Assembly: GCA_964444095.1 (NCBI GenBank)
Contig: CAYUEW010000002.1
Location: forward strand, 1 to 39,298
Source of the DNA: Candidatus Woesearchaeota archaeon
GTDB lineage: Archaea; Nanobdellota; Nanobdellia; Pacearchaeales; GW2011-AR1
DNA length: 39,298 bases
Reading direction: 5' to 3'
Positions 1 to 39,298 of this stretch are shown here, piece after piece; within the stretch, counting starts at the first letter, position 1, and every line of letters begins with the position of its first letter. The notes beneath the pieces are model-generated. The model ran no database searches. It saw only the letters and a list, made by a program, of their open reading frames with translations, and had not been told where the DNA came from. Made by a program: the position numbers and the translations under genes.

Positions 1-1059
1 TTCTTTTCTGCCTGGCCCAAAACTCCGAGTTGCACCTTTTCTATGAATACAGACAATTTTCTTTTTCCCACTGACAATGTGCTCTTCAAACTTTGCAATA
101 TTATGACAAACATCATAAACTACTTCCATCTTCGCACCAGGGAATAAAGAATTCATTTCTTCCCGAAGCCAATGTGTAATTAATTGTTTATTTGCAAAAG
201 CAAAATTCGCCGCGCAAGCCATAGCAGAATAATAATCCTTTCCAAGAACACTTTTTATTGGAGCATTAATTAATTCTCTGTCTGGCAAACCTTTAAACCC
301 ATATTTTTCTTCCATCTTTACAATATAATCTGAAGCAACTTGGTGTCCTAACCCCCGACTTCCGCAATGAATCATTATTGTTATCTGCCCCTTTTCCAAT
401 CCGAACGCTTTCGCAATCTTTTTATCAAAAATTTCATCAACATATTGAACTTCTAAAAAATGATTTCCTGCTCCGAGCGTTCCTAATTGCCCGATGCCCC
501 GTTTCACAGCCCGTTCAGAAACCTTGCTCACATCCGCGCCTTTCAAACAACCTTCTTCCTCCATATGAAGATAATCATTCTTGTTTCCGTAACCTTTCTC
601 AACCATATACCTCGCGCCACCTTTGAGAAGTTTATCAAGTTCTTTTTTCGTTATTTGAAATTTACTCCCCCTCCCGACACCAGAAGGAATTTTATCATAA
701 ATCGCTTCAGCAATTTTCTCTGCGTTTTTTAGAATGTCTTGCTTTTTCAAATTTGTCCGCAAGAGTCTTACAGAACAATTAATATCATAACCCACTCCCC
801 CGGGTGAAATTACCCCTTTTTCCATATCAAACGCAGCGACGCCACCAATCGGCAAACCATAACCTTGATGTGCATCAGGAAGAGCAATAGCCGCCTTCAA
901 AATTCCAGGCAACTCTGCGACATTTTTCACTTGCTCAAGAGTTTTGTCCTTTTGAATATCTTGCATTAATTTTTCAGAAGCATAAACCATCCCAGGAACT
1001 TTCATATTTCCTTCTCGCGGAATTTCATAAACATCTGTTGAAATTTTTTTAAGTTTCAT
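1..1059 (-). CDS. rtcB: RNA-splicing ligase RtcB, C-terminus cut by window start
   Basis: Absent from the ORF track because there is no stop in the window. My minus-strand translation from the ATG at 1059-1057 reads MKLKKISTDVYEIPREGNMKVPGMVYASEKL..ALPDAHQGYGLPIGGVAAFD..GGVGYDINC..MIHCGSRGLGHQVASDY..CHNIAKFEEH..IHRKGATRSFGPG. These are RtcB hallmark motifs. The archease gene is adjacent. Confidence 0.9.
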   Translation of the reverse strand, partial: MKLKKISTDVYEIPREGNMKVPGMVYASEKLMQDIQKDKTLEQVKNVAELPGILKAAIALPDAHQGYGLPIGGVAAFDMEKGVISPGGVGYDINCSVRLLRTNLKKQDILKNAEKIAEAIYDKIPSGVGRGSKFQITKKELDKLLKGGARYMVEKGYGNKNDYLHMEEEGCLKGADVSKVSERAVKRGIGQLGTLGAGNHFLEVQYVDEIFDKKIAKAFGLEKGQITIMIHCGSRGLGHQVASDYIVKMEEKYGFKGLPDRELINAPIKSVLGKDYYSAMACAANFAFANKQLITHWLREEMNSLFPGAKMEVVYDVCHNIAKFEEHIVSGKKKIVCIHRKGATRSFGPGRKE

Positions 1060-1093
1060 AGTATTATCTAAAAATTAATCTATTAATATCTTG

Positions 1094-1504
1094 CTATACA
1101 TCCAATACAATTTGACAAATCCATTTTCCTTTTTCTTTCTTTACAAAAATATCATGATAAGTTATCGCTTTTACATCAATATCCATTTCATAATTTTCTG
1201 CATTATCTCCAACAACTTCTGCTTCTAACCTAAACTTTTTTTTATCAATATTCAATCGCTTAACTTTTGAAAGAAAAAATCCCTCCCCATCAAACAAAAC
1301 CAAAAGTTCTTCTAAAAAATTATACAAAAGAGCTTCAAAATCTTTTCCCTTAGCTTTTACTTTAACAGTTTTTGTTTTCTTAATTTTTTTTTCATACATT
1401 GTATGAAACATCGCTAACGCAGAATTTGCAAACGCCACTTCTAAACTTTTTCCAAATGCTTGAAACTTCATATCTGCAGTATGTGCAAGAAATTTGTATT
1501 TCAT
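1094..1504 (-). CDS. Archease (RtcB activator/chaperone)
   Basis: 136 aa. The N-terminus MKYKFLAHTADMKFQAFG carries the archease HTAD signature. The size fits and the gene lies directly upstream of rtcB on the same strand. Confidence 0.85.
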   Translation of the reverse strand: MKYKFLAHTADMKFQAFGKSLEVAFANSALAMFHTMYEKKIKKTKTVKVKAKGKDFEALLYNFLEELLVLFDGEGFFLSKVKRLNIDKKKFRLEAEVVGDNAENYEMDIDVKAITYHDIFVKKEKGKWICQIVLDV

Positions 1505-1505
1505 A

Positions 1506-1919
1506 TTATTCTTCCCAGCAAAAAAGTTTTAATTGTTTTGGGTCATAAGTTGTTGCTGTTGAAGTAATAGCAACACTTTGTGCATGAACTGTTTTTTCAG
1601 GAGGGTTGTCTAATTCACAAGAACTTTCCATTCCACATATTTTTGCTTCGCATGTAAGATAATCCAAAAGAAAATAATTCATTCTTGTCATTACTTCTTG
1701 TGGGCAGTCAGTTCCAGAAGCATCCAATACTGCTTGCCTCATAGCGCTGTTTATTTGAATATCTCTTAAAGCAATAAGTTGTGATTCATAAATTTCTGAA
1801 TGCAAATCTAAATTTATTGCGGGTTCGTCACTTATAACCACCAATACAACTCCGACTATAAGTAGTATCGCAGTAAATGCTTCAACAATTTTTATCCAAC
1901 CTTTTTTATTCATTACCAT
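1506..1919 (-). CDS. Type IV pilin-like protein (class III signal peptide)
   Basis: The N-terminus is MVMNKKG/WIKIVEAFTAILLIVGVVLVVI: a short basic leader, Gly, then about 22 hydrophobic residues with a Glu near +6. It overlaps the upstream pilin-like gene by 7 nt and abuts the archease gene. Confidence 0.5.
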   Translation of the reverse strand: MVMNKKGWIKIVEAFTAILLIVGVVLVVISDEPAINLDLHSEIYESQLIALRDIQINSAMRQAVLDASGTDCPQEVMTRMNYFLLDYLTCEAKICGMESSCELDNPPEKTVHAQSVAITSTATTYDPKQLKLFCWEE

Positions 1920-2395
1920 ATTTTTAAAATTATAAATCCTAATAAAACACCTTCTCCTTCTTCCATATAATACACAGGAATTTTTTTCGCATAAACATTT
2001 ACAGATTGAGGCACACTCTTTTCTGGAATAATTTCTATATCATTTTCATCAATAAAACCAAATCCGAATTCATTGTCTCGTGTAACTTTTAGTTCTTGTT
2101 TTAATCCTCCATAATTGGAATCATATTGATTTGAGAGAGCAGTAATTTCTGCCACAAAATTAGCATTAGAGGTTCTTATTGAACCACTAGTATAATTCGC
2201 CGAGCCCACATCAAGAGCATTTGCTATTTCTTGAGTTAAGTCGTTTAAGATTAATATTTTATTTTGTTCTATTCTAATTATTGGTTGAAGCACAGAATAT
2301 AAGAAAACTAAAAAAACAACAAAGATTCCAAATGAAAGCATGATACCTACATGAGAGCCTCTTTTATCCTCTTTTTTCATAATATATACTACCAA
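1913..2395 (-). CDS. Type IV pilin-like protein (class III signal peptide)
   Basis: The N-terminus ..KKEDKRGSHVGIMLSFGIFVVFLVFLYSVL is a basic leader followed by a single N-terminal hydrophobic helix. The rest is a soluble, beta-rich-looking sequence. Confidence 0.45.
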   Translation of the reverse strand: MVVYIMKKEDKRGSHVGIMLSFGIFVVFLVFLYSVLQPIIRIEQNKILILNDLTQEIANALDVGSANYTSGSIRTSNANFVAEITALSNQYDSNYGGLKQELKVTRDNEFGFGFIDENDIEIIPEKSVPQSVNVYAKKIPVYYMEEGEGVLLGFIILKIW

Positions 2396-2459
2396 AATGA
2401 CTTTTTATATTTTTATTGAAGTTCGATAAATTTATTAATTCTTCTTTGGTAACATAAAT

Positions 2460-3581
2460 ATGACAAAGAAAATGTCTGTGAATCCTTATGCTGTTGAAGG
2501 GAGTGTAGATTATAGTCGATTGGTGAAAGAATTTGGTTTAGAAAGAATTGATGATAAACTTCTTAAGCGAATAAAAAAACACACTGGCGAGATTCATCCT
2601 ATGCTTACACGAGGAATTATGTTCGCGCATAGAGACCTAAATTGGTTATTGGATGAATACGAAAAAGGAAATAAATTCTTTTTGTATACTGGTTGTGGAC
2701 CTTCTGGACCAATTCACTTGGGGCATCTACAAATGTGGTATTTTACAAAATGGTTGCAAGATAAATTCAATGTAGATTTGTATTTCCAGTTCACTGACGA
2801 TGAAAAATTCTTATACAAAGATTCATCTTATGAGGAAATCCAAAAATGGACAGAAGAAAATATGTTGGATGTTATTGCGGTGGGATTCAATCCGAAAAAG
2901 ACTCATTTTATTATTGACACAAAACATGCGGGGATACTTTATCCAGAAGCAATTAAAATCGCGAAAAAAATAACTTTCTCCACAATAAAAGCCAGCTTTG
3001 GTTTTACAGATAGCAATAACATAGGGAGCATTTTTTATACCTCAATGCAGGCGGTTCCTGCGATTCTTCCTTCTGTTTTGAAAGGCAAAAATATTCCTTG
3101 TCTAATTCCCCTAGGAGTTGATCAAGACCCCCATTTTAGAATCGCAAGAGATGTTTATCCAAAATTGGGATTTTACAAACCAGCAATAATGCATAAAATT
3201 ATGTTTCCTTCATTGACAGGGATGAATAATGTAATGAGCAGCTCAAAAGATTCAGTTATAATAACAGCAAGGGATTCTCCCAAGGAAGTTAAAAACAAGA
3301 TAAACAAATATGCTTTTTCAGGGGGGAGGGATACACTTGAAGAACACAAGAAACTAGGAGGAAATCCAGATGTTGATATTTCTTTCCAATATTTGAAATC
3401 CTTTTTTGAAGAAGATGAAAAAAAACTAGCACAGATTGAAAAAGATTATCGTACAGGAAAGTTAACTACTGGAGACCTAAAGAAATACACAATCGAAAAA
3501 ATAACCGAATTCCTTCAACAGCATCAAGAAAGAAGAAAAAAAGCAAAAGGAAAAATAAAAGATTTCATTCTAAAAATATAA
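2460..3581 (+). CDS. trpS: Tryptophanyl-tRNA synthetase (archaeal/eukaryotic type)
   Basis: The HIGH region is GCGPSGPIHLGH. The FQFTDDEKFLYK motif is typical of arch/euk TrpRS. The KMSKS-like loop reads NVMSSSKDS. Length is 373 aa. Confidence 0.85.
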   Translation: MTKKMSVNPYAVEGSVDYSRLVKEFGLERIDDKLLKRIKKHTGEIHPMLTRGIMFAHRDLNWLLDEYEKGNKFFLYTGCGPSGPIHLGHLQMWYFTKWLQDKFNVDLYFQFTDDEKFLYKDSSYEEIQKWTEENMLDVIAVGFNPKKTHFIIDTKHAGILYPEAIKIAKKITFSTIKASFGFTDSNNIGSIFYTSMQAVPAILPSVLKGKNIPCLIPLGVDQDPHFRIARDVYPKLGFYKPAIMHKIMFPSLTGMNNVMSSSKDSVIITARDSPKEVKNKINKYAFSGGRDTLEEHKKLGGNPDVDISFQYLKSFFEEDEKKLAQIEKDYRTGKLTTGDLKKYTIEKITEFLQQHQERRKKAKGKIKDFILKI

Positions 3582-3593
3582 TTTTTCTTAAAA

Positions 3594-4439
3594 TTATCCT
3601 GCTCCCCCACCAATTAGATTTGCAACAGAGGAGACTATGAAAGAGAGTAGGATTAAAGCAAAAGAATGTTTTATCCCAGATTTGATAGTTCCTTCTGATA
3701 ATTTTCCAATAGCTAATCCTGTGAAAAAACCTTGGAATAAAAGTAAATATAAAAATGCACTAGAAATTTCTTCACTTCCTATAGAACTTCCCGCAGTTGA
3801 AATATTTGCAACACCTAATGCTCCAACATCTGCAATTCCAGAAATCATTGGAACAATATAAAATTGCATAATCAAAACTATCACAAGAAAAACAAAGAAG
3901 ATAATATACCCTTGTGCAATTAATGTTGAAATTGTAGATTTCCTCTCTTTCTTTAATTTGTCAGACATACTAACTGCTCTTGCTACTGCTTCAAGAATTT
4001 CACCAATATCTCCTCCCGCCCTCTCTGCTTGACCAATCAAAGTCAATGAACGAGAAATATTTTTATTGCCCACATCTTTTGCAAAAACTTTTAGTGCAGT
4101 ATTTAATGGAATTCCTAATGAAATTTGGTTTGCTAATTTATCAACATTCTGACTCAAAACTCCATAAGATTTCCCTTTCATATTTATCAAACTTTTACTA
4201 ATTGGAGTTCCTGTTTTTACACTTTCTACAAGGTTTCTTGCAAATTCTAAGAACATATCTTCTTTTTCACTTGCAATTTTTGATTCAGCCATCACAGAAA
4301 GAACAAAAGGAGAAGCCCCGAGAATTATTCCCAATCCAATCAAAAAAAGAAAAAACCGAGTATTCAATAATAAAAATGAAAGAGCAACAATAACTCCTCC
4401 AGCAATCATTCCAACATAGTGTATTTTTTTTAATTCCAT
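3594..4439 (-). CDS. Pilus platform membrane protein, single T2SSF domain (TadC/FlaJ-like)
   Basis: The layout is N-terminal TM helices, then a cytoplasmic T2SSF-like core (LEFARNLVESVKTGTPISKSL..LGIPLNTALKVFAKDV..IGQAERAGGDIGEIL), then C-terminal TMs. It sits 1 nt from the upstream platform gene. Confidence 0.7.
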   Translation of the reverse strand: MELKKIHYVGMIAGGVIVALSFLLLNTRFFLFLIGLGIILGASPFVLSVMAESKIASEKEDMFLEFARNLVESVKTGTPISKSLINMKGKSYGVLSQNVDKLANQISLGIPLNTALKVFAKDVGNKNISRSLTLIGQAERAGGDIGEILEAVARAVSMSDKLKKERKSTISTLIAQGYIIFFVFLVIVLIMQFYIVPMISGIADVGALGVANISTAGSSIGSEEISSAFLYLLLFQGFFTGLAIGKLSEGTIKSGIKHSFALILLSFIVSSVANLIGGGAG

Positions 4440-4440
4440 T

Positions 4441-5730
4441 TTATCCTGTGGGTTTTCTTACCTGTAAAAATGCAAGGAACGCGATATTAACTACGGAAAC
4501 TCCGAGTATAATCATTAAGGTAATTGAAGAAGTTCCGAGGGCAATTCCCAATCCACTAATTTTCATCATCATTAAAAGAAGCATCAAAATCATCGGCGCA
4601 GCAATAACAATGCTAATGTAGATGTCCATGAATGTTTCTGCTGTTTTGGTGTTTTTTTCTCGCTCAAGTTTATAATCAAATAAAAGTGTTTGAGCCCTTT
4701 TATTAAAAAAGTTTGACAAATCTCCCCCCGAGTTAATTGTCGTAGCCAAACCTAAGAATAATTCAGCTAATTTTTTACTGGGACTACGTAATGCAGTATT
4801 TCTTAAGGCACTAACTAAATCGTAACCATAAACATTAATTTCATTTATTAATTTTGTAAATTCTTTTTCTAAAAAAGGATATTCTCTAGTAGAAATAATA
4901 ATATTAAATATCTTGCTAGGTTCAATCATAGAACCAGAAATTGCAGACATGTGAATTATAGAAAAAGGCAATTCTTGGTTAATTCTGTTTTCTGTAGATT
5001 TTTTTTCTAATGAAGGGTAAAAGTACATGAAGATGAATGTTAAAATTGGAACAATAAACAGAATCCAAAATGTTGCTAGCAATCTCATTCCGAAATTTCC
5101 TGTTGCAATACTTATAAAAGAAGTTTCTCCCCCCAATTTAAAGAATAAAAAAAACAGAAAAAGAAAAAAAGCAACAATTGTAGAAATTGCTGTTGTGAGC
5201 AAAGTTACCGAGATATAGGCAGTAGGCGTGAATTCTAAATTTGTTCTTGTTAAATCTTTTTTCAATACATCAAAATTTTTATCCTTAACCAACTTTGCAG
5301 CAGTATGGCGGAAATATTTATTTGCTAATTTAGAAAATTCTCTTGGTTTTTCTAATTTTTTAGATTCAAAACCAACTTTTTTATTTTTAATTCTTTTTAT
5401 TGTAGCCTTTTCTAATTGAGAAAGCCCTTTGCTTAATTGCTTACTTAACTTAGATTTTTGTTGATTTTGTTTTAAGGATAAAGGGGATATCTTTTTTTCT
5501 TCTACGGGATTTAAACTTTTTGCAAGATTAATTTTTCCTAATTCTCCTAAGACAGATTCATTTGTTTTTTTAAATGAACTTTTTAATTTGGTTAAATGTT
5601 CTCTTACCATCTTTTTTTCTTCATCATTTTTTATTCTAAGAAGTTGGTTGAGAGAAGAATCCAATTCACTAACTGTTTTTTTCTCTAAAGAAATCGCTTT
5701 TTTTAATTCTTCAAAATTTACGTCTTTCAT
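4441..5730 (-). CDS. Pilus platform membrane protein, single T2SSF domain with Lys-rich coiled-coil N-extension (TadB/FlaJ-like)
   Basis: The T2SSF-like core reads ELPFSIIHMSAISGSMIEPSKIF..YGYDLVSALRNTALRSPSKKLAELFLGLATTINSGGDLSNFF and is flanked by TM helices. About 150 aa of charged N-terminal extension precede it. Confidence 0.7.
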   Translation of the reverse strand: MKDVNFEELKKAISLEKKTVSELDSSLNQLLRIKNDEEKKMVREHLTKLKSSFKKTNESVLGELGKINLAKSLNPVEEKKISPLSLKQNQQKSKLSKQLSKGLSQLEKATIKRIKNKKVGFESKKLEKPREFSKLANKYFRHTAAKLVKDKNFDVLKKDLTRTNLEFTPTAYISVTLLTTAISTIVAFFLFLFFLFFKLGGETSFISIATGNFGMRLLATFWILFIVPILTFIFMYFYPSLEKKSTENRINQELPFSIIHMSAISGSMIEPSKIFNIIISTREYPFLEKEFTKLINEINVYGYDLVSALRNTALRSPSKKLAELFLGLATTINSGGDLSNFFNKRAQTLLFDYKLEREKNTKTAETFMDIYISIVIAAPMILMLLLMMMKISGLGIALGTSSITLMIILGVSVVNIAFLAFLQVRKPTG

Positions 5731-5891
5731 TTTAATATTTTAGAAATCTGGGCCTGGATATTTAGCATAAACTTTTTTGAATTGTTAAATTTGTTCGCAT
5801 CTTTTTTTCCATAAGCTTCTTCTAGTTTTGATTCTGTTTCCTCAAGTGTTTTAACTAATTGATTAAGAATTGGAATATCCTCTTTTTTCAT
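5727..5891 (-). CDS. Small (54 aa) coiled-coil protein, unannotated in ORF track
   Basis: My translation is MKKEDIPILNQLVKTLEETESKLEEAYGKKDANKFNNSKKFMLNIQAQISKILK*. Its stop overlaps the start of the downstream platform gene in an ATGA junction at 5727-5730. It fills the gap between the ATPase and platform genes. Confidence 0.4.
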   Translation of the reverse strand: MKKEDIPILNQLVKTLEETESKLEEAYGKKDANKFNNSKKFMLNIQAQISKILK

Positions 5892-5927
5892 ATCAGATAG
5901 AAGGAATTTGGATTATTAAATATTTGG

Positions 5928-7475
5928 TTAATCAATCCCAAATTCTTTAAGAACCCCTTCTGGTTGTTTGTAATATCGATTAATTATCTCTTGAGCGTCC
6001 TTAAATTTAAAAATCTTTTTTTGAAATAATGCATAAACCAACTGTGTTCTCCGTCTAAATTCTAAATCAAGTTCTTCCATTCTTAATCCATATCTTGTTG
6101 CTATTTTTTCAAAAATTCTGCTGTTATTTTTAAAATAAAAATTATCTTCCATAGCATTCCACATAAAAGGCGTGTTTGTAAAGGCAATTCCTTTTGGATT
6201 GACATTTATGACTTCAACAATTTCTTTGAGTTTTCTTGTTTCTTGTTTATTTGAAATTGCATGCGTCATAATACAAATACAATCTAAGACATTTACCAAT
6301 GTGGGAGAAAGATTTATCGGGGGGGTCTCTAATCTTTTTATTACAGTATCAACTGAATCTGCGTGCATAGTACTAATAGACGAATGTCCCGAAGCCATGC
6401 CCTGAAACAATACTGACGCTTCTTTACCTCTCACTTCACCCACAATAACATAATCTGGATTTTGTCTAAATGAACTTCTCAATAAAGTAAACAAAGTAAT
6501 TTCATTTTTTTCACCAAGAGTGGTTGAACTTCTAGACACACTAGGCAACCAGTTTTCTCTCGGCAAATTTAATTCACGCGTATCTTCAATACTAACTACT
6601 CGCGCTTCAGGAGGAATAAAAAATGCAATAGCATTTAGGAGAGTGGTTTTTCCAGAGGCTGTTCCCCCCGTAATTAAAATATTCATTTTGTATTGGATTA
6701 AGAGCCATAAATAAGCTAACATTTCTGGACTTAATGTGTTAAACGCAATTAATTGTGCAGGAGTCCAAGGTGTTTTCGTGAATTTTCTAATCGTAAAAGT
6801 CGGCCCTCTACTTGTAATATCTTTTGTATAAGTAGCATTTACCCTACTTCCATCAGGCAAACTCCCATCTAAAATAGGATTAGCATAAGAAATATACTTC
6901 CCGCATCTTTGCGCAAGTTTTTCCACAAATCCTTCCAATTCAAGCGAATCCTTAAAAATAGCATTACTTTTCATATTTCGATATAGTCTATGCACAACAT
7001 AAATCGGACTGTTAAGCCCGTTACACTCAATATCTTCAATAAAATAATCTTTTAGAATCGGTTCAATTTCATTAAACCCAATAAAATCCCGGCACAAATA
7101 ATAATATATTTTTTTATAGCTTTCATAAGAAATATTTAATCCAAGTTCTACAGCTAAAATTTTAAATCTTTTGTCAATATATTCTAATAAAGCATCAGCT
7201 CTTCTACCAACAACAGTATAGAAATTAATCATATTTCGCATAGCTTCTATAATTTGTTTTTTGTGTTTTTCTTCCTCTTCTGTTAAAATTGGCTCTTCAA
7301 TTTCATAAACTAATTCGTAAATTTTTGGGTCCCAATAAAGATGCACGAATGCAAAAGGAGAAATGAGACAATACCGAATATCAACTTTTGTTTTATCTTT
7401 TAATTTTTTTAATGGAGGAATTTTTGGCGAGAAATCAATTTGTACTCTAGGATAATCAATTATTCCTTGTGGCAT
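5928..7475 (-). CDS. Type IV pilus/archaellum-type secretion ATPase (PilB/FlaI/TadA family)
   Basis: 515 aa. Walker A is ILITGGTASGKTTLLNA. Asp-box and Walker B-like segments are VVSIEDTRELNL and PDYVIVGEVRGKEA. The His box reads GHSSISTMHADS. Confidence 0.9.
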   Translation of the reverse strand: MPQGIIDYPRVQIDFSPKIPPLKKLKDKTKVDIRYCLISPFAFVHLYWDPKIYELVYEIEEPILTEEEEKHKKQIIEAMRNMINFYTVVGRRADALLEYIDKRFKILAVELGLNISYESYKKIYYYLCRDFIGFNEIEPILKDYFIEDIECNGLNSPIYVVHRLYRNMKSNAIFKDSLELEGFVEKLAQRCGKYISYANPILDGSLPDGSRVNATYTKDITSRGPTFTIRKFTKTPWTPAQLIAFNTLSPEMLAYLWLLIQYKMNILITGGTASGKTTLLNAIAFFIPPEARVVSIEDTRELNLPRENWLPSVSRSSTTLGEKNEITLFTLLRSSFRQNPDYVIVGEVRGKEASVLFQGMASGHSSISTMHADSVDTVIKRLETPPINLSPTLVNVLDCICIMTHAISNKQETRKLKEIVEVINVNPKGIAFTNTPFMWNAMEDNFYFKNNSRIFEKIATRYGLRMEELDLEFRRRTQLVYALFQKKIFKFKDAQEIINRYYKQPEGVLKEFGID

Positions 7476-7476
7476 T

Positions 7477-8070
7477 TTATAAGGTATTAATGTTTATTAT
7501 TATTTTATTATTCTCATTTTCTCCTTCATTTGAGAAGAATAATCTGTAGGTACCAGAAGAAGTGGTTAAGATTTCTGCTTCATCTGAGCCATCATAAGTA
7601 AGATCATAAGAACTGCTAAAATCTCTCGTTATATTTATCATGTTTATATCTCCTATTTTGTTTGTGTAAATTAGGAGATTCCCATCAACTATTTCTACAT
7701 CTGGTTCACTATATGTATATGTGCTTTCTATTTCAAAGATGAGTTTATCATTCGGGCTGTCTATTGTTAATTCTCCTTTCTTAATATTCAATTCTAAAAT
7801 TCTTTGATTACCTTGACATTCGCACATATCTGTGATGGTTAATTCAATTTCTTTCATTAGAGTAATAGACTGTTCAATAATTGTTCTGTCTTGTAATTCT
7901 TGTATTTTTGGTCTAGCAAAACTTAAAACAAGCCCTATCATAACTAAGGCAATAAGAGTATACATTACAGTTTCAATCCAAACCTGTCCTCTTCTTTTTT
8001 TCTGTGAAAAATGTTTATTTTTAGAAGATTTTTTGCAATTTTGTCCAAAAAACATAGCCCCCTTTTTCAT
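7477..8070 (-). CDS. Type IV pilin-like protein
   Basis: ..KKRRG/QVWIETVMYTLIALVMIGLVLSF is a basic leader, Gly, then a hydrophobic helix with Glu at +5, as in the bacterial-type GFTLIE arrangement. The gene lies 1 nt upstream of the ATPase gene. Confidence 0.55.
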   Translation of the reverse strand: MKKGAMFFGQNCKKSSKNKHFSQKKRRGQVWIETVMYTLIALVMIGLVLSFARPKIQELQDRTIIEQSITLMKEIELTITDMCECQGNQRILELNIKKGELTIDSPNDKLIFEIESTYTYSEPDVEIVDGNLLIYTNKIGDINMINITRDFSSSYDLTYDGSDEAEILTTSSGTYRLFFSNEGENENNKIIININTL

Positions 8071-8115
8071 AAAGTGCTAAATTAAATCTAATTTAAATAC
8101 TTAATGTTTAAATTT

Positions 8116-8646
8116 CTAAAAGCAGAGTTCTATATTAGAAAGTGTGTCAGAAACTTCACACTGTTGTCCGCCGATAATTGGTGCAATTTGTACCATGTCT
8201 GGTTTTTCAGCAAACGCATTTGATAAGTAAGTTTTACCAGCATTTTGTCCTGGCAATGAAATTAAATCTGTCCCAAAAACAGTTGAACCATAATCTGCTA
8301 ATTCTGGAGTTGCAATTCCTGTATTTGTAATTGTATAACTTGCAGTACTTGCTTCTGAAGAAACAGCAACAACCACACTATCTACTTCAATATCTCCCAC
8401 ACTCAATGAAAAATGAAATGTATCTGTTAAAGTATCATAGCATGTGTAAAAATTATTAATTGTAATTTTATTATAATTTCCAAAACAAGCTTCTGTAGTT
8501 TCTATCTGTCCTTTAATTGTGCTGTTCACAACTCCCCACACAATTACTGCCGCTGCCATAACCAATGCAATCATAATCACCGCAGTGATAATTCCAGAAA
8601 GTCCCTTACGATTATATAATAATTTCTTTACCATATTGTCCTTCAC
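8116..8646 (-). CDS. Archaeal type IV pilin
   Basis: NRKG/LSGIITAVIMIALVMAAAVIVWGVV matches the archaeal pilin N-terminal pattern (R/K-G-x-S-x-I-x-x-V-I-M-I-A). The true start may be the internal MVKK. It overlaps the upstream pilin gene. Confidence 0.65.
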   Translation of the reverse strand: MKDNMVKKLLYNRKGLSGIITAVIMIALVMAAAVIVWGVVNSTIKGQIETTEACFGNYNKITINNFYTCYDTLTDTFHFSLSVGDIEVDSVVVAVSSEASTASYTITNTGIATPELADYGSTVFGTDLISLPGQNAGKTYLSNAFAEKPDMVQIAPIIGGQQCEVSDTLSNIELCF

Positions 8647-9112
8647 AAATATATGTTCTTTTACCTTTGTCAGATGTGCCTGCTAAAATAGGGATGAGAG
8701 TTATTTTTTCTACACTGCTTAAGGAAGGCATGTCTGTTGTAGAAAATGTTCCTCCTTGTGTCAGTCCAATTCCCTCAGAATCTATTAACAATTCATTTGT
8801 ACTATAACCACCTTCCTCAGAAAGTTTCATATTCATTTTAAAAATTGGCACATTTCCTGTATTGACAATGCTTAATCTTCCAGAAGAATAACTTGCATCA
8901 AAAGCAACATCTTCACAAACTAACTGAATATTTTTTCCGAATTTTGTCACACTTTCACCAACCATGCCCTTGAACCATACAAAGATAATTAGTGCAATAA
9001 CAACGACCATTGCGATTAATAGAACTGTTGCAATAACTGGCGAAATTCCTTTTTTGTTCAAATGATTGTGTCGATTTGAACAACTGGAAATCTCGAATTT
9101 CCTCTTTTTCAT
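8612..9112 (-). CDS. Archaeal type IV pilin
   Basis: NKKG/ISPVIATVLLIAMVVVIALIIFVW matches the canonical archaeal pilin/flagellin-like N-terminal motif (G-I/V-S-P-V-I-A/G-x-x-L-L-I-A). Confidence 0.7.
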   Translation of the reverse strand: MKKRKFEISSCSNRHNHLNKKGISPVIATVLLIAMVVVIALIIFVWFKGMVGESVTKFGKNIQLVCEDVAFDASYSSGRLSIVNTGNVPIFKMNMKLSEEGGYSTNELLIDSEGIGLTQGGTFSTTDMPSLSSVEKITLIPILAGTSDKGKRTYICEGQYGKEIII

Positions 9113-9161
9113 TTTAATTTAAACATTTTTAAGTTTATAAATTTTAATATGAGATTATTTT

Positions 9162-10229
9162 TTAAGCATAAGGAACACAACAACAATAACTTTGAGGAGA
9201 AGAGCAATATTGGTCCCCTGTTGATTCACATGTACCACTACAAGACCCCCCACAATTTAGTGCACAACTTGAGAGAGAATCATCGTAACCCAAAGAAGCA
9301 CAAAGACTCTTACAAGAATCAACAGTAATAATTAAACTACATCCTCCAACACCATCTGATTCATATCCTGCAGAACATGTACAATCTTCTTGACAATTAG
9401 AACCCCCGTCACAATCTTCTCCAGAATCAAGTTCTCCATTTCCACAAAGGAGGACACAAGTTCCGGTAATACACTCTTCTGTGGTAAGGCAAATTCCACA
9501 ATTTTCTCCACAGATTGTTCCACACTCATATCCTGTGTCTGTACAAGTATCTAGGCATTCTTCGACACATTGTCCTTCTCCATCACATTCTTCTCCTTCT
9601 ACAGAACAATCTGGGCAATCTATGTTTCCAATACAACCATCTGACCAAGTTCCACATTCATATCCTAAACTCACACAAGTTCCAGGTACACATGTTTCCC
9701 AAGAACTCAAAACTTCTTCAATTCGTGCACCCCCACAACTTGCAAATCTTGTTTTTCCTTCTATATCTTGAAATCGAACAGGAATAATCTCAACTTTGTA
9801 AATCGTTCCAACATCTGTGAAAACTGTTTTCATTACTTCGTTAGGAGCTAATGCATTTTCTCCAGCTAAAAATATAATTGAATGGCTATACTTTATCCAA
9901 GAAGAATCTTCAGAAAGACTTTCGCTTAAATCCTCTGTGGCAAGCTCTTGGTCCTCGTCAATTGTTGCATGTATAAAATATCCTGCGACACTGAATAGTC
10001 CATTATTTTTTATTGTAATGTTTAAGTTATCTGTATCACTATTATATGTCGCTTCTTGCATGAATACTGAAACGCCGTCAGGACATTCAATTGCATCCTT
10101 TGGAACATATGTCTTGATGAGTTGATAAACAACCATGCTCATAACTAAAGCAATTCCTACTAACAACACATATCCAATCATAATGCTCAATCCTTTTTTA
10201 TCCTGTAACAATGTATTTTTCTCCTTCAA
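9162..10229 (-). CDS. Type IV pilin N-domain fused to a C-terminal cysteine-rich module
   Basis: The N-terminus is DKKG/LSIMIGYVLLVGIALVMSMVVYQ. The C-terminal ~180 aa contain dozens of Cys in CxxC/CxC/CG patterns, including LCGNGELDSGEDCDGGSNCQEDC, which resembles the CGxGxxxxGEECD cysteine-rich repeat. Confidence 0.65.
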   Translation of the reverse strand: MKEKNTLLQDKKGLSIMIGYVLLVGIALVMSMVVYQLIKTYVPKDAIECPDGVSVFMQEATYNSDTDNLNITIKNNGLFSVAGYFIHATIDEDQELATEDLSESLSEDSSWIKYSHSIIFLAGENALAPNEVMKTVFTDVGTIYKVEIIPVRFQDIEGKTRFASCGGARIEEVLSSWETCVPGTCVSLGYECGTWSDGCIGNIDCPDCSVEGEECDGEGQCVEECLDTCTDTGYECGTICGENCGICLTTEECITGTCVLLCGNGELDSGEDCDGGSNCQEDCTCSAGYESDGVGGCSLIITVDSCKSLCASLGYDDSLSSCALNCGGSCSGTCESTGDQYCSSPQSYCCCVPYA

Positions 10230-10710
10230 TTTCTTGAGAAACTATAAAATAAAAATTTTCCCCTGCTTCCAAATCAAATTGATATTCCACATCTTCAATC
10301 ATAACAATAACCTGGCTTCCAGAAGGCGTGTGCGTTTTTTCACCTTCTCCTCCAGTTATAGTCATGCTCTGTCCATCAATAGAAATACTTTCTGCAACTT
10401 CTTGATATGCCTTCATTGTTAAACTTTCGGAATCCCCGAAGAGAAAATATAAATTTTTACCTGCTCCTGCATAATCCACATAACTTTCCACAAACTGTTT
10501 TAAAAGAACATTTATTGCTGTTTCATCTAAAGAATTATATGTGCCATATTTAATAATATTCTGACTCTCAATTTGTAATTCTTCTTTTAAGTCATAGATT
10601 TTCACAGAGCCCTTTTTATTAGAATAATTTGAGACAGTTATAAATCCAACAATAATTGTAACAATGATAATTGCTGATAACAAATAGAACTGTCCTTTTT
10701 TCCCTCTCAT
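10198..10710 (-). CDS. Type IV pilin-like protein
   Basis: MRGKKG/QFYLLSAIIIVTIIVGFITV is a class III-type signal. This is the first gene of the minus-strand pilin run and overlaps the next gene by 32 nt. Confidence 0.5.
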   Translation of the reverse strand: MRGKKGQFYLLSAIIIVTIIVGFITVSNYSNKKGSVKIYDLKEELQIESQNIIKYGTYNSLDETAINVLLKQFVESYVDYAGAGKNLYFLFGDSESLTMKAYQEVAESISIDGQSMTITGGEGEKTHTPSGSQVIVMIEDVEYQFDLEAGENFYFIVSQEIEGEKYIVTG

Positions 10711-10756
10711 ATGTTAAAAAGAAGAAAATACTTTATTAATTTAATGTTTAATCAGT

Positions 10757-11014
10757 GTAGACTCAGAGGGTTGCTCAAAGATTGCTAAAAAGCTACCTTT
10801 CTTCTTTCTCAATTCTGCGACCTGTCAAGCATCTGAACAAATGTTTAGGGCTGCTCCGATCAAGGTCTGACCCGTTTCGCAAATGCAAGATCAAAACAGA
10901 CAGAACGTCAACGTCCGAACAAAGACTCCTTAACGCGCTTATCACGTCCCTCCTTGCAGTCTGCCTAAAGCCCGTTTGCAAATGGCAGAGGGCTAACCTG
11001 CCAACCTAGTCTAC
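10757..11014 (-). ncRNA. Candidate signal recognition particle RNA (7S/SRP RNA)
   Basis: A GC-enriched ~260 nt island with no convincing ORF. On the minus strand GGTCAGACC..GGAGCAGCC parallels the 4.5S/7S helix-8 core GGUCAGGUCC-GGAA-GGAAGCAGCC. The 5'/3' ends pair (GTAGACT/AGTCTAC). Two 5' hairpins have complementary loops (AGCCC vs GGGCT), as in an Alu domain. A helix-6-like hairpin reads GGACG-TTGA-CGTTC. Confidence 0.6.
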
Positions 11015-11044
11015 AAAATCATTAGAAATAAAGAGTTTTTAAGT

Positions 11045-11716
11045 TTATCTCCTCGCCATGAGTCCAATCAATATCCCGAGCAAAACAATTCCCAAAAGTC
11101 CGAAAAGAATAAACACATAATCTGAAGATTTTTCTACAAATACATTTTCTTCAATTTCACACCCTGTAATTTCATTTGGTTTATTGTAAGAATAATCACA
11201 ATGATTTGCGTCATAACAATCTCGGTTCATCACACCAATTTCACAAGCACTCCAATCTCCGCACTTCCAATTTGGTTCGCAATAATCTTTTGAGTGAGAG
11301 GAACTTTCATCATCGTCATCATCTTCGTCTTCTATCGGATTGATTATTACGGGAGAAAAAGCAGAATAAACAAAATAATCTTTGTAGCTTGTAGTTAATT
11401 CACCAAGAGCATTTCTTGCTGAAATGTAATAATTTATTTCTTTACCGACATAAGCGTCCATTAATTCTGGTGAAAGTGTTTTACAATATAAATCTCCTTC
11501 TTCATACATTAGCAATCCCCAATTCCACAAGGGTTCTGTAACACGTAGATTAATTCTTACTAAAACAATATCAGAAACATTGTCACTCACGTTTGCACAA
11601 ATTACAACATCTTTAGATACAAGGGTTTCTCCAATTGTAATATCTTGAATTATTGGGACAGCAGATACAAGACTAATAAAAAGAATCCCTATTAAAATCA
11701 GCATACATTTTTTCAT
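11045..11716 (-). CDS. Secreted, C-terminally membrane-anchored surface protein with Cys/Trp-rich module
   Basis: The signal peptide is MKKCMLILIGILFISLVSA. An acidic linker (DEDDDDDESSS) follows. A Cys-rich module reads CEPNWKCGDWSACEIGVMNRDCYDANHCDY. The C-terminus is a TM helix ending in ARR. Confidence 0.6.
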   Translation of the reverse strand: MKKCMLILIGILFISLVSAVPIIQDITIGETLVSKDVVICANVSDNVSDIVLVRINLRVTEPLWNWGLLMYEEGDLYCKTLSPELMDAYVGKEINYYISARNALGELTTSYKDYFVYSAFSPVIINPIEDEDDDDDESSSHSKDYCEPNWKCGDWSACEIGVMNRDCYDANHCDYSYNKPNEITGCEIEENVFVEKSSDYVFILFGLLGIVLLGILIGLMARR

Positions 11717-11858
11717 TTTGAGTTATATCTTTTTTCATTAAATTAAGTTGTTCTCTTTTTTGTCTATGGTGTTCTCCCATTTGATAATGTCTTTGTGCAG
11801 CTTCATTCATCCAAGGGGGTGCTTTTATTGAAGGCTCTTTTTGATACTTTGGTTTCAT
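11673..11858 (-). CDS. Small basic His/Gln-rich ORF (uncertain)
   Basis: 61 aa. Its start forms an ATGA overlap with the stop of the upstream gene at 11855-11858. Its 3' end overlaps the next gene by 44 nt. There are no recognisable motifs. Confidence 0.3.
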   Translation of the reverse strand: MKPKYQKEPSIKAPPWMNEAAQRHYQMGEHHRQKREQLNLMKKDITQNEKMYADFNRDSFY

Positions 11859-12688
11859 TCTGCTTTCTCCTTCTTTTTATGTAAAAGAACAACTGTTCCA
11901 GCTATGAGAAATACTAATGCAATTCCTAGTCCAAGTCCCTTCGGAGTTTTAGCAAATCCAACAACTGCACCTAAAATTCCAGAGCCAGTTGACTCTTGGT
12001 TTTCATTCCCACCAATTAAATTTTCTTCCTCTTCTTCTATTTCTTCTTCTTGTTCATTAACTAATTCATTGGTTGTCGTTGTTGATGAACTGCTTGAACT
12101 GCTAGAGCTTGATGAAGAACTAGATGAACTGCTACTTGGTGGACTAACAGGAGGTTCGATGATTTCTATCTCACAATTAGAATAATCAATTTGACAACTT
12201 GAAGAACAAGAAATAGTGCCTGTCCATCCATCACCACAATCAGTAACTGCTCCAAAATTTATATCATCACATTCTTCCCCAAGTTGGATAGCCCCATCTC
12301 CACAAGTTTCACCAATAAGAGGTTTGAGAAGTGTTGTCAAATCTAATTCCTCGTTTATTCCCCAGTCAGACATTCCATCATAATCTCCATTTTGATTTGT
12401 TGGAATAGTATTAATATAAAATTTTACAATTCCAGTTGTTCCAAAACAGGGAGAAATATCAACTTCATAACTTCCATCAGAGACTTCGCCAATTCCAACA
12501 GTGTCTTCGCCAATCACAGCCCGAATTTCATAATCTCCAACTAAAACTTCTCCATGATAAAATACTTGTCCGAAATATGTCTTCGGTAAGCTCGGTGGAC
12601 AATTTACTGCAAGAACAAAATTACTACATAATAAAAGCAATACAGCGAATATGATTACCTTTCTCATATCACCAAATCTTTTCCCCAT
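11855..12688 (-). CDS. Secreted, C-terminally anchored surface protein with cysteine-rich repeat and poly-Ser/Thr stalk
   Basis: The signal peptide is ..VIIFAVLLLLCSNFVLA. The motif CGDGAIQLGEECDD..CGDGWTGTISCSSSC resembles the Myxococcus-type Cys-rich repeat. A run of about 20 Ser plus 4 Thr follows, then an acidic stretch and a C-terminal TM with a KKKEKAE tail. Confidence 0.65.
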   Translation of the reverse strand: MGKRFGDMRKVIIFAVLLLLCSNFVLAVNCPPSLPKTYFGQVFYHGEVLVGDYEIRAVIGEDTVGIGEVSDGSYEVDISPCFGTTGIVKFYINTIPTNQNGDYDGMSDWGINEELDLTTLLKPLIGETCGDGAIQLGEECDDINFGAVTDCGDGWTGTISCSSSCQIDYSNCEIEIIEPPVSPPSSSSSSSSSSSSSSSSSSTTTTNELVNEQEEEIEEEEENLIGGNENQESTGSGILGAVVGFAKTPKGLGLGIALVFLIAGTVVLLHKKKEKAE

Positions 12689-12757
12689 TTAAAAGAATTG
12701 TTATACCTCAAAGTATCTTATAAAAAACAAAAAAAGAAAAAGAAAAATAAAAAGGAA

Positions 12758-14653
12758 TTATAACACAGAATCTAATGCATCTTGTGAAGGTGTGTAAAGT
12801 GCAGTTTCTTCTGGTAAGAATTTAGCAGTCATCCAATAACCTTCTCCAGTTTGCATATCTCCTCCAACTGTTTCTGTATAAACAGAATCGTAGTAAAATA
12901 TACTACCTGAAACTAAACTGGTTAATGCATTTGTCACATTCAAATCTGTTAGGCCGTAATGTCCGATTAAATTCCATCCGTTTGCAACTTCAACGCTTAA
13001 TAAAGAACCGCCTATATCTGGAACAATACTTCCATAACCTTTCAAGGTATCAGCATTTTGCATCTTAACATAATAACCATATCCTGGAACAATATTTTTT
13101 AACCAATACGCTGATGTTCCAGTATCAAAACCTTCTTTGGGAACATTACAATTATCTATTCTATTTTTATGCCATATGTCTCCATATTGAAAGATAGTAT
13201 ACTCACTACCTTCACAATAAACATTTTCAGTTATATCTCCAAAGACAGAATCAACACTTGTGTCTTCTGGCATCATTGGAATTGAAATCAAGTTCCATCC
13301 TTCTGCCAAGTCAATCCACCAAGAATAAACACTAATTGTTACATCATAATACAAGATTGTAGTTCCATCTGTAGCTCTAATAACTACATTATGAATTCCT
13401 CTTTCACTATAGGGGATAAGTGCAGTTCCATCAATTTCACAATTTGTTCCTGTAAATCCAATAGTTACTTCTGCAATTACTTCTGAACTTGGAACAAGAC
13501 TACAATCTGTTAAAGTTAATCCTGTATCAAATTCTACATCTAAAACGTTTGGAGCAATTCCTAAAATTCCTGTTTCGCATTCGAAAGGTTCTGCTTCAGT
13601 TTCAATATCAGAGATTACAATAGCATCTTCGTCTTCTAAACTAAATGTTCCAATATTCCCTGCATTGTCTGTTACAATTAATGATACCTCATAATCTCCT
13701 TGTGAATTATATGTGTGAGTTGGGTTTGCCATATCACTAGTTTCGCTATCTCCGAAATCCCAAAGATATGATGCAATTCCACTACTCTCTTCTACAATAG
13801 TTGAATCAAAACTAACTTCCTCAAAAACAGTTAAGTCTCCACTAACTGTGAAACTTACTATAGGAGAAGTTCTATCAATTGTGAAAATTCCAGAGAATCC
13901 TCTATCGTCTCCTGCTGAAATCTTCAAGCAATAATCTCCTTCATTTAATCCAGAGATATCCCATGGATATACAGTAGAACTTGAACCAAAAATGTGATTA
14001 TCTATTGCATCACTCCAGCCATCTGTTCCAGCACAAGTTCCTTCCTTATATTGAAGAATATAAGTTGTAGCAGAACAATCATAACTCCATTCTATCTCTA
14101 AATTATCTTCATTAGTAGAAGAATCTGCTTCAGGATTCACAAAAATTACACAAGCTTCAGGAGAGTCAGTATCCACATAAATTATCAACTCATCTTCGAA
14201 CAAATAACTTTCTGGATTCCATGCAATCATTTTTTCTCCGTCATAATCATCGGCAAGAACTAACCAAATTTTTGCACCATTAGCAAAATTGTCATCCAAT
14301 TCACTTGGTAACATTGTACTAAGTTCTACATTTGTTTCGCTAACTTCTAAATTTCCAGTGCCATCAGTGATATATGTTCCAATAAATGCTCCGGGATTAC
14401 TTCCTGGCCACGGGTCAGCATAATAGATTAAAGAGTAATCTGTATCTTCTTCAAGTCCTGTTGCAGTAAGTGAATACACAAATTCAGAACCAACAGCATT
14501 GTAAGTTAACACACCGCTTATTCCATCACCAGAAATTACTTCCCAGGTAGTTGAATCTTTATTCTCAAGAGTTAAAGTAGTAGCACTCACAACACCAACC
14601 ATCATAACTAAAACACTTAACATTAATACACTTAATATTAAATTTTTTTTCAT
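12758..14653 (-). CDS. Large secreted protein with PKD domain
   Basis: The signal peptide is MKKNLILSVLMLSVLVMMVGVVSA. PKD-domain signatures are WDFGDSETSDMANPTHTYNSQGDYEVSLIVTDNAGN. A GGAGG Shine-Dalgarno sits upstream at about 14668 on the minus strand. Confidence 0.75.
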   Translation of the reverse strand: MKKNLILSVLMLSVLVMMVGVVSATTLTLENKDSTTWEVISGDGISGVLTYNAVGSEFVYSLTATGLEEDTDYSLIYYADPWPGSNPGAFIGTYITDGTGNLEVSETNVELSTMLPSELDDNFANGAKIWLVLADDYDGEKMIAWNPESYLFEDELIIYVDTDSPEACVIFVNPEADSSTNEDNLEIEWSYDCSATTYILQYKEGTCAGTDGWSDAIDNHIFGSSSTVYPWDISGLNEGDYCLKISAGDDRGFSGIFTIDRTSPIVSFTVSGDLTVFEEVSFDSTIVEESSGIASYLWDFGDSETSDMANPTHTYNSQGDYEVSLIVTDNAGNIGTFSLEDEDAIVISDIETEAEPFECETGILGIAPNVLDVEFDTGLTLTDCSLVPSSEVIAEVTIGFTGTNCEIDGTALIPYSERGIHNVVIRATDGTTILYYDVTISVYSWWIDLAEGWNLISIPMMPEDTSVDSVFGDITENVYCEGSEYTIFQYGDIWHKNRIDNCNVPKEGFDTGTSAYWLKNIVPGYGYYVKMQNADTLKGYGSIVPDIGGSLLSVEVANGWNLIGHYGLTDLNVTNALTSLVSGSIFYYDSVYTETVGGDMQTGEGYWMTAKFLPEETALYTPSQDALDSVL

Positions 14654-14873
14654 ATTTATTTTTTTAAACCTCCTTTCAATTCTATATTCCCTTTGCTAAA
14701 CAAAGAGGTCATACAATTTTTGTAATTGTTACACGTATAACTATAAACTGGCAAAGAATCAAACTCTTTCCTCATCACCATAATTCAACCAGAGGAAATT
14801 TCTTTAAAAGAATTATTGTCTTTCAAAATAGATTATCTTTTATTATTACTTAAATTAAAAGAATAAACTTATT

Positions 14874-15356
14874 TCAAAATTCCCATCTGATTCCAAGCTG
14901 ACTCAAGCTATAAGTTCCAAGAATATATTCTTCCCCATTTATATCAGAAACTGAAAAAGGGCTATCACTTACTTGGTGTGTGCACATATGTTTAGCATAT
15001 GCTTTGAAAGTTCCAAGTTCACAATCATAAATAACATTAATATCAAACCCGTATTCTTGTCTTGTTGGATTAATCCAATTAAAACCCAAAACTTCCTCAG
15101 GGGTTACATAAACTTTTTCTCTCCCACTAAAAGATATTTTCATACCATCTAATAATCCTTTTTTCACTGTTGCTTCTAATCCAGCCCCAACTTCTGCTGC
15201 AATCTGATTTCGAGTTACACTATCATCTACTCTTAGGGGCACATAAGCCACATCAATGCTCGCTGTGGGTTTTACAGAAATCGTCGAACATCCCAGCATA
15301 ATCCCTGTTAGTCCAATAAGCAAGCCTTTTTTCAGAAACCCGAATGCATCTTTCAT
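14874..15356 (-). CDS. Putative lipoprotein with beta-barrel-like alternating pattern
   Basis: A lipobox-like IMLG/C follows the hydrophobic leader. Amphipathic alternating strands follow (IDVAYVPL, KISFSGREKVYV, GFDINVIYD). The C-terminus is LSQLGIRWEF, aromatic-terminal with alternating hydrophobics. Confidence 0.55.
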   Translation of the reverse strand: MKDAFGFLKKGLLIGLTGIMLGCSTISVKPTASIDVAYVPLRVDDSVTRNQIAAEVGAGLEATVKKGLLDGMKISFSGREKVYVTPEEVLGFNWINPTRQEYGFDINVIYDCELGTFKAYAKHMCTHQVSDSPFSVSDINGEEYILGTYSLSQLGIRWEF

Positions 15357-15406
15357 AAAATTTTCTATAAACTCGTGGTTTAAATGAATTGTTGTCTTAT
15401 ATTTTA

Positions 15407-16147
15407 TTAATTATAAAGTTCCCACAAAACCAATTTCCCCTCTGCATCTCTCAAGAACAAAGTGTCTCCTGTGTCTGTCCAAACATATTCTTCTTCAAAA
15501 TCTTCAGCAGTGATGTCCACAATTTCCCCAGCACTTAAAACAATATTTTCAAAAACAAATTTCTTTCTGCCTTCATCTTTAATTTCCCAGTTTACAAGAG
15601 AGCAATTATAATCACAAATATTTTCGAAAATAACTGTCTGCCCTTCAAAGCTTCCCACAATAATACATTCCGCACAAACATCTTCAGATTTTTCACATAA
15701 GTTAATATTCTTTTCAAGACATTCTTCCCACGCATCCCTTAACTCTTTTTCGTACTTCTTATTATCTAAAATATAAACATTAGCTAAGCCCCAATGCACT
15801 AATTCAATGTTGATATTTGTGTTACTAATAAAAACAAACGCCAATGTTCTTTGATATAAATCGTATTTTGGTATCCCATATTCTAATCTAATGCTCTTGT
15901 TTGAAATCAGACCTTCCAAAAGCACCTTTGCTTCTTCATAATACTTCTCTCCTTTTTCAGGAGAATTAATCCCCAACAATCTCACAGACTCGTTGCCTAC
16001 AACAATTGTGTCTCCGTCAATTACTCGCTCAACTTCAAAATATTCTTGTTCATCAAGAAAGGTAATTACTAAATTATCCAAAAAAGAATAATTAATTACA
16101 AAAAGGAGCACAATCGCAAAAATAAGAATAATCTTTTCTTTATTCAT
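15407..16147 (-). CDS. Membrane-anchored/secreted thermonuclease (SNase) fused to lamin-tail-like domain
   Basis: There is an N-terminal TM/signal. The SNase core reads VIDGDTIVVGNESVRLLGINSPEKGEKYYEEAK..YQRTLAFVF. The C-terminal segment NCSLVNWEIKDEGRKKFVFENIVLSAGEIVDIT is LTD-like. Confidence 0.75.
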   Translation of the reverse strand: MNKEKIILIFAIVLLFVINYSFLDNLVITFLDEQEYFEVERVIDGDTIVVGNESVRLLGINSPEKGEKYYEEAKVLLEGLISNKSIRLEYGIPKYDLYQRTLAFVFISNTNINIELVHWGLANVYILDNKKYEKELRDAWEECLEKNINLCEKSEDVCAECIIVGSFEGQTVIFENICDYNCSLVNWEIKDEGRKKFVFENIVLSAGEIVDITAEDFEEEYVWTDTGDTLFLRDAEGKLVLWELYN

Positions 16148-16183
16148 ACACTAGAGCACAGAAATAGTTTTAAATAAATTATC

Positions 16184-17161
16184 ATGTTCTATTTTATGGA
16201 GGGGATGATTTTATTAGCAGACCCAAATTCCAAGGCGTGGGGATTTGCCAAGAAAATTCAAGAATATATTTTAAGCGAAAAAAATACATATATTCGTTTA
16301 GAAGCTGTTTCTATAAGTTATTTTAGAAATGGAGAAATAAGTGTGCATGTCCCAGAGAATGTGAGAAAAAAAGAAGTTTATTTTATACATGATTCTACAA
16401 AAAACCCCCAAGAATGGTGGGTCGAACTTCTTTTGTTAAAAGATTTACTTTTGAGTTCCTCTGCAGAGAGTGTTAGTTTTATTTTACCAAATATGCTTTA
16501 TAGTCGTCAGGATAGGAAAGTGATGCCCCATGTTCCTATTTCTGCTAGAGCATTAGCAAAATCACTTTCTACTGGAATAAAAAGAATAATCACAATGGAT
16601 TTGCATGCGCCCCAAGTGCAGGGATTTTATCCAGAGACAATGCCCCTAGACAATCTTTACAGTTTTGCAGCGTTAGTTAAATATTTGAAGGAGACAAAAG
16701 ATGGGATAGATGACTTGAAAAAATTAGTAATCCTTTCACCAGATGCCGGAGGAGTCAACAGAGCAAAAGCATTTGCACAAAGATTGGAGTCAGAATATCC
16801 TGTCGCATTTATAGAAAAGAGACGAGTTAAAGCAGGAGAAGTAGAAGATATGCGTCTTGCAGGAGATGTGAACGGAAAAGATGTGTTGATTGTAGATGAT
16901 ATTATTGATTCTGGGAAGACTCTTTGTAAAGCGGCAGAATTATTAAAAGAGAATGGAGCAAGAAGATTGCTTTGTTACGGTACGCACGGAATTTTTACAT
17001 TGGGCACTGAAGATTTATGCAGATGTTTTGAAAGAGTTATGACAAGCAACACCCACAACCAAAAAAGAGAAGGGGTAGAGTCAATCGATGTGAGCTCTGT
17101 TTTCGCAGAAGCAATTTATCGTGCACAAAAAGGAGAATCTATTTCTAAATTATTTGAATGA
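16184..17161 (+). CDS. prs: Ribose-phosphate pyrophosphokinase (PRPP synthetase)
   Basis: Motifs are YSRQDRK, DLHAPQVQGFY and the PRPP-binding loop VLIVDDIIDSGKTL. The true start is possibly an internal Met (MEGMILLA). Confidence 0.85.
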   Translation: MFYFMEGMILLADPNSKAWGFAKKIQEYILSEKNTYIRLEAVSISYFRNGEISVHVPENVRKKEVYFIHDSTKNPQEWWVELLLLKDLLLSSSAESVSFILPNMLYSRQDRKVMPHVPISARALAKSLSTGIKRIITMDLHAPQVQGFYPETMPLDNLYSFAALVKYLKETKDGIDDLKKLVILSPDAGGVNRAKAFAQRLESEYPVAFIEKRRVKAGEVEDMRLAGDVNGKDVLIVDDIIDSGKTLCKAAELLKENGARRLLCYGTHGIFTLGTEDLCRCFERVMTSNTHNQKREGVESIDVSSVFAEAIYRAQKGESISKLFE

Positions 17162-17305
17162 TAAAATAAGATTAAAGAAGTGTAGGAGAAAGAATACCGA
17201 AGCATTCAACACTAACCGAAGTCAATGCCTCCTACAAAATATCTTGATTCTGAGGGTATTTAAACATATCTAAGCATTTGAGAGTGATATCAAGGAACTT
17301 AAAAA

Positions 17306-17457
17306 ATAATGTGGGAGACAACTCATCTCCAGAGAAGTCGTTATGAATAAAATATTTGTCGCTTCTCTAAAAGCTCGGGATTCGAAAACCTGCTTAGCAC
17401 AAAAATAGATTTGAATTTAAGCGACTTTGCAATTCTCAAAGAATTTAAATCCTGTCT
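17306..17457. repeat. tRNA-Leu-derived fragments in the tRNA-Leu 3' flank
   Basis: Three pieces are present. 17306-17320 (ataatgtgggagaca) resembles the tRNA 3' end plus flank at 17467-17482. 17378-17400 (ggattcgaaaacctgcttagcac) resembles the T-arm/variable arm at 17483-17507. 17448-17457 (aatcctgtct) is the exact reverse complement of 17478-17487. Confidence 0.55.
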
Positions 17458-17471
17458 AGCGACAGAATAAA

Positions 17472-17555
17472 TGCGGGAGACAGGATTCGAACCTGCGTAG
17501 GCACTAAGCCACAGCCTCTTAAGGGCTGCCCATTTGGCCACTCTGGAACCCCCGC
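17472..17555 (-). tRNA. tRNA-Leu (anticodon UAA), type II
   Basis: The hand fold is GCGGGGG-TT-CCA..TGG-G-CAGCC-CTTAAGA-GGCTG, then a 15-nt variable arm, then GCAGG-TTCGAAT-CCTGT-CTCCCGC-A. Length is 84 nt. Confidence 0.85.
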
Positions 17556-17600
17556 TTGAGTAATCTTTTGAATAGAATTCTACTTAAAAATTTAACTAAA

Positions 17601-17828
17601 TTATTTCTTTTTCTCTATTTTCACACCAAGTTCTTCAAGGCGTTTGATATGTGCTTGCATAACAGCTTCTACATTCTGAATCATTTTGAACAATTCATTT
17701 CGCTCATTAACTAAAGTGTTAAGCGCACCTTGATGAAAACCAATTTCTGTCTCTTTTGAAACCGCAGGAGTTTCTGGCGCTTTGTTATTCAATGCTTCCT
17801 CGAGATTTGATTTATCTATATTTGTCAT
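17601..17828 (-). CDS. Small hypothetical coiled-coil protein (75 aa)
   Basis: A clean ORF between two tRNA genes with plausible composition and no recognisable motif. Confidence 0.45.
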   Translation of the reverse strand: MTNIDKSNLEEALNNKAPETPAVSKETEIGFHQGALNTLVNERNELFKMIQNVEAVMQAHIKRLEELGVKIEKKK

Positions 17829-17874
17829 ATTATTATGTATAAAACTCTCTTATAAAGTTTTGCAAGCCTCAGAC

Positions 17875-17946
17875 AAGATTTGAACTTGCGACCTTTTCAT
17901 TACGAGTGAAATGCTCTACCACTGAGCTACTGAGGCAGGATTTTGC
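17875..17946 (-). tRNA. tRNA-Thr (anticodon CGU)
   Basis: The hand fold is GCCTCAG-TA-GCTC-AGTGGTA-GAGC-A-TTTCA-CTCGTAA-TGAAA-AGGTC-GCAAG-TTCAAAT-CTTGT-CTGAGGC-T. Length is 72 nt. Confidence 0.85.
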
Positions 17947-17947
17947 T

Positions 17948-18015
17948 CAGGGGTTCGAAGCTTGTCTTCGAGAGCGAAGCGAACTACCACTGAGCTACTG
18001 AGGCATTACGCGAAT
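17948..18015 (-). repeat. Terminus-duplication module at tRNA-Thr: 46-nt spacer plus exact 22-nt copy of the tRNA 5' end
   Basis: 17994-18015 is identical to 17926-17947 (ctaccactgagctactgaggca). The spacer 17948-17993 carries gctcag (17955-17960), the inverse of ctgagc inside the repeat. Read as RNA the unit looks like a collapsed tRNA: a CTTCG-CTCT-CGAAG stem with a 4-nt loop and no anticodon. Confidence 0.6.
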
Positions 18016-18022
18016 GCCTTAT

Positions 18023-18319
18023 TTATTTTTCCTTAGCAGAAAACAATAAACACATACAATGTCCTTCAAGTTCTATTTCTCCCCGATGGAATACACAAGG
18101 GCAGACAATCTCTTTATCTTTCTTTTTATCTCCTGTGGCAACACGGCACGGGCAATAAATATCTCCTTTTGTCTGTTTATTTTTCAACAATCCTGTTATG
18201 ACTCCATCAACAATTTTTTCGTCAGGATTCAATCTTATTCCAACTTCTTGCGCATATTTCTCTGCACTTTTCTTTAAATCTTCTGGGTTCTTGGATTTAA
18301 ATTTTTGTCCTATTTTCAT
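18023..18319 (-). CDS. Ferredoxin:thioredoxin reductase catalytic-subunit-like protein
   Basis: The Cys pattern CPCR-x16-CPC-x-F-H-x10-GHCMCLLF matches the FTR beta-chain CPC..CPC..CHC signature. Length is 98 aa. Confidence 0.7.
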   Translation of the reverse strand: MKIGQKFKSKNPEDLKKSAEKYAQEVGIRLNPDEKIVDGVITGLLKNKQTKGDIYCPCRVATGDKKKDKEIVCPCVFHRGEIELEGHCMCLLFSAKEK

Positions 18320-18363
18320 AAACTTTATAATCTCTTTTCGTTTTTATATCTTATGAAAGCGCA

Positions 18364-20094
18364 ATGAAAAATTTAAATTCATTCGTTTTCTGGAAAAACC
18401 AAATGAAAGAGGCAGTAGTTAAAGTTCTAAAGAAAGCGTTAAAAAAGCAGAAGATTAATTTGAAAGATAAAGAGATAGAAGATGTTATAGAAATTCCGCC
18501 TTCTTCAGAGATGGGGGATTTTTCGTTTCCTTGTTTTTTTCTTGCAGGACAGCTTAAACAAAATCCAGTGCAAATTGCTTTAGAATTAAGAGAAAAAATT
18601 GGGAACCATCCTGTAATGGAATTTGAAGATATTCAAACTTCTGGCGCGTATATTAATTTTTTCTTGAATAGAAAAGATCTCGCACGGAAAACTGTTTGGG
18701 AAATTTTAACACAAAAAGCAAAATATGGACAAATGAATTTTGGCAAAAAGAAAAAAATTCTTGTTGAGTTTTCTTCACCAAATCTTGCAAAACCATTTGG
18801 AATTGGACATTTGAGGTCTACAATAATCGGAAATTCTATTGCAAATATTTGTGAGTTTGAAGGTTTCAAGGCAGTAAGAATAAATTACTTAGGAGATTGG
18901 GGAACTCAATTCGGAAAACTTTTGTTGGGTTATGAGAAATTTGGGAGTGAAAAGAAATTGCAAAAAGATCCCATGAAACATTTAGTTGATATTTATGTAA
19001 AAATAAACAAGGACAAAAAATATGAAGGAAAATCTAAAGAGTGGTTTAAGAAACTAGAAGAAAAAGATAAAACCGCACTGATGTTATGGAAAGTGTTCAA
19101 AGATTTGAGTCTGGTTGAATTTAAAAAACTCTACAAAATTTTCGGCGTGGAATTTGATGAATATGCAAGTGAATCTATGTATCATAAAAAGATGAACAGC
19201 ATTCTGGGAGAATTAAAAGAGAAAAAACTTTTGAAAAAAAGCCAAGGTGCCGAAATTGTAGATCTTAATGAATTTGGGTTGGGTGTTTGTTTAATAGAAA
19301 AAAGCGATGGAACCAGTCTTTATGCAACAAGGGATATTGCCGCAGCGATTGCAAGACACAAGAAACATCAGTTTACAAAAATGATTTATGAGGTTGGGCA
19401 AGAACAAACATTGCATTTTAAGCAAATATTCAAGGTATTAGAATTAATGGGTTACAAATGGGCAAAAGAATGTGTCCACGCAGGACACGGACTTTATCTT
19501 GATAAAGATGGAAAGAAATTTTCAACTAGAAAAGGAAAAACAGTTTTTATAAAAGATATTTTAGAAGAGACAACAGAATTGGCGAGAAAAGAAATTAAAA
19601 AAAGAACACCGAAAATTTCAAAGAAAAAATTAGAAGAGCGTGCATTAAAAATTGCAATCGCAGCAATTTTCTACGGAGATTTAAAAAATAACCGTCTTAA
19701 CGATATTGTTTTTGACATCAAAAAATTCATTTCGTTTGAAGGAGACACAGGACCTTATTTACAATACAGTTATGCAAGAGCTTCTTCAATTTTAAAGAAG
19801 ACAAAAAACCAAGAGAAATTTAAGGTCTATGATTTAGAGGCCAAAGAAATTGAATTAGTAAAAAAACTTTCTCAGTTTTCAGAAGTCGTTCTTAATGCGT
19901 ATAAAAACTTGAGCCCATCTATAATCGCAAACTATTCTTTTCAATTAGCAAAAGTTTTCAATGAATTTTATCATGCTTGTCCTGTAATTGGTTCAAAACA
20001 AGAAGCATTTCGTTTAGCGTTGGTAGAAGCCTTCAGACAAATCCTAAAAAATTCTCTTCGGCTTTTAGGAATAGATGTCCTGGAAGAGATGTAA
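18364..20094 (+). CDS. argS: Arginyl-tRNA synthetase
   Basis: The HIGH region is SSPNLAKPFGIGHLRSTIIGNS. Other matches are ..LYATRDIAAA.. and a KMSKS-equivalent FSTRKGK. The C-terminal anticodon-binding domain ends ..EEM. The start may be an internal Met. Confidence 0.9.
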   Translation: MKNLNSFVFWKNQMKEAVVKVLKKALKKQKINLKDKEIEDVIEIPPSSEMGDFSFPCFFLAGQLKQNPVQIALELREKIGNHPVMEFEDIQTSGAYINFFLNRKDLARKTVWEILTQKAKYGQMNFGKKKKILVEFSSPNLAKPFGIGHLRSTIIGNSIANICEFEGFKAVRINYLGDWGTQFGKLLLGYEKFGSEKKLQKDPMKHLVDIYVKINKDKKYEGKSKEWFKKLEEKDKTALMLWKVFKDLSLVEFKKLYKIFGVEFDEYASESMYHKKMNSILGELKEKKLLKKSQGAEIVDLNEFGLGVCLIEKSDGTSLYATRDIAAAIARHKKHQFTKMIYEVGQEQTLHFKQIFKVLELMGYKWAKECVHAGHGLYLDKDGKKFSTRKGKTVFIKDILEETTELARKEIKKRTPKISKKKLEERALKIAIAAIFYGDLKNNRLNDIVFDIKKFISFEGDTGPYLQYSYARASSILKKTKNQEKFKVYDLEAKEIELVKKLSQFSEVVLNAYKNLSPSIIANYSFQLAKVFNEFYHACPVIGSKQEAFRLALVEAFRQILKNSLRLLGIDVLEEM

Positions 20095-20153
20095 TCAAAA
20101 TTTATTTAAACTCTTTTTTCTTTAAACAATTGAAAAGGAGGTAAGAAAAATAG

Positions 20154-20606
20154 ATGGTTCAAACAAAAAAGATGAATGAATCTTTCTTTGCACAACTTTT
20201 AAAAGATTTTAATGTTGTTGGAGAAGTGATTAGGGCGCGTCAAGACGAGAAACAAGGGCTGCTAAATCAGTTTGATAGTGAATGCAAAAGATTTTTCTTC
20301 GGTAAAATTTCTGAAAAAGCTTTAGTGTCTTCGGTTCAAAAAACTAACAAAGAACTTCAGCGATTAGATTCTGAAATAAGAGCAAATATATCTCGAGCAA
20401 GAAGAATATCAGAGAAGGCTGCAAGGCTTACTTCGGCACAAGCACCCCACGCTTTTAGAGCAACACTTTCCGGAATAATCGGAGGAGATAAAAAGAAAAA
20501 AGTTGTAAGGAAAAAACCTGTAGCAAAAAAGAAAGTTGTAAGAAAAGCTCCTAAGAAAAAAGTTGCAAAGAAGACTTCAAAAAAGAAAACTACGAGGAAA
20601 AAATAA
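20154..20606 (+). CDS. Hypothetical protein with Lys-rich H1-like C-terminal tail
   Basis: A GGAGG Shine-Dalgarno lies upstream. The layout is a helical N-domain followed by a roughly 40-aa tail, KKKKVVRKKPVAKKKVVRKAPKKKVAKKTSKKKTTRKK. Confidence 0.55.
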   Translation: MVQTKKMNESFFAQLLKDFNVVGEVIRARQDEKQGLLNQFDSECKRFFFGKISEKALVSSVQKTNKELQRLDSEIRANISRARRISEKAARLTSAQAPHAFRATLSGIIGGDKKKKVVRKKPVAKKKVVRKAPKKKVAKKTSKKKTTRKK

Positions 20607-20690
20607 TTTTTTTTATTTTTAATTTTATCAAAACTTATTTAAAGCACACTCTTGTTATACGAGTATAATTAAATAAAAAAGGAGGTAGAA

Positions 20691-20891
20691 ATGGTTGGAA
20701 AAAAAGTGAAAAGTTTGTTAAACTTTGTTATGTGGTTAACAGGTGTAATCGTATCATTAGCTGTAGGTTTTGCATTAGCTGATGGAGTTCTTTACGTTAG
20801 ATGGATTCCAGATATGGTAACACAAGTTGCTGGGTGGATTGTAGTTTTAACAACTTTAATCAGTGCTGTATTAGCATTACTTAAGAAATAA
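20691..20891 (+). CDS. Small two-TM membrane protein (66 aa)
   Basis: A GGAGG Shine-Dalgarno lies 7 nt upstream. There are two hydrophobic helices. Confidence 0.5.
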   Translation: MVGKKVKSLLNFVMWLTGVIVSLAVGFALADGVLYVRWIPDMVTQVAGWIVVLTTLISAVLALLKK

Positions 20892-20960
20892 ATTTTCTTT
20901 TATCTACTTCTTTTATTTTTCTTTTTTTAAATTTTTTAAAAATAGTTTATCGTATTGAAT

Positions 20961-21027
20961 TTATTTAACAGGTTTCATATCTTCCGGCAATTTGTTCCTA
21001 AAATTATAGCGGATATGAAAATAATTC
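20961..21027. repeat. Terminus-duplication module at the TrmB-family gene 3' end: exact 23-nt copy plus 44-nt spacer
   Basis: 20961-20983 is identical to 21028-21050 (ttatttaacaggtttcatatctt, the stop codon plus the last 7 codons of the gene). The spacer carries gatatgaaa (21012-21020), the exact inverse of tttcatatc inside the repeat. Confidence 0.6.
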
Positions 21028-21834
21028 TTATTTAACAGGTTTCATATCTTTCCATGCAAGTTCAAATAATTGTTCTAATGCTTGAGCAAAGAATTCAGTA
21101 TTCACCCAAACACCCACATCATAATTTGGATGAAACTTTTCATCATCAAGCAACATGAACATCACTTGATTTGAATCAATAATAATAAATCTTGCTTTCA
21201 TTCCTTCAAGTTTTCTAACATCTGCAACTTTCTTAAAATCTTTTGCAACCTTAAGATTATTCGCATCAACAGGAGCAGCAATTCTAACCTTTACGCCTCT
21301 TTTTTTACATCCTTCTAAACTCCCCATTAATGTTTCAAGTTTTCTATTCAAACCTTCATTTGTTGTTACAATTGTTACAGATTTTTCTGCGTCTCTTACC
21401 ATCATATCTATATGATTATACAAATTTTGTCTTCCTTTCAAACTTCCAGATAAATCTGAAGGTTCAACAAATTTAATTCCTTTAGTAAAAAGAGAATTTA
21501 ATTCTTCTAAAACTTCGTCGTCTTTTAATTTATCTAATCTCTCTGCTTTTTCTTTTGCATGTCTTACTAAATTCTTTTTTACACGTTCAACAACTTCTCC
21601 TGGTTTTAATGCTATGAATTTTATTGGTTTTCCAAGTTTCATAATCACAAATCCTTTTTTCTCTAAACTTTCTAAGATATCATAAGTCCTACTTCGAGGA
21701 ACATCAGAAATATTGCTTAATTCTCCTGCAGTGCTCGTTCCTCTTGAAAGAAGCGCAGTCCAAACTTTTACTTCATATAAATTTAAATCAAAAATTTTTC
21801 TCAGCCTGCTCAAAAATTCTTCCTTGACAATCAT
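21028..21834 (-). CDS. TrmB-family transcriptional regulator
   Basis: The N-terminal winged helix reads YEVKVWTALLSRGTSTAGELSNISDVPRSRTYDILESLEKKGFV. A C-terminal effector-like domain follows. Length is 268 aa. Confidence 0.8.
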   Translation of the reverse strand: MIVKEEFLSRLRKIFDLNLYEVKVWTALLSRGTSTAGELSNISDVPRSRTYDILESLEKKGFVIMKLGKPIKFIALKPGEVVERVKKNLVRHAKEKAERLDKLKDDEVLEELNSLFTKGIKFVEPSDLSGSLKGRQNLYNHIDMMVRDAEKSVTIVTTNEGLNRKLETLMGSLEGCKKRGVKVRIAAPVDANNLKVAKDFKKVADVRKLEGMKARFIIIDSNQVMFMLLDDEKFHPNYDVGVWVNTEFFAQALEQLFELAWKDMKPVK

Positions 21835-21909
21835 TTTTTTATTTAGGAGTTTTTCTTTTTAAAGATTGTTATGGTAAAAGAGTAAATCTATTCACTTACT
21901 AAGCAGTAG

Positions 21910-24732
21910 TTATTTTACTCCTATCCATCCATCTTTATCTTTAATTTTAAAGTCGATTTTGTTTTTAAATCTTTCCTTGCCAGTTGTAACAATTTCTAAT
22001 CTTTTAGAATTTGTTCGCTCTTGAATAAACTTTTTTTGTTTCTCTAAACTTTTTTTAAAATCCTCGTCGACGATAATGCATGTTTCAACTTTATCTGTTT
22101 TTTGCAATCCAAGTTTTTTTCTAAATGCTTGAACTTTTCGAGAAATTTCCCGAGCATAACCTTCTGCTTCAAGTTCCGGAGTTGTTTTAATATCAAATTC
22201 TACTTTCCACTCTTTCTGAGAAGCCTTTTTCCACACGACCTTTTTAACGTTTAATTGGGATTTGGTCAAATCTTCAAAGGACTTATTCAATTTTTTTGGA
22301 AGATAAAGTGTTGCACTTGCTAAAGGCCATTTTAACCCAATTTTAACTTTCTCTCTTTCTGCTAAACCCAGTTCGATAATTTTAGAGAACCCATTCATTT
22401 CTTCTTCTAAGTCTTTGTCAATTCTTTTCTTCTCTACTTTTGGCCAATCGCATAAGTGAACAGATTCTTCTTTCACAATTTTTTTTGCTTTCAAATCTTG
22501 CCACGCTCTTTCTGAGATGAACGGAATGATTGGTGCACATAATTTTAAGAGGGTTGTATAAACTTCTTTTAAAACAAATTTAGCAATCTTATCTTCTTTT
22601 GAAATTCTTTCTCTGACAATTTGAATGTAAGTTCTACTAAAATCATTTAACCAAAAATCTCTTATGGCTCTTGTTGCCAAATGAGGATGCATTTTCTCAA
22701 ATTCTTCTGTAGCTGTTTTTACCAACCCATTAAGCCGACTCAAAATCCATTTATCTTCAATCTTGCTTACTTTTTTTGTTTTTGAATCTTCGATTAATCT
22801 AGAAAGATTATATAAAATATTAATATTATTTTTAGGATCTTTGGCAACATTATATCCAAATTTCAATTCTTGAGAGGGGTCTTGCAAGCAGTAAAGCAAC
22901 CGCATTGTGTCTGCACCTATTTTTTCTGCAGCATCATCAAACCAAATTGCATTACCTTTGCTCTTATGCATTTCATTTCCTTTCTCATCTTTCAGGGTTT
23001 CGTAACCGAATAAAGATTTGAAGGGAGCTTTTCCTGTTATAGCTACACTTGCCCAGTACAATGCATTGAACCAACCTCGTGATTGTCCAGGCATACTCTC
23101 TGAAATAAAATCCGCAGGAAACCATTTATTCCAATGTTTTTTATTGGTCAAATAATTTAATGTAGAGAAAGAAATAATTCCAGCATCTAACCATGCATCT
23201 CCCACATCTTTAACTCTTTCAACTTCTTTTTTACATTTAGGACATTTTATTTTTATTTCATCAATCCAAGGGCGGTGGAGTTCAGGAAGTCTATCAACTT
23301 TCTTTTTGTCGATTGCCTTTTTCCTCAATTCTTTCAAACTACCAAAAACTTCAATATGTCCACAAGAACATTCCCAAATTGGCAAAGGTAATCCCCAATA
23401 CCTCTTCCGAGAAATCAACCAATCTCCCATATTATCAAACCAATCATTTTGTCGAATCTTTCCATATTCAGGAAACCAATTCACTTTATTATTTTCTGAC
23501 TTTAATTTCTTTCTAAATTCTTCTGTACATTTTACATACCACTCATCAACTAGTCTGAAAACTAACTCCTCTCCACATCTCCAACAGTGAGGATATCTAT
23601 GTTTGTAAGGTTCTATTTTGTAGGCAAATCCTCTAGATTCTAAATCTTCCAAAACCATTTCATTTACTTCAGAATATTTTTTACCACTAAATTCTCCAAA
23701 TTCTTTTGAATAAATTCCTGCTTCATCAAGCGGAGAAATTGAAGGCACCTTCAAAGTCTTTCCTAATTCATAATCTTCTGCTCCACAACCGGGTGCAATA
23801 TGAACAATACCTGTTCCTTCTTCTTCTGAAGCCAAATCCCAGAGAACAACTTTGTGAGGAGAATTTTTCTGCACAGAAAAATCTTTGTAAGGCATTTCAT
23901 ATTCAATTCCTTCAAGGGCCGCGCCTTTTTTCTTTTCAAGAATCTTATACTCTCCTTTTAATTCTTGTAATCTTTCTTTTGCTAACCAATATTTCTTTCC
24001 ATCATTTTTCACTTTAACATAATCTAACTTTTTATTTACGGCAATCAAAACATTTGCAGGAACTGTCCAAGGGGTGGTAGTAAAAATCAAAAAATATTCA
24101 TCTTTTTTATTCTTTAAGGGAAATTGCATAAACAATGCTTTATGTACAACTTCTTGATAACCTTCTGTAACAATATCATGTTTAGAAGAAGCAGTTCCGC
24201 ATCTGCAACACCAAGGCACGACATCGTTTCCTTTGTATAACCAACCCTTGTCAAAATATTTTTTCAACAAAAACCAATTATGGAGATTATTGTTGTCAGT
24301 CATTGTGTAATAAGAATTATCCCAGTCCATCCACATTCCAAGTCGAATTGATTGTTCTGTTTGAATTTTTGAATATTTTTCGACCCTTTTTTTACATGAA
24401 TTAACAAAATTAAGAATCCCGAATTTTTCTATATCTTTCTTATTTTTTAACCCTAATGCTTTTTCCTCTTCCCTTTCAACCCAAAGTCCTTGTGAATCAA
24501 ATCCGTTTTGATATCTTAACTCGTGTCCTTGCATAGCTTTGAATCGCTGGAATAAATCTTTGTAAGTCCTTCCCCAAGCATGGTGCACTCCCATCGGATT
24601 ATTTGCAGTAATTGGCCCATCAAAAAAACTCCACTTTTTCTTTCCCTTATTCTTCTTTACAAGTTTATCAAATACTTTTTTCTCTTTCCAAAATTTTAAT
24701 ACGCTCTCTTCGATTTCTTTGAAGTCATACAT
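21910..24732 (-). CDS. ileS: Isoleucyl-tRNA synthetase (class Ia aaRS, divergent HIGH region)
   Basis: IleRS-type motifs are VVPWCCRCGTASSKHD, YPHCWRCGEELVFRLVDEWY, DWLISRKRYWGLPLPIW and the KMSKS loop EMHKSKGN..GADTMRL. The HIGH region is atypical (NNPMGVHHAWGRTYKD). Confidence 0.75.
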   Translation of the reverse strand: MYDFKEIEESVLKFWKEKKVFDKLVKKNKGKKKWSFFDGPITANNPMGVHHAWGRTYKDLFQRFKAMQGHELRYQNGFDSQGLWVEREEEKALGLKNKKDIEKFGILNFVNSCKKRVEKYSKIQTEQSIRLGMWMDWDNSYYTMTDNNNLHNWFLLKKYFDKGWLYKGNDVVPWCCRCGTASSKHDIVTEGYQEVVHKALFMQFPLKNKKDEYFLIFTTTPWTVPANVLIAVNKKLDYVKVKNDGKKYWLAKERLQELKGEYKILEKKKGAALEGIEYEMPYKDFSVQKNSPHKVVLWDLASEEEGTGIVHIAPGCGAEDYELGKTLKVPSISPLDEAGIYSKEFGEFSGKKYSEVNEMVLEDLESRGFAYKIEPYKHRYPHCWRCGEELVFRLVDEWYVKCTEEFRKKLKSENNKVNWFPEYGKIRQNDWFDNMGDWLISRKRYWGLPLPIWECSCGHIEVFGSLKELRKKAIDKKKVDRLPELHRPWIDEIKIKCPKCKKEVERVKDVGDAWLDAGIISFSTLNYLTNKKHWNKWFPADFISESMPGQSRGWFNALYWASVAITGKAPFKSLFGYETLKDEKGNEMHKSKGNAIWFDDAAEKIGADTMRLLYCLQDPSQELKFGYNVAKDPKNNINILYNLSRLIEDSKTKKVSKIEDKWILSRLNGLVKTATEEFEKMHPHLATRAIRDFWLNDFSRTYIQIVRERISKEDKIAKFVLKEVYTTLLKLCAPIIPFISERAWQDLKAKKIVKEESVHLCDWPKVEKKRIDKDLEEEMNGFSKIIELGLAEREKVKIGLKWPLASATLYLPKKLNKSFEDLTKSQLNVKKVVWKKASQKEWKVEFDIKTTPELEAEGYAREISRKVQAFRKKLGLQKTDKVETCIIVDEDFKKSLEKQKKFIQERTNSKRLEIVTTGKERFKNKIDFKIKDKDGWIGVK

Positions 24733-25120
24733 TTTTTTATATGGTGTTTAAGATTTTTAAAATGATTGATGCGCAAGTTGAAAACTTGCAATTTAGATAA
24801 TAATAGCTATAATAGAAATAATTCCCTTCTGAATTTTGTGCATAGCCATAACTTAACTAAATAAAATGTATTTTTAAATATTGTCTTCTACTTTCTAAAT
24901 CTTTAAATAAAGAAAATTTCTGAGAGAGTAATGCACATAAATGAAAAGATACAACAACTCTCTTTTGGGAAGCGATTGGAATTAGGAGTGAGGGTTGCAA
25001 ACGTTTTAACATATCCAGAAAATTATTCTAAACTTTGTGCACCATATTCTAATGGAGAAAATGGTCAAGATGGATTAGAAGTTGAAAGAAAAGTTTATAC
25101 TGAGATGTTTGAAAAATAAT

Positions 25121-25840
25121 TTAAAGATTTTCTAAAACTTCTTTTTCTAAAAAATGCAATTTGCTTGGAAGGATTATACAATATGGTTTTCTGACATGTT
25201 CATATTCTTTTAATTCTTCAGGATATTTGTAAATTATTTTTCGTGTTTTCGTTCCCATCTGTGAACAGATAAGAAGTTTCTTCAATTTAATATCATATTT
25301 TTTAGCAGCAGTTTCAAGTTGAGTTAATGCATCTTGGAATTCCAAATCCATATCAATTAAAATTAAACTATGTGCTTTGATAGAAATATTTTCCTGTACA
25401 ATTTCCATAAAACTATCTGGTGTGAATTTCTTTTCCACATCCCATTTTGGCATGCTTGCTATCTTTCCAAATTTATAAGTTTGCAATCCTGTTTCAGCAA
25501 CAGCGTCTAAAATAGAAGCATTGTAAATGATTTTGTGTCGGATTCCATAATTCTTTGCTTCTTGTATTAAAGCAATATGTGTTGTAGCGGTGAGTGGACT
25601 TCCATAAACAAGAAGGGCAACATCCATTTTTTTAGCTTCATCTACAATTCCCAAACCCTCGACGAGTTCTCTATTCGCAGGGAAACTTTTCTTGCCAATT
25701 GTATGGTCTAATTCTTCTTTGCTGTAAGGAAAATCTACAGTATAATTTTCAAAATAAATCTTTTTGCACTTTTTAACAACTTCTAGTCCGTACTTTGAAA
25801 TTCCGTCAACATTCAGTCCAAGTCCGATTAAGTATAACAT
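25121..25840 (-). CDS. dphB: Diphthine synthase
   Basis: MLYLIGLGLNVDGISKYGLEVVKKCKKIYFENYT.. is the canonical diphthine synthase/tetrapyrrole-methylase N-terminus. I place the start at the Met at 25840, not the track's 25879, which removes the overlap with the upstream gene. Confidence 0.85.
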   Translation of the reverse strand: MLYLIGLGLNVDGISKYGLEVVKKCKKIYFENYTVDFPYSKEELDHTIGKKSFPANRELVEGLGIVDEAKKMDVALLVYGSPLTATTHIALIQEAKNYGIRHKIIYNASILDAVAETGLQTYKFGKIASMPKWDVEKKFTPDSFMEIVQENISIKAHSLILIDMDLEFQDALTQLETAAKKYDIKLKKLLICSQMGTKTRKIIYKYPEELKEYEHVRKPYCIILPSKLHFLEKEVLENL

Positions 25841-25862
25841 TTTAATAAGAAAAATTTTTAGT

Positions 25863-26501
25863 TTATAAACCCTCATCAAATCCCATAAATTTTTTCATCT
25901 CAGCGATGTTTTCTTCTTTTTTCTTTTGCCACAATTTTTTCGCGGATTTAGTGAAATATTTATGATTTTCTAAAGATTTAAGATATCCTTCGTACCATTT
26001 TGCTGAAGAAATTTTATTCCCTTCCCTCCTTCCTTCTAATTTTAATTGCTCTCGTTGTGTAAAAAAATCTCCACCCCCCAAATAACTTGAGTCTGCATCA
26101 CAAAGTATTTTTTGTAATTTTGTTTTTGGGTTAAATTTTTCAATAGATAAGAGAATGCCTTGGAGAGTTTTAATTTCGTTTGAGTTATATCCGAAGTTAG
26201 GCAATATATTTCCGACTAATTTCGCTCCTGCTTTTTCGTGATTTTTATTTCTGTACATATATCCTATATGAAGATATGCTGCTGCAGTTTTAGCAAGCGT
26301 AGTATCGTGAGGGTTCAATTTTTCTAATTTTGTTAAGGTTTCGGTGGCCTTTAATAATTCTTTCGTGTAATCAGCATTATGAAAACAGAGTGAATGGGGA
26401 AACAAGTTTATTTCTAAAAATGCATGTCTCTCTGCTTTAGAATAATCCAGGTTCATTGTTTTATTGAACAAGTTTTTCCCCCTATAAGTTTTTTCTTTCA
26501 T
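25863..26501 (-). CDS. HD-superfamily-like protein with degenerate HD dyad
   Basis: The pattern HSLCFHNADYT..(about 35 aa)..AAAYLHIGY..ILCDADSSYLGG follows the H..HD..D layout of HD phosphohydrolases. The HD position reads HI. Confidence 0.45.
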   Translation of the reverse strand: MKEKTYRGKNLFNKTMNLDYSKAERHAFLEINLFPHSLCFHNADYTKELLKATETLTKLEKLNPHDTTLAKTAAAYLHIGYMYRNKNHEKAGAKLVGNILPNFGYNSNEIKTLQGILLSIEKFNPKTKLQKILCDADSSYLGGGDFFTQREQLKLEGRREGNKISSAKWYEGYLKSLENHKYFTKSAKKLWQKKKEENIAEMKKFMGFDEGL

Positions 26502-26553
26502 TTTGTTACTATTCTCGCGGAGTATATAAGTCTTTCTTTTTTTTTTCGTAAAA

Positions 26554-26793
26554 TTATCTCTTTTTCAAACTTTTACTTGTGACAATTGCCATAAAAAGAA
26601 AACTAAAAAATAAAATGTCGTTTTGGATAACCAATCCTAAAAATCCCCCGCATAAACTAACGAGTATAATTGTCTTAAACCACTTTTGTCCTATTTTTGA
26701 TTCGTCATTTGTTTTTTTAGCTAAAAGGATTCCTACCGGAATGCCTACCAATAAAAACAATGTGCCAATAAGTAATCTCCCCATCTCTTGCAT
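26554..26793 (-). CDS. Small membrane protein (79 aa)
   Basis: Two or three hydrophobic helices and no recognisable motif. Confidence 0.45.
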   Translation of the reverse strand: MQEMGRLLIGTLFLLVGIPVGILLAKKTNDESKIGQKWFKTIILVSLCGGFLGLVIQNDILFFSFLFMAIVTSKSLKKR

Positions 26794-26829
26794 GATAATA
26801 TTTAATAAACCTGGTTTTTATATTTAAGT

Positions 26830-27657
26830 ATGTATCAAAAATATCTTATAGTTGCAAGCAAGAAAGACAAGGCAGGGATAAACATCACGACTCAACTTTC
26901 ACAATTTCGAGAGAATCCAGTGATAAGCTCAATGAAATCTGCGCCAAGTTTTGATTTTTATTTGTGTGAAGAAGAAATAATTTATACAGAGAATTTAGAT
27001 TTAGAAAAAATAAATCAATATGACTTTGTTATTTTTGCATCAAAGCATCAATCAGTGAAAAAAGAGAAAACTCTTTCTGTGCACGCACCAGGGAATTTTA
27101 GGACTGCTGATTTGGGTGGAGAAAAAGGAAAAGTTTGTAAGAGTTCTGCGTTATTTCAAAAACAAATGTTTGAAAAATTGAATGAGAATGTTAAAAAATA
27201 TGAATTAGATAAATATCAAGTTACACTTGAGTGCACTCACCACGGACCTTTAATTCAAAAGCCGTGCGTTTTTATTGAGATTGGTTCAACTGAAACAGAA
27301 TGGGAAGATAGGCGAGCAGCATTTGTCATAGCAAAAACTATCTCAGAAATAATTCAAGAATTCAAAGAAAACCCATATAATGAAGTTGCGGTCGGAATCG
27401 GAGGACCCCATTACTGTCCAAGTTTCAATAAAATTCAATTAAATTCAAATGTTGCTATTTCTCATGTCATTCCAAAATATGTTTTCCCCATAGGAGAAGA
27501 AGAGATTAAAGAAGTAATAGAAAAGACAGATGAGGAAGTTGATTTTGTTGTTTTAGATTGGAAAGGATTGGGCAAGGCAGAAGAACGACGGAGATTAATA
27601 AACATTCTTGAAAAAAATTATATCTCTTATAAGAAAACAAGTGAGATAGAAAAATAA
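26830..27657 (+). CDS. dtdA: D-aminoacyl-tRNA deacylase, archaeal type (DtdA/DTD2)
   Basis: 275 aa. The motifs SVHAPGNF, ECTHHGP and GGPHYCP are characteristic of the archaeal DTD2 family as I recall it. Confidence 0.7.
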   Translation: MYQKYLIVASKKDKAGINITTQLSQFRENPVISSMKSAPSFDFYLCEEEIIYTENLDLEKINQYDFVIFASKHQSVKKEKTLSVHAPGNFRTADLGGEKGKVCKSSALFQKQMFEKLNENVKKYELDKYQVTLECTHHGPLIQKPCVFIEIGSTETEWEDRRAAFVIAKTISEIIQEFKENPYNEVAVGIGGPHYCPSFNKIQLNSNVAISHVIPKYVFPIGEEEIKEVIEKTDEEVDFVVLDWKGLGKAEERRRLINILEKNYISYKKTSEIEK

Positions 27658-28098
27658 TTACTTTCTTCCCTTATTCTTCCAAGCTACAAAACCAAGTGCG
27701 ATAAGGTAAAGTATTCCTCCTAATTTTGGAACGAGAACAGATAGGCTTAACCATCCAGGATATTTTCTTTTTTCAAAAATTTTCCAAGTCCAAAGTATAA
27801 AGAAAACTGCATTTGCGACTGGAACTAAAATCATAAATCCCCAAGTCCACTTTTTCTTAAGTATCAAAGGGAGTAAAAAGAAATTTGCTATAGGAATCCA
27901 CGCCAACCAATATTTTTTGCATTTCAACTTTTTAGCAATTGTTGACCATGTAAGTGCAATATAAACATAAAGTGCAATTGAAGAAAGGACAGTAAATAAA
28001 ACACCTATTGCGATTATTGCTCCAGCGATTCCTCCAGAAAATGCACCAATTAGCATTTCTTCGTTTATCCCATTAATTAACATATCTTCAGTTATCAT
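27658..28098 (-). CDS. Multi-pass small membrane protein
   Basis: 146 aa with 4 predicted hydrophobic helices and a repeated WIPIANFF / LVPVANAVFF motif. Confidence 0.5.
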   Translation of the reverse strand: MITEDMLINGINEEMLIGAFSGGIAGAIIAIGVLFTVLSSIALYVYIALTWSTIAKKLKCKKYWLAWIPIANFFLLPLILKKKWTWGFMILVPVANAVFFILWTWKIFEKRKYPGWLSLSVLVPKLGGILYLIALGFVAWKNKGRK

Positions 28099-28201
28099 TC
28101 TCTTTTACAATTACAAAAAGAAAAAAGCATTTATATACTTTTTGAAAAAATTTATCAAGCCAAAGAAGGCGGACGAGATAAATTTGTTAGTATTTAATAA
28201 T

Positions 28202-29044
28202 TCAATCCCCGAACTTCCGAGTGATAAAATCCATAACTGGTTGAGATTTGAAAAGATTAGCAATCTCTCCTTTTTTCTTTCTTGCTTCAAATTCTCCTGC
28301 CCGAATTATTTCCTTGGTTTTTTTGAAATCTAAGAGATGATATCCTTTTAAGTTTGGTACAATAAAAATGTCAGAGTTTCGTTTAGAAAAATTTAACATA
28401 TGTTCATTGGACAACATAATTAAGAAAGATTTTAAGATAACTTTTGCAGTTGAAGGGAATTTTACATTATCTTTTTCATTAGAAATTTTTTCTAAGATAC
28501 TACCCGAAGTTTTGTCAGGGCCTGTACTAATAGAAATAATTTTATCTAATTTTTGTTCAAGTAGAATCTTAATAGGGATATTATTTTTAACTCCTCCATC
28601 CACTAAGATTCGTCCGTTTATTTTTGCAGGTTTAAGAATTCCTGGAATGGCCATACTCGCACTAATGGCTTTCGCTAAATTTCCTTTATTAAAAATCACT
28701 TCTTCTCCAGTCGTTACATCCACGCAATTAACATAAAGGGGAATCTTTAAGTCTTCAAAATTTTTATTTTTAAATAAAATGTTAAAATAATTTTCAAATT
28801 TATTTCCTTTTAATTTTCTGTTAAGAGAAACTTTTACTATCTCCTTTAAATTAAGTTTCTCGCTTATCTTTTCCATCTCTTTTCCAGAATAACCCAAGCA
28901 ATAGAAGGCTCCAATAATTGCTCCCATGCTACATCCAGAAACACAAGCGGGTTTTAGTTTTAATTTATCTAAAACTTTTATTACTCCGACATGTGCAAAT
29001 CCTCTGACTCCTCCGCCACTTAAAGCAAGACCAATTTTGTTCAT
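28202..29044 (-). CDS. Patatin-like phospholipase
   Basis: The oxyanion motif is GLALSGGGVRGFAHVGV, the nucleophile elbow is GCSMGA (GxSxG) and the catalytic Asp is in VDGGV. Confidence 0.85.
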   Translation of the reverse strand: MNKIGLALSGGGVRGFAHVGVIKVLDKLKLKPACVSGCSMGAIIGAFYCLGYSGKEMEKISEKLNLKEIVKVSLNRKLKGNKFENYFNILFKNKNFEDLKIPLYVNCVDVTTGEEVIFNKGNLAKAISASMAIPGILKPAKINGRILVDGGVKNNIPIKILLEQKLDKIISISTGPDKTSGSILEKISNEKDNVKFPSTAKVILKSFLIMLSNEHMLNFSKRNSDIFIVPNLKGYHLLDFKKTKEIIRAGEFEARKKKGEIANLFKSQPVMDFITRKFGD

Positions 29045-29074
29045 GAGAGTAGAATGGAGAACTAGTATAAAAAA

Positions 29075-29574
29075 TTATTGACTTTTTGTTAATAATTTTA
29101 ATCCTTCTAAAATAGATTTGGCATCTGAAAGTGCATTGTGGGCTTTCTTTTTGTTTTTTACTCCAAATCCCCCTATTATCGTTCCACTACTGAATTTGTT
29201 AACATCGATCCCCTTATTTTTGAAAATTTTTCTGACATCATAAAACTTTTTTATTGGTTTTGATTTTAATTTATCTAAAATTTTTATTTCTCCAGATTTC
29301 TTTTCTTCTCTTCTTTTTGTCTAATCTCTTTTGCTACCTTTAATAATAACTCGTCTAAATTTTTCCTCAATCTTCCTGTTTCTATTAATTTGCACTTTTC
29401 GCTTGGAGGTCCAGATAAAGACGGAATTTGCACGCAATATATAATAGAATATTCTTTTTCATTTTTAAGATAATATATTTCCCCAAGATATTTTGAATAT
29501 TTTTCAGTGGTCTCTAAATGGTAAGTCTTTTCATCCCATTTTTTTAGTTTCACTTTGATTTTTTTTTGTTTCAT
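29075..29574 (-). pseudogene. DEDDh (DnaQ-like) 3'-5' exonuclease gene split by a frameshift
   Basis: Frame A (29284-29574) carries an Exo I-like YHLETTEK..GEIYYL, with His where Asp is expected. A different frame with no start codon (29078 to about 29300) reads ..KKFYDVRKIF.. (Exo II-like) and ..KAHNALSDAKSILEGLKLL..* (Exo III H-x4-D). The frames switch in an A-rich run at about 29285-29300. Confidence 0.5.
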
Positions 29575-29645
29575 AAAAAAGTAACTAAAAAATACTTTTT
29601 AACCGTTTATGTTTTTAAACATATATTTTTAAGATTATGGTTTTA

Positions 29646-29724
29646 AACGCTCAGAGCAGGAACCTGTGAAACAGGTCCTTGTGCCCTCCTTGGGGTATCG
29701 AACAATAATGGGTTCGATTAAAAA
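29646..29724 (-). repeat. Degenerate tRNA-Ser 3'-half-like fragment immediately downstream of tRNA-Ser
   Basis: The minus strand ..ATACCCCAAGGAGGGCAC..CACAGGTTCCTGCTCTGAGCG parallels the tRNA-Ser variable arm (ACCCTTCGGGGTAC) and its T-arm/acceptor (GCAGGTTCGATTCCTGCTCTGGGCG), with a 5-nt loop deletion. No 5' half is present. Confidence 0.45.
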
Positions 29725-29805
29725 CGCCCAGAGCAGGAATCGAACCTGCGTACCCCGAAGGGTCCGGCTTAGCAAGCCGGTGCAATACCATTATGCGATC
29801 TGGGC
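29725..29805 (-). tRNA. tRNA-Ser (anticodon GCU), type II
   Basis: The hand fold is GCCCAGA-TC-GCAT-AATGGTA-TTGC-A-CCGGC-TTGCTAA-GCCGG, then a 14-nt variable arm, then GCAGG-TTCGATT-CCTGC-TCTGGGC-G. Length is 81 nt. Confidence 0.85.
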
Positions 29806-29809
29806 ATAT

Positions 29810-29872
29810 GTTCCAATCGCATTCGTTTATTGAACGAGAGGGATTTATCCCGACTATGCGATCTGGGCATAT
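29810..29872 (-). repeat. Terminus-duplication module at tRNA-Ser: 45-nt spacer plus exact 18-nt copy of the tRNA 5' end
   Basis: 29855-29872 is identical to 29792-29809 (tatgcgatctgggcatat). The spacer carries ccaatcgcat (29813-29822), the inverse of atgcgat..gg inside the repeat. It also has an internal GGGAT-AA-ATCCC hairpin. Confidence 0.6.
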
Positions 29873-29918
29873 TCTTATAGAAATAAAATCCTTTTAAATA
29901 TTACTCTAAAACAAAAAA

Positions 29919-29994
29919 TAGCGAGGGCGGGATTTGAACCACGCGACCTCCGGGTTATGGGCCCGACGAGCACTCCAGGCTGCTCCACCTCGCT
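29919..29994 (-). tRNA. Initiator tRNA-Met (anticodon CAU)
   Basis: There is an A1:U72 pair (AGCGAGG/CCTCGCT). Three G:C pairs close the anticodon stem (GGG/CCC). The loop is CCCATAA. The T-arm is GCG(T)GG-TTCAAAT-CCCGC with one bulged base in my fold. Confidence 0.8.
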
Positions 29995-30017
29995 ATAATA
30001 AGTCCATCAAAATTAAA

Positions 30018-30025
30018 TTTATAAA
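30018..30025. promoter_or_regulatory. Palindromic TATA-box candidate (TTTATAAA) between initiator tRNA and rnhB
   Basis: It lies 23 nt upstream of the tRNA 5' end on the minus strand and 21 nt upstream of the rnhB ATG on the plus strand. Both spacings fit archaeal TATA-to-TSS distances. The rnhB transcript would be near-leaderless. Confidence 0.35.
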
Positions 30026-30046
30026 GGTTATGAAATTGGACATTCT

Positions 30047-30712
30047 ATGTTAATACTCGGAATAGATGATGCAGGGAGAGGACCAGTAATAGGTCCAATG
30101 GTTCTGGCGGGTTGTTTGATAGATGAAAAGACAGAACAAGAATTCAAGAAATGGGGAGTAAAAGATAGCAAACAATTAACTCAGAAAAGACGAGAGTTCT
30201 TAGCAGAAAAAATAAGAGCGCAAGCAGAGACTTTTGAGATTGTGTTGGCTTCGCCAGAAGAGATAGATTTTGCAAACTCTAAGGGAGTCAACTTAAATGA
30301 TTTAGAAGCGCTGAAAACAGCAAAAATAATTAATAGGATAAATAAAGGTTTTAAAAAAATAAAGGTGGTGGTGGATTGCCCTTCAGTTAGTCTAGTAAAA
30401 TGGGGTGATTTTCTAAAAACAAAAATAAAGAACTTATCAAACCTAGAAGTTTATTGCGAACACAAGGCAGACCAAAATCACATCGCGGTTTCAGCGGCTT
30501 CAATTCTTGCAAAGGACACACGAGAAAAAGAAATGGATAAATTAAAAGAGATTTACGGAAAAGAAATTGGTTCTGGTTATTGTTCAGATCCTCTAACCTG
30601 CAAATTCCTCGAAAAACATTGTCAAAAATATGAAGATAAAGGAATTTTCAGAAAAACCTGGAGCACATGGAAAAAAATAATCGCAGGTTCTAAACAGAAA
30701 AAATTGTTTTAA
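30047..30712 (+). CDS. rnhB: Ribonuclease HII
   Basis: The N-terminus ILGIDDAGRGPVIGPMVLAG carries the catalytic DxxGRG motif. ..SAASILAK.. is also present. Length is 221 aa. Confidence 0.9.
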   Translation: MLILGIDDAGRGPVIGPMVLAGCLIDEKTEQEFKKWGVKDSKQLTQKRREFLAEKIRAQAETFEIVLASPEEIDFANSKGVNLNDLEALKTAKIINRINKGFKKIKVVVDCPSVSLVKWGDFLKTKIKNLSNLEVYCEHKADQNHIAVSAASILAKDTREKEMDKLKEIYGKEIGSGYCSDPLTCKFLEKHCQKYEDKGIFRKTWSTWKKIIAGSKQKKLF

Positions 30713-30717
30713 AATTA

Positions 30718-31092
30718 TTATTTATTTTTACTAGCGTAAGCATTTTCTAATTTTTCACGTAACGCCTTTCTCTGGTCTTTCCACGCGTCTTTTTTAGGAT
30801 CCCAGTCATCTAAACTAAGCATTTTTTTTGATTCTTTGAGATAAGATTCTAATAAAGAAATATCTTCAGAGATAATTGTTCCAGGATACCTTTGAGCATA
30901 TGATTTATCTTCATCTTTAAGGGGATTAATTTTTGGTTGGCCATATGCGATTCTTGCTATAACATCCATTAAAGAAATATCTTCATATTTTTCTACTAAA
31001 GTTTTGCTTCCTAATTGCGGGATAATTGCCCTGTTTTCTGTAAGATAAGCAAGTTCTGAATTATCTGTTCTTCGTTTTACAAAATATAACAT
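30718..31092 (-). CDS. Hypothetical protein (124 aa)
   Basis: A clean ORF divergent from the SMC-like gene, with no recognisable motif. Confidence 0.45.
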   Translation of the reverse strand: MLYFVKRRTDNSELAYLTENRAIIPQLGSKTLVEKYEDISLMDVIARIAYGQPKINPLKDEDKSYAQRYPGTIISEDISLLESYLKESKKMLSLDDWDPKKDAWKDQRKALREKLENAYASKNK

Positions 31093-31198
31093 ACTATTTC
31101 ATCGTACATCTGTTTATAAAAATTATTGCGATAAAATAGCATTGTTGAAAGTTGATGGGTTTCTCAAACTTTAAAAATCTCCTTTCTTTATTTTCTTC

Positions 31199-34057
31199 AT
31201 GCCTTATATAAAAAAGATAGTGATGCATGGATTTAAGAGTTTTGTGAAGAAGACAGAAATCCCTTTCACCCCTGGGATAAATGTTATCTTGGGTCCTAAT
31301 GGGAGTGGGAAAAGTAATATTTCTGATGCATTGTGTTTTGTTCTCGGGAGACTTTCAATTAAATCTATGCGAGCCGCGAGAGCAAAGAACTTAATTTTCA
31401 TGGGAACAAAATCTATTGGACCGGCAAAGGAAGCCTCTGTAGAAATTGTTTTTGATAATGAAGATAAAACCTTCTCTCTTGAAACCAAAGAAATTTCTAT
31501 AAAACGGATTGTAAGAAAAAACAGCCAGAGTATATACAAAATAAATAATGAAACAAAAACAAGGCAAGAAATTTTGGCGTTATTGGCTCAAGCAGGAATT
31601 GACCCAAACGGTTTTAATATTATTCTGCAGGGGGAGATTCAAAATTTCGTGAGAATGCAACCAGAAGACCGGAGAAAGATTATAGAAGAAGTTTCAGGAA
31701 TTTCTATTTATGAAATGAGGAAAGAAAAGTCATTGAAAGAATTAAATAAAACAGAAGATAAATTAAAAGAGGTGACAACGATTCTTAGAGAGCGAACTAT
31801 TTTTTTGAATAATCTTGAGAAGGAGAGACAGCAAGCACTTCGTTATAAAAGATTGGAGAAAGATATTAAGAGATACAAGGCGAGCATAATTTACCACGAT
31901 TTGACAAAAAAGAAAAAAGAAGCTGAAGTGATTGAGGGGGGCATTTCTAAAACAAGGAAAGAAGTAGACAAATCAAAGAAAGTGAGTTTGACAATCCAAG
32001 CGAATATAGAGAATATGGAATCAAAAGTTCTGTCAATTAATTCAACTATTCAAAAATCAACAGGGCTTGAGCAAGAAAAACTTAATCAAGAAATAGCAGA
32101 TATTCGTGCAGAGCTTGCAGGAATAAATGTGCGAGTAGAAAATTATGAGAAAAAACTTTTAGAAATAAGAAAGCAAAAACAGGAATTTGAACAATTGCTT
32201 AATGAAGATAAGTCCTCGATAAAAAAACTTCAGGCAGATTCTCCGAGCAAATCTCGGACTCAAAAAGAGATAGAAGACAAGAAAAAAGAACTGGAAGAAT
32301 TTGAAGAGAAAAGGAAAAAATTTTACACGACCAAGTCAGAATTGAAATCTATTCGCGAGAGAATTCATGATAAAGAAGTTCTTTTGCAAAATTTCACAAA
32401 TGAAGCTGAATTTTCAATAAAACAAATAAAATCTTTTTTTAGAGATTTGTTTGATAGAAATACTAAACAAGAAAAAGTGGACACATTGAAATTCGCACTT
32501 ACAGAAAAAAGAGAATTATTAGAGCGATTGAATAAGCGAGAAATAGAACTTGAGAAAGTTTCTGGAGCAAACGAGTATGAAATAGATAAACAGACAAAGT
32601 TGGTTGGGAAAATTTCTAAGATGGATGTTTGTCCGCTTTGTAAAAATAAGATTACTCAAACGCACATAGATGAAATGCATAAGGATATTATTCCGCAAAT
32701 CGCATCTTTGAAGAAAGCGACAGAGAACTCAGATAAAGAATTAGCAGAAATTTATAATAAAAAAGAAATGATTAAACAGGCGATAGAGCAAGCGACTGTG
32801 GAGATTTCAAAGCGAGAGTCTGACTTGATTAAGATTGCAAACATAGATGAAAAGAAAGAGCAGATTAAAATTCTTCAAGCAAAGGTTGATGTTTTGCGTG
32901 GGGAGTTGACAGAGTTAGCTAAGAGAAAGAAGAATCTTGAAATGAATTTTGATAAAGATTCTAATATTGAACAAAAGTATGAGACACTGCGAGTTGAGAT
33001 TCAGGAAATTTCTTCACGAACAAAAGAAAATATTAATTCAGAAATTTCGTTTAAGCAAAGAGAATTTGAACGGGCAAAGATTTCTCTTAATCAAGCAACA
33101 AGAGAAGAAGAGGATTTGCAAAAAGAATTACAAGAACTCAAGCAACAAAAAAATGAGCGGGAAAAATCTTTTGAGAAGAAAAAAGAGCTTGAGCAAAAGT
33201 TAATTGAAAGGTTTCAGAAATTGATTTTAGAGAGGGATGCTTTGCAAAAAGAAGTAAGAGAGACAGAAATCAAGCTTGAGTCAAATAAAAATGTCACATA
33301 CAATTTTGAACGAGATGTTAATAATTTAAAAATAGATATGGCGCGAGTTAGTGCAGAAGTTGAGAATCTTGAAACCGAGATGTTGGAGTTTCCAAATATT
33401 GAAATGATAAGAGTAAACAAGGATTCTCTTTTACAAAAATTAAACAAAGCGCAAGAAATTATTTCGCGGATTGGTTCTGTAAATCTTCGTTCTTTGGAAG
33501 TTTATGAACAGGTTAAAAAGGAATATGATTCTGTCCAAGAAAAAGCAGAGATTATCAGTAAAGAAAAAGAAGGTGTGATGAAAATAATCCATGAGATAGA
33601 CATAAGAAAGAAAAAAGAATTCTTGAAAACACTTATTTCGCTTAATGAAATTTTCACACGGAATTTCTCCCATTTAAGCGAGAAAGGAAAGGTTTATCTT
33701 GAGATGGAAAATAAGAAAGACCCCTTTGAAGGAGGGATAAGTATAACAGTGAAAACAGGACACGGGAAATATCTTGATGTGAAGTCATTGTCTGGGGGAG
33801 AGCAAACCCTTGTTGCACTTTCCTTAATTTTTGCGATACAGGAATTAAGCCCGTATTATTTTTACATATTGGACGAAATTGATGCAGCGCTTGATAAAAG
33901 AAACTCATCACGGCTTGCGAATTTGCTTCAGAAGTACATGCAGAGAGGACAGTATATTGTTATTTCGCATAATGATGAAGTTATTTCAAATGCAACAAAT
34001 TTGTTCGGAATAAGCATGCATGACGGAATTTCAAAAGTAGTTAGTCTGAACGTTTAA
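31199..34057 (+). CDS. SMC-family chromosome ATPase with central CxxC hook instead of an obvious hinge
   Basis: The SMC-type head reads IVMHGFKSF..ILGPNGSGKSNISDALCFVLG, ILQGEIQNFVRMQPEDRRKIIEEVSGIS, and signature/Walker B LSGGEQTLVALSLIFAIQELSPYYFYILDEIDAALD. Long coiled coils follow. CPLC lies at residues 478-481 of 952. Confidence 0.85.
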   Translation: MPYIKKIVMHGFKSFVKKTEIPFTPGINVILGPNGSGKSNISDALCFVLGRLSIKSMRAARAKNLIFMGTKSIGPAKEASVEIVFDNEDKTFSLETKEISIKRIVRKNSQSIYKINNETKTRQEILALLAQAGIDPNGFNIILQGEIQNFVRMQPEDRRKIIEEVSGISIYEMRKEKSLKELNKTEDKLKEVTTILRERTIFLNNLEKERQQALRYKRLEKDIKRYKASIIYHDLTKKKKEAEVIEGGISKTRKEVDKSKKVSLTIQANIENMESKVLSINSTIQKSTGLEQEKLNQEIADIRAELAGINVRVENYEKKLLEIRKQKQEFEQLLNEDKSSIKKLQADSPSKSRTQKEIEDKKKELEEFEEKRKKFYTTKSELKSIRERIHDKEVLLQNFTNEAEFSIKQIKSFFRDLFDRNTKQEKVDTLKFALTEKRELLERLNKREIELEKVSGANEYEIDKQTKLVGKISKMDVCPLCKNKITQTHIDEMHKDIIPQIASLKKATENSDKELAEIYNKKEMIKQAIEQATVEISKRESDLIKIANIDEKKEQIKILQAKVDVLRGELTELAKRKKNLEMNFDKDSNIEQKYETLRVEIQEISSRTKENINSEISFKQREFERAKISLNQATREEEDLQKELQELKQQKNEREKSFEKKKELEQKLIERFQKLILERDALQKEVRETEIKLESNKNVTYNFERDVNNLKIDMARVSAEVENLETEMLEFPNIEMIRVNKDSLLQKLNKAQEIISRIGSVNLRSLEVYEQVKKEYDSVQEKAEIISKEKEGVMKIIHEIDIRKKKEFLKTLISLNEIFTRNFSHLSEKGKVYLEMENKKDPFEGGISITVKTGHGKYLDVKSLSGGEQTLVALSLIFAIQELSPYYFYILDEIDAALDKRNSSRLANLLQKYMQRGQYIVISHNDEVISNATNLFGISMHDGISKVVSLNV

Positions 34058-34452
34058 AGTTTGCCTTGTCTGTCATAAACGCCTTTAACTTTTTGACAAA
34101 CATCTATTAATTTTCCAGCCCCAGGAGTTTCATAAAATTCTTTCGGAGTATCTATTAATTGTTCTAAATATCCTTGAGCATCTTCTATTTGCCTAGCAGT
34201 TGCAAGAATCAATCTGGGTGAAAAATTTTTCTCCCCATTAAACTCTTCATAAATTTCTTTCAAACTATCTTGCCCAATAAAATGCATAACTGTCGCAGTA
34301 GTTATTAATCCATTTTGAATTTTTCCAAGATATTCTATCGCTCCTTTAATATATTCCTCTCCAGTGTCTGTGATAGAATTCTGATTATGTCTAACCTGAT
34401 TAATAATATAATCAAATACTAATTCTTGTCCGAAAACATTTGCTTCATCCAT
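34054..34452 (-). CDS. Hypothetical protein (132 aa), last gene of a three-gene unknown operon
   Basis: A clean ORF. Its stop codon overlaps the stop of the convergent SMC-like gene within TTTAAA at 34053-34058. Confidence 0.5.
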   Translation of the reverse strand: MDEANVFGQELVFDYIINQVRHNQNSITDTGEEYIKGAIEYLGKIQNGLITTATVMHFIGQDSLKEIYEEFNGEKNFSPRLILATARQIEDAQGYLEQLIDTPKEFYETPGAGKLIDVCQKVKGVYDRQGKL

Positions 34453-34503
34453 TTTGTTATTATTTAGTTTTGACTTTTAAATATTTATATTCTTTTAGGG
34501 ATT

Positions 34504-34884
34504 TTACTCTTTTCCTCCGAGTATGCCCAGAATATTTCCTGCATAAACCGATGCAATATCTATTATTGTATCTATTGCAATTTCACTTTCTTGAAAAACA
34601 TATTTATCTTCAACATATTCCCAGCCCCCATTGAATAATGTACCCACCATTAATCCTGCGACAACTCCTTTTGCACCTCCTCCTGCTCTTCTATAAGCAA
34701 GGGTTCCCATTCCAACCCCCATTGCTAAGTGGTCTACTGTGTTATACTTGTTTAAGTCATGATGGAGAAGAGAATTAGATAAGACACTGGCAATACTCCC
34801 CAAGCCCCACATCACTGCAAAATTAAAAGCACTTTCTTTTAAATCCTCTTTAAATGTCCTTTGTTCTAAAATGGTTTTTGTCAT
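34504..34884 (-). CDS. Glycine-zipper membrane protein (126 aa)
   Basis: GxxxG-rich hydrophobic segments are present (MGVGMGTLAYRRAGGGAKGVVAGLMVGTLFNGG; VYAGNILGILGG). Its start overlaps the upstream gene stop in an ATGA junction. Confidence 0.5.
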   Translation of the reverse strand: MTKTILEQRTFKEDLKESAFNFAVMWGLGSIASVLSNSLLHHDLNKYNTVDHLAMGVGMGTLAYRRAGGGAKGVVAGLMVGTLFNGGWEYVEDKYVFQESEIAIDTIIDIASVYAGNILGILGGKE

Positions 34885-35408
34885 TTTATTCCATGAAACA
34901 CGTCTGTGGCATATTCTTTAAAATTATTATAAATGCGATTAAATTCTTCTCTACCCGAGAAAGTTAATTCTGGAAAAGGAATTTGATCAATTAAGTATTC
35001 TATGTCAGAAAAATTCTCTTTAGATAATTTTTTTTCTGCATACATATTTGAAGATTCTATCATACAGAATATCGCATTGTCTATAGTTTTACTATTAATT
35101 TGAGAGGGAACCTTTTCTTTTCCATCTAAAAATATTCTTTTTGGGCTTCCAAAAATTGTTTCAACTCCAGAGGTAAAAAGAGTATCAGAAAGTTTTAGAT
35201 ACAATCCGGATATCTCTTCGAATTTTCCAAATCTTTTAAGTTCATTAAATGCAGTCCTTGCTTTGATATATTCAAAGTTCATTAAAAGATTTTTTCCAAG
35301 AGAAAGGAGTTTATCTGGAGAATAATTTCTGATTCTGTCTAATTCTGGTTTAATCAATCTAAGAACAGAATTCTCTTCAAAATTTGGTTGGGGGTATTCG
35401 TTTGTCAT
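34881..35408 (-). CDS. Hypothetical protein (175 aa), first gene of the three-gene unknown operon
   Basis: A clean ORF with soluble, helical-looking composition and no recognisable motif. Confidence 0.5.
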   Translation of the reverse strand: MTNEYPQPNFEENSVLRLIKPELDRIRNYSPDKLLSLGKNLLMNFEYIKARTAFNELKRFGKFEEISGLYLKLSDTLFTSGVETIFGSPKRIFLDGKEKVPSQINSKTIDNAIFCMIESSNMYAEKKLSKENFSDIEYLIDQIPFPELTFSGREEFNRIYNNFKEYATDVFHGIK

Positions 35409-35469
35409 CTTATTTCATCACCTCAGGAATATAAAAAAATAAAAAAATAAAAATAAAAATTTAGTAAGC

Positions 35470-36762
35470 TTAGTAGTAGCTTTCGCCGAATTCTTCAGCT
35501 TTTTCTGGTTTCTTTGTTATTAAAACAATCATAACTACCAATAGCACTACGAATATTACAGCCAAGATTAATGTAAGCACAAATATTGGGCTTGACATTC
35601 TGTCTGCATCTTCGCTTACGCCAGTATAGTTAACTGTTCCAACAAGTTCATTTCCGCTAAGGACTAATACATCAAAGTTGTATTCTTCGTCTTCAGGGAA
35701 TAATACTTCCACTAATTTGCTTGATCCAGCTTGTACAGCAATTGTTAACTCTTCAGAAGGGTAAACGATTGTGTAAACTTTCAAAGCATTTGTAGGGTTA
35801 AGTACTAACAAATTGCTTCCTGCTTTTAATACAACTTCAGGAAAACCATTTGCTACAGTAACTTGTTTCTCAACAATTTCACTGAAATCAGCAACTTCTA
35901 CTCCAAGAGTGTAGATACCTGATGCAACACTGTAAGGTACTTCTAAGTAAACTGTTACAGAATCTTCATCATCATCTGAATCGAATTCAGCAGCAGTAAC
36001 TAAGTCCCCGAAATAAGTAGTTCTTTCAACACCTAATTCAGTGATACTTACTGTCACATAAAGTTCTTCTAAGTCGTTGTATCCAGTATTTTTCAAAACA
36101 ACTTCAATTGGAGATGTTTCTCCAGCTGAAAGTGTGTTACTCATAATAACTGACTTTACTTCAACTTCGAATGACTCTCTTTGAACTCTCAAGGTGTCTA
36201 AAGAATTCTCTGTTTCTAAATCTGCATTCCAGACTTTAACAGTGAAATCCATATCTTCGCTTGATTTGTCTTCATCTACTTCTGGAACTTCTATTGTTAA
36301 TGTTTTAACATAAGTTTTTCCAGCTTCAACATCAAAATATGCTGAAGTAGTAGTTGAGTCGCCTTCTTCACCTTCAAGTTTTATTCTTACTCTAACATTA
36401 GACGCATCATAGTCACTATCGTAACTTGATTCATCAATGAAATTACCTACCGAAGTAGTGTCTAATACATCAATAAAACCATCTGCATCATTATCAAGAC
36501 CATCTGTCATACCAGTGAATACTGTAAATGTAACTTTAACAGTTACATCTTCACCAGCAATAGCAGTTGCAGAATTTACAGCTACATTATCTATTTGAAC
36601 AGATAAAGGAGTAGATGTAATTTCTAAAGCACTAACAGTTGTAGCTAAGAACAAAAGAGTCGCGATTGCTAAAAAAGAAACCAAAGTTCTTTTTGCATTC
36701 ATTTTGTTTTTCATCTTATATTTAATTGCAGAAAAACTTAGTTTTCTGTAAACTGGACACAT
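35470..36762 (-). CDS. Surface (S-layer/CARDB-like) protein with C-terminal membrane anchor
   Basis: The signal peptide is ..RTLVSFLAIATLLFLATTVSA. A Ca-binding-like motif reads DNDADGFIDVLD. CARDB-like strands are present (GETSPIEVVLKNTGYNDLEELYVTVSI). The C-terminus is a TM plus a KKPEKAEE tail. The true start is probably an internal Met (MKNKMNAK). Confidence 0.65.
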   Translation of the reverse strand: MCPVYRKLSFSAIKYKMKNKMNAKRTLVSFLAIATLLFLATTVSALEITSTPLSVQIDNVAVNSATAIAGEDVTVKVTFTVFTGMTDGLDNDADGFIDVLDTTSVGNFIDESSYDSDYDASNVRVRIKLEGEEGDSTTTSAYFDVEAGKTYVKTLTIEVPEVDEDKSSEDMDFTVKVWNADLETENSLDTLRVQRESFEVEVKSVIMSNTLSAGETSPIEVVLKNTGYNDLEELYVTVSITELGVERTTYFGDLVTAAEFDSDDDEDSVTVYLEVPYSVASGIYTLGVEVADFSEIVEKQVTVANGFPEVVLKAGSNLLVLNPTNALKVYTIVYPSEELTIAVQAGSSKLVEVLFPEDEEYNFDVLVLSGNELVGTVNYTGVSEDADRMSSPIFVLTLILAVIFVVLLVVMIVLITKKPEKAEEFGESYY

Positions 36763-36821
36763 AAAAACGACTTATAAACTTTATGGTGACAACATACATG
36801 TTCTATTATATAGTACTAACT

Positions 36822-36863
36822 GTAAGTAACAAATAGTGGCTTTATTTCTCGCTTGTTACTTAC
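36822..36863. repeat. Perfect 11-bp inverted repeat with 20-nt loop
   Basis: gtaagtaacaa (36822-36832) pairs with ttgttacttac (36853-36863). It lies in the 164-bp gap between two minus-strand genes, so it is a candidate terminator or regulatory hairpin upstream of the surface-protein gene. Confidence 0.5.
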
Positions 36864-36926
36864 TGCCTATAATCGCAATTTCCCAACGACAAGAAATTCA
36901 TACAAATTCAGAACACAGAGTAAAAA

Positions 36927-37307
36927 TTAATAGAAAGATTTCCTAACGCCAAGTCCTTTCTCCAATCTATATGATTGAGAGTTAGAATCTCCAACAGTAA
37001 CAATCCTAAACGCGTGAGGATAAGGCAAATCATACCATCGCCCTTTAGAAATATTCAAAAGAACGCTTTTAGCACTATCTGCATCTTCTGCTAATCTACT
37101 TTCAAGAATTGCTTTCATTGCTTCTGCTTCTGTTTTTGGCTTACCCTTAACAATTCCCAAAGAACCAGTATACCAAACCTTCTCTGTCAATTTTTGCAGA
37201 GTAGAATGATTACCAAAAATATTAACAAAATTGTGCGCACCTTCTTCTTGAAGACTCGCGTTTTTTATAGTCCGCTTTTCAACAGTTTTACCGAAATTAA
37301 TATCCAT
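36927..37307 (-). CDS. Hypothetical protein (126 aa)
   Basis: A clean ORF downstream of dnaG with no recognisable motif. Confidence 0.45.
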   Translation of the reverse strand: MDINFGKTVEKRTIKNASLQEEGAHNFVNIFGNHSTLQKLTEKVWYTGSLGIVKGKPKTEAEAMKAILESRLAEDADSAKSVLLNISKGRWYDLPYPHAFRIVTVGDSNSQSYRLEKGLGVRKSFY

Positions 37308-37379
37308 CTGATTATTGTGAGAAAATCAGTTTATAAAAGTTTGTAAAAAATAAAAAAGGGAGCAAAGCTCCCATTAAAA

Positions 37380-38510
37380 TTAAAAGCTAAGTAATTGAAT
37401 TTTCGTATCAGTTGTAGCGAAATTCTTCGCCACAAGAACCTGACATTCTGCTTCTTCTGCAGCCTGAATAGTTGAACTTGTTACTGTTCCATCAATTATA
37501 ATTAATGGATATTTCACATTGCTTCTTTTCAAGGTGCCGTTCAAACTCTTAGCAGAAACGCTTTTCGCTTCATTCAAAGATTCGTCTAAAAGAATTGCTT
37601 TTCCTGTTCCCTCATTCTTCACAAACAATCCCTTAACTTTCTCTTTGTCTTCATCACTTAATGCAAACCCGCTAGCTTCTGTTTTCTGGGGTTGTTTCTT
37701 CCCCAAAAAAACATGCAAAGGAACTTTCTTTCGCAATGCCATCAAGATTTCTTTTCCCATGAGTTCTTCAACTTCTTTTCCATCTGGGGCTGTTGCAACG
37801 TAAGCAACTGTAGCATTGTCAATAACATTTTGCGCAATCAATTTTCCACCCCTGTCTCCATCTGTGAACAAAGTAATTTCTTTTTCCTTACTTAATTCTC
37901 CGATTTCATCAGGCAGTTTGGTTCCGTTCATCGCAATAACATTGCTAACACCGTTCTTGATAAGATTCAAAACATCTGCTCTTCCTTCAACAACAATAAT
38001 TTCTTTTCCAGACAAGTCTCCGCAAGTAAGTTTGTTTTTTCCATACTCGCCAACTCCTGCCATTCTTGTTGAACCCTTAATCTCATTAGAGATTTCTCTC
38101 GAGCTTGTTGAACCCTGAATTTCTAGCATTAACTTTTTAGCTCTTTCAATGATGTAATCTCGCTTATTTCCACGAACATCCTCAATTCTTTCAACTTCGA
38201 TTTGAGAATCACAAGGACCAATTCTTTCAATTGTTTCTATAGCAGCACCAATCAAAGTTGTCTCTGACTGATCCAATGCAGTTGGGATTTGAATTTCACC
38301 AGTAGTTCGTTTGTTTTCCCTATGGATGTCAACTTCGATTCTACCAATTTTCCCTTCTTTCTGCAAATCCCTCATTTCGAGGTCTGCGCCAAGCAATCCT
38401 TCTGTTTGTCCGAAAAGAGCTCCGATTACGTCAGGCTTTTCTAAAGCGCCTTCAGCTGTAAAAGTTGCATGTATCATGTATTTTATTGATACTGGACTTA
38501 TTTTTGCCAT
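37380..38510 (-). CDS. dnaG: Archaeal DnaG primase (Toprim; exosome-associated)
   Basis: The N-terminus IKYMIHATFTAEGALEKPDVIGALFGQTEGLLG is the conserved archaeal DnaG N-domain. The Toprim region reads IIVVEGRADVLNL..TLFTDGDRGG. Confidence 0.9.
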   Translation of the reverse strand: MAKISPVSIKYMIHATFTAEGALEKPDVIGALFGQTEGLLGADLEMRDLQKEGKIGRIEVDIHRENKRTTGEIQIPTALDQSETTLIGAAIETIERIGPCDSQIEVERIEDVRGNKRDYIIERAKKLMLEIQGSTSSREISNEIKGSTRMAGVGEYGKNKLTCGDLSGKEIIVVEGRADVLNLIKNGVSNVIAMNGTKLPDEIGELSKEKEITLFTDGDRGGKLIAQNVIDNATVAYVATAPDGKEVEELMGKEILMALRKKVPLHVFLGKKQPQKTEASGFALSDEDKEKVKGLFVKNEGTGKAILLDESLNEAKSVSAKSLNGTLKRSNVKYPLIIIDGTVTSSTIQAAEEAECQVLVAKNFATTDTKIQLLSF

Positions 38511-38684
38511 TTTTTTCTCCGATTTAATTAATAAAATCTTTCGATTTCATATAGAAAAATATTCAAACCTATCTCTTACTAATTCTAAATCAATAATGAA
38601 TGTGAATGTAATTAATTTAATAATCTGATACCTTTCTAGTAATAATTCGTGCAGAAAAGAGTTTTTAAAGTTTTGGGAGCAGAA

Positions 38685-39298
38685 TTACTTAGACTTAACA
38701 ATTTCAGTACACATTCCAGCAGCAACAGTAGCACCTGCGTCTCTTACTGCGAATCTTGACATGAACGGATTGTCCTTTTGTGTTTCTAAACATAAATTTC
38801 CTTGAGGCCTAATTCTAACTTTTGCTGTGTCCCCGTTCTTCAAAAAGTCTGGGTTTTCCTTAATTGTTTCTCCAGTTCTTGGGTCTATTTGAGCAACTAA
38901 CTCAACAAATTGGCAAGGCACTTGAGCAGTATGTACGTGGAATACTGGAGTGTAGCCTTTTGCTAAAACAGTAGGATGATTAATTACAGTAATTGTAGCA
39001 AGGAATTCTTCAACAACAGGAATTGGGTTTGCAGATTCACAGATAACATCTCCTCTTGCAATATCTTTCTTTCCAACACCTCGCACATTGATTCCAACAT
39101 TATCTCCGGCTTCTGCTTCTGGAAGTGTTTCGTGGTGCATTTCAATTGTCTTAACTTCTCCTTCAATTCCAACACCAGTTCTTCCTGGAAGCACTTTAAC
39201 TTTTTGTCCAATCTTCATAATTCCTGTTTCAACTTTTCCAACAGGAACAGTTCCAATACCTGTAATTTCATAAACATCTTGAACAGGCATTCTCATTG
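38685..39298 (-). CDS. tuf: Translation elongation factor 1-alpha, C-terminal domains II/III only (N-terminus beyond window end)
   Basis: ..[40 protein letters not shown].. is the canonical aEF-1alpha domain II/III sequence. The track's Met is internal, and the reading frame stays open to the window edge. Confidence 0.9.

Follow-up and report, generated by a model that had tools for sequence, protein, structure and literature searches.

Gene-end duplications with inverted filler at tRNA and protein-coding genes of a Pacearchaeales archaeon look like insertion and repair scars

The sequence described here, which we refer to as the window, is a stretch of 39,298 nt from a Candidatus Woesearchaeota archaeon (GTDB order Pacearchaeales; GenBank assembly GCA_964444095.1, contig CAYUEW010000002.1). 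At three of its loci, all on the minus strand, the end of an intact gene is present twice: the 5' end of tRNA-Thr(CGT) (module A), the 3' end of a TrmB-family gene (module B) and the 5' end of tRNA-Ser(GCT) (module C). These are the three longest exact direct repeats at a spacing of 20-1000 nt in the whole 39-kb window, the next-longest being a 17-nt string of A and T only. The three repeats are unrelated in sequence and each occurs in exactly two copies. An additional 10 kb of sequence beyond the window contained no tRNA and no module.

The tRNA-Thr(CGT) gene lies intact at 17865-17936 on the minus strand (ARAGORN; Rfam tRNA score, 74.8 bits). Its nucleotides 1-21, together with 1 nt of the leader, constitute the genuine, i.e. 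gene-contiguous, copy of a 22-nt repeat (CTACCACTGAGCTACTGAGGCA, 17916-17937), which recurs exactly as an extra, promoter-proximal copy at 17984-18005, with a period of 68 nt and a spacer of 46 nt (17938-17983). An earlier reading of this DNA from its sequence only had given both lengths correctly and had located the copies at 17926-17947 and 17994-18015; those two segments are not identical, and the true positions are 10 nt lower. The spacer is G+C-rich, contains several small palindromes and harbors the inverted piece GCTCAGGGGT at 17945-17954, which is complementary to 17918-17927 in the D-arm region; its GCTCAG(GGGT) is 7 nt from the genuine copy, as had rightly been seen for gctcag. A second inverted piece, at 17953-17967, is complementary at 13 of 15 positions to the T-arm of tRNA-Thr (17871-17885), outside the repeat (p=0.007). 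On the promoter-proximal side, a small hairpin (GGCATT-ACGCG-AATGCC, 18002-18018) has the outer end of the extra copy as one of its arms. An AT-rich, TATA-like box on the minus strand (AAAAATAAATAA, 18020-18034), ~15-30 nt upstream of the extra copy, overlaps the stop codon of FeThRed_B and, by comparison with other tRNA upstream regions, is a candidate promoter of tRNA-Thr. As a separate observation, two contigs end within the extra copy of module A, and one runs on into a different tRNA-like sequence.

Module C precedes the intact tRNA-Ser(GCT) gene (29725-29805, minus strand). Its 18-nt genuine copy (29792-29809) spans nucleotides -4 to +14 of the tRNA and its extra copy (29855-29872) directly abuts the conserved tRNA-Ser promoter, giving a period of 63 nt. 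The 45-nt spacer (29810-29854) holds two small hairpins and the inverted piece CCAATCGCAT at 29813-29822, and its antisense similarity extends over tRNA nucleotides ~3-27. The TATA-like box of the promoter, TATTTAAAA, is found at 29892-29900 on the minus strand; the same box, at the same spacing, stands before the uninterrupted tRNA-Ser of a relative (locus L033). At its other end, the same tRNA carries a fourth, imperfect module (29647-29740, minus strand), absent from the three that had been listed before: 29721-29740 is repeated at 29647-29666 with 18 of 20 positions identical and a period of 74 nt. Within the spacer of this fourth module are two T-loop pieces, one antisense (29711-29719) and one sense, as well as the conserved motif at 29671-29694. 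Motif M, also conserved, has instances in the window, in L022 and L029 (two each), in L031/L032 (one and the same sequence) and in L036. Its interpretation as a bulge-helix-bulge (BHB) intron was rejected; no motif that restores the tRNA was found.

The remaining module, B, is found at a protein-coding gene. Its genuine copy (21028-21050, minus strand) consists of the last 20 nt of the TrmB-family coding sequence plus the stop codon (ORF 21028-21834), and its extra copy of 23 nt (20961-20983) is located downstream of the gene, with a period of 67 nt. The 44-nt spacer (20984-21027) harbors the inverted piece GATATGAAA at 21012-21020 and a short palindrome, AAATAA-GAA-TTATTT, the center of which is just past the stop codon. 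The ORF is intact and runs to this same stop codon, exactly at which the repeat ends. The dimensions that had been given for modules B (23 nt/44 nt) and C (18 nt/45 nt) were both recovered.

The common layout that the sequence-only reading had proposed is upheld at all three loci: an extra copy, ~30 nt, an inverted piece, 3-7 nt and the genuine terminus. The inverted piece had been described as a copy of this same terminus; it is indeed present in modules A, B and C, but its match in A and C continues into gene sequence beyond the repeat (p=0.007 for A and 0.07 for C), which indicates that it was copied locally and not imported from elsewhere. Relative to shuffled sequences, the occurrence of an inverted piece beside the gene-contiguous copy has p-values of 0.125 (A), 0.024 (C) and 0.008 (B), which combine to ~0.002 by Fisher's method; over eight modules, some of them homologous to each other, the combined p is 4e-6. 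The near-constant spacer length of 44-46 nt holds for modules A-C, whereas homologous or similar modules have spacers of 47, ~53-58, 102, 115 and 130 nt. As had been noted, the spacers are not similar to each other; nor do they resemble other sequence in the window or the fetched loci, and no spacer donor was found in the window or in the relatives' loci L001-L036. Nearby templates account for about one third to one half of each spacer, and ~16-30 nt of each could not be traced to any template. This part may have diverged, given that the spacer of module C is only 81% identical between the window and its homolog in a relative (L029). The repeat boundaries follow the genes. In the tRNA modules, the inner boundaries sit in loops, namely between nucleotides 14 and 15, 15 and 16 or 21 and 22 in the D-loop and between 54 and 55 or 59 and 60 in the T-loop, and the outer boundaries of the tRNA modules and module B are at the stop codon or 0-4 nt from the end of the gene.

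Where relatives have an uninterrupted tRNA, it directly follows the conserved promoter. The tRNA-Ser promoters of the window and L033, for instance, are common up to the junction of ATAT and GCCC. Similarly, a tRNA-Leu in locus L016 has a 15-nt 5' duplication placed after the promoter, and the same promoter stands directly before the uninterrupted tRNA-Leu of the window. The earlier statement that no promoter-like TATA separates the partial copy from tRNA-Thr proved correct: both tRNA spacers lack an AT-rich box, and the boxes lie upstream of the extra copies. The suggestion that the module belongs to the precursor transcript is likewise supported, as a conserved promoter abuts the extra copy both here and in L016. 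Since the promoter of both tRNAs now precedes the partial copy, the module would be transcribed there as a hairpin-forming 5' leader of 63-68 nt, which would have to be removed, presumably by RNase P.

The modules are real and inherited. A local assembly duplication had been considered as an artefactual origin, but the modules are 100% identical in at least ten independent assemblies and are thus not an assembly artefact; for modules A and B, this identity extends across JGI, ENA and Logan assemblies of different samples. Further instances exist at the 3' end of the window's tRNA-Ser and at tRNA-Leu and tRNA-Ser ends of relatives. L029 has a homolog of module C that has evolved together with its tRNA: the lineage-specific acceptor-stem changes of the tRNA recur in the extra copy, in the inverted piece and in both 3' copies. 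While the spacer diverged, the extra copies remained identical to the tRNA. The tRNA-Ser 3' spacer, by comparison, is 98% identical between the window and L029, and the tRNA itself 94%. For module A, no orthologue was found, the nearest FeThRed_B homolog being 74% identical. A search for more module C orthologues via patatin homologs yielded only distant loci without the module, but with other tRNA-end duplications. In L016, a putative extra copy of a degenerate module B is not significant (p = 0.24), and the similarity of its spacer is marginal (p = 0.04).

Relatives also provide empty sites and larger inserts. L033 has the same tRNA-Ser promoter and no module, L035 has a plain tRNA-Ser, and the TrmB 3' ends of L022, L017, L020 and L018 are without module. 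An intact second tRNA-Thr, which would have pointed to a tandem paralogue, was not seen in relatives; they lack any tRNA-Thr at this site, as is evident in L016 and L022 between the FeThRed_B and 75-aa genes. Upstream of its module C homolog, L029 has a 576-nt insert that carries a DUF3795 ORF and is framed by two copies of the tRNA-Ser 5' end; in L031 a displaced 5' half of tRNA-Ser is followed by a 285-aa ORF and then by the complete tRNA-Ser. The inserts in relatives are 0.6-1 kb long, with one ORF each and no integrase. Furthermore, the alignment of the window with L029 shows a conserved block that is bounded exactly by the outer edge of the extra copy on either side (5' and 3'), with both flanks unrelated. 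These gene ends behave as hot spots of rearrangement.

The modules look like scars of DNA insertion and repair at recombination-prone gene ends, and not like a new RNA-processing signal. The fuller reading, which we favor tentatively and at somewhat less than even confidence, is that they are target-duplicating insertion scars at recombination hot spots, filled by snap-back synthesis and co-transcribed as a structured tRNA leader. Here, a break or recombination event within the first or last ~20 nt of a gene would double the terminal segment. One copy would remain with the intact gene and the other with the old flank, i.e. the tRNA promoter or the DNA downstream of the TrmB-family gene, and 44-46 bp of cargo-free filler would lie between them. 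Beside the intact gene, this filler repeats the terminal region of the gene in inverted orientation, the mark of a DNA end that folds back, primes synthesis and is then rejoined. The gene ends of this Pacearchaeota lineage, tRNA ends foremost, would be the hot spots, and the small modules their minimal or cargo-less products, left by an att- or TSD-like duplication, presumably enzymatic, and then imprecise loss of the insert. We read them in this way because, in relatives, larger inserts with ORFs are flanked by these repeat boundaries too, and gene order changes exactly there. They would be tolerated because the gene is left intact. Among the three explanations offered by the sequence-only reading, an insertion/excision footprint and hairpin-primed repair fit best, and they may be two halves of one process; the third, a dedicated processing or regulatory structure, finds its positive evidence solely in the concerted evolution in one relative.

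A close precedent is found in integrative elements (viruses, plasmids and islands with tyrosine integrases, also 'gene capture'), which leave partial tRNA-gene duplications as attL and attR in archaea and bacteria; work by Williams in 2002 and by She and colleagues in 2001 is said to give examples of this general pattern. Like such att sites, the modules are direct repeats of a gene terminus that flank inserted DNA and leave the gene intact; they affect tRNA genes and the 3' end of a protein-coding gene, their inner boundary falls in a tRNA loop, and relatives show tandem arrays, empty sites and variable islands. Unlike att sites, they enclose an insert of only 44-46 bp, without an integrase or any other gene, affect 5' ends as often as 3' ends and hold an inverted copy of the terminus, and no attP-bearing element was found. 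Among 20 window proteins scanned, there was no integrase, transposase or Cas1. Searches of IMG/VR with the repeats of modules B and C and with motif M returned nothing relevant and no element-borne or attP copy, and the matches to the repeat of module A were ordinary phage tRNA genes. With a conservative tyrosine integrase, no 44-46 bp would remain between att copies, and a circle of 63-68 bp is an implausible substrate; consequently, the scar model needs the imprecise loss as a second step. Two observations in L029 go against it. The concerted acceptor-stem changes call for selection or gene conversion, neither of which is predicted for a neutral scar, and the greater conservation of the 3' spacer than of the tRNA itself hints at a function.

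It is conceivable, though on balance doubtful, that no mobile DNA was involved and that the modules stem from a purely local error of replication or repair, with template switching or fold-back priming set off by a fork or break at a gene end that is highly transcribed and prone to form structures. Such an error predicts a sense copy, an antisense copy and the sense gene, i.e. a miniature duplication/inverted-triplication/duplication. This sense-antisense-sense layout is what the modules display, with an antisense part that extends past the repeat, and the centers of the palindromes CATATG (C) and AAATAA-GAA-TTATTT (B) are at the gene boundary. Small hairpins are abundant in the spacers, in each lineage the inverted piece follows the sequence of the local tRNA (AATCGAACC vs ATTCGAAC), and it is present in small modules and absent from large ones. 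Comparable footprints are known from the hairpin ends of hAT- and V(D)J-type reactions, from polymerase-theta-type end joining and from DUP-TRP/INV-DUP rearrangements, which produce P nucleotides and templated snap-back insertions. In the modules, too, the inverted copy of the flank adjoins the junction, both target copies are kept and the filler is rich in small palindromes. These systems are eukaryotic, however, with duplications of 2-10 nt or rearrangements on the kb scale, and we know of no snap-back or excision-footprint process described for DPANN archaea. Moreover, local templates are lacking for about half of each spacer, unlike in those footprints, and a local error leaves unexplained why ORF-carrying inserts share the same repeat boundary, why synteny breaks at repeat edges and why the outer boundaries coincide with gene ends.

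Rather unlikely, in our view, is a selected RNA element. Here, a leader or trailer hairpin formed by the extra copy and the inverted piece would control how the neighboring tRNA or mRNA folds and is processed, or how stable it is, for example by holding the antisense piece off the 5' strand of the real tRNA. Leader C, the whole pre-tRNA-Ser and leader A fold better than shuffled sequences (z = -3.5, -5.2 and -2.6), as this explanation would have it. It would also account for the identity of the extra copies with the tRNA next to a spacer that has diverged to 81%, and for two acceptor-stem changes in L029 that recur in the extra copy and are matched by compensatory changes in the inverted piece. 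This covariation, however, comes from two sequences only and may reflect gene conversion. Module B folds no better than its shuffles (z = +0.24), the modules have no Rfam matches, the three spacers share neither sequence nor fold, and close relatives do without the module (L033, L035 and the four TrmB loci).

Spontaneous 'neo-CRISPR' units, the result of off-target spacer integration, resemble the modules in their repeat-spacer-repeat anatomy with a period of ~65 nt (63-68 nt in the modules). We regard it as very improbable that the modules arose in this way, through off-target integration by a Cas1-type enzyme (casposase or CRISPR adaptation) that inserted a duplex of ~45 bp and duplicated a ruler-defined target of 18-23 bp. 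Casposons have similarly long target duplications (14-35 nt, compared with 18-23 nt in the modules), located in tRNA genes, intergenic DNA and one protein-coding gene (PMC4779613), and a 'TSD - footprint - TSD' product was once predicted for their excision (PMC10359463). Experimentally, however, excision of the M. mazei casposon yielded one clean target site (PMC10359463). In contrast to casposons, the modules have no terminal inverted repeats, and their spacer ends are not inverted repeats of each other. No cas1 was found in ~50 kb of the genome, and no other cas gene was seen. The repeats are specific to each locus, mutually unrelated and of different lengths (18, 22 and 23 nt), the spacers hold antisense copies of the target gene itself, unlike random prespacers, and one module is kept between two lineages (window and L029), unlike neo-CRISPR units. 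A CRISPR-like unit was rejected, as the repeats differ between loci and no repeat recurs between different spacers. At the Rfam gathering score, the window contains no CRISPR family, and the lone CRISPR-repeat match in 17440-18060 and 29560-30010 is at chance level (13.5 bits, E = 6.4) and outside the modules.

The decay of a tandem paralogue, in which a second tRNA or a duplicated gene end lost most of its sequence and left the upstream unit behind, is more improbable still and largely refuted: although the upstream unit of module A keeps the order of a tRNA (5' strand, a TTCGAA-like loop and CTGAGC at the place of the 3' acceptor strand), upstream units give no tRNA match in Rfam even at E <= 10, the spacers show no resemblance to the stretch of the gene just beyond the repeat (p = 0.3-0.5), 18-23 exact bases next to unrecognizable sequence do not resemble neutral decay, module B is at a protein-coding gene and relatives have no second tRNA. 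Least credible, and also rejected as largely refuted, is a non-canonical intron or split gene, in which the extra copy would be the true 5' exon and the archaeal splicing endonuclease would cut out 63-68 nt. In its favor, the extra copy directly follows the promoter, the genes for Archease and RtcB are located at or beside the left end of the window, and relatives carry inserts at position 37/38 of tRNA-Leu and tRNA-Met. However, no BHB exists at any gene-restoring splice register in modules A, B and C, the positive controls, which are inserts at the canonical position (L031 tRNA-Met and L022 tRNA-Leu), score H 3/4 and h 5-6 in the same register-restricted test, an unrestricted BHB scan remains at chance level, and the downstream copies are complete, high-scoring tRNAs.

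Beyond the scar model as such, there is a small chance that the modules are products or working parts of an undescribed DPANN system that acts on gene termini, be it an integrase-like process or a selected decoy hairpin. In its first form, it could be a cut-and-paste or integrase-like process with a target duplication of 18-23 nt and a self-templated hairpin footprint, which could represent the state predicted for casposons, but never observed there. In its second form, it could be a decoy hairpin composed of sense and antisense gene-end copies that stay identical to the gene, and might act as a sacrificial landing pad for integrating DNA or guard the folding of the pre-tRNA. Room for this reading is left by the five copies that changed together in L029, by the 98% identity of the 3' spacer and by the conserved motif M, which occurs with a covarying hairpin at repeat boundaries. 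If, on the other hand, the scar reading holds, tRNA and gene ends in these tiny symbiotic archaea would be active recombination sites, at which past insertions are kept as compact, datable scars, and tRNAs would tolerate structured leaders of 60-70 nt built from their own sequence. Partial tRNA copies beside real tRNAs would also have to be considered in annotation. If the modules are instead maintained by selection, they would constitute a new type of cis element made of sense and antisense copies of a gene end. To our knowledge, few mobile elements and integrases are known from DPANN genomes, and the modules would, if the scar reading holds, provide a handle on how gene cassettes move in them.

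Three gene termini in the window are each accompanied by an extra copy of themselves, separated from the genuine, gene-contiguous copy by a short spacer that contains an inverted piece of the same terminus. These modules are a real, non-random and inherited feature, and in an exhaustive scan of the whole window they are the three top-ranked exact repeats with a spacing of 20-1000 nt, followed in fourth place by an AT-only string of 17 nt. Module A lies at the 5' end of tRNA-Thr, where the sequence-only reading had correctly reported a 22-nt repeat and a 46-nt spacer; the segments it named, 17926-17947 and 17994-18015, are not identical on checking, and the exact repeat, CTACCACTGAGCTACTGAGGCA, is found at 17916-17937 and 17984-18005 (period 68). 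Read on the tRNA strand, it comprises tRNA-Thr nucleotides 1-21 plus one leader base. The other two instances have the dimensions previously claimed: module B, at the 3' end of a TrmB-family gene, occupies 20961-20983 and 21028-21050 (23 nt, spacer 44 nt), with the genuine repeat ending exactly at the stop codon of ORF 21028-21834, and module C, at the 5' end of tRNA-Ser, occupies 29792-29809 and 29855-29872 (18 nt, spacer 45 nt), corresponding to tRNA nucleotides -4 to +14. An imperfect fourth module lies at the 3' end of the same tRNA-Ser, where 29721-29740 is repeated at 29647-29666 with an 18/20 match and a period of 74, and an antisense T-loop 9-mer adjoins the tRNA. The spacer in this interval (29647-29740) holds a hairpin of antisense and sense T-loop. 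The near-constant spacer length of 44-46 nt, formerly seen as hard to explain by chance, holds for modules A-C but not for related modules in other genomes, where spacers measure 47 and about 53-58 nt in small modules and 102-130 nt in larger ones; the constancy may be partly coincidence.

The window is AT-rich (G+C ~32%) and encodes archaeal housekeeping proteins (ArgRS, IleRS, a TrmB-family regulator, RNase HII, SMC and EF-1alpha), with archease as the first complete gene at its left end and RtcB just outside. Its four tRNA genes, tRNA-Leu(TAA) (17472-17555), tRNA-Thr(CGT) (17865-17936), tRNA-Ser(GCT) (29725-29805) and tRNA-Met (29919-29994), are all on the minus strand. In addition, three copies of 20-mers like AAGAAAAAAGTTGTAAGGAA, spaced by 33 and 27 nt, lie at the 3' end of a 150-aa ORF (20493-20572 within 20154-20606) and probably encode a lysine-rich peptide repeat.

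In modules A, B and C alike, the inverted copy of the gene terminus lies on the spacer side facing the gene-contiguous copy, with shuffle p-values of 0.125 for A, 0.024 for C and 0.008 for B, and a combined p of ~0.002 (Fisher's method). These copies sit where the spacer meets the intact gene and are longer than initially reported; in A and C they extend to gene sequence outside the repeat. The inverted piece of module A, GCTCAG(GGGT) at 17945-17954, is indeed 7 nt from the genuine copy, and elsewhere in the spacer there is a 13/15 antisense match to the T-arm, a region that the repeat does not cover. In module C, the gapped inverted stretch covers tRNA nucleotides about 3-27, with a palindrome centre, CATATG, at the leader, and in module B it equals the reverse complement of the repeat less 7 nt, centred on AAATAA-GAA-TTATTT immediately past the stop codon.

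At least ten contigs, drawn from JGI, ENA and Logan assemblies that are independent of one another, carry modules A and B with 100% identity, which rules out an assembly artefact. One near-identical 64-kb contig, from JGI metagenome 3300005918, spans the window except for ~1.7 kb. Two metagenome contigs, L003 (at 3334-3336) and L006, terminate within module A's extra copy, and one of them reads GCTCAGTGG-CTA instead of -TAG, suggesting either that a variant co-occurs or that the assembly graph is tangled with another tRNA.

The nearest named relatives are Candidatus Pacearchaeota MAGs, and syntenic loci of relatives were retrieved via ArgRS (65-84% identity), RNase HII (82-86%) and patatin. 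Comparison of these loci, here denoted by L numbers, revealed empty sites for tRNA-Ser, the TrmB 3' end and the tRNA-Thr cassette. In L033, a plain tRNA-Ser with neither 5' nor 3' module immediately adjoins the same promoter, and tRNA-Ser is plain in L035 too. After the TrmB 3' end, L022, L017, L020 and L018 carry unrelated AT-rich DNA, and L016 a degenerate version of the module without statistical support. The genes flanking the tRNA-Thr site, for FeThRed_B and a 75-aa protein, are only 43-46 nt apart in L016 and L022, which marks the ~160-nt cassette of extra copy, spacer and tRNA-Thr as specific to the lineage of the window; neither relative has any tRNA-Thr at this site.

The sites of the modules are hot spots of recombination, and related duplications mark tRNA gene ends in relatives. 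The L029 homologue of module C has two copies of ATATGCCTCGATCGCATA around a 47-nt spacer that is 81% identical to the window's, and a third copy of the tRNA-Ser 5' end ~590 nt upstream, behind the ancestral promoter; after this third copy come a DUF3795 ORF and another promoter. In L031, a 285-aa ORF separates a displaced tRNA-Ser 5' half from a different, complete tRNA-Ser. 3'-end duplications occur at tRNA-Leu in L022 (21 nt, period 136), tRNA-Ser in L036 (17 nt, period 70) and tRNA-Ser(GGA) in L037 (13 nt, period 115). When the window is aligned with L029, the edges of the conserved block are exactly the outer ends of the 5' and 3' extra copies, and the flanks beyond are unrelated on both sides. 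Inner repeat boundaries fall in tRNA loops (D-loop 14/15, 15/16 and 21/22; T-loop 54/55 and 59/60) and outer ones 0-4 nt from the gene end or exactly at the stop codon; judged by these sequence positions, the boundaries are non-random.

Between tRNA-Met and tRNA-Ser lies a variable island, ~110 nt long in the window (29806-29916) and 1-3 kb with differing ORFs in relatives (L033 5606-6703, L029, L031, L035 and L036). The tRNA-Ser promoter sits within the 3' end of a 337-354-aa ORF, of which L031 has a truncated version and the window no more than the promoter. In L037 (1390-1420 and 2385-2405), a patatin gene is accompanied by orphan tRNA fragments: one is a T-arm/acceptor 3' piece, GGGATTCCTGGCGTGGGCG, not joined to any tRNA, and the other matches the T-arm of tRNA-Ser(AGA) at 14/16 positions and lies ~70 nt upstream of that tRNA. 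A conserved motif of ~35 nt, (T)ACCCAAGGAGGGCACRAGRACC followed by a hairpin, was found only within extra tRNA fragments: in the window (29671-29694, minus strand), L022 (3089-3108, 3144-3163), L029 (7341-7360, 8028-8047), L031 (9149-9168), L032 (1665-1684) and L036 (~4050-4090). Its stem covaries (CCUGU/ACAGG, CCUGC/GCAGG, CCUU/AAGG, CCUC/GAGG), and its insertion points are repeat boundaries, namely D-loop 14/15 of displaced tRNA-Ser 5' halves and T-loop 59/60 of extra tRNA-Ser 3' copies; one tRNA-Leu 3' module contains it twice. It has no Rfam match and no bulge-helix-bulge (BHB) motif, and is absent from IMG/VR. Downstream of tRNA-Leu, L020 has two copies (2393-2443, 2577-2627) and L022 one (~2930-2990) of another element, ~70 nt long, whose hairpins are capped by UUCG (GTAGGAGG...CTTCGG...CTCCTACAC); this element is a possible small structured RNA.

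Promoters stay with the extra copies. The window's tRNA-Ser promoter and 5' end, TATTTAAAAGGATTTTATTTCTATAAGAATAT and GCCCAGATCGCATA followed by the spacer, align with TGTTTAAAAGTAATTTATTTCTATAATGAATAT and GCCCTGATCGCATA followed by ATGG in L033. The tRNA-Leu of L016 has its own 15-nt 5' duplication (period 145), preceded by the promoter that immediately precedes the uninterrupted tRNA-Leu of the window. For tRNA-Thr, the sole AT-rich box (18020-18034) is upstream of the extra copy, and the module A spacer is G+C-rich, in line with the earlier observation that no promoter-like TATA intervenes. This box, probably the tRNA-Thr promoter, is overlapped by the last codons of FeThRed_B (18023-18319, 98 aa), whose closest homologue beyond this population is only 74% identical. 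Since promoters adjoin the extra copies, the tRNA modules are very probably transcribed as leaders, as the sequence-only reading had proposed; the predicted leaders of 63-68 nt would form a hairpin in which the extra copy pairs with the inverted piece.

Our leading interpretation, held at slightly less than even confidence, is that the modules are scars of target-duplicating insertions with snap-back filler. An insertion at a gene-end hot spot would first duplicate the terminus; the insert would then be lost imprecisely, or the event would abort without cargo, and both target copies would remain with the filler. The insertion step is argued for by repeat boundaries that fall in loops and at gene ends, ORF-carrying tandem copies, relatives with empty sites and synteny breaks at repeat edges, whether the insertion was of the att or the target-site duplication (TSD) type. 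Fold-back priming is argued for by the tiny gene-free spacer, the inverted local copy at the junction with the intact gene and the many small spacer palindromes. Both sets of facts need reconciling, and the two steps therefore combine what had been offered as separate explanations, an insertion/excision footprint and hairpin-primed repair. The window proteins scanned included no integrase, transposase or Cas1, and IMG/VR yielded no att copy borne by an element.

The closest known kind of event is the partial duplication of tRNA gene ends by integrative elements, which shares direct repeats, targets, hot spots and empty sites with the modules but differs in insert size, the presence of an integrase and the lack of an inverted copy. 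In their junction anatomy, the modules resemble the P-nucleotide or templated-insertion footprints that arise in eukaryotic transposon excision and end joining. Casposons likewise produce long target duplications (14-35 nt) and prefer tRNA genes and one protein-coding gene (PMC4779613); their excision was predicted to yield a 'TSD - footprint - TSD' product, but that of the M. mazei casposon is clean (PMC10359463). Unlike casposons, the modules lack terminal inverted repeats, and the scanned window proteins include no Cas1. A narrow literature search found no description of such a module.

The two-step reading leaves some observations unaccounted for. The tRNA-Ser acceptor stem of L029 is changed at two base pairs, and these changes recur in each of the three 5' and two 3' copies, with the inverted piece altered so that pairing is kept. 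Moreover, the extra copies match the tRNA in both lineages, while the 5' spacer has diverged, and the tRNA-Ser 3' spacer is 98% identical between window and L029, above the 94% of the tRNA itself. This requires either that gene conversion over short tracts be frequent or that the module be under selection, so that a functional hairpin maintained by selection stays in play, improbable as we consider it.

Other readings fared worse. Against a BHB intron, an unrestricted scan gave chance-level matches, and no gene-restoring splice register in A, B or C has both a central and a flanking helix; in the same register-restricted test, the genuine 37/38 inserts in L031 tRNA-Met and L022 tRNA-Leu score H 3/4 and h 5-6. 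These canonical inserts (45 nt, ~9430-9480, and 49 nt, ~3225-3275, respectively) have a relaxed BHB only (central helix 3/4, no inner helix), and ARAGORN overlooks both genes. Decayed tandem paralogues are rejected, as the upstream units have no Rfam tRNA match even at E <= 10 and the spacers are dissimilar to the gene segment after the repeat (p = 0.3-0.5). A CRISPR-like unit is rejected because the three repeats bear no relation to one another and part of the spacer sequence comes from the very gene that is targeted; across the whole window, no CRISPR family reaches the Rfam gathering score, and the sole weaker match in rescans of 17440-18060 and 29560-30010 is at chance level and outside the modules. 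A known mobile repeat is dismissed, as neither the window nor L001-L036 contains a further copy of the spacers.

The modules are best classed as scars of insertion or repair in which gene termini are duplicated, with a function possible. Such a scar would persist because the gene stays whole; for tRNAs, the cost would be a hairpin leader of 63-68 nt that needs to be removed, presumably by RNase P.

Follow-up and report, generated by a model that had tools for sequence, protein, structure and literature searches.

The minus-strand tRNA-Ser(GCU) gene of the window, by which we mean the whole 39,298-nucleotide stretch of DNA that was analyzed, is preceded by a second copy of its own first 14 nucleotides. 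We read the 63 bp at 29806–29868 as one small insertion module in the 5′ end of tRNA-Ser, of a kind that occurs in Pacearchaeota/Woesearchaeota-like DPANN archaea, and we put the probability that this reading, including a decoy-bearing leader, is correct at roughly 0.6. According to this model, insertion would leave the first 14 bp of tRNA-Ser in two copies, resembling a target-site duplication, such that the original 5′ end would stay by the promoter and the new copy would adjoin the tRNA body. RNA polymerase would start at the outer copy (29868), and tRNA-Ser would be made with a 63-nt leader. The parts of the leader to be transcribed first, namely the decoy strand, two hairpins, and a complement of tRNA nucleotides 3–13, would fold together as a three-way junction, which would hide the decoy from the 3′ acceptor strand and leave the real tRNA free to fold. 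An endonuclease acting on 5′ ends, presumably RNase P, would then cut the A-rich tail of the leader at 29806/29805.

Window anatomy, empty sites, and the module family

A first-pass annotation of this DNA had reported an 18-nt exact repeat made up of 14 tRNA nucleotides and four upstream nucleotides. The repeat, TATGCGATCTGGGCATAT, was reproduced at 29792–29809 and 29855–29872, with a spacing of 63 nt, and is far beyond chance; the 14-mer from the tRNA, GCCCAGATCGCATA, was found with up to two mismatches at only two sites in 39 kb, as against 0.06 expected by chance. The tRNA-Ser(GCU) gene runs from 29805 to 29725 on the minus strand (63.5 bits with Rfam; also found by ARAGORN), and because its 5′ end is at 29805, the repeat consists of tRNA nucleotides 1–14 and four upstream nucleotides (ATAT). 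Read along the minus strand, the elements are tRNA-iMet, the TATA box, a 23-nt gap, GCCCAGATCGCATA, GTC, the GGGAUAAAUCCC hairpin, UC, the UCGUUCAAUAAACGA hairpin, AUGCGAUUGG, AACAUAU, and tRNA-Ser(GCU), the first 14 nucleotides of which are GCCCAGATCGCATA again. The insert has a 45-bp spacer, and the whole unit of 63 bp corresponds to 29806–29868. The features of the region are as follows.

29919–29994, minus strand: initiator-type tRNA-Met directly upstream, the synteny anchor for the empty-site comparison (Rfam, ARAGORN).
29892–29900, minus strand: TATA box TATTTAAAA of the tRNA-Ser transcription unit (sequence and family-wide positional test).
29869–29872, minus strand: ATAT, four extra identical nucleotides before both copies (the start of identity varies across at least 128 instances).
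29855–29868, minus strand: outer (decoy) copy of tRNA-Ser nucleotides 1–14, GCCCAGATCGCATA, at the site of the tRNA 5′ end in relatives; 29868 is the predicted transcription start.
29840–29854, minus strand: GTC linker and hairpin 1, GGGA-UAAA-UCCC (predicted fold; AU↔GC double changes in the alignment of window-type modules).
29823–29839, minus strand: UC and hairpin 2, UCGUU-CAAUA-AACGA (predicted fold; CG↔UA double changes in the alignment of window-type modules).
29813–29822, minus strand: anti-sequence AUGCGAUUGG, the complement of tRNA nucleotides 3–13 (can pair with either copy; covaries with the acceptor across loci).
29806–29812, minus strand: A-rich single-stranded tail AACAUAU, abutting the true G1 (predicted 5′-processing site at 29806/29805).
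29725–29805, minus strand: intact class II tRNA-Ser(GCU) with discriminator G and no encoded CCA; the inner copy is 29792–29805 (Rfam, ARAGORN).
29645–29724, minus strand: a related downstream module, separate from the 63-nt unit (repeat and predicted fold; homologues in two other loci, L001 and L002).

The inverse piece that the annotation had placed 3 nt from the genuine copy, ccaatcgcat, was found at 29813–29822, at that distance from the inner repeat, and the helix proposed between this piece and the upstream copy recurs as the closing helix, CCAGAUCGCAU/AUGCGAUUGG, of the predicted leader fold. This fold, computed for leaders of 62–67 nt, is a three-way junction with two hairpins (−18.2 to −19.5 kcal/mol; z −2.4 to −3.5). 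In a variant from run X11, the stem of hairpin 2 is longer by one C–G pair. The minus-strand TATA box TATTTAAAA lies at 29900–29892, and the 23 nt measured between it and the G at 29868 agree with the 23 to 24 nt given earlier. With Rfam 15 at E ≤ 10, only the two tRNAs scored in 29560–30010, and the leader matched no RNA family; for C/D-box and H/ACA RNAs and known small ribozymes, no boxes were seen by eye and no Rfam match was obtained in the region. Logan contigs assembled from three different salt-lake metagenomes cover 29736–29973 with zero differences, and this identical arrangement in three independent assemblies shows that the module is not an assembly artifact.

The downstream module has the order T5, hairpin TCGAAC..GTTCGA, a variable arm–like hairpin, hairpin GGACCUG..CAGGUUCC, a copy of the tRNA 3′ end (TTCCTGCTCTGAGCG, one mismatch), and TTT. 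Elsewhere, the 39-kb window holds housekeeping genes, among them those for aminoacyl-tRNA synthetases, archease, SMC, type IV pilus components, DtdA, and EF-1A, and a neighboring RNase HII is 63 to 79% identical to proteins from Pacearchaeota, Woesearchaeota, and Nanoarchaeota genome bins. The DNA belongs to a DPANN archaeon of Pacearchaeota/Woesearchaeota type.

Relatives supply empty sites. In three of them (L002, L032, and L041), tRNA-iMet is followed by 46 to 50 nt and then by tRNA-Ser(GCU), and the window has homologues of the BRE/TATA and the ttctata motif that these 46 to 50 nt contain. The corresponding distance in the window is 110 to 113 nt, that is, the distance in the relatives plus exactly 63, and the DNA that precedes the outer copy corresponds by homology to the promoter in the relatives. 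These distances confirm that a 63-nt unit lies between promoter and tRNA, as had been suggested. The orthologous loci that were compared have either no insert or a homologous, repeat-bearing one; none has an unrelated sequence of the same length. Many close relatives are devoid of any module.

Within the window and 47 genomic loci, which together contain 60 tRNAs, exact self-copies of at least 11 nt were found in the flanks of 17 tRNAs, compared with one in a reversed-sequence control, and tRNA-Ser accounts for nearly all of the 17. A tRNA-Thr-type case at 17937–18005 of the window may be of the same kind. When metagenome contigs were scanned for the module pattern, at least 119 loci were obtained, and at least 128 instances were used for the family statistics. 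These instances share one plan, namely an exact copy of nucleotides 1–14, one or two hairpins, a complement of nucleotides 3–13, an A-rich tail, and the tRNA. The limits of the duplication, G1 and A14, are sharp: among the matches listed, identity extends past A14 by 0 nt in 70 instances, by 1 nt in 46, and by 2 nt in 11 (127 of 128). Identity begins at G1 in 45 of the 128 instances among the matches listed and 1 to 9 nt upstream in A/T-rich sequence in 51; in 10, it begins within a tandem array. The ATAT match in the window probably reflects chance or initiator context and falls outside the family-wide repeat. The period of 49 to 79 nt in the pattern-scan set coincides with the limits set for the scan; in the genomic loci, which form an unbiased set, distances are 52 to 97 nt, so that units overall measure 49 to 97 nt. 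Copies more than 400 nt away are practically absent.

All Ser isoacceptors carry modules. In the loci, an upstream copy accompanies 85 of 134 tRNA-Ser genes and none of 38 tRNA-Met genes, the Ser count being inflated because most loci were retrieved with the module pattern. About nine spacer sequence types follow the same plan, in which the copy of nucleotides 1–14 and the hairpin or hairpins are followed by AAUGC(G)A joined to the complement of acceptor nucleotides 7→3 (often to nucleotide 1), the A-rich tail, and the tRNA. The spacer type of the window is also present at nine other loci (L136, L094, L119, L106, L054, L100, L116, L087, and L093), at tRNA-Ser genes with differing acceptor stems and anticodons. 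Away from tRNA-Ser 5′ ends, no spacer cores were found in approximately 1.09 Mb of loci. In the literature that was searched, such modules are nowhere described, which is not proof of novelty; the module is a member of a widespread tRNA-Ser-only family that is apparently new to the literature. Every part of the first-pass reading that could be tested on sequence is supported. With the module placed in a large, tRNA-Ser-specific family, site-specific insertion rather than local duplication becomes the main point.

The decoy copy and predicted folding of the leader

Which of the two copies serves the tRNA can be judged where they differ. There were 21 distinct cases with differing copies, and the 3′ acceptor strand could be located in 16 of these. 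In all 16, the inner copy forms 7 of 7 pairs with the 3′ strand (or 6 pairs and one G·U), whereas the outer copy is mismatched. Hence, the outer copy is a decoy and not an exon, and it is dispensable for the tRNA, in line with the earlier description of the partial copy as a decoy 5′ acceptor strand. Judged from these alignments, outer copies are the ones that are free to decay and have no role as part of the tRNA. Among the matches listed, the acceptor part of the outer copy is mutated in 22 of 128 instances, and the outer copy is intact in 83%.

The leaders are structured as a family. For 92 distinct leaders, the mean z score against shuffled sequences was −2.55, and the complementary strand gave the same value. 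Double changes keep pairing at five of seven pairs of the type-B hairpin (AU/UA 15:7, GC/AU 12:9) and at two of ten pairs of the window-type hairpins. Alignment of the anti-sequence to the complement of nucleotides 1–14 scored 13.0, compared with 8.8 for a reversed control, and the anti-sequence spans nucleotides 4–13 in more than 75% of modules. Its acceptor-facing part follows each tRNA (CCAG/UUGG, UUGA/UCAG, CUCA/UGAG, CCAC/GUGG, and others). The best fit was to the inner copy in 7 cases and to the outer copy in 6, with 9 ties. Mismatches in the anti-sequence are mostly G→A (61, vs. 9 changes that would give G·U in the sense RNA; A-richness confounds this count). A sense-strand RNA helix should leave a wobble signature; the spectrum lacks one and is skewed the opposite way. 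The G→A excess may possibly result from selection on DNA hairpins, from selection that weakens the helix, or from A-pressure. Both strands fold equally well, which means that selection could act on DNA hairpins instead.

Folding of a transcript starting at 29868 gave two predicted conformers of nearly equal energy. In conformer A (−57.8 kcal/mol), the leader junction and the cloverleaf are formed. In conformer B (−58.2 kcal/mol; 87% of the ensemble), the outer copy occupies the acceptor stem and the anti-sequence is paired with the inner copy. Across 73 modules, the mean predicted probability of the true acceptor stem was 0.14 for the wild type, 0.81 with the decoy deleted, 0.02 with the spacer shuffled, and 0.95 for the tRNA alone. 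These predicted probabilities suggest that the decoy is a real competitor that the anti-sequence offsets only in part. Since the predicted equilibrium fold is contrary and the mean probability is 0.14, the proposed model needs cotranscriptional (kinetic) folding; productive folding would hinge on the decoy and the anti-sequence being transcribed ahead of the tRNA.

The two nearly isoenergetic conformers could also be taken to mean that the leader is regulatory and under positive selection, one idea being that a sequence X, its anti-X, and a second X form a bistable switch tuning the folding of pre-tRNA-Ser, another that the excised leader is a stable small RNA. The in silico experiments are compatible with such a role, as deletion of the decoy raises and shuffling of the spacer lowers the probability of the true acceptor stem. 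The same can be said of the covariation of structure and anti-sequence over more than 90 distinct modules and of the proportion of intact outer copies among the matches listed, which is maintained despite 16 to 35% spacer divergence. We nevertheless consider positive selection for regulation rather unlikely: the module is missing from many close relatives, copy number varies from one to at least three with types mixed, outer copies decay (the 22 of 128 among the matches listed), and neither the strand comparison nor the mismatch spectrum carries the signature of an RNA helix.

If tRNA-Ser is made with a leader, as the insertion model holds, the leader must be removed. In some relatives, tRNA-Ser(GGA) and tRNA-Ser(CGA) lie 1 to 3 nt apart (L006 and L009) and in others 19 to 24 nt apart (L015 and L021); such closely spaced tRNA genes leave no room for a promoter between them, and some 5′-end processing must therefore exist in the clade. 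The A-rich tail, predicted to be unstructured, would suit an RNase P–type cut. A search of the window and of 424 kb of related loci turned up no RNase P RNA, although fewer than one match is expected in sequence of this length.

Insertion and promoter placement

Several arrangements bear on how the modules arose. Copy number per locus ranges from one to at least three, and five loci (L012, L025, L054, L093, and L069) have arrays of successive, differing spacer types. The L116 contig carries two tRNA-Ser genes 1.1 kb apart whose modules differ by one base in the hairpin region and also differ in their acceptor-facing parts and tails. At L136, the outer copy matches its own tRNA at 14 of 14 positions, and the anti-sequence fits another acceptor. 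Mixed-type arrays, and the presence of one type at several tRNA-Ser genes, suggest that site-specific insertion has occurred repeatedly and has duplicated 14 bp of the target. Homologous spacers have diverged by 16 to 35%, and the intact outer copies seen despite this divergence are better explained by turnover, with a new duplication at every insertion, or by gene conversion than by slow neutral decay.

One tentative extension, which we regard as possible and on balance doubtful, is that the modules constitute a new class of miniature, noncoding, site-specific elements, for which a staggered cut would duplicate the first 14 bp of tRNA-Ser, the complement of nucleotides 3–13 would act as a guide, and a mobilizing enzyme would be encoded elsewhere in the genome. 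With the target complement built in as a guide, such modules would retarget as acceptor stems evolve. A Pfam search of 39 of the 41 listed ORFs revealed no integrase, transposase, Cas1, or PolB in the 39-kb window. In IMG/VR, neither the type-A core nor the generic module pattern had a match, and the six matches to GCCCAGATCGCATAGTC all lay in unrelated coding DNA of high GC content. The two ends of the module, GTCGGGAT... on the left and ...GGAACATAT on the right, are not inverted copies of each other, and other spacer types are alike in having no terminal inverted repeats. A MITE was considered and ruled out, given the lack of terminal inverted repeats, the 14-bp duplication, and the confinement of copies to tRNA-Ser 5′ ends.

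The ends of integrated elements are a known source of partial tRNA gene copies in archaea (PMC9897764), and the module could accordingly be the footprint of a virus or plasmid whose tyrosine integrase duplicated an att core (nucleotides 1–14), the element later being deleted down to 45 bp. A relative in run X9, which has a 350-nt insert and a 40-nt duplication of the tRNA 3′ end, lends some weight to this idea. However, unit sizes are tight (49–97 nt), unlike the spread expected of deletion remnants, far copies are absent from the loci, and the spacers form conserved, structured families with covariation. Together with the absence of an integrase from the window and of spacer core and module from IMG/VR contigs, these observations make a deletion footprint improbable.

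The leader itself is predicted from the position of the promoter. In 49 non-Ser tRNAs, TATA-like hexamers start at −31 to −28 before +1 (66 matches), and in 50 module-less tRNA-Ser genes they start at −35 to −29. In 100 module loci, hexamers start at −34 to −30 from G1 of the outermost copy (70 matches, with a peak of 30 at −31), so that the earlier proposal of a TATA box placed for the partial copy holds family-wide. Within 50 nt of G1 of the inner tRNA, there are 10 hexamer matches, with none between −33 and −26. The consensus at −1/+1 reads T/G at start sites and A/G at the inner tRNA. The fixed hexamer distances indicate that tRNA genes of the clade share the promoter placement of Nanoarchaeum equitans (PMC10100707), and, as judged from hexamer positions, in module loci it is the decoy copy to which this fixed placement applies. 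With the TATA box at a fixed distance from tRNA +1 in the clade, RNA polymerase should start at the outer copy. The promoter position thus argues strongly for a transcription start at 29868 and a 63-nt leader RNA.

The competing possibility, to which we assign a low probability, is that a weak promoter within the spacer (TTCAATAAA, −29 to −21) serves the inner tRNA and that the outer copy gives rise to a short separate or abortive transcript. An AT-rich stretch is indeed present at roughly the right distance in the window, and comparable ones were seen by eye in some modules. Against this stand the near absence of hexamers before the inner tRNA throughout the family, with none at −33 to −26, the A/G rather than T/G context of the inner G1, and the lack of an oligo-T terminator between the outer copy and the tRNA.

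Placement of the promoter for the outer G1 would also fit a reading in which the outer copy is exon 1 and 63 nt, made up of the spacer and the inner copy, are spliced out at D-loop position 14/15, as a noncanonical intron, by splicing endonuclease and RtcB. Such an arrangement would suit an organism with leaderless tRNA transcription; in the predicted equilibrium fold, the acceptor stem is preferentially formed with the outer copy, the window contains an archease gene, and introns are present in tRNA-Ser genes of relatives. The copy comparison makes an intron very improbable nonetheless, because in 16 of 16 clear cases it is the inner copy, and not the outer one, that matches the 3′ strand at 7 of 7 positions. 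By hand analysis, a BHB intron was rejected: the 4-bp helix would have to pair identical 4-mers, and CGCA (register 14) is not self-complementary, whereas GAUC (register 11) lacks flanking helices. A split tRNA gene of the Nanoarchaeota type is ruled out by the complete tRNA-Ser (63.5 bits) at 29725–29805.

Finally, a one-off local tandem duplication, slippage, or a chance repeat without wider meaning is scarcely credible, for although slippage can yield short direct repeats and some loci have arrays of identical units, the repeat is far beyond chance, the G1 and A14 boundaries recur in at least 128 instances from many genomes, and the spacer is not derived from the flanks and has homologues in other genomes.

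Comparison with known systems

DPANN archaea are a lineage known for odd tRNA genes. If the leader is made as the insertion model predicts, tRNA genes of leaderless type would yet yield some tRNA-Ser with a structured leader of 50 to 80 nt, and this leader would carry a perfect competitor of the tRNA's own 5′ strand, with a bearing on 5′ processing and the avoidance of misfolding in DPANN archaea. If the modules are mobile, they would represent a very small site-specific element that makes a duplication of constant length, 14 bp, and carries the complement of its own target, which would bear on the origin of targeted insertion systems such as casposons, CRISPR adaptation, and guide-dependent recombinases. 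On the practical side, the partial copies can mislead both tRNA gene prediction and the assignment of 5′ ends in metagenome-assembled DPANN genomes.

Insertion targeted to a tRNA gene with a terminal duplication is known in kind, and the present family is a variant of it. In PYG1 of Pyrococcus yayanosii and similar archaeal tRNA-gene integrations, the insert is 9 to 23 kb and includes an integrase, and the repeat is approximately 44 bp (PMC9897764). As in these att duplications, a tRNA gene is targeted, direct repeats of the tRNA end flank the insert, and the gene is made whole again beside one of the repeats. The modules differ in that their insert is 35 to 65 bp and noncoding, their repeat is exactly 14 bp, and they are conserved hairpin units located inside the transcription unit, between promoter and tRNA.

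Another parallel is the A. boonei casposase, which inserts at the 3′ end of tRNA-Pro, also in tandem, with a target-site duplication of 15 bp (PMC5137440). Shared features are a fixed duplication of about 14 to 15 bp at the end of a tRNA gene, a strong site preference, and repeated insertion at the same site that leads to repeat–insert–repeat arrays, as in a CRISPR array. In contrast to casposons, the modules are tens of bp long, have no terminal inverted repeats, target the 5′ end of tRNA-Ser, and carry a complement of the target; neither Cas1 nor PolB is present in the window. Without terminal inverted repeats and without Cas1 in the window, the likeness to casposons is an analogy of mechanism only.

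For transcription, the nearest precedent is N. equitans, in which the promoter of tRNA genes is fixed 26 to 27 nt upstream, transcription proceeds from +1, and there is no RNase P (PMC10100707). The clade studied here resembles it in that TATA-like hexamers start some 30 nt ahead of +1 of the tRNA genes, where the −1/+1 bases are T/G, and the outer copy shows this fixed placement as well. Unlike the situation in N. equitans, the module separates the start site from the tRNA, such that a leader would have to be removed, and the tRNA genes spaced 1 to 3 nt apart in relatives require 5′ processing.

BHB introns and split or permuted tRNAs likewise place extra structured sequence in a tRNA gene, with a stretch complementary to a neighboring exon. 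The modules differ from these in that they have no BHB motif, the tRNA is complete, and the upstream fragment is dispensable. On paper, the predicted folding also resembles that of bacterial attenuators (1:2 vs. 2:3), in that two identical segments compete for the one between them, and whichever pairing forms would depend on which segments are transcribed first. In contrast to attenuators, the modules have no evident sensor (ribosome, tRNA, or ligand), and the outcome would be the folding of a tRNA instead of termination.

Duplicated tRNA ends on the 3′ side and at other isotypes

The module upstream of tRNA-Ser(GCU), a 63-nt structured insert with an outer copy of tRNA nucleotides 1–14, has a counterpart downstream of the same gene, and partial or degenerate copies accompany two further tRNA genes of the window.

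Duplicated tRNA ends in the window
29645–29724, minus strand: 3′-side counterpart to the upstream module, directly after tRNA-Ser
17937–18005, minus strand: degenerate 68-nt copy of tRNA-Thr(CGU), directly upstream of the real gene
17308–17320, minus strand: 13-nt copy of the tRNA-Leu(UAA) 3′ end, with one mismatch

The downstream unit at tRNA-Ser consists of T5, three hairpins (one of which is variable-arm-like), a copy of the last 15 nucleotides of the tRNA with one mismatch, and TTT. Among the loci of relatives, L001 and L002 contain homologous downstream modules, each with a copy of the 3′ end of its own tRNA, and similar units were found in L012, L023, L025, L037, and L042. In these downstream units, the outer 3′ copy tends to precede the oligo-T terminator. 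In a relative from metagenome run X9 (a 2999-nt contig), a tRNA-Ser identical to that of the window is followed by 350 nt and then by a copy of the last 40 nucleotides of the tRNA and a downstream module; hence, both the insert and the 3′ duplication are larger in X9 than in the window.

The tRNA-Thr(CGU) copy is exact over nucleotides 1–21, and double changes preserve its anticodon stem. Its anticodon loop is shortened to 4 nt. The unit continues with CUGAGC, which is complementary to nucleotides 10–15, and an 8-nt tail. This unit may represent the same kind of module as that at tRNA-Ser, at another isotype. The tRNA-Leu(UAA) 3′-end copy lies 162 nt downstream of its gene; a T-run follows it, and a T-arm-like sequence, GCAGGTTTTCGAATCCCGAGC, is located between gene and copy (about 17380–17400, minus strand).

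Mismatches in the anti-sequence

In the anti-sequences of 92 modules (the segment complementary to tRNA nucleotides 3–13), G-to-A changes account for 61 of the 152 departures from the perfect complement. Such changes give C·A in the sense RNA and G·U on the opposite strand. The excess could reflect selection on the opposite strand, selection weakening the helix, or mutation bias.

Unusual tRNA-Ser genes in relatives

Introns of 40–100 nt were found in tRNA-Ser genes of six loci (L006, L092, L113, L027, L031, and L035), some of which were overlooked by ARAGORN; the Rfam tRNA matches are 121–181 nt long.

Unusual tRNA-Ser genes
L006, approximately 250 nt downstream of tRNA-iMet: intron-bearing
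L092, 5876–6013: intron-bearing
L113, 5755–5875: intron-bearing
L009, about 145–290 nt upstream of tRNA-Ser(GGA): tRNA-Ser(GGA)-like copy

In the L009 copy, the T-arm region carries an insert of approximately 60 nt, and the acceptor stem contains mismatches. ARAGORN also called tRNA-Ser with anticodon AGA, which is unusual for archaea, in a CTAGAAA loop in five metagenome loci (e.g., L067, L088, and L090). Separately, L069 contains an RT-16 RNA match (3932–4133; Rfam, 98.6 bits) approximately 4.7 kb from its tRNA-Ser module. RT-16 is a motif linked to reverse transcriptase genes.

Promoter placement and 5′-end processing

In all four tRNA genes of the window and in loci L001–L172, TATA-like hexamers start approximately 30 nt before tRNA +1, with T at −1. 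In L006, L009, L015, and L021, tRNA-Ser(GGA) and tRNA-Ser(CGA) are separated by only 1–3 nt or 19–24 nt.

Closely spaced pairs of tRNA-Ser(GGA) and tRNA-Ser(CGA)
L006, 3784–3946
L009, 3575–3795

Because such adjoining genes must be co-transcribed and later separated by cleavage, their arrangement indicates that 5′-end processing of tRNAs exists in this clade, its leaderless promoter design notwithstanding. The TATA placement itself corresponds to the leaderless tRNA design described for Nanoarchaeum equitans, with a promoter at a fixed distance (PMC10100707).
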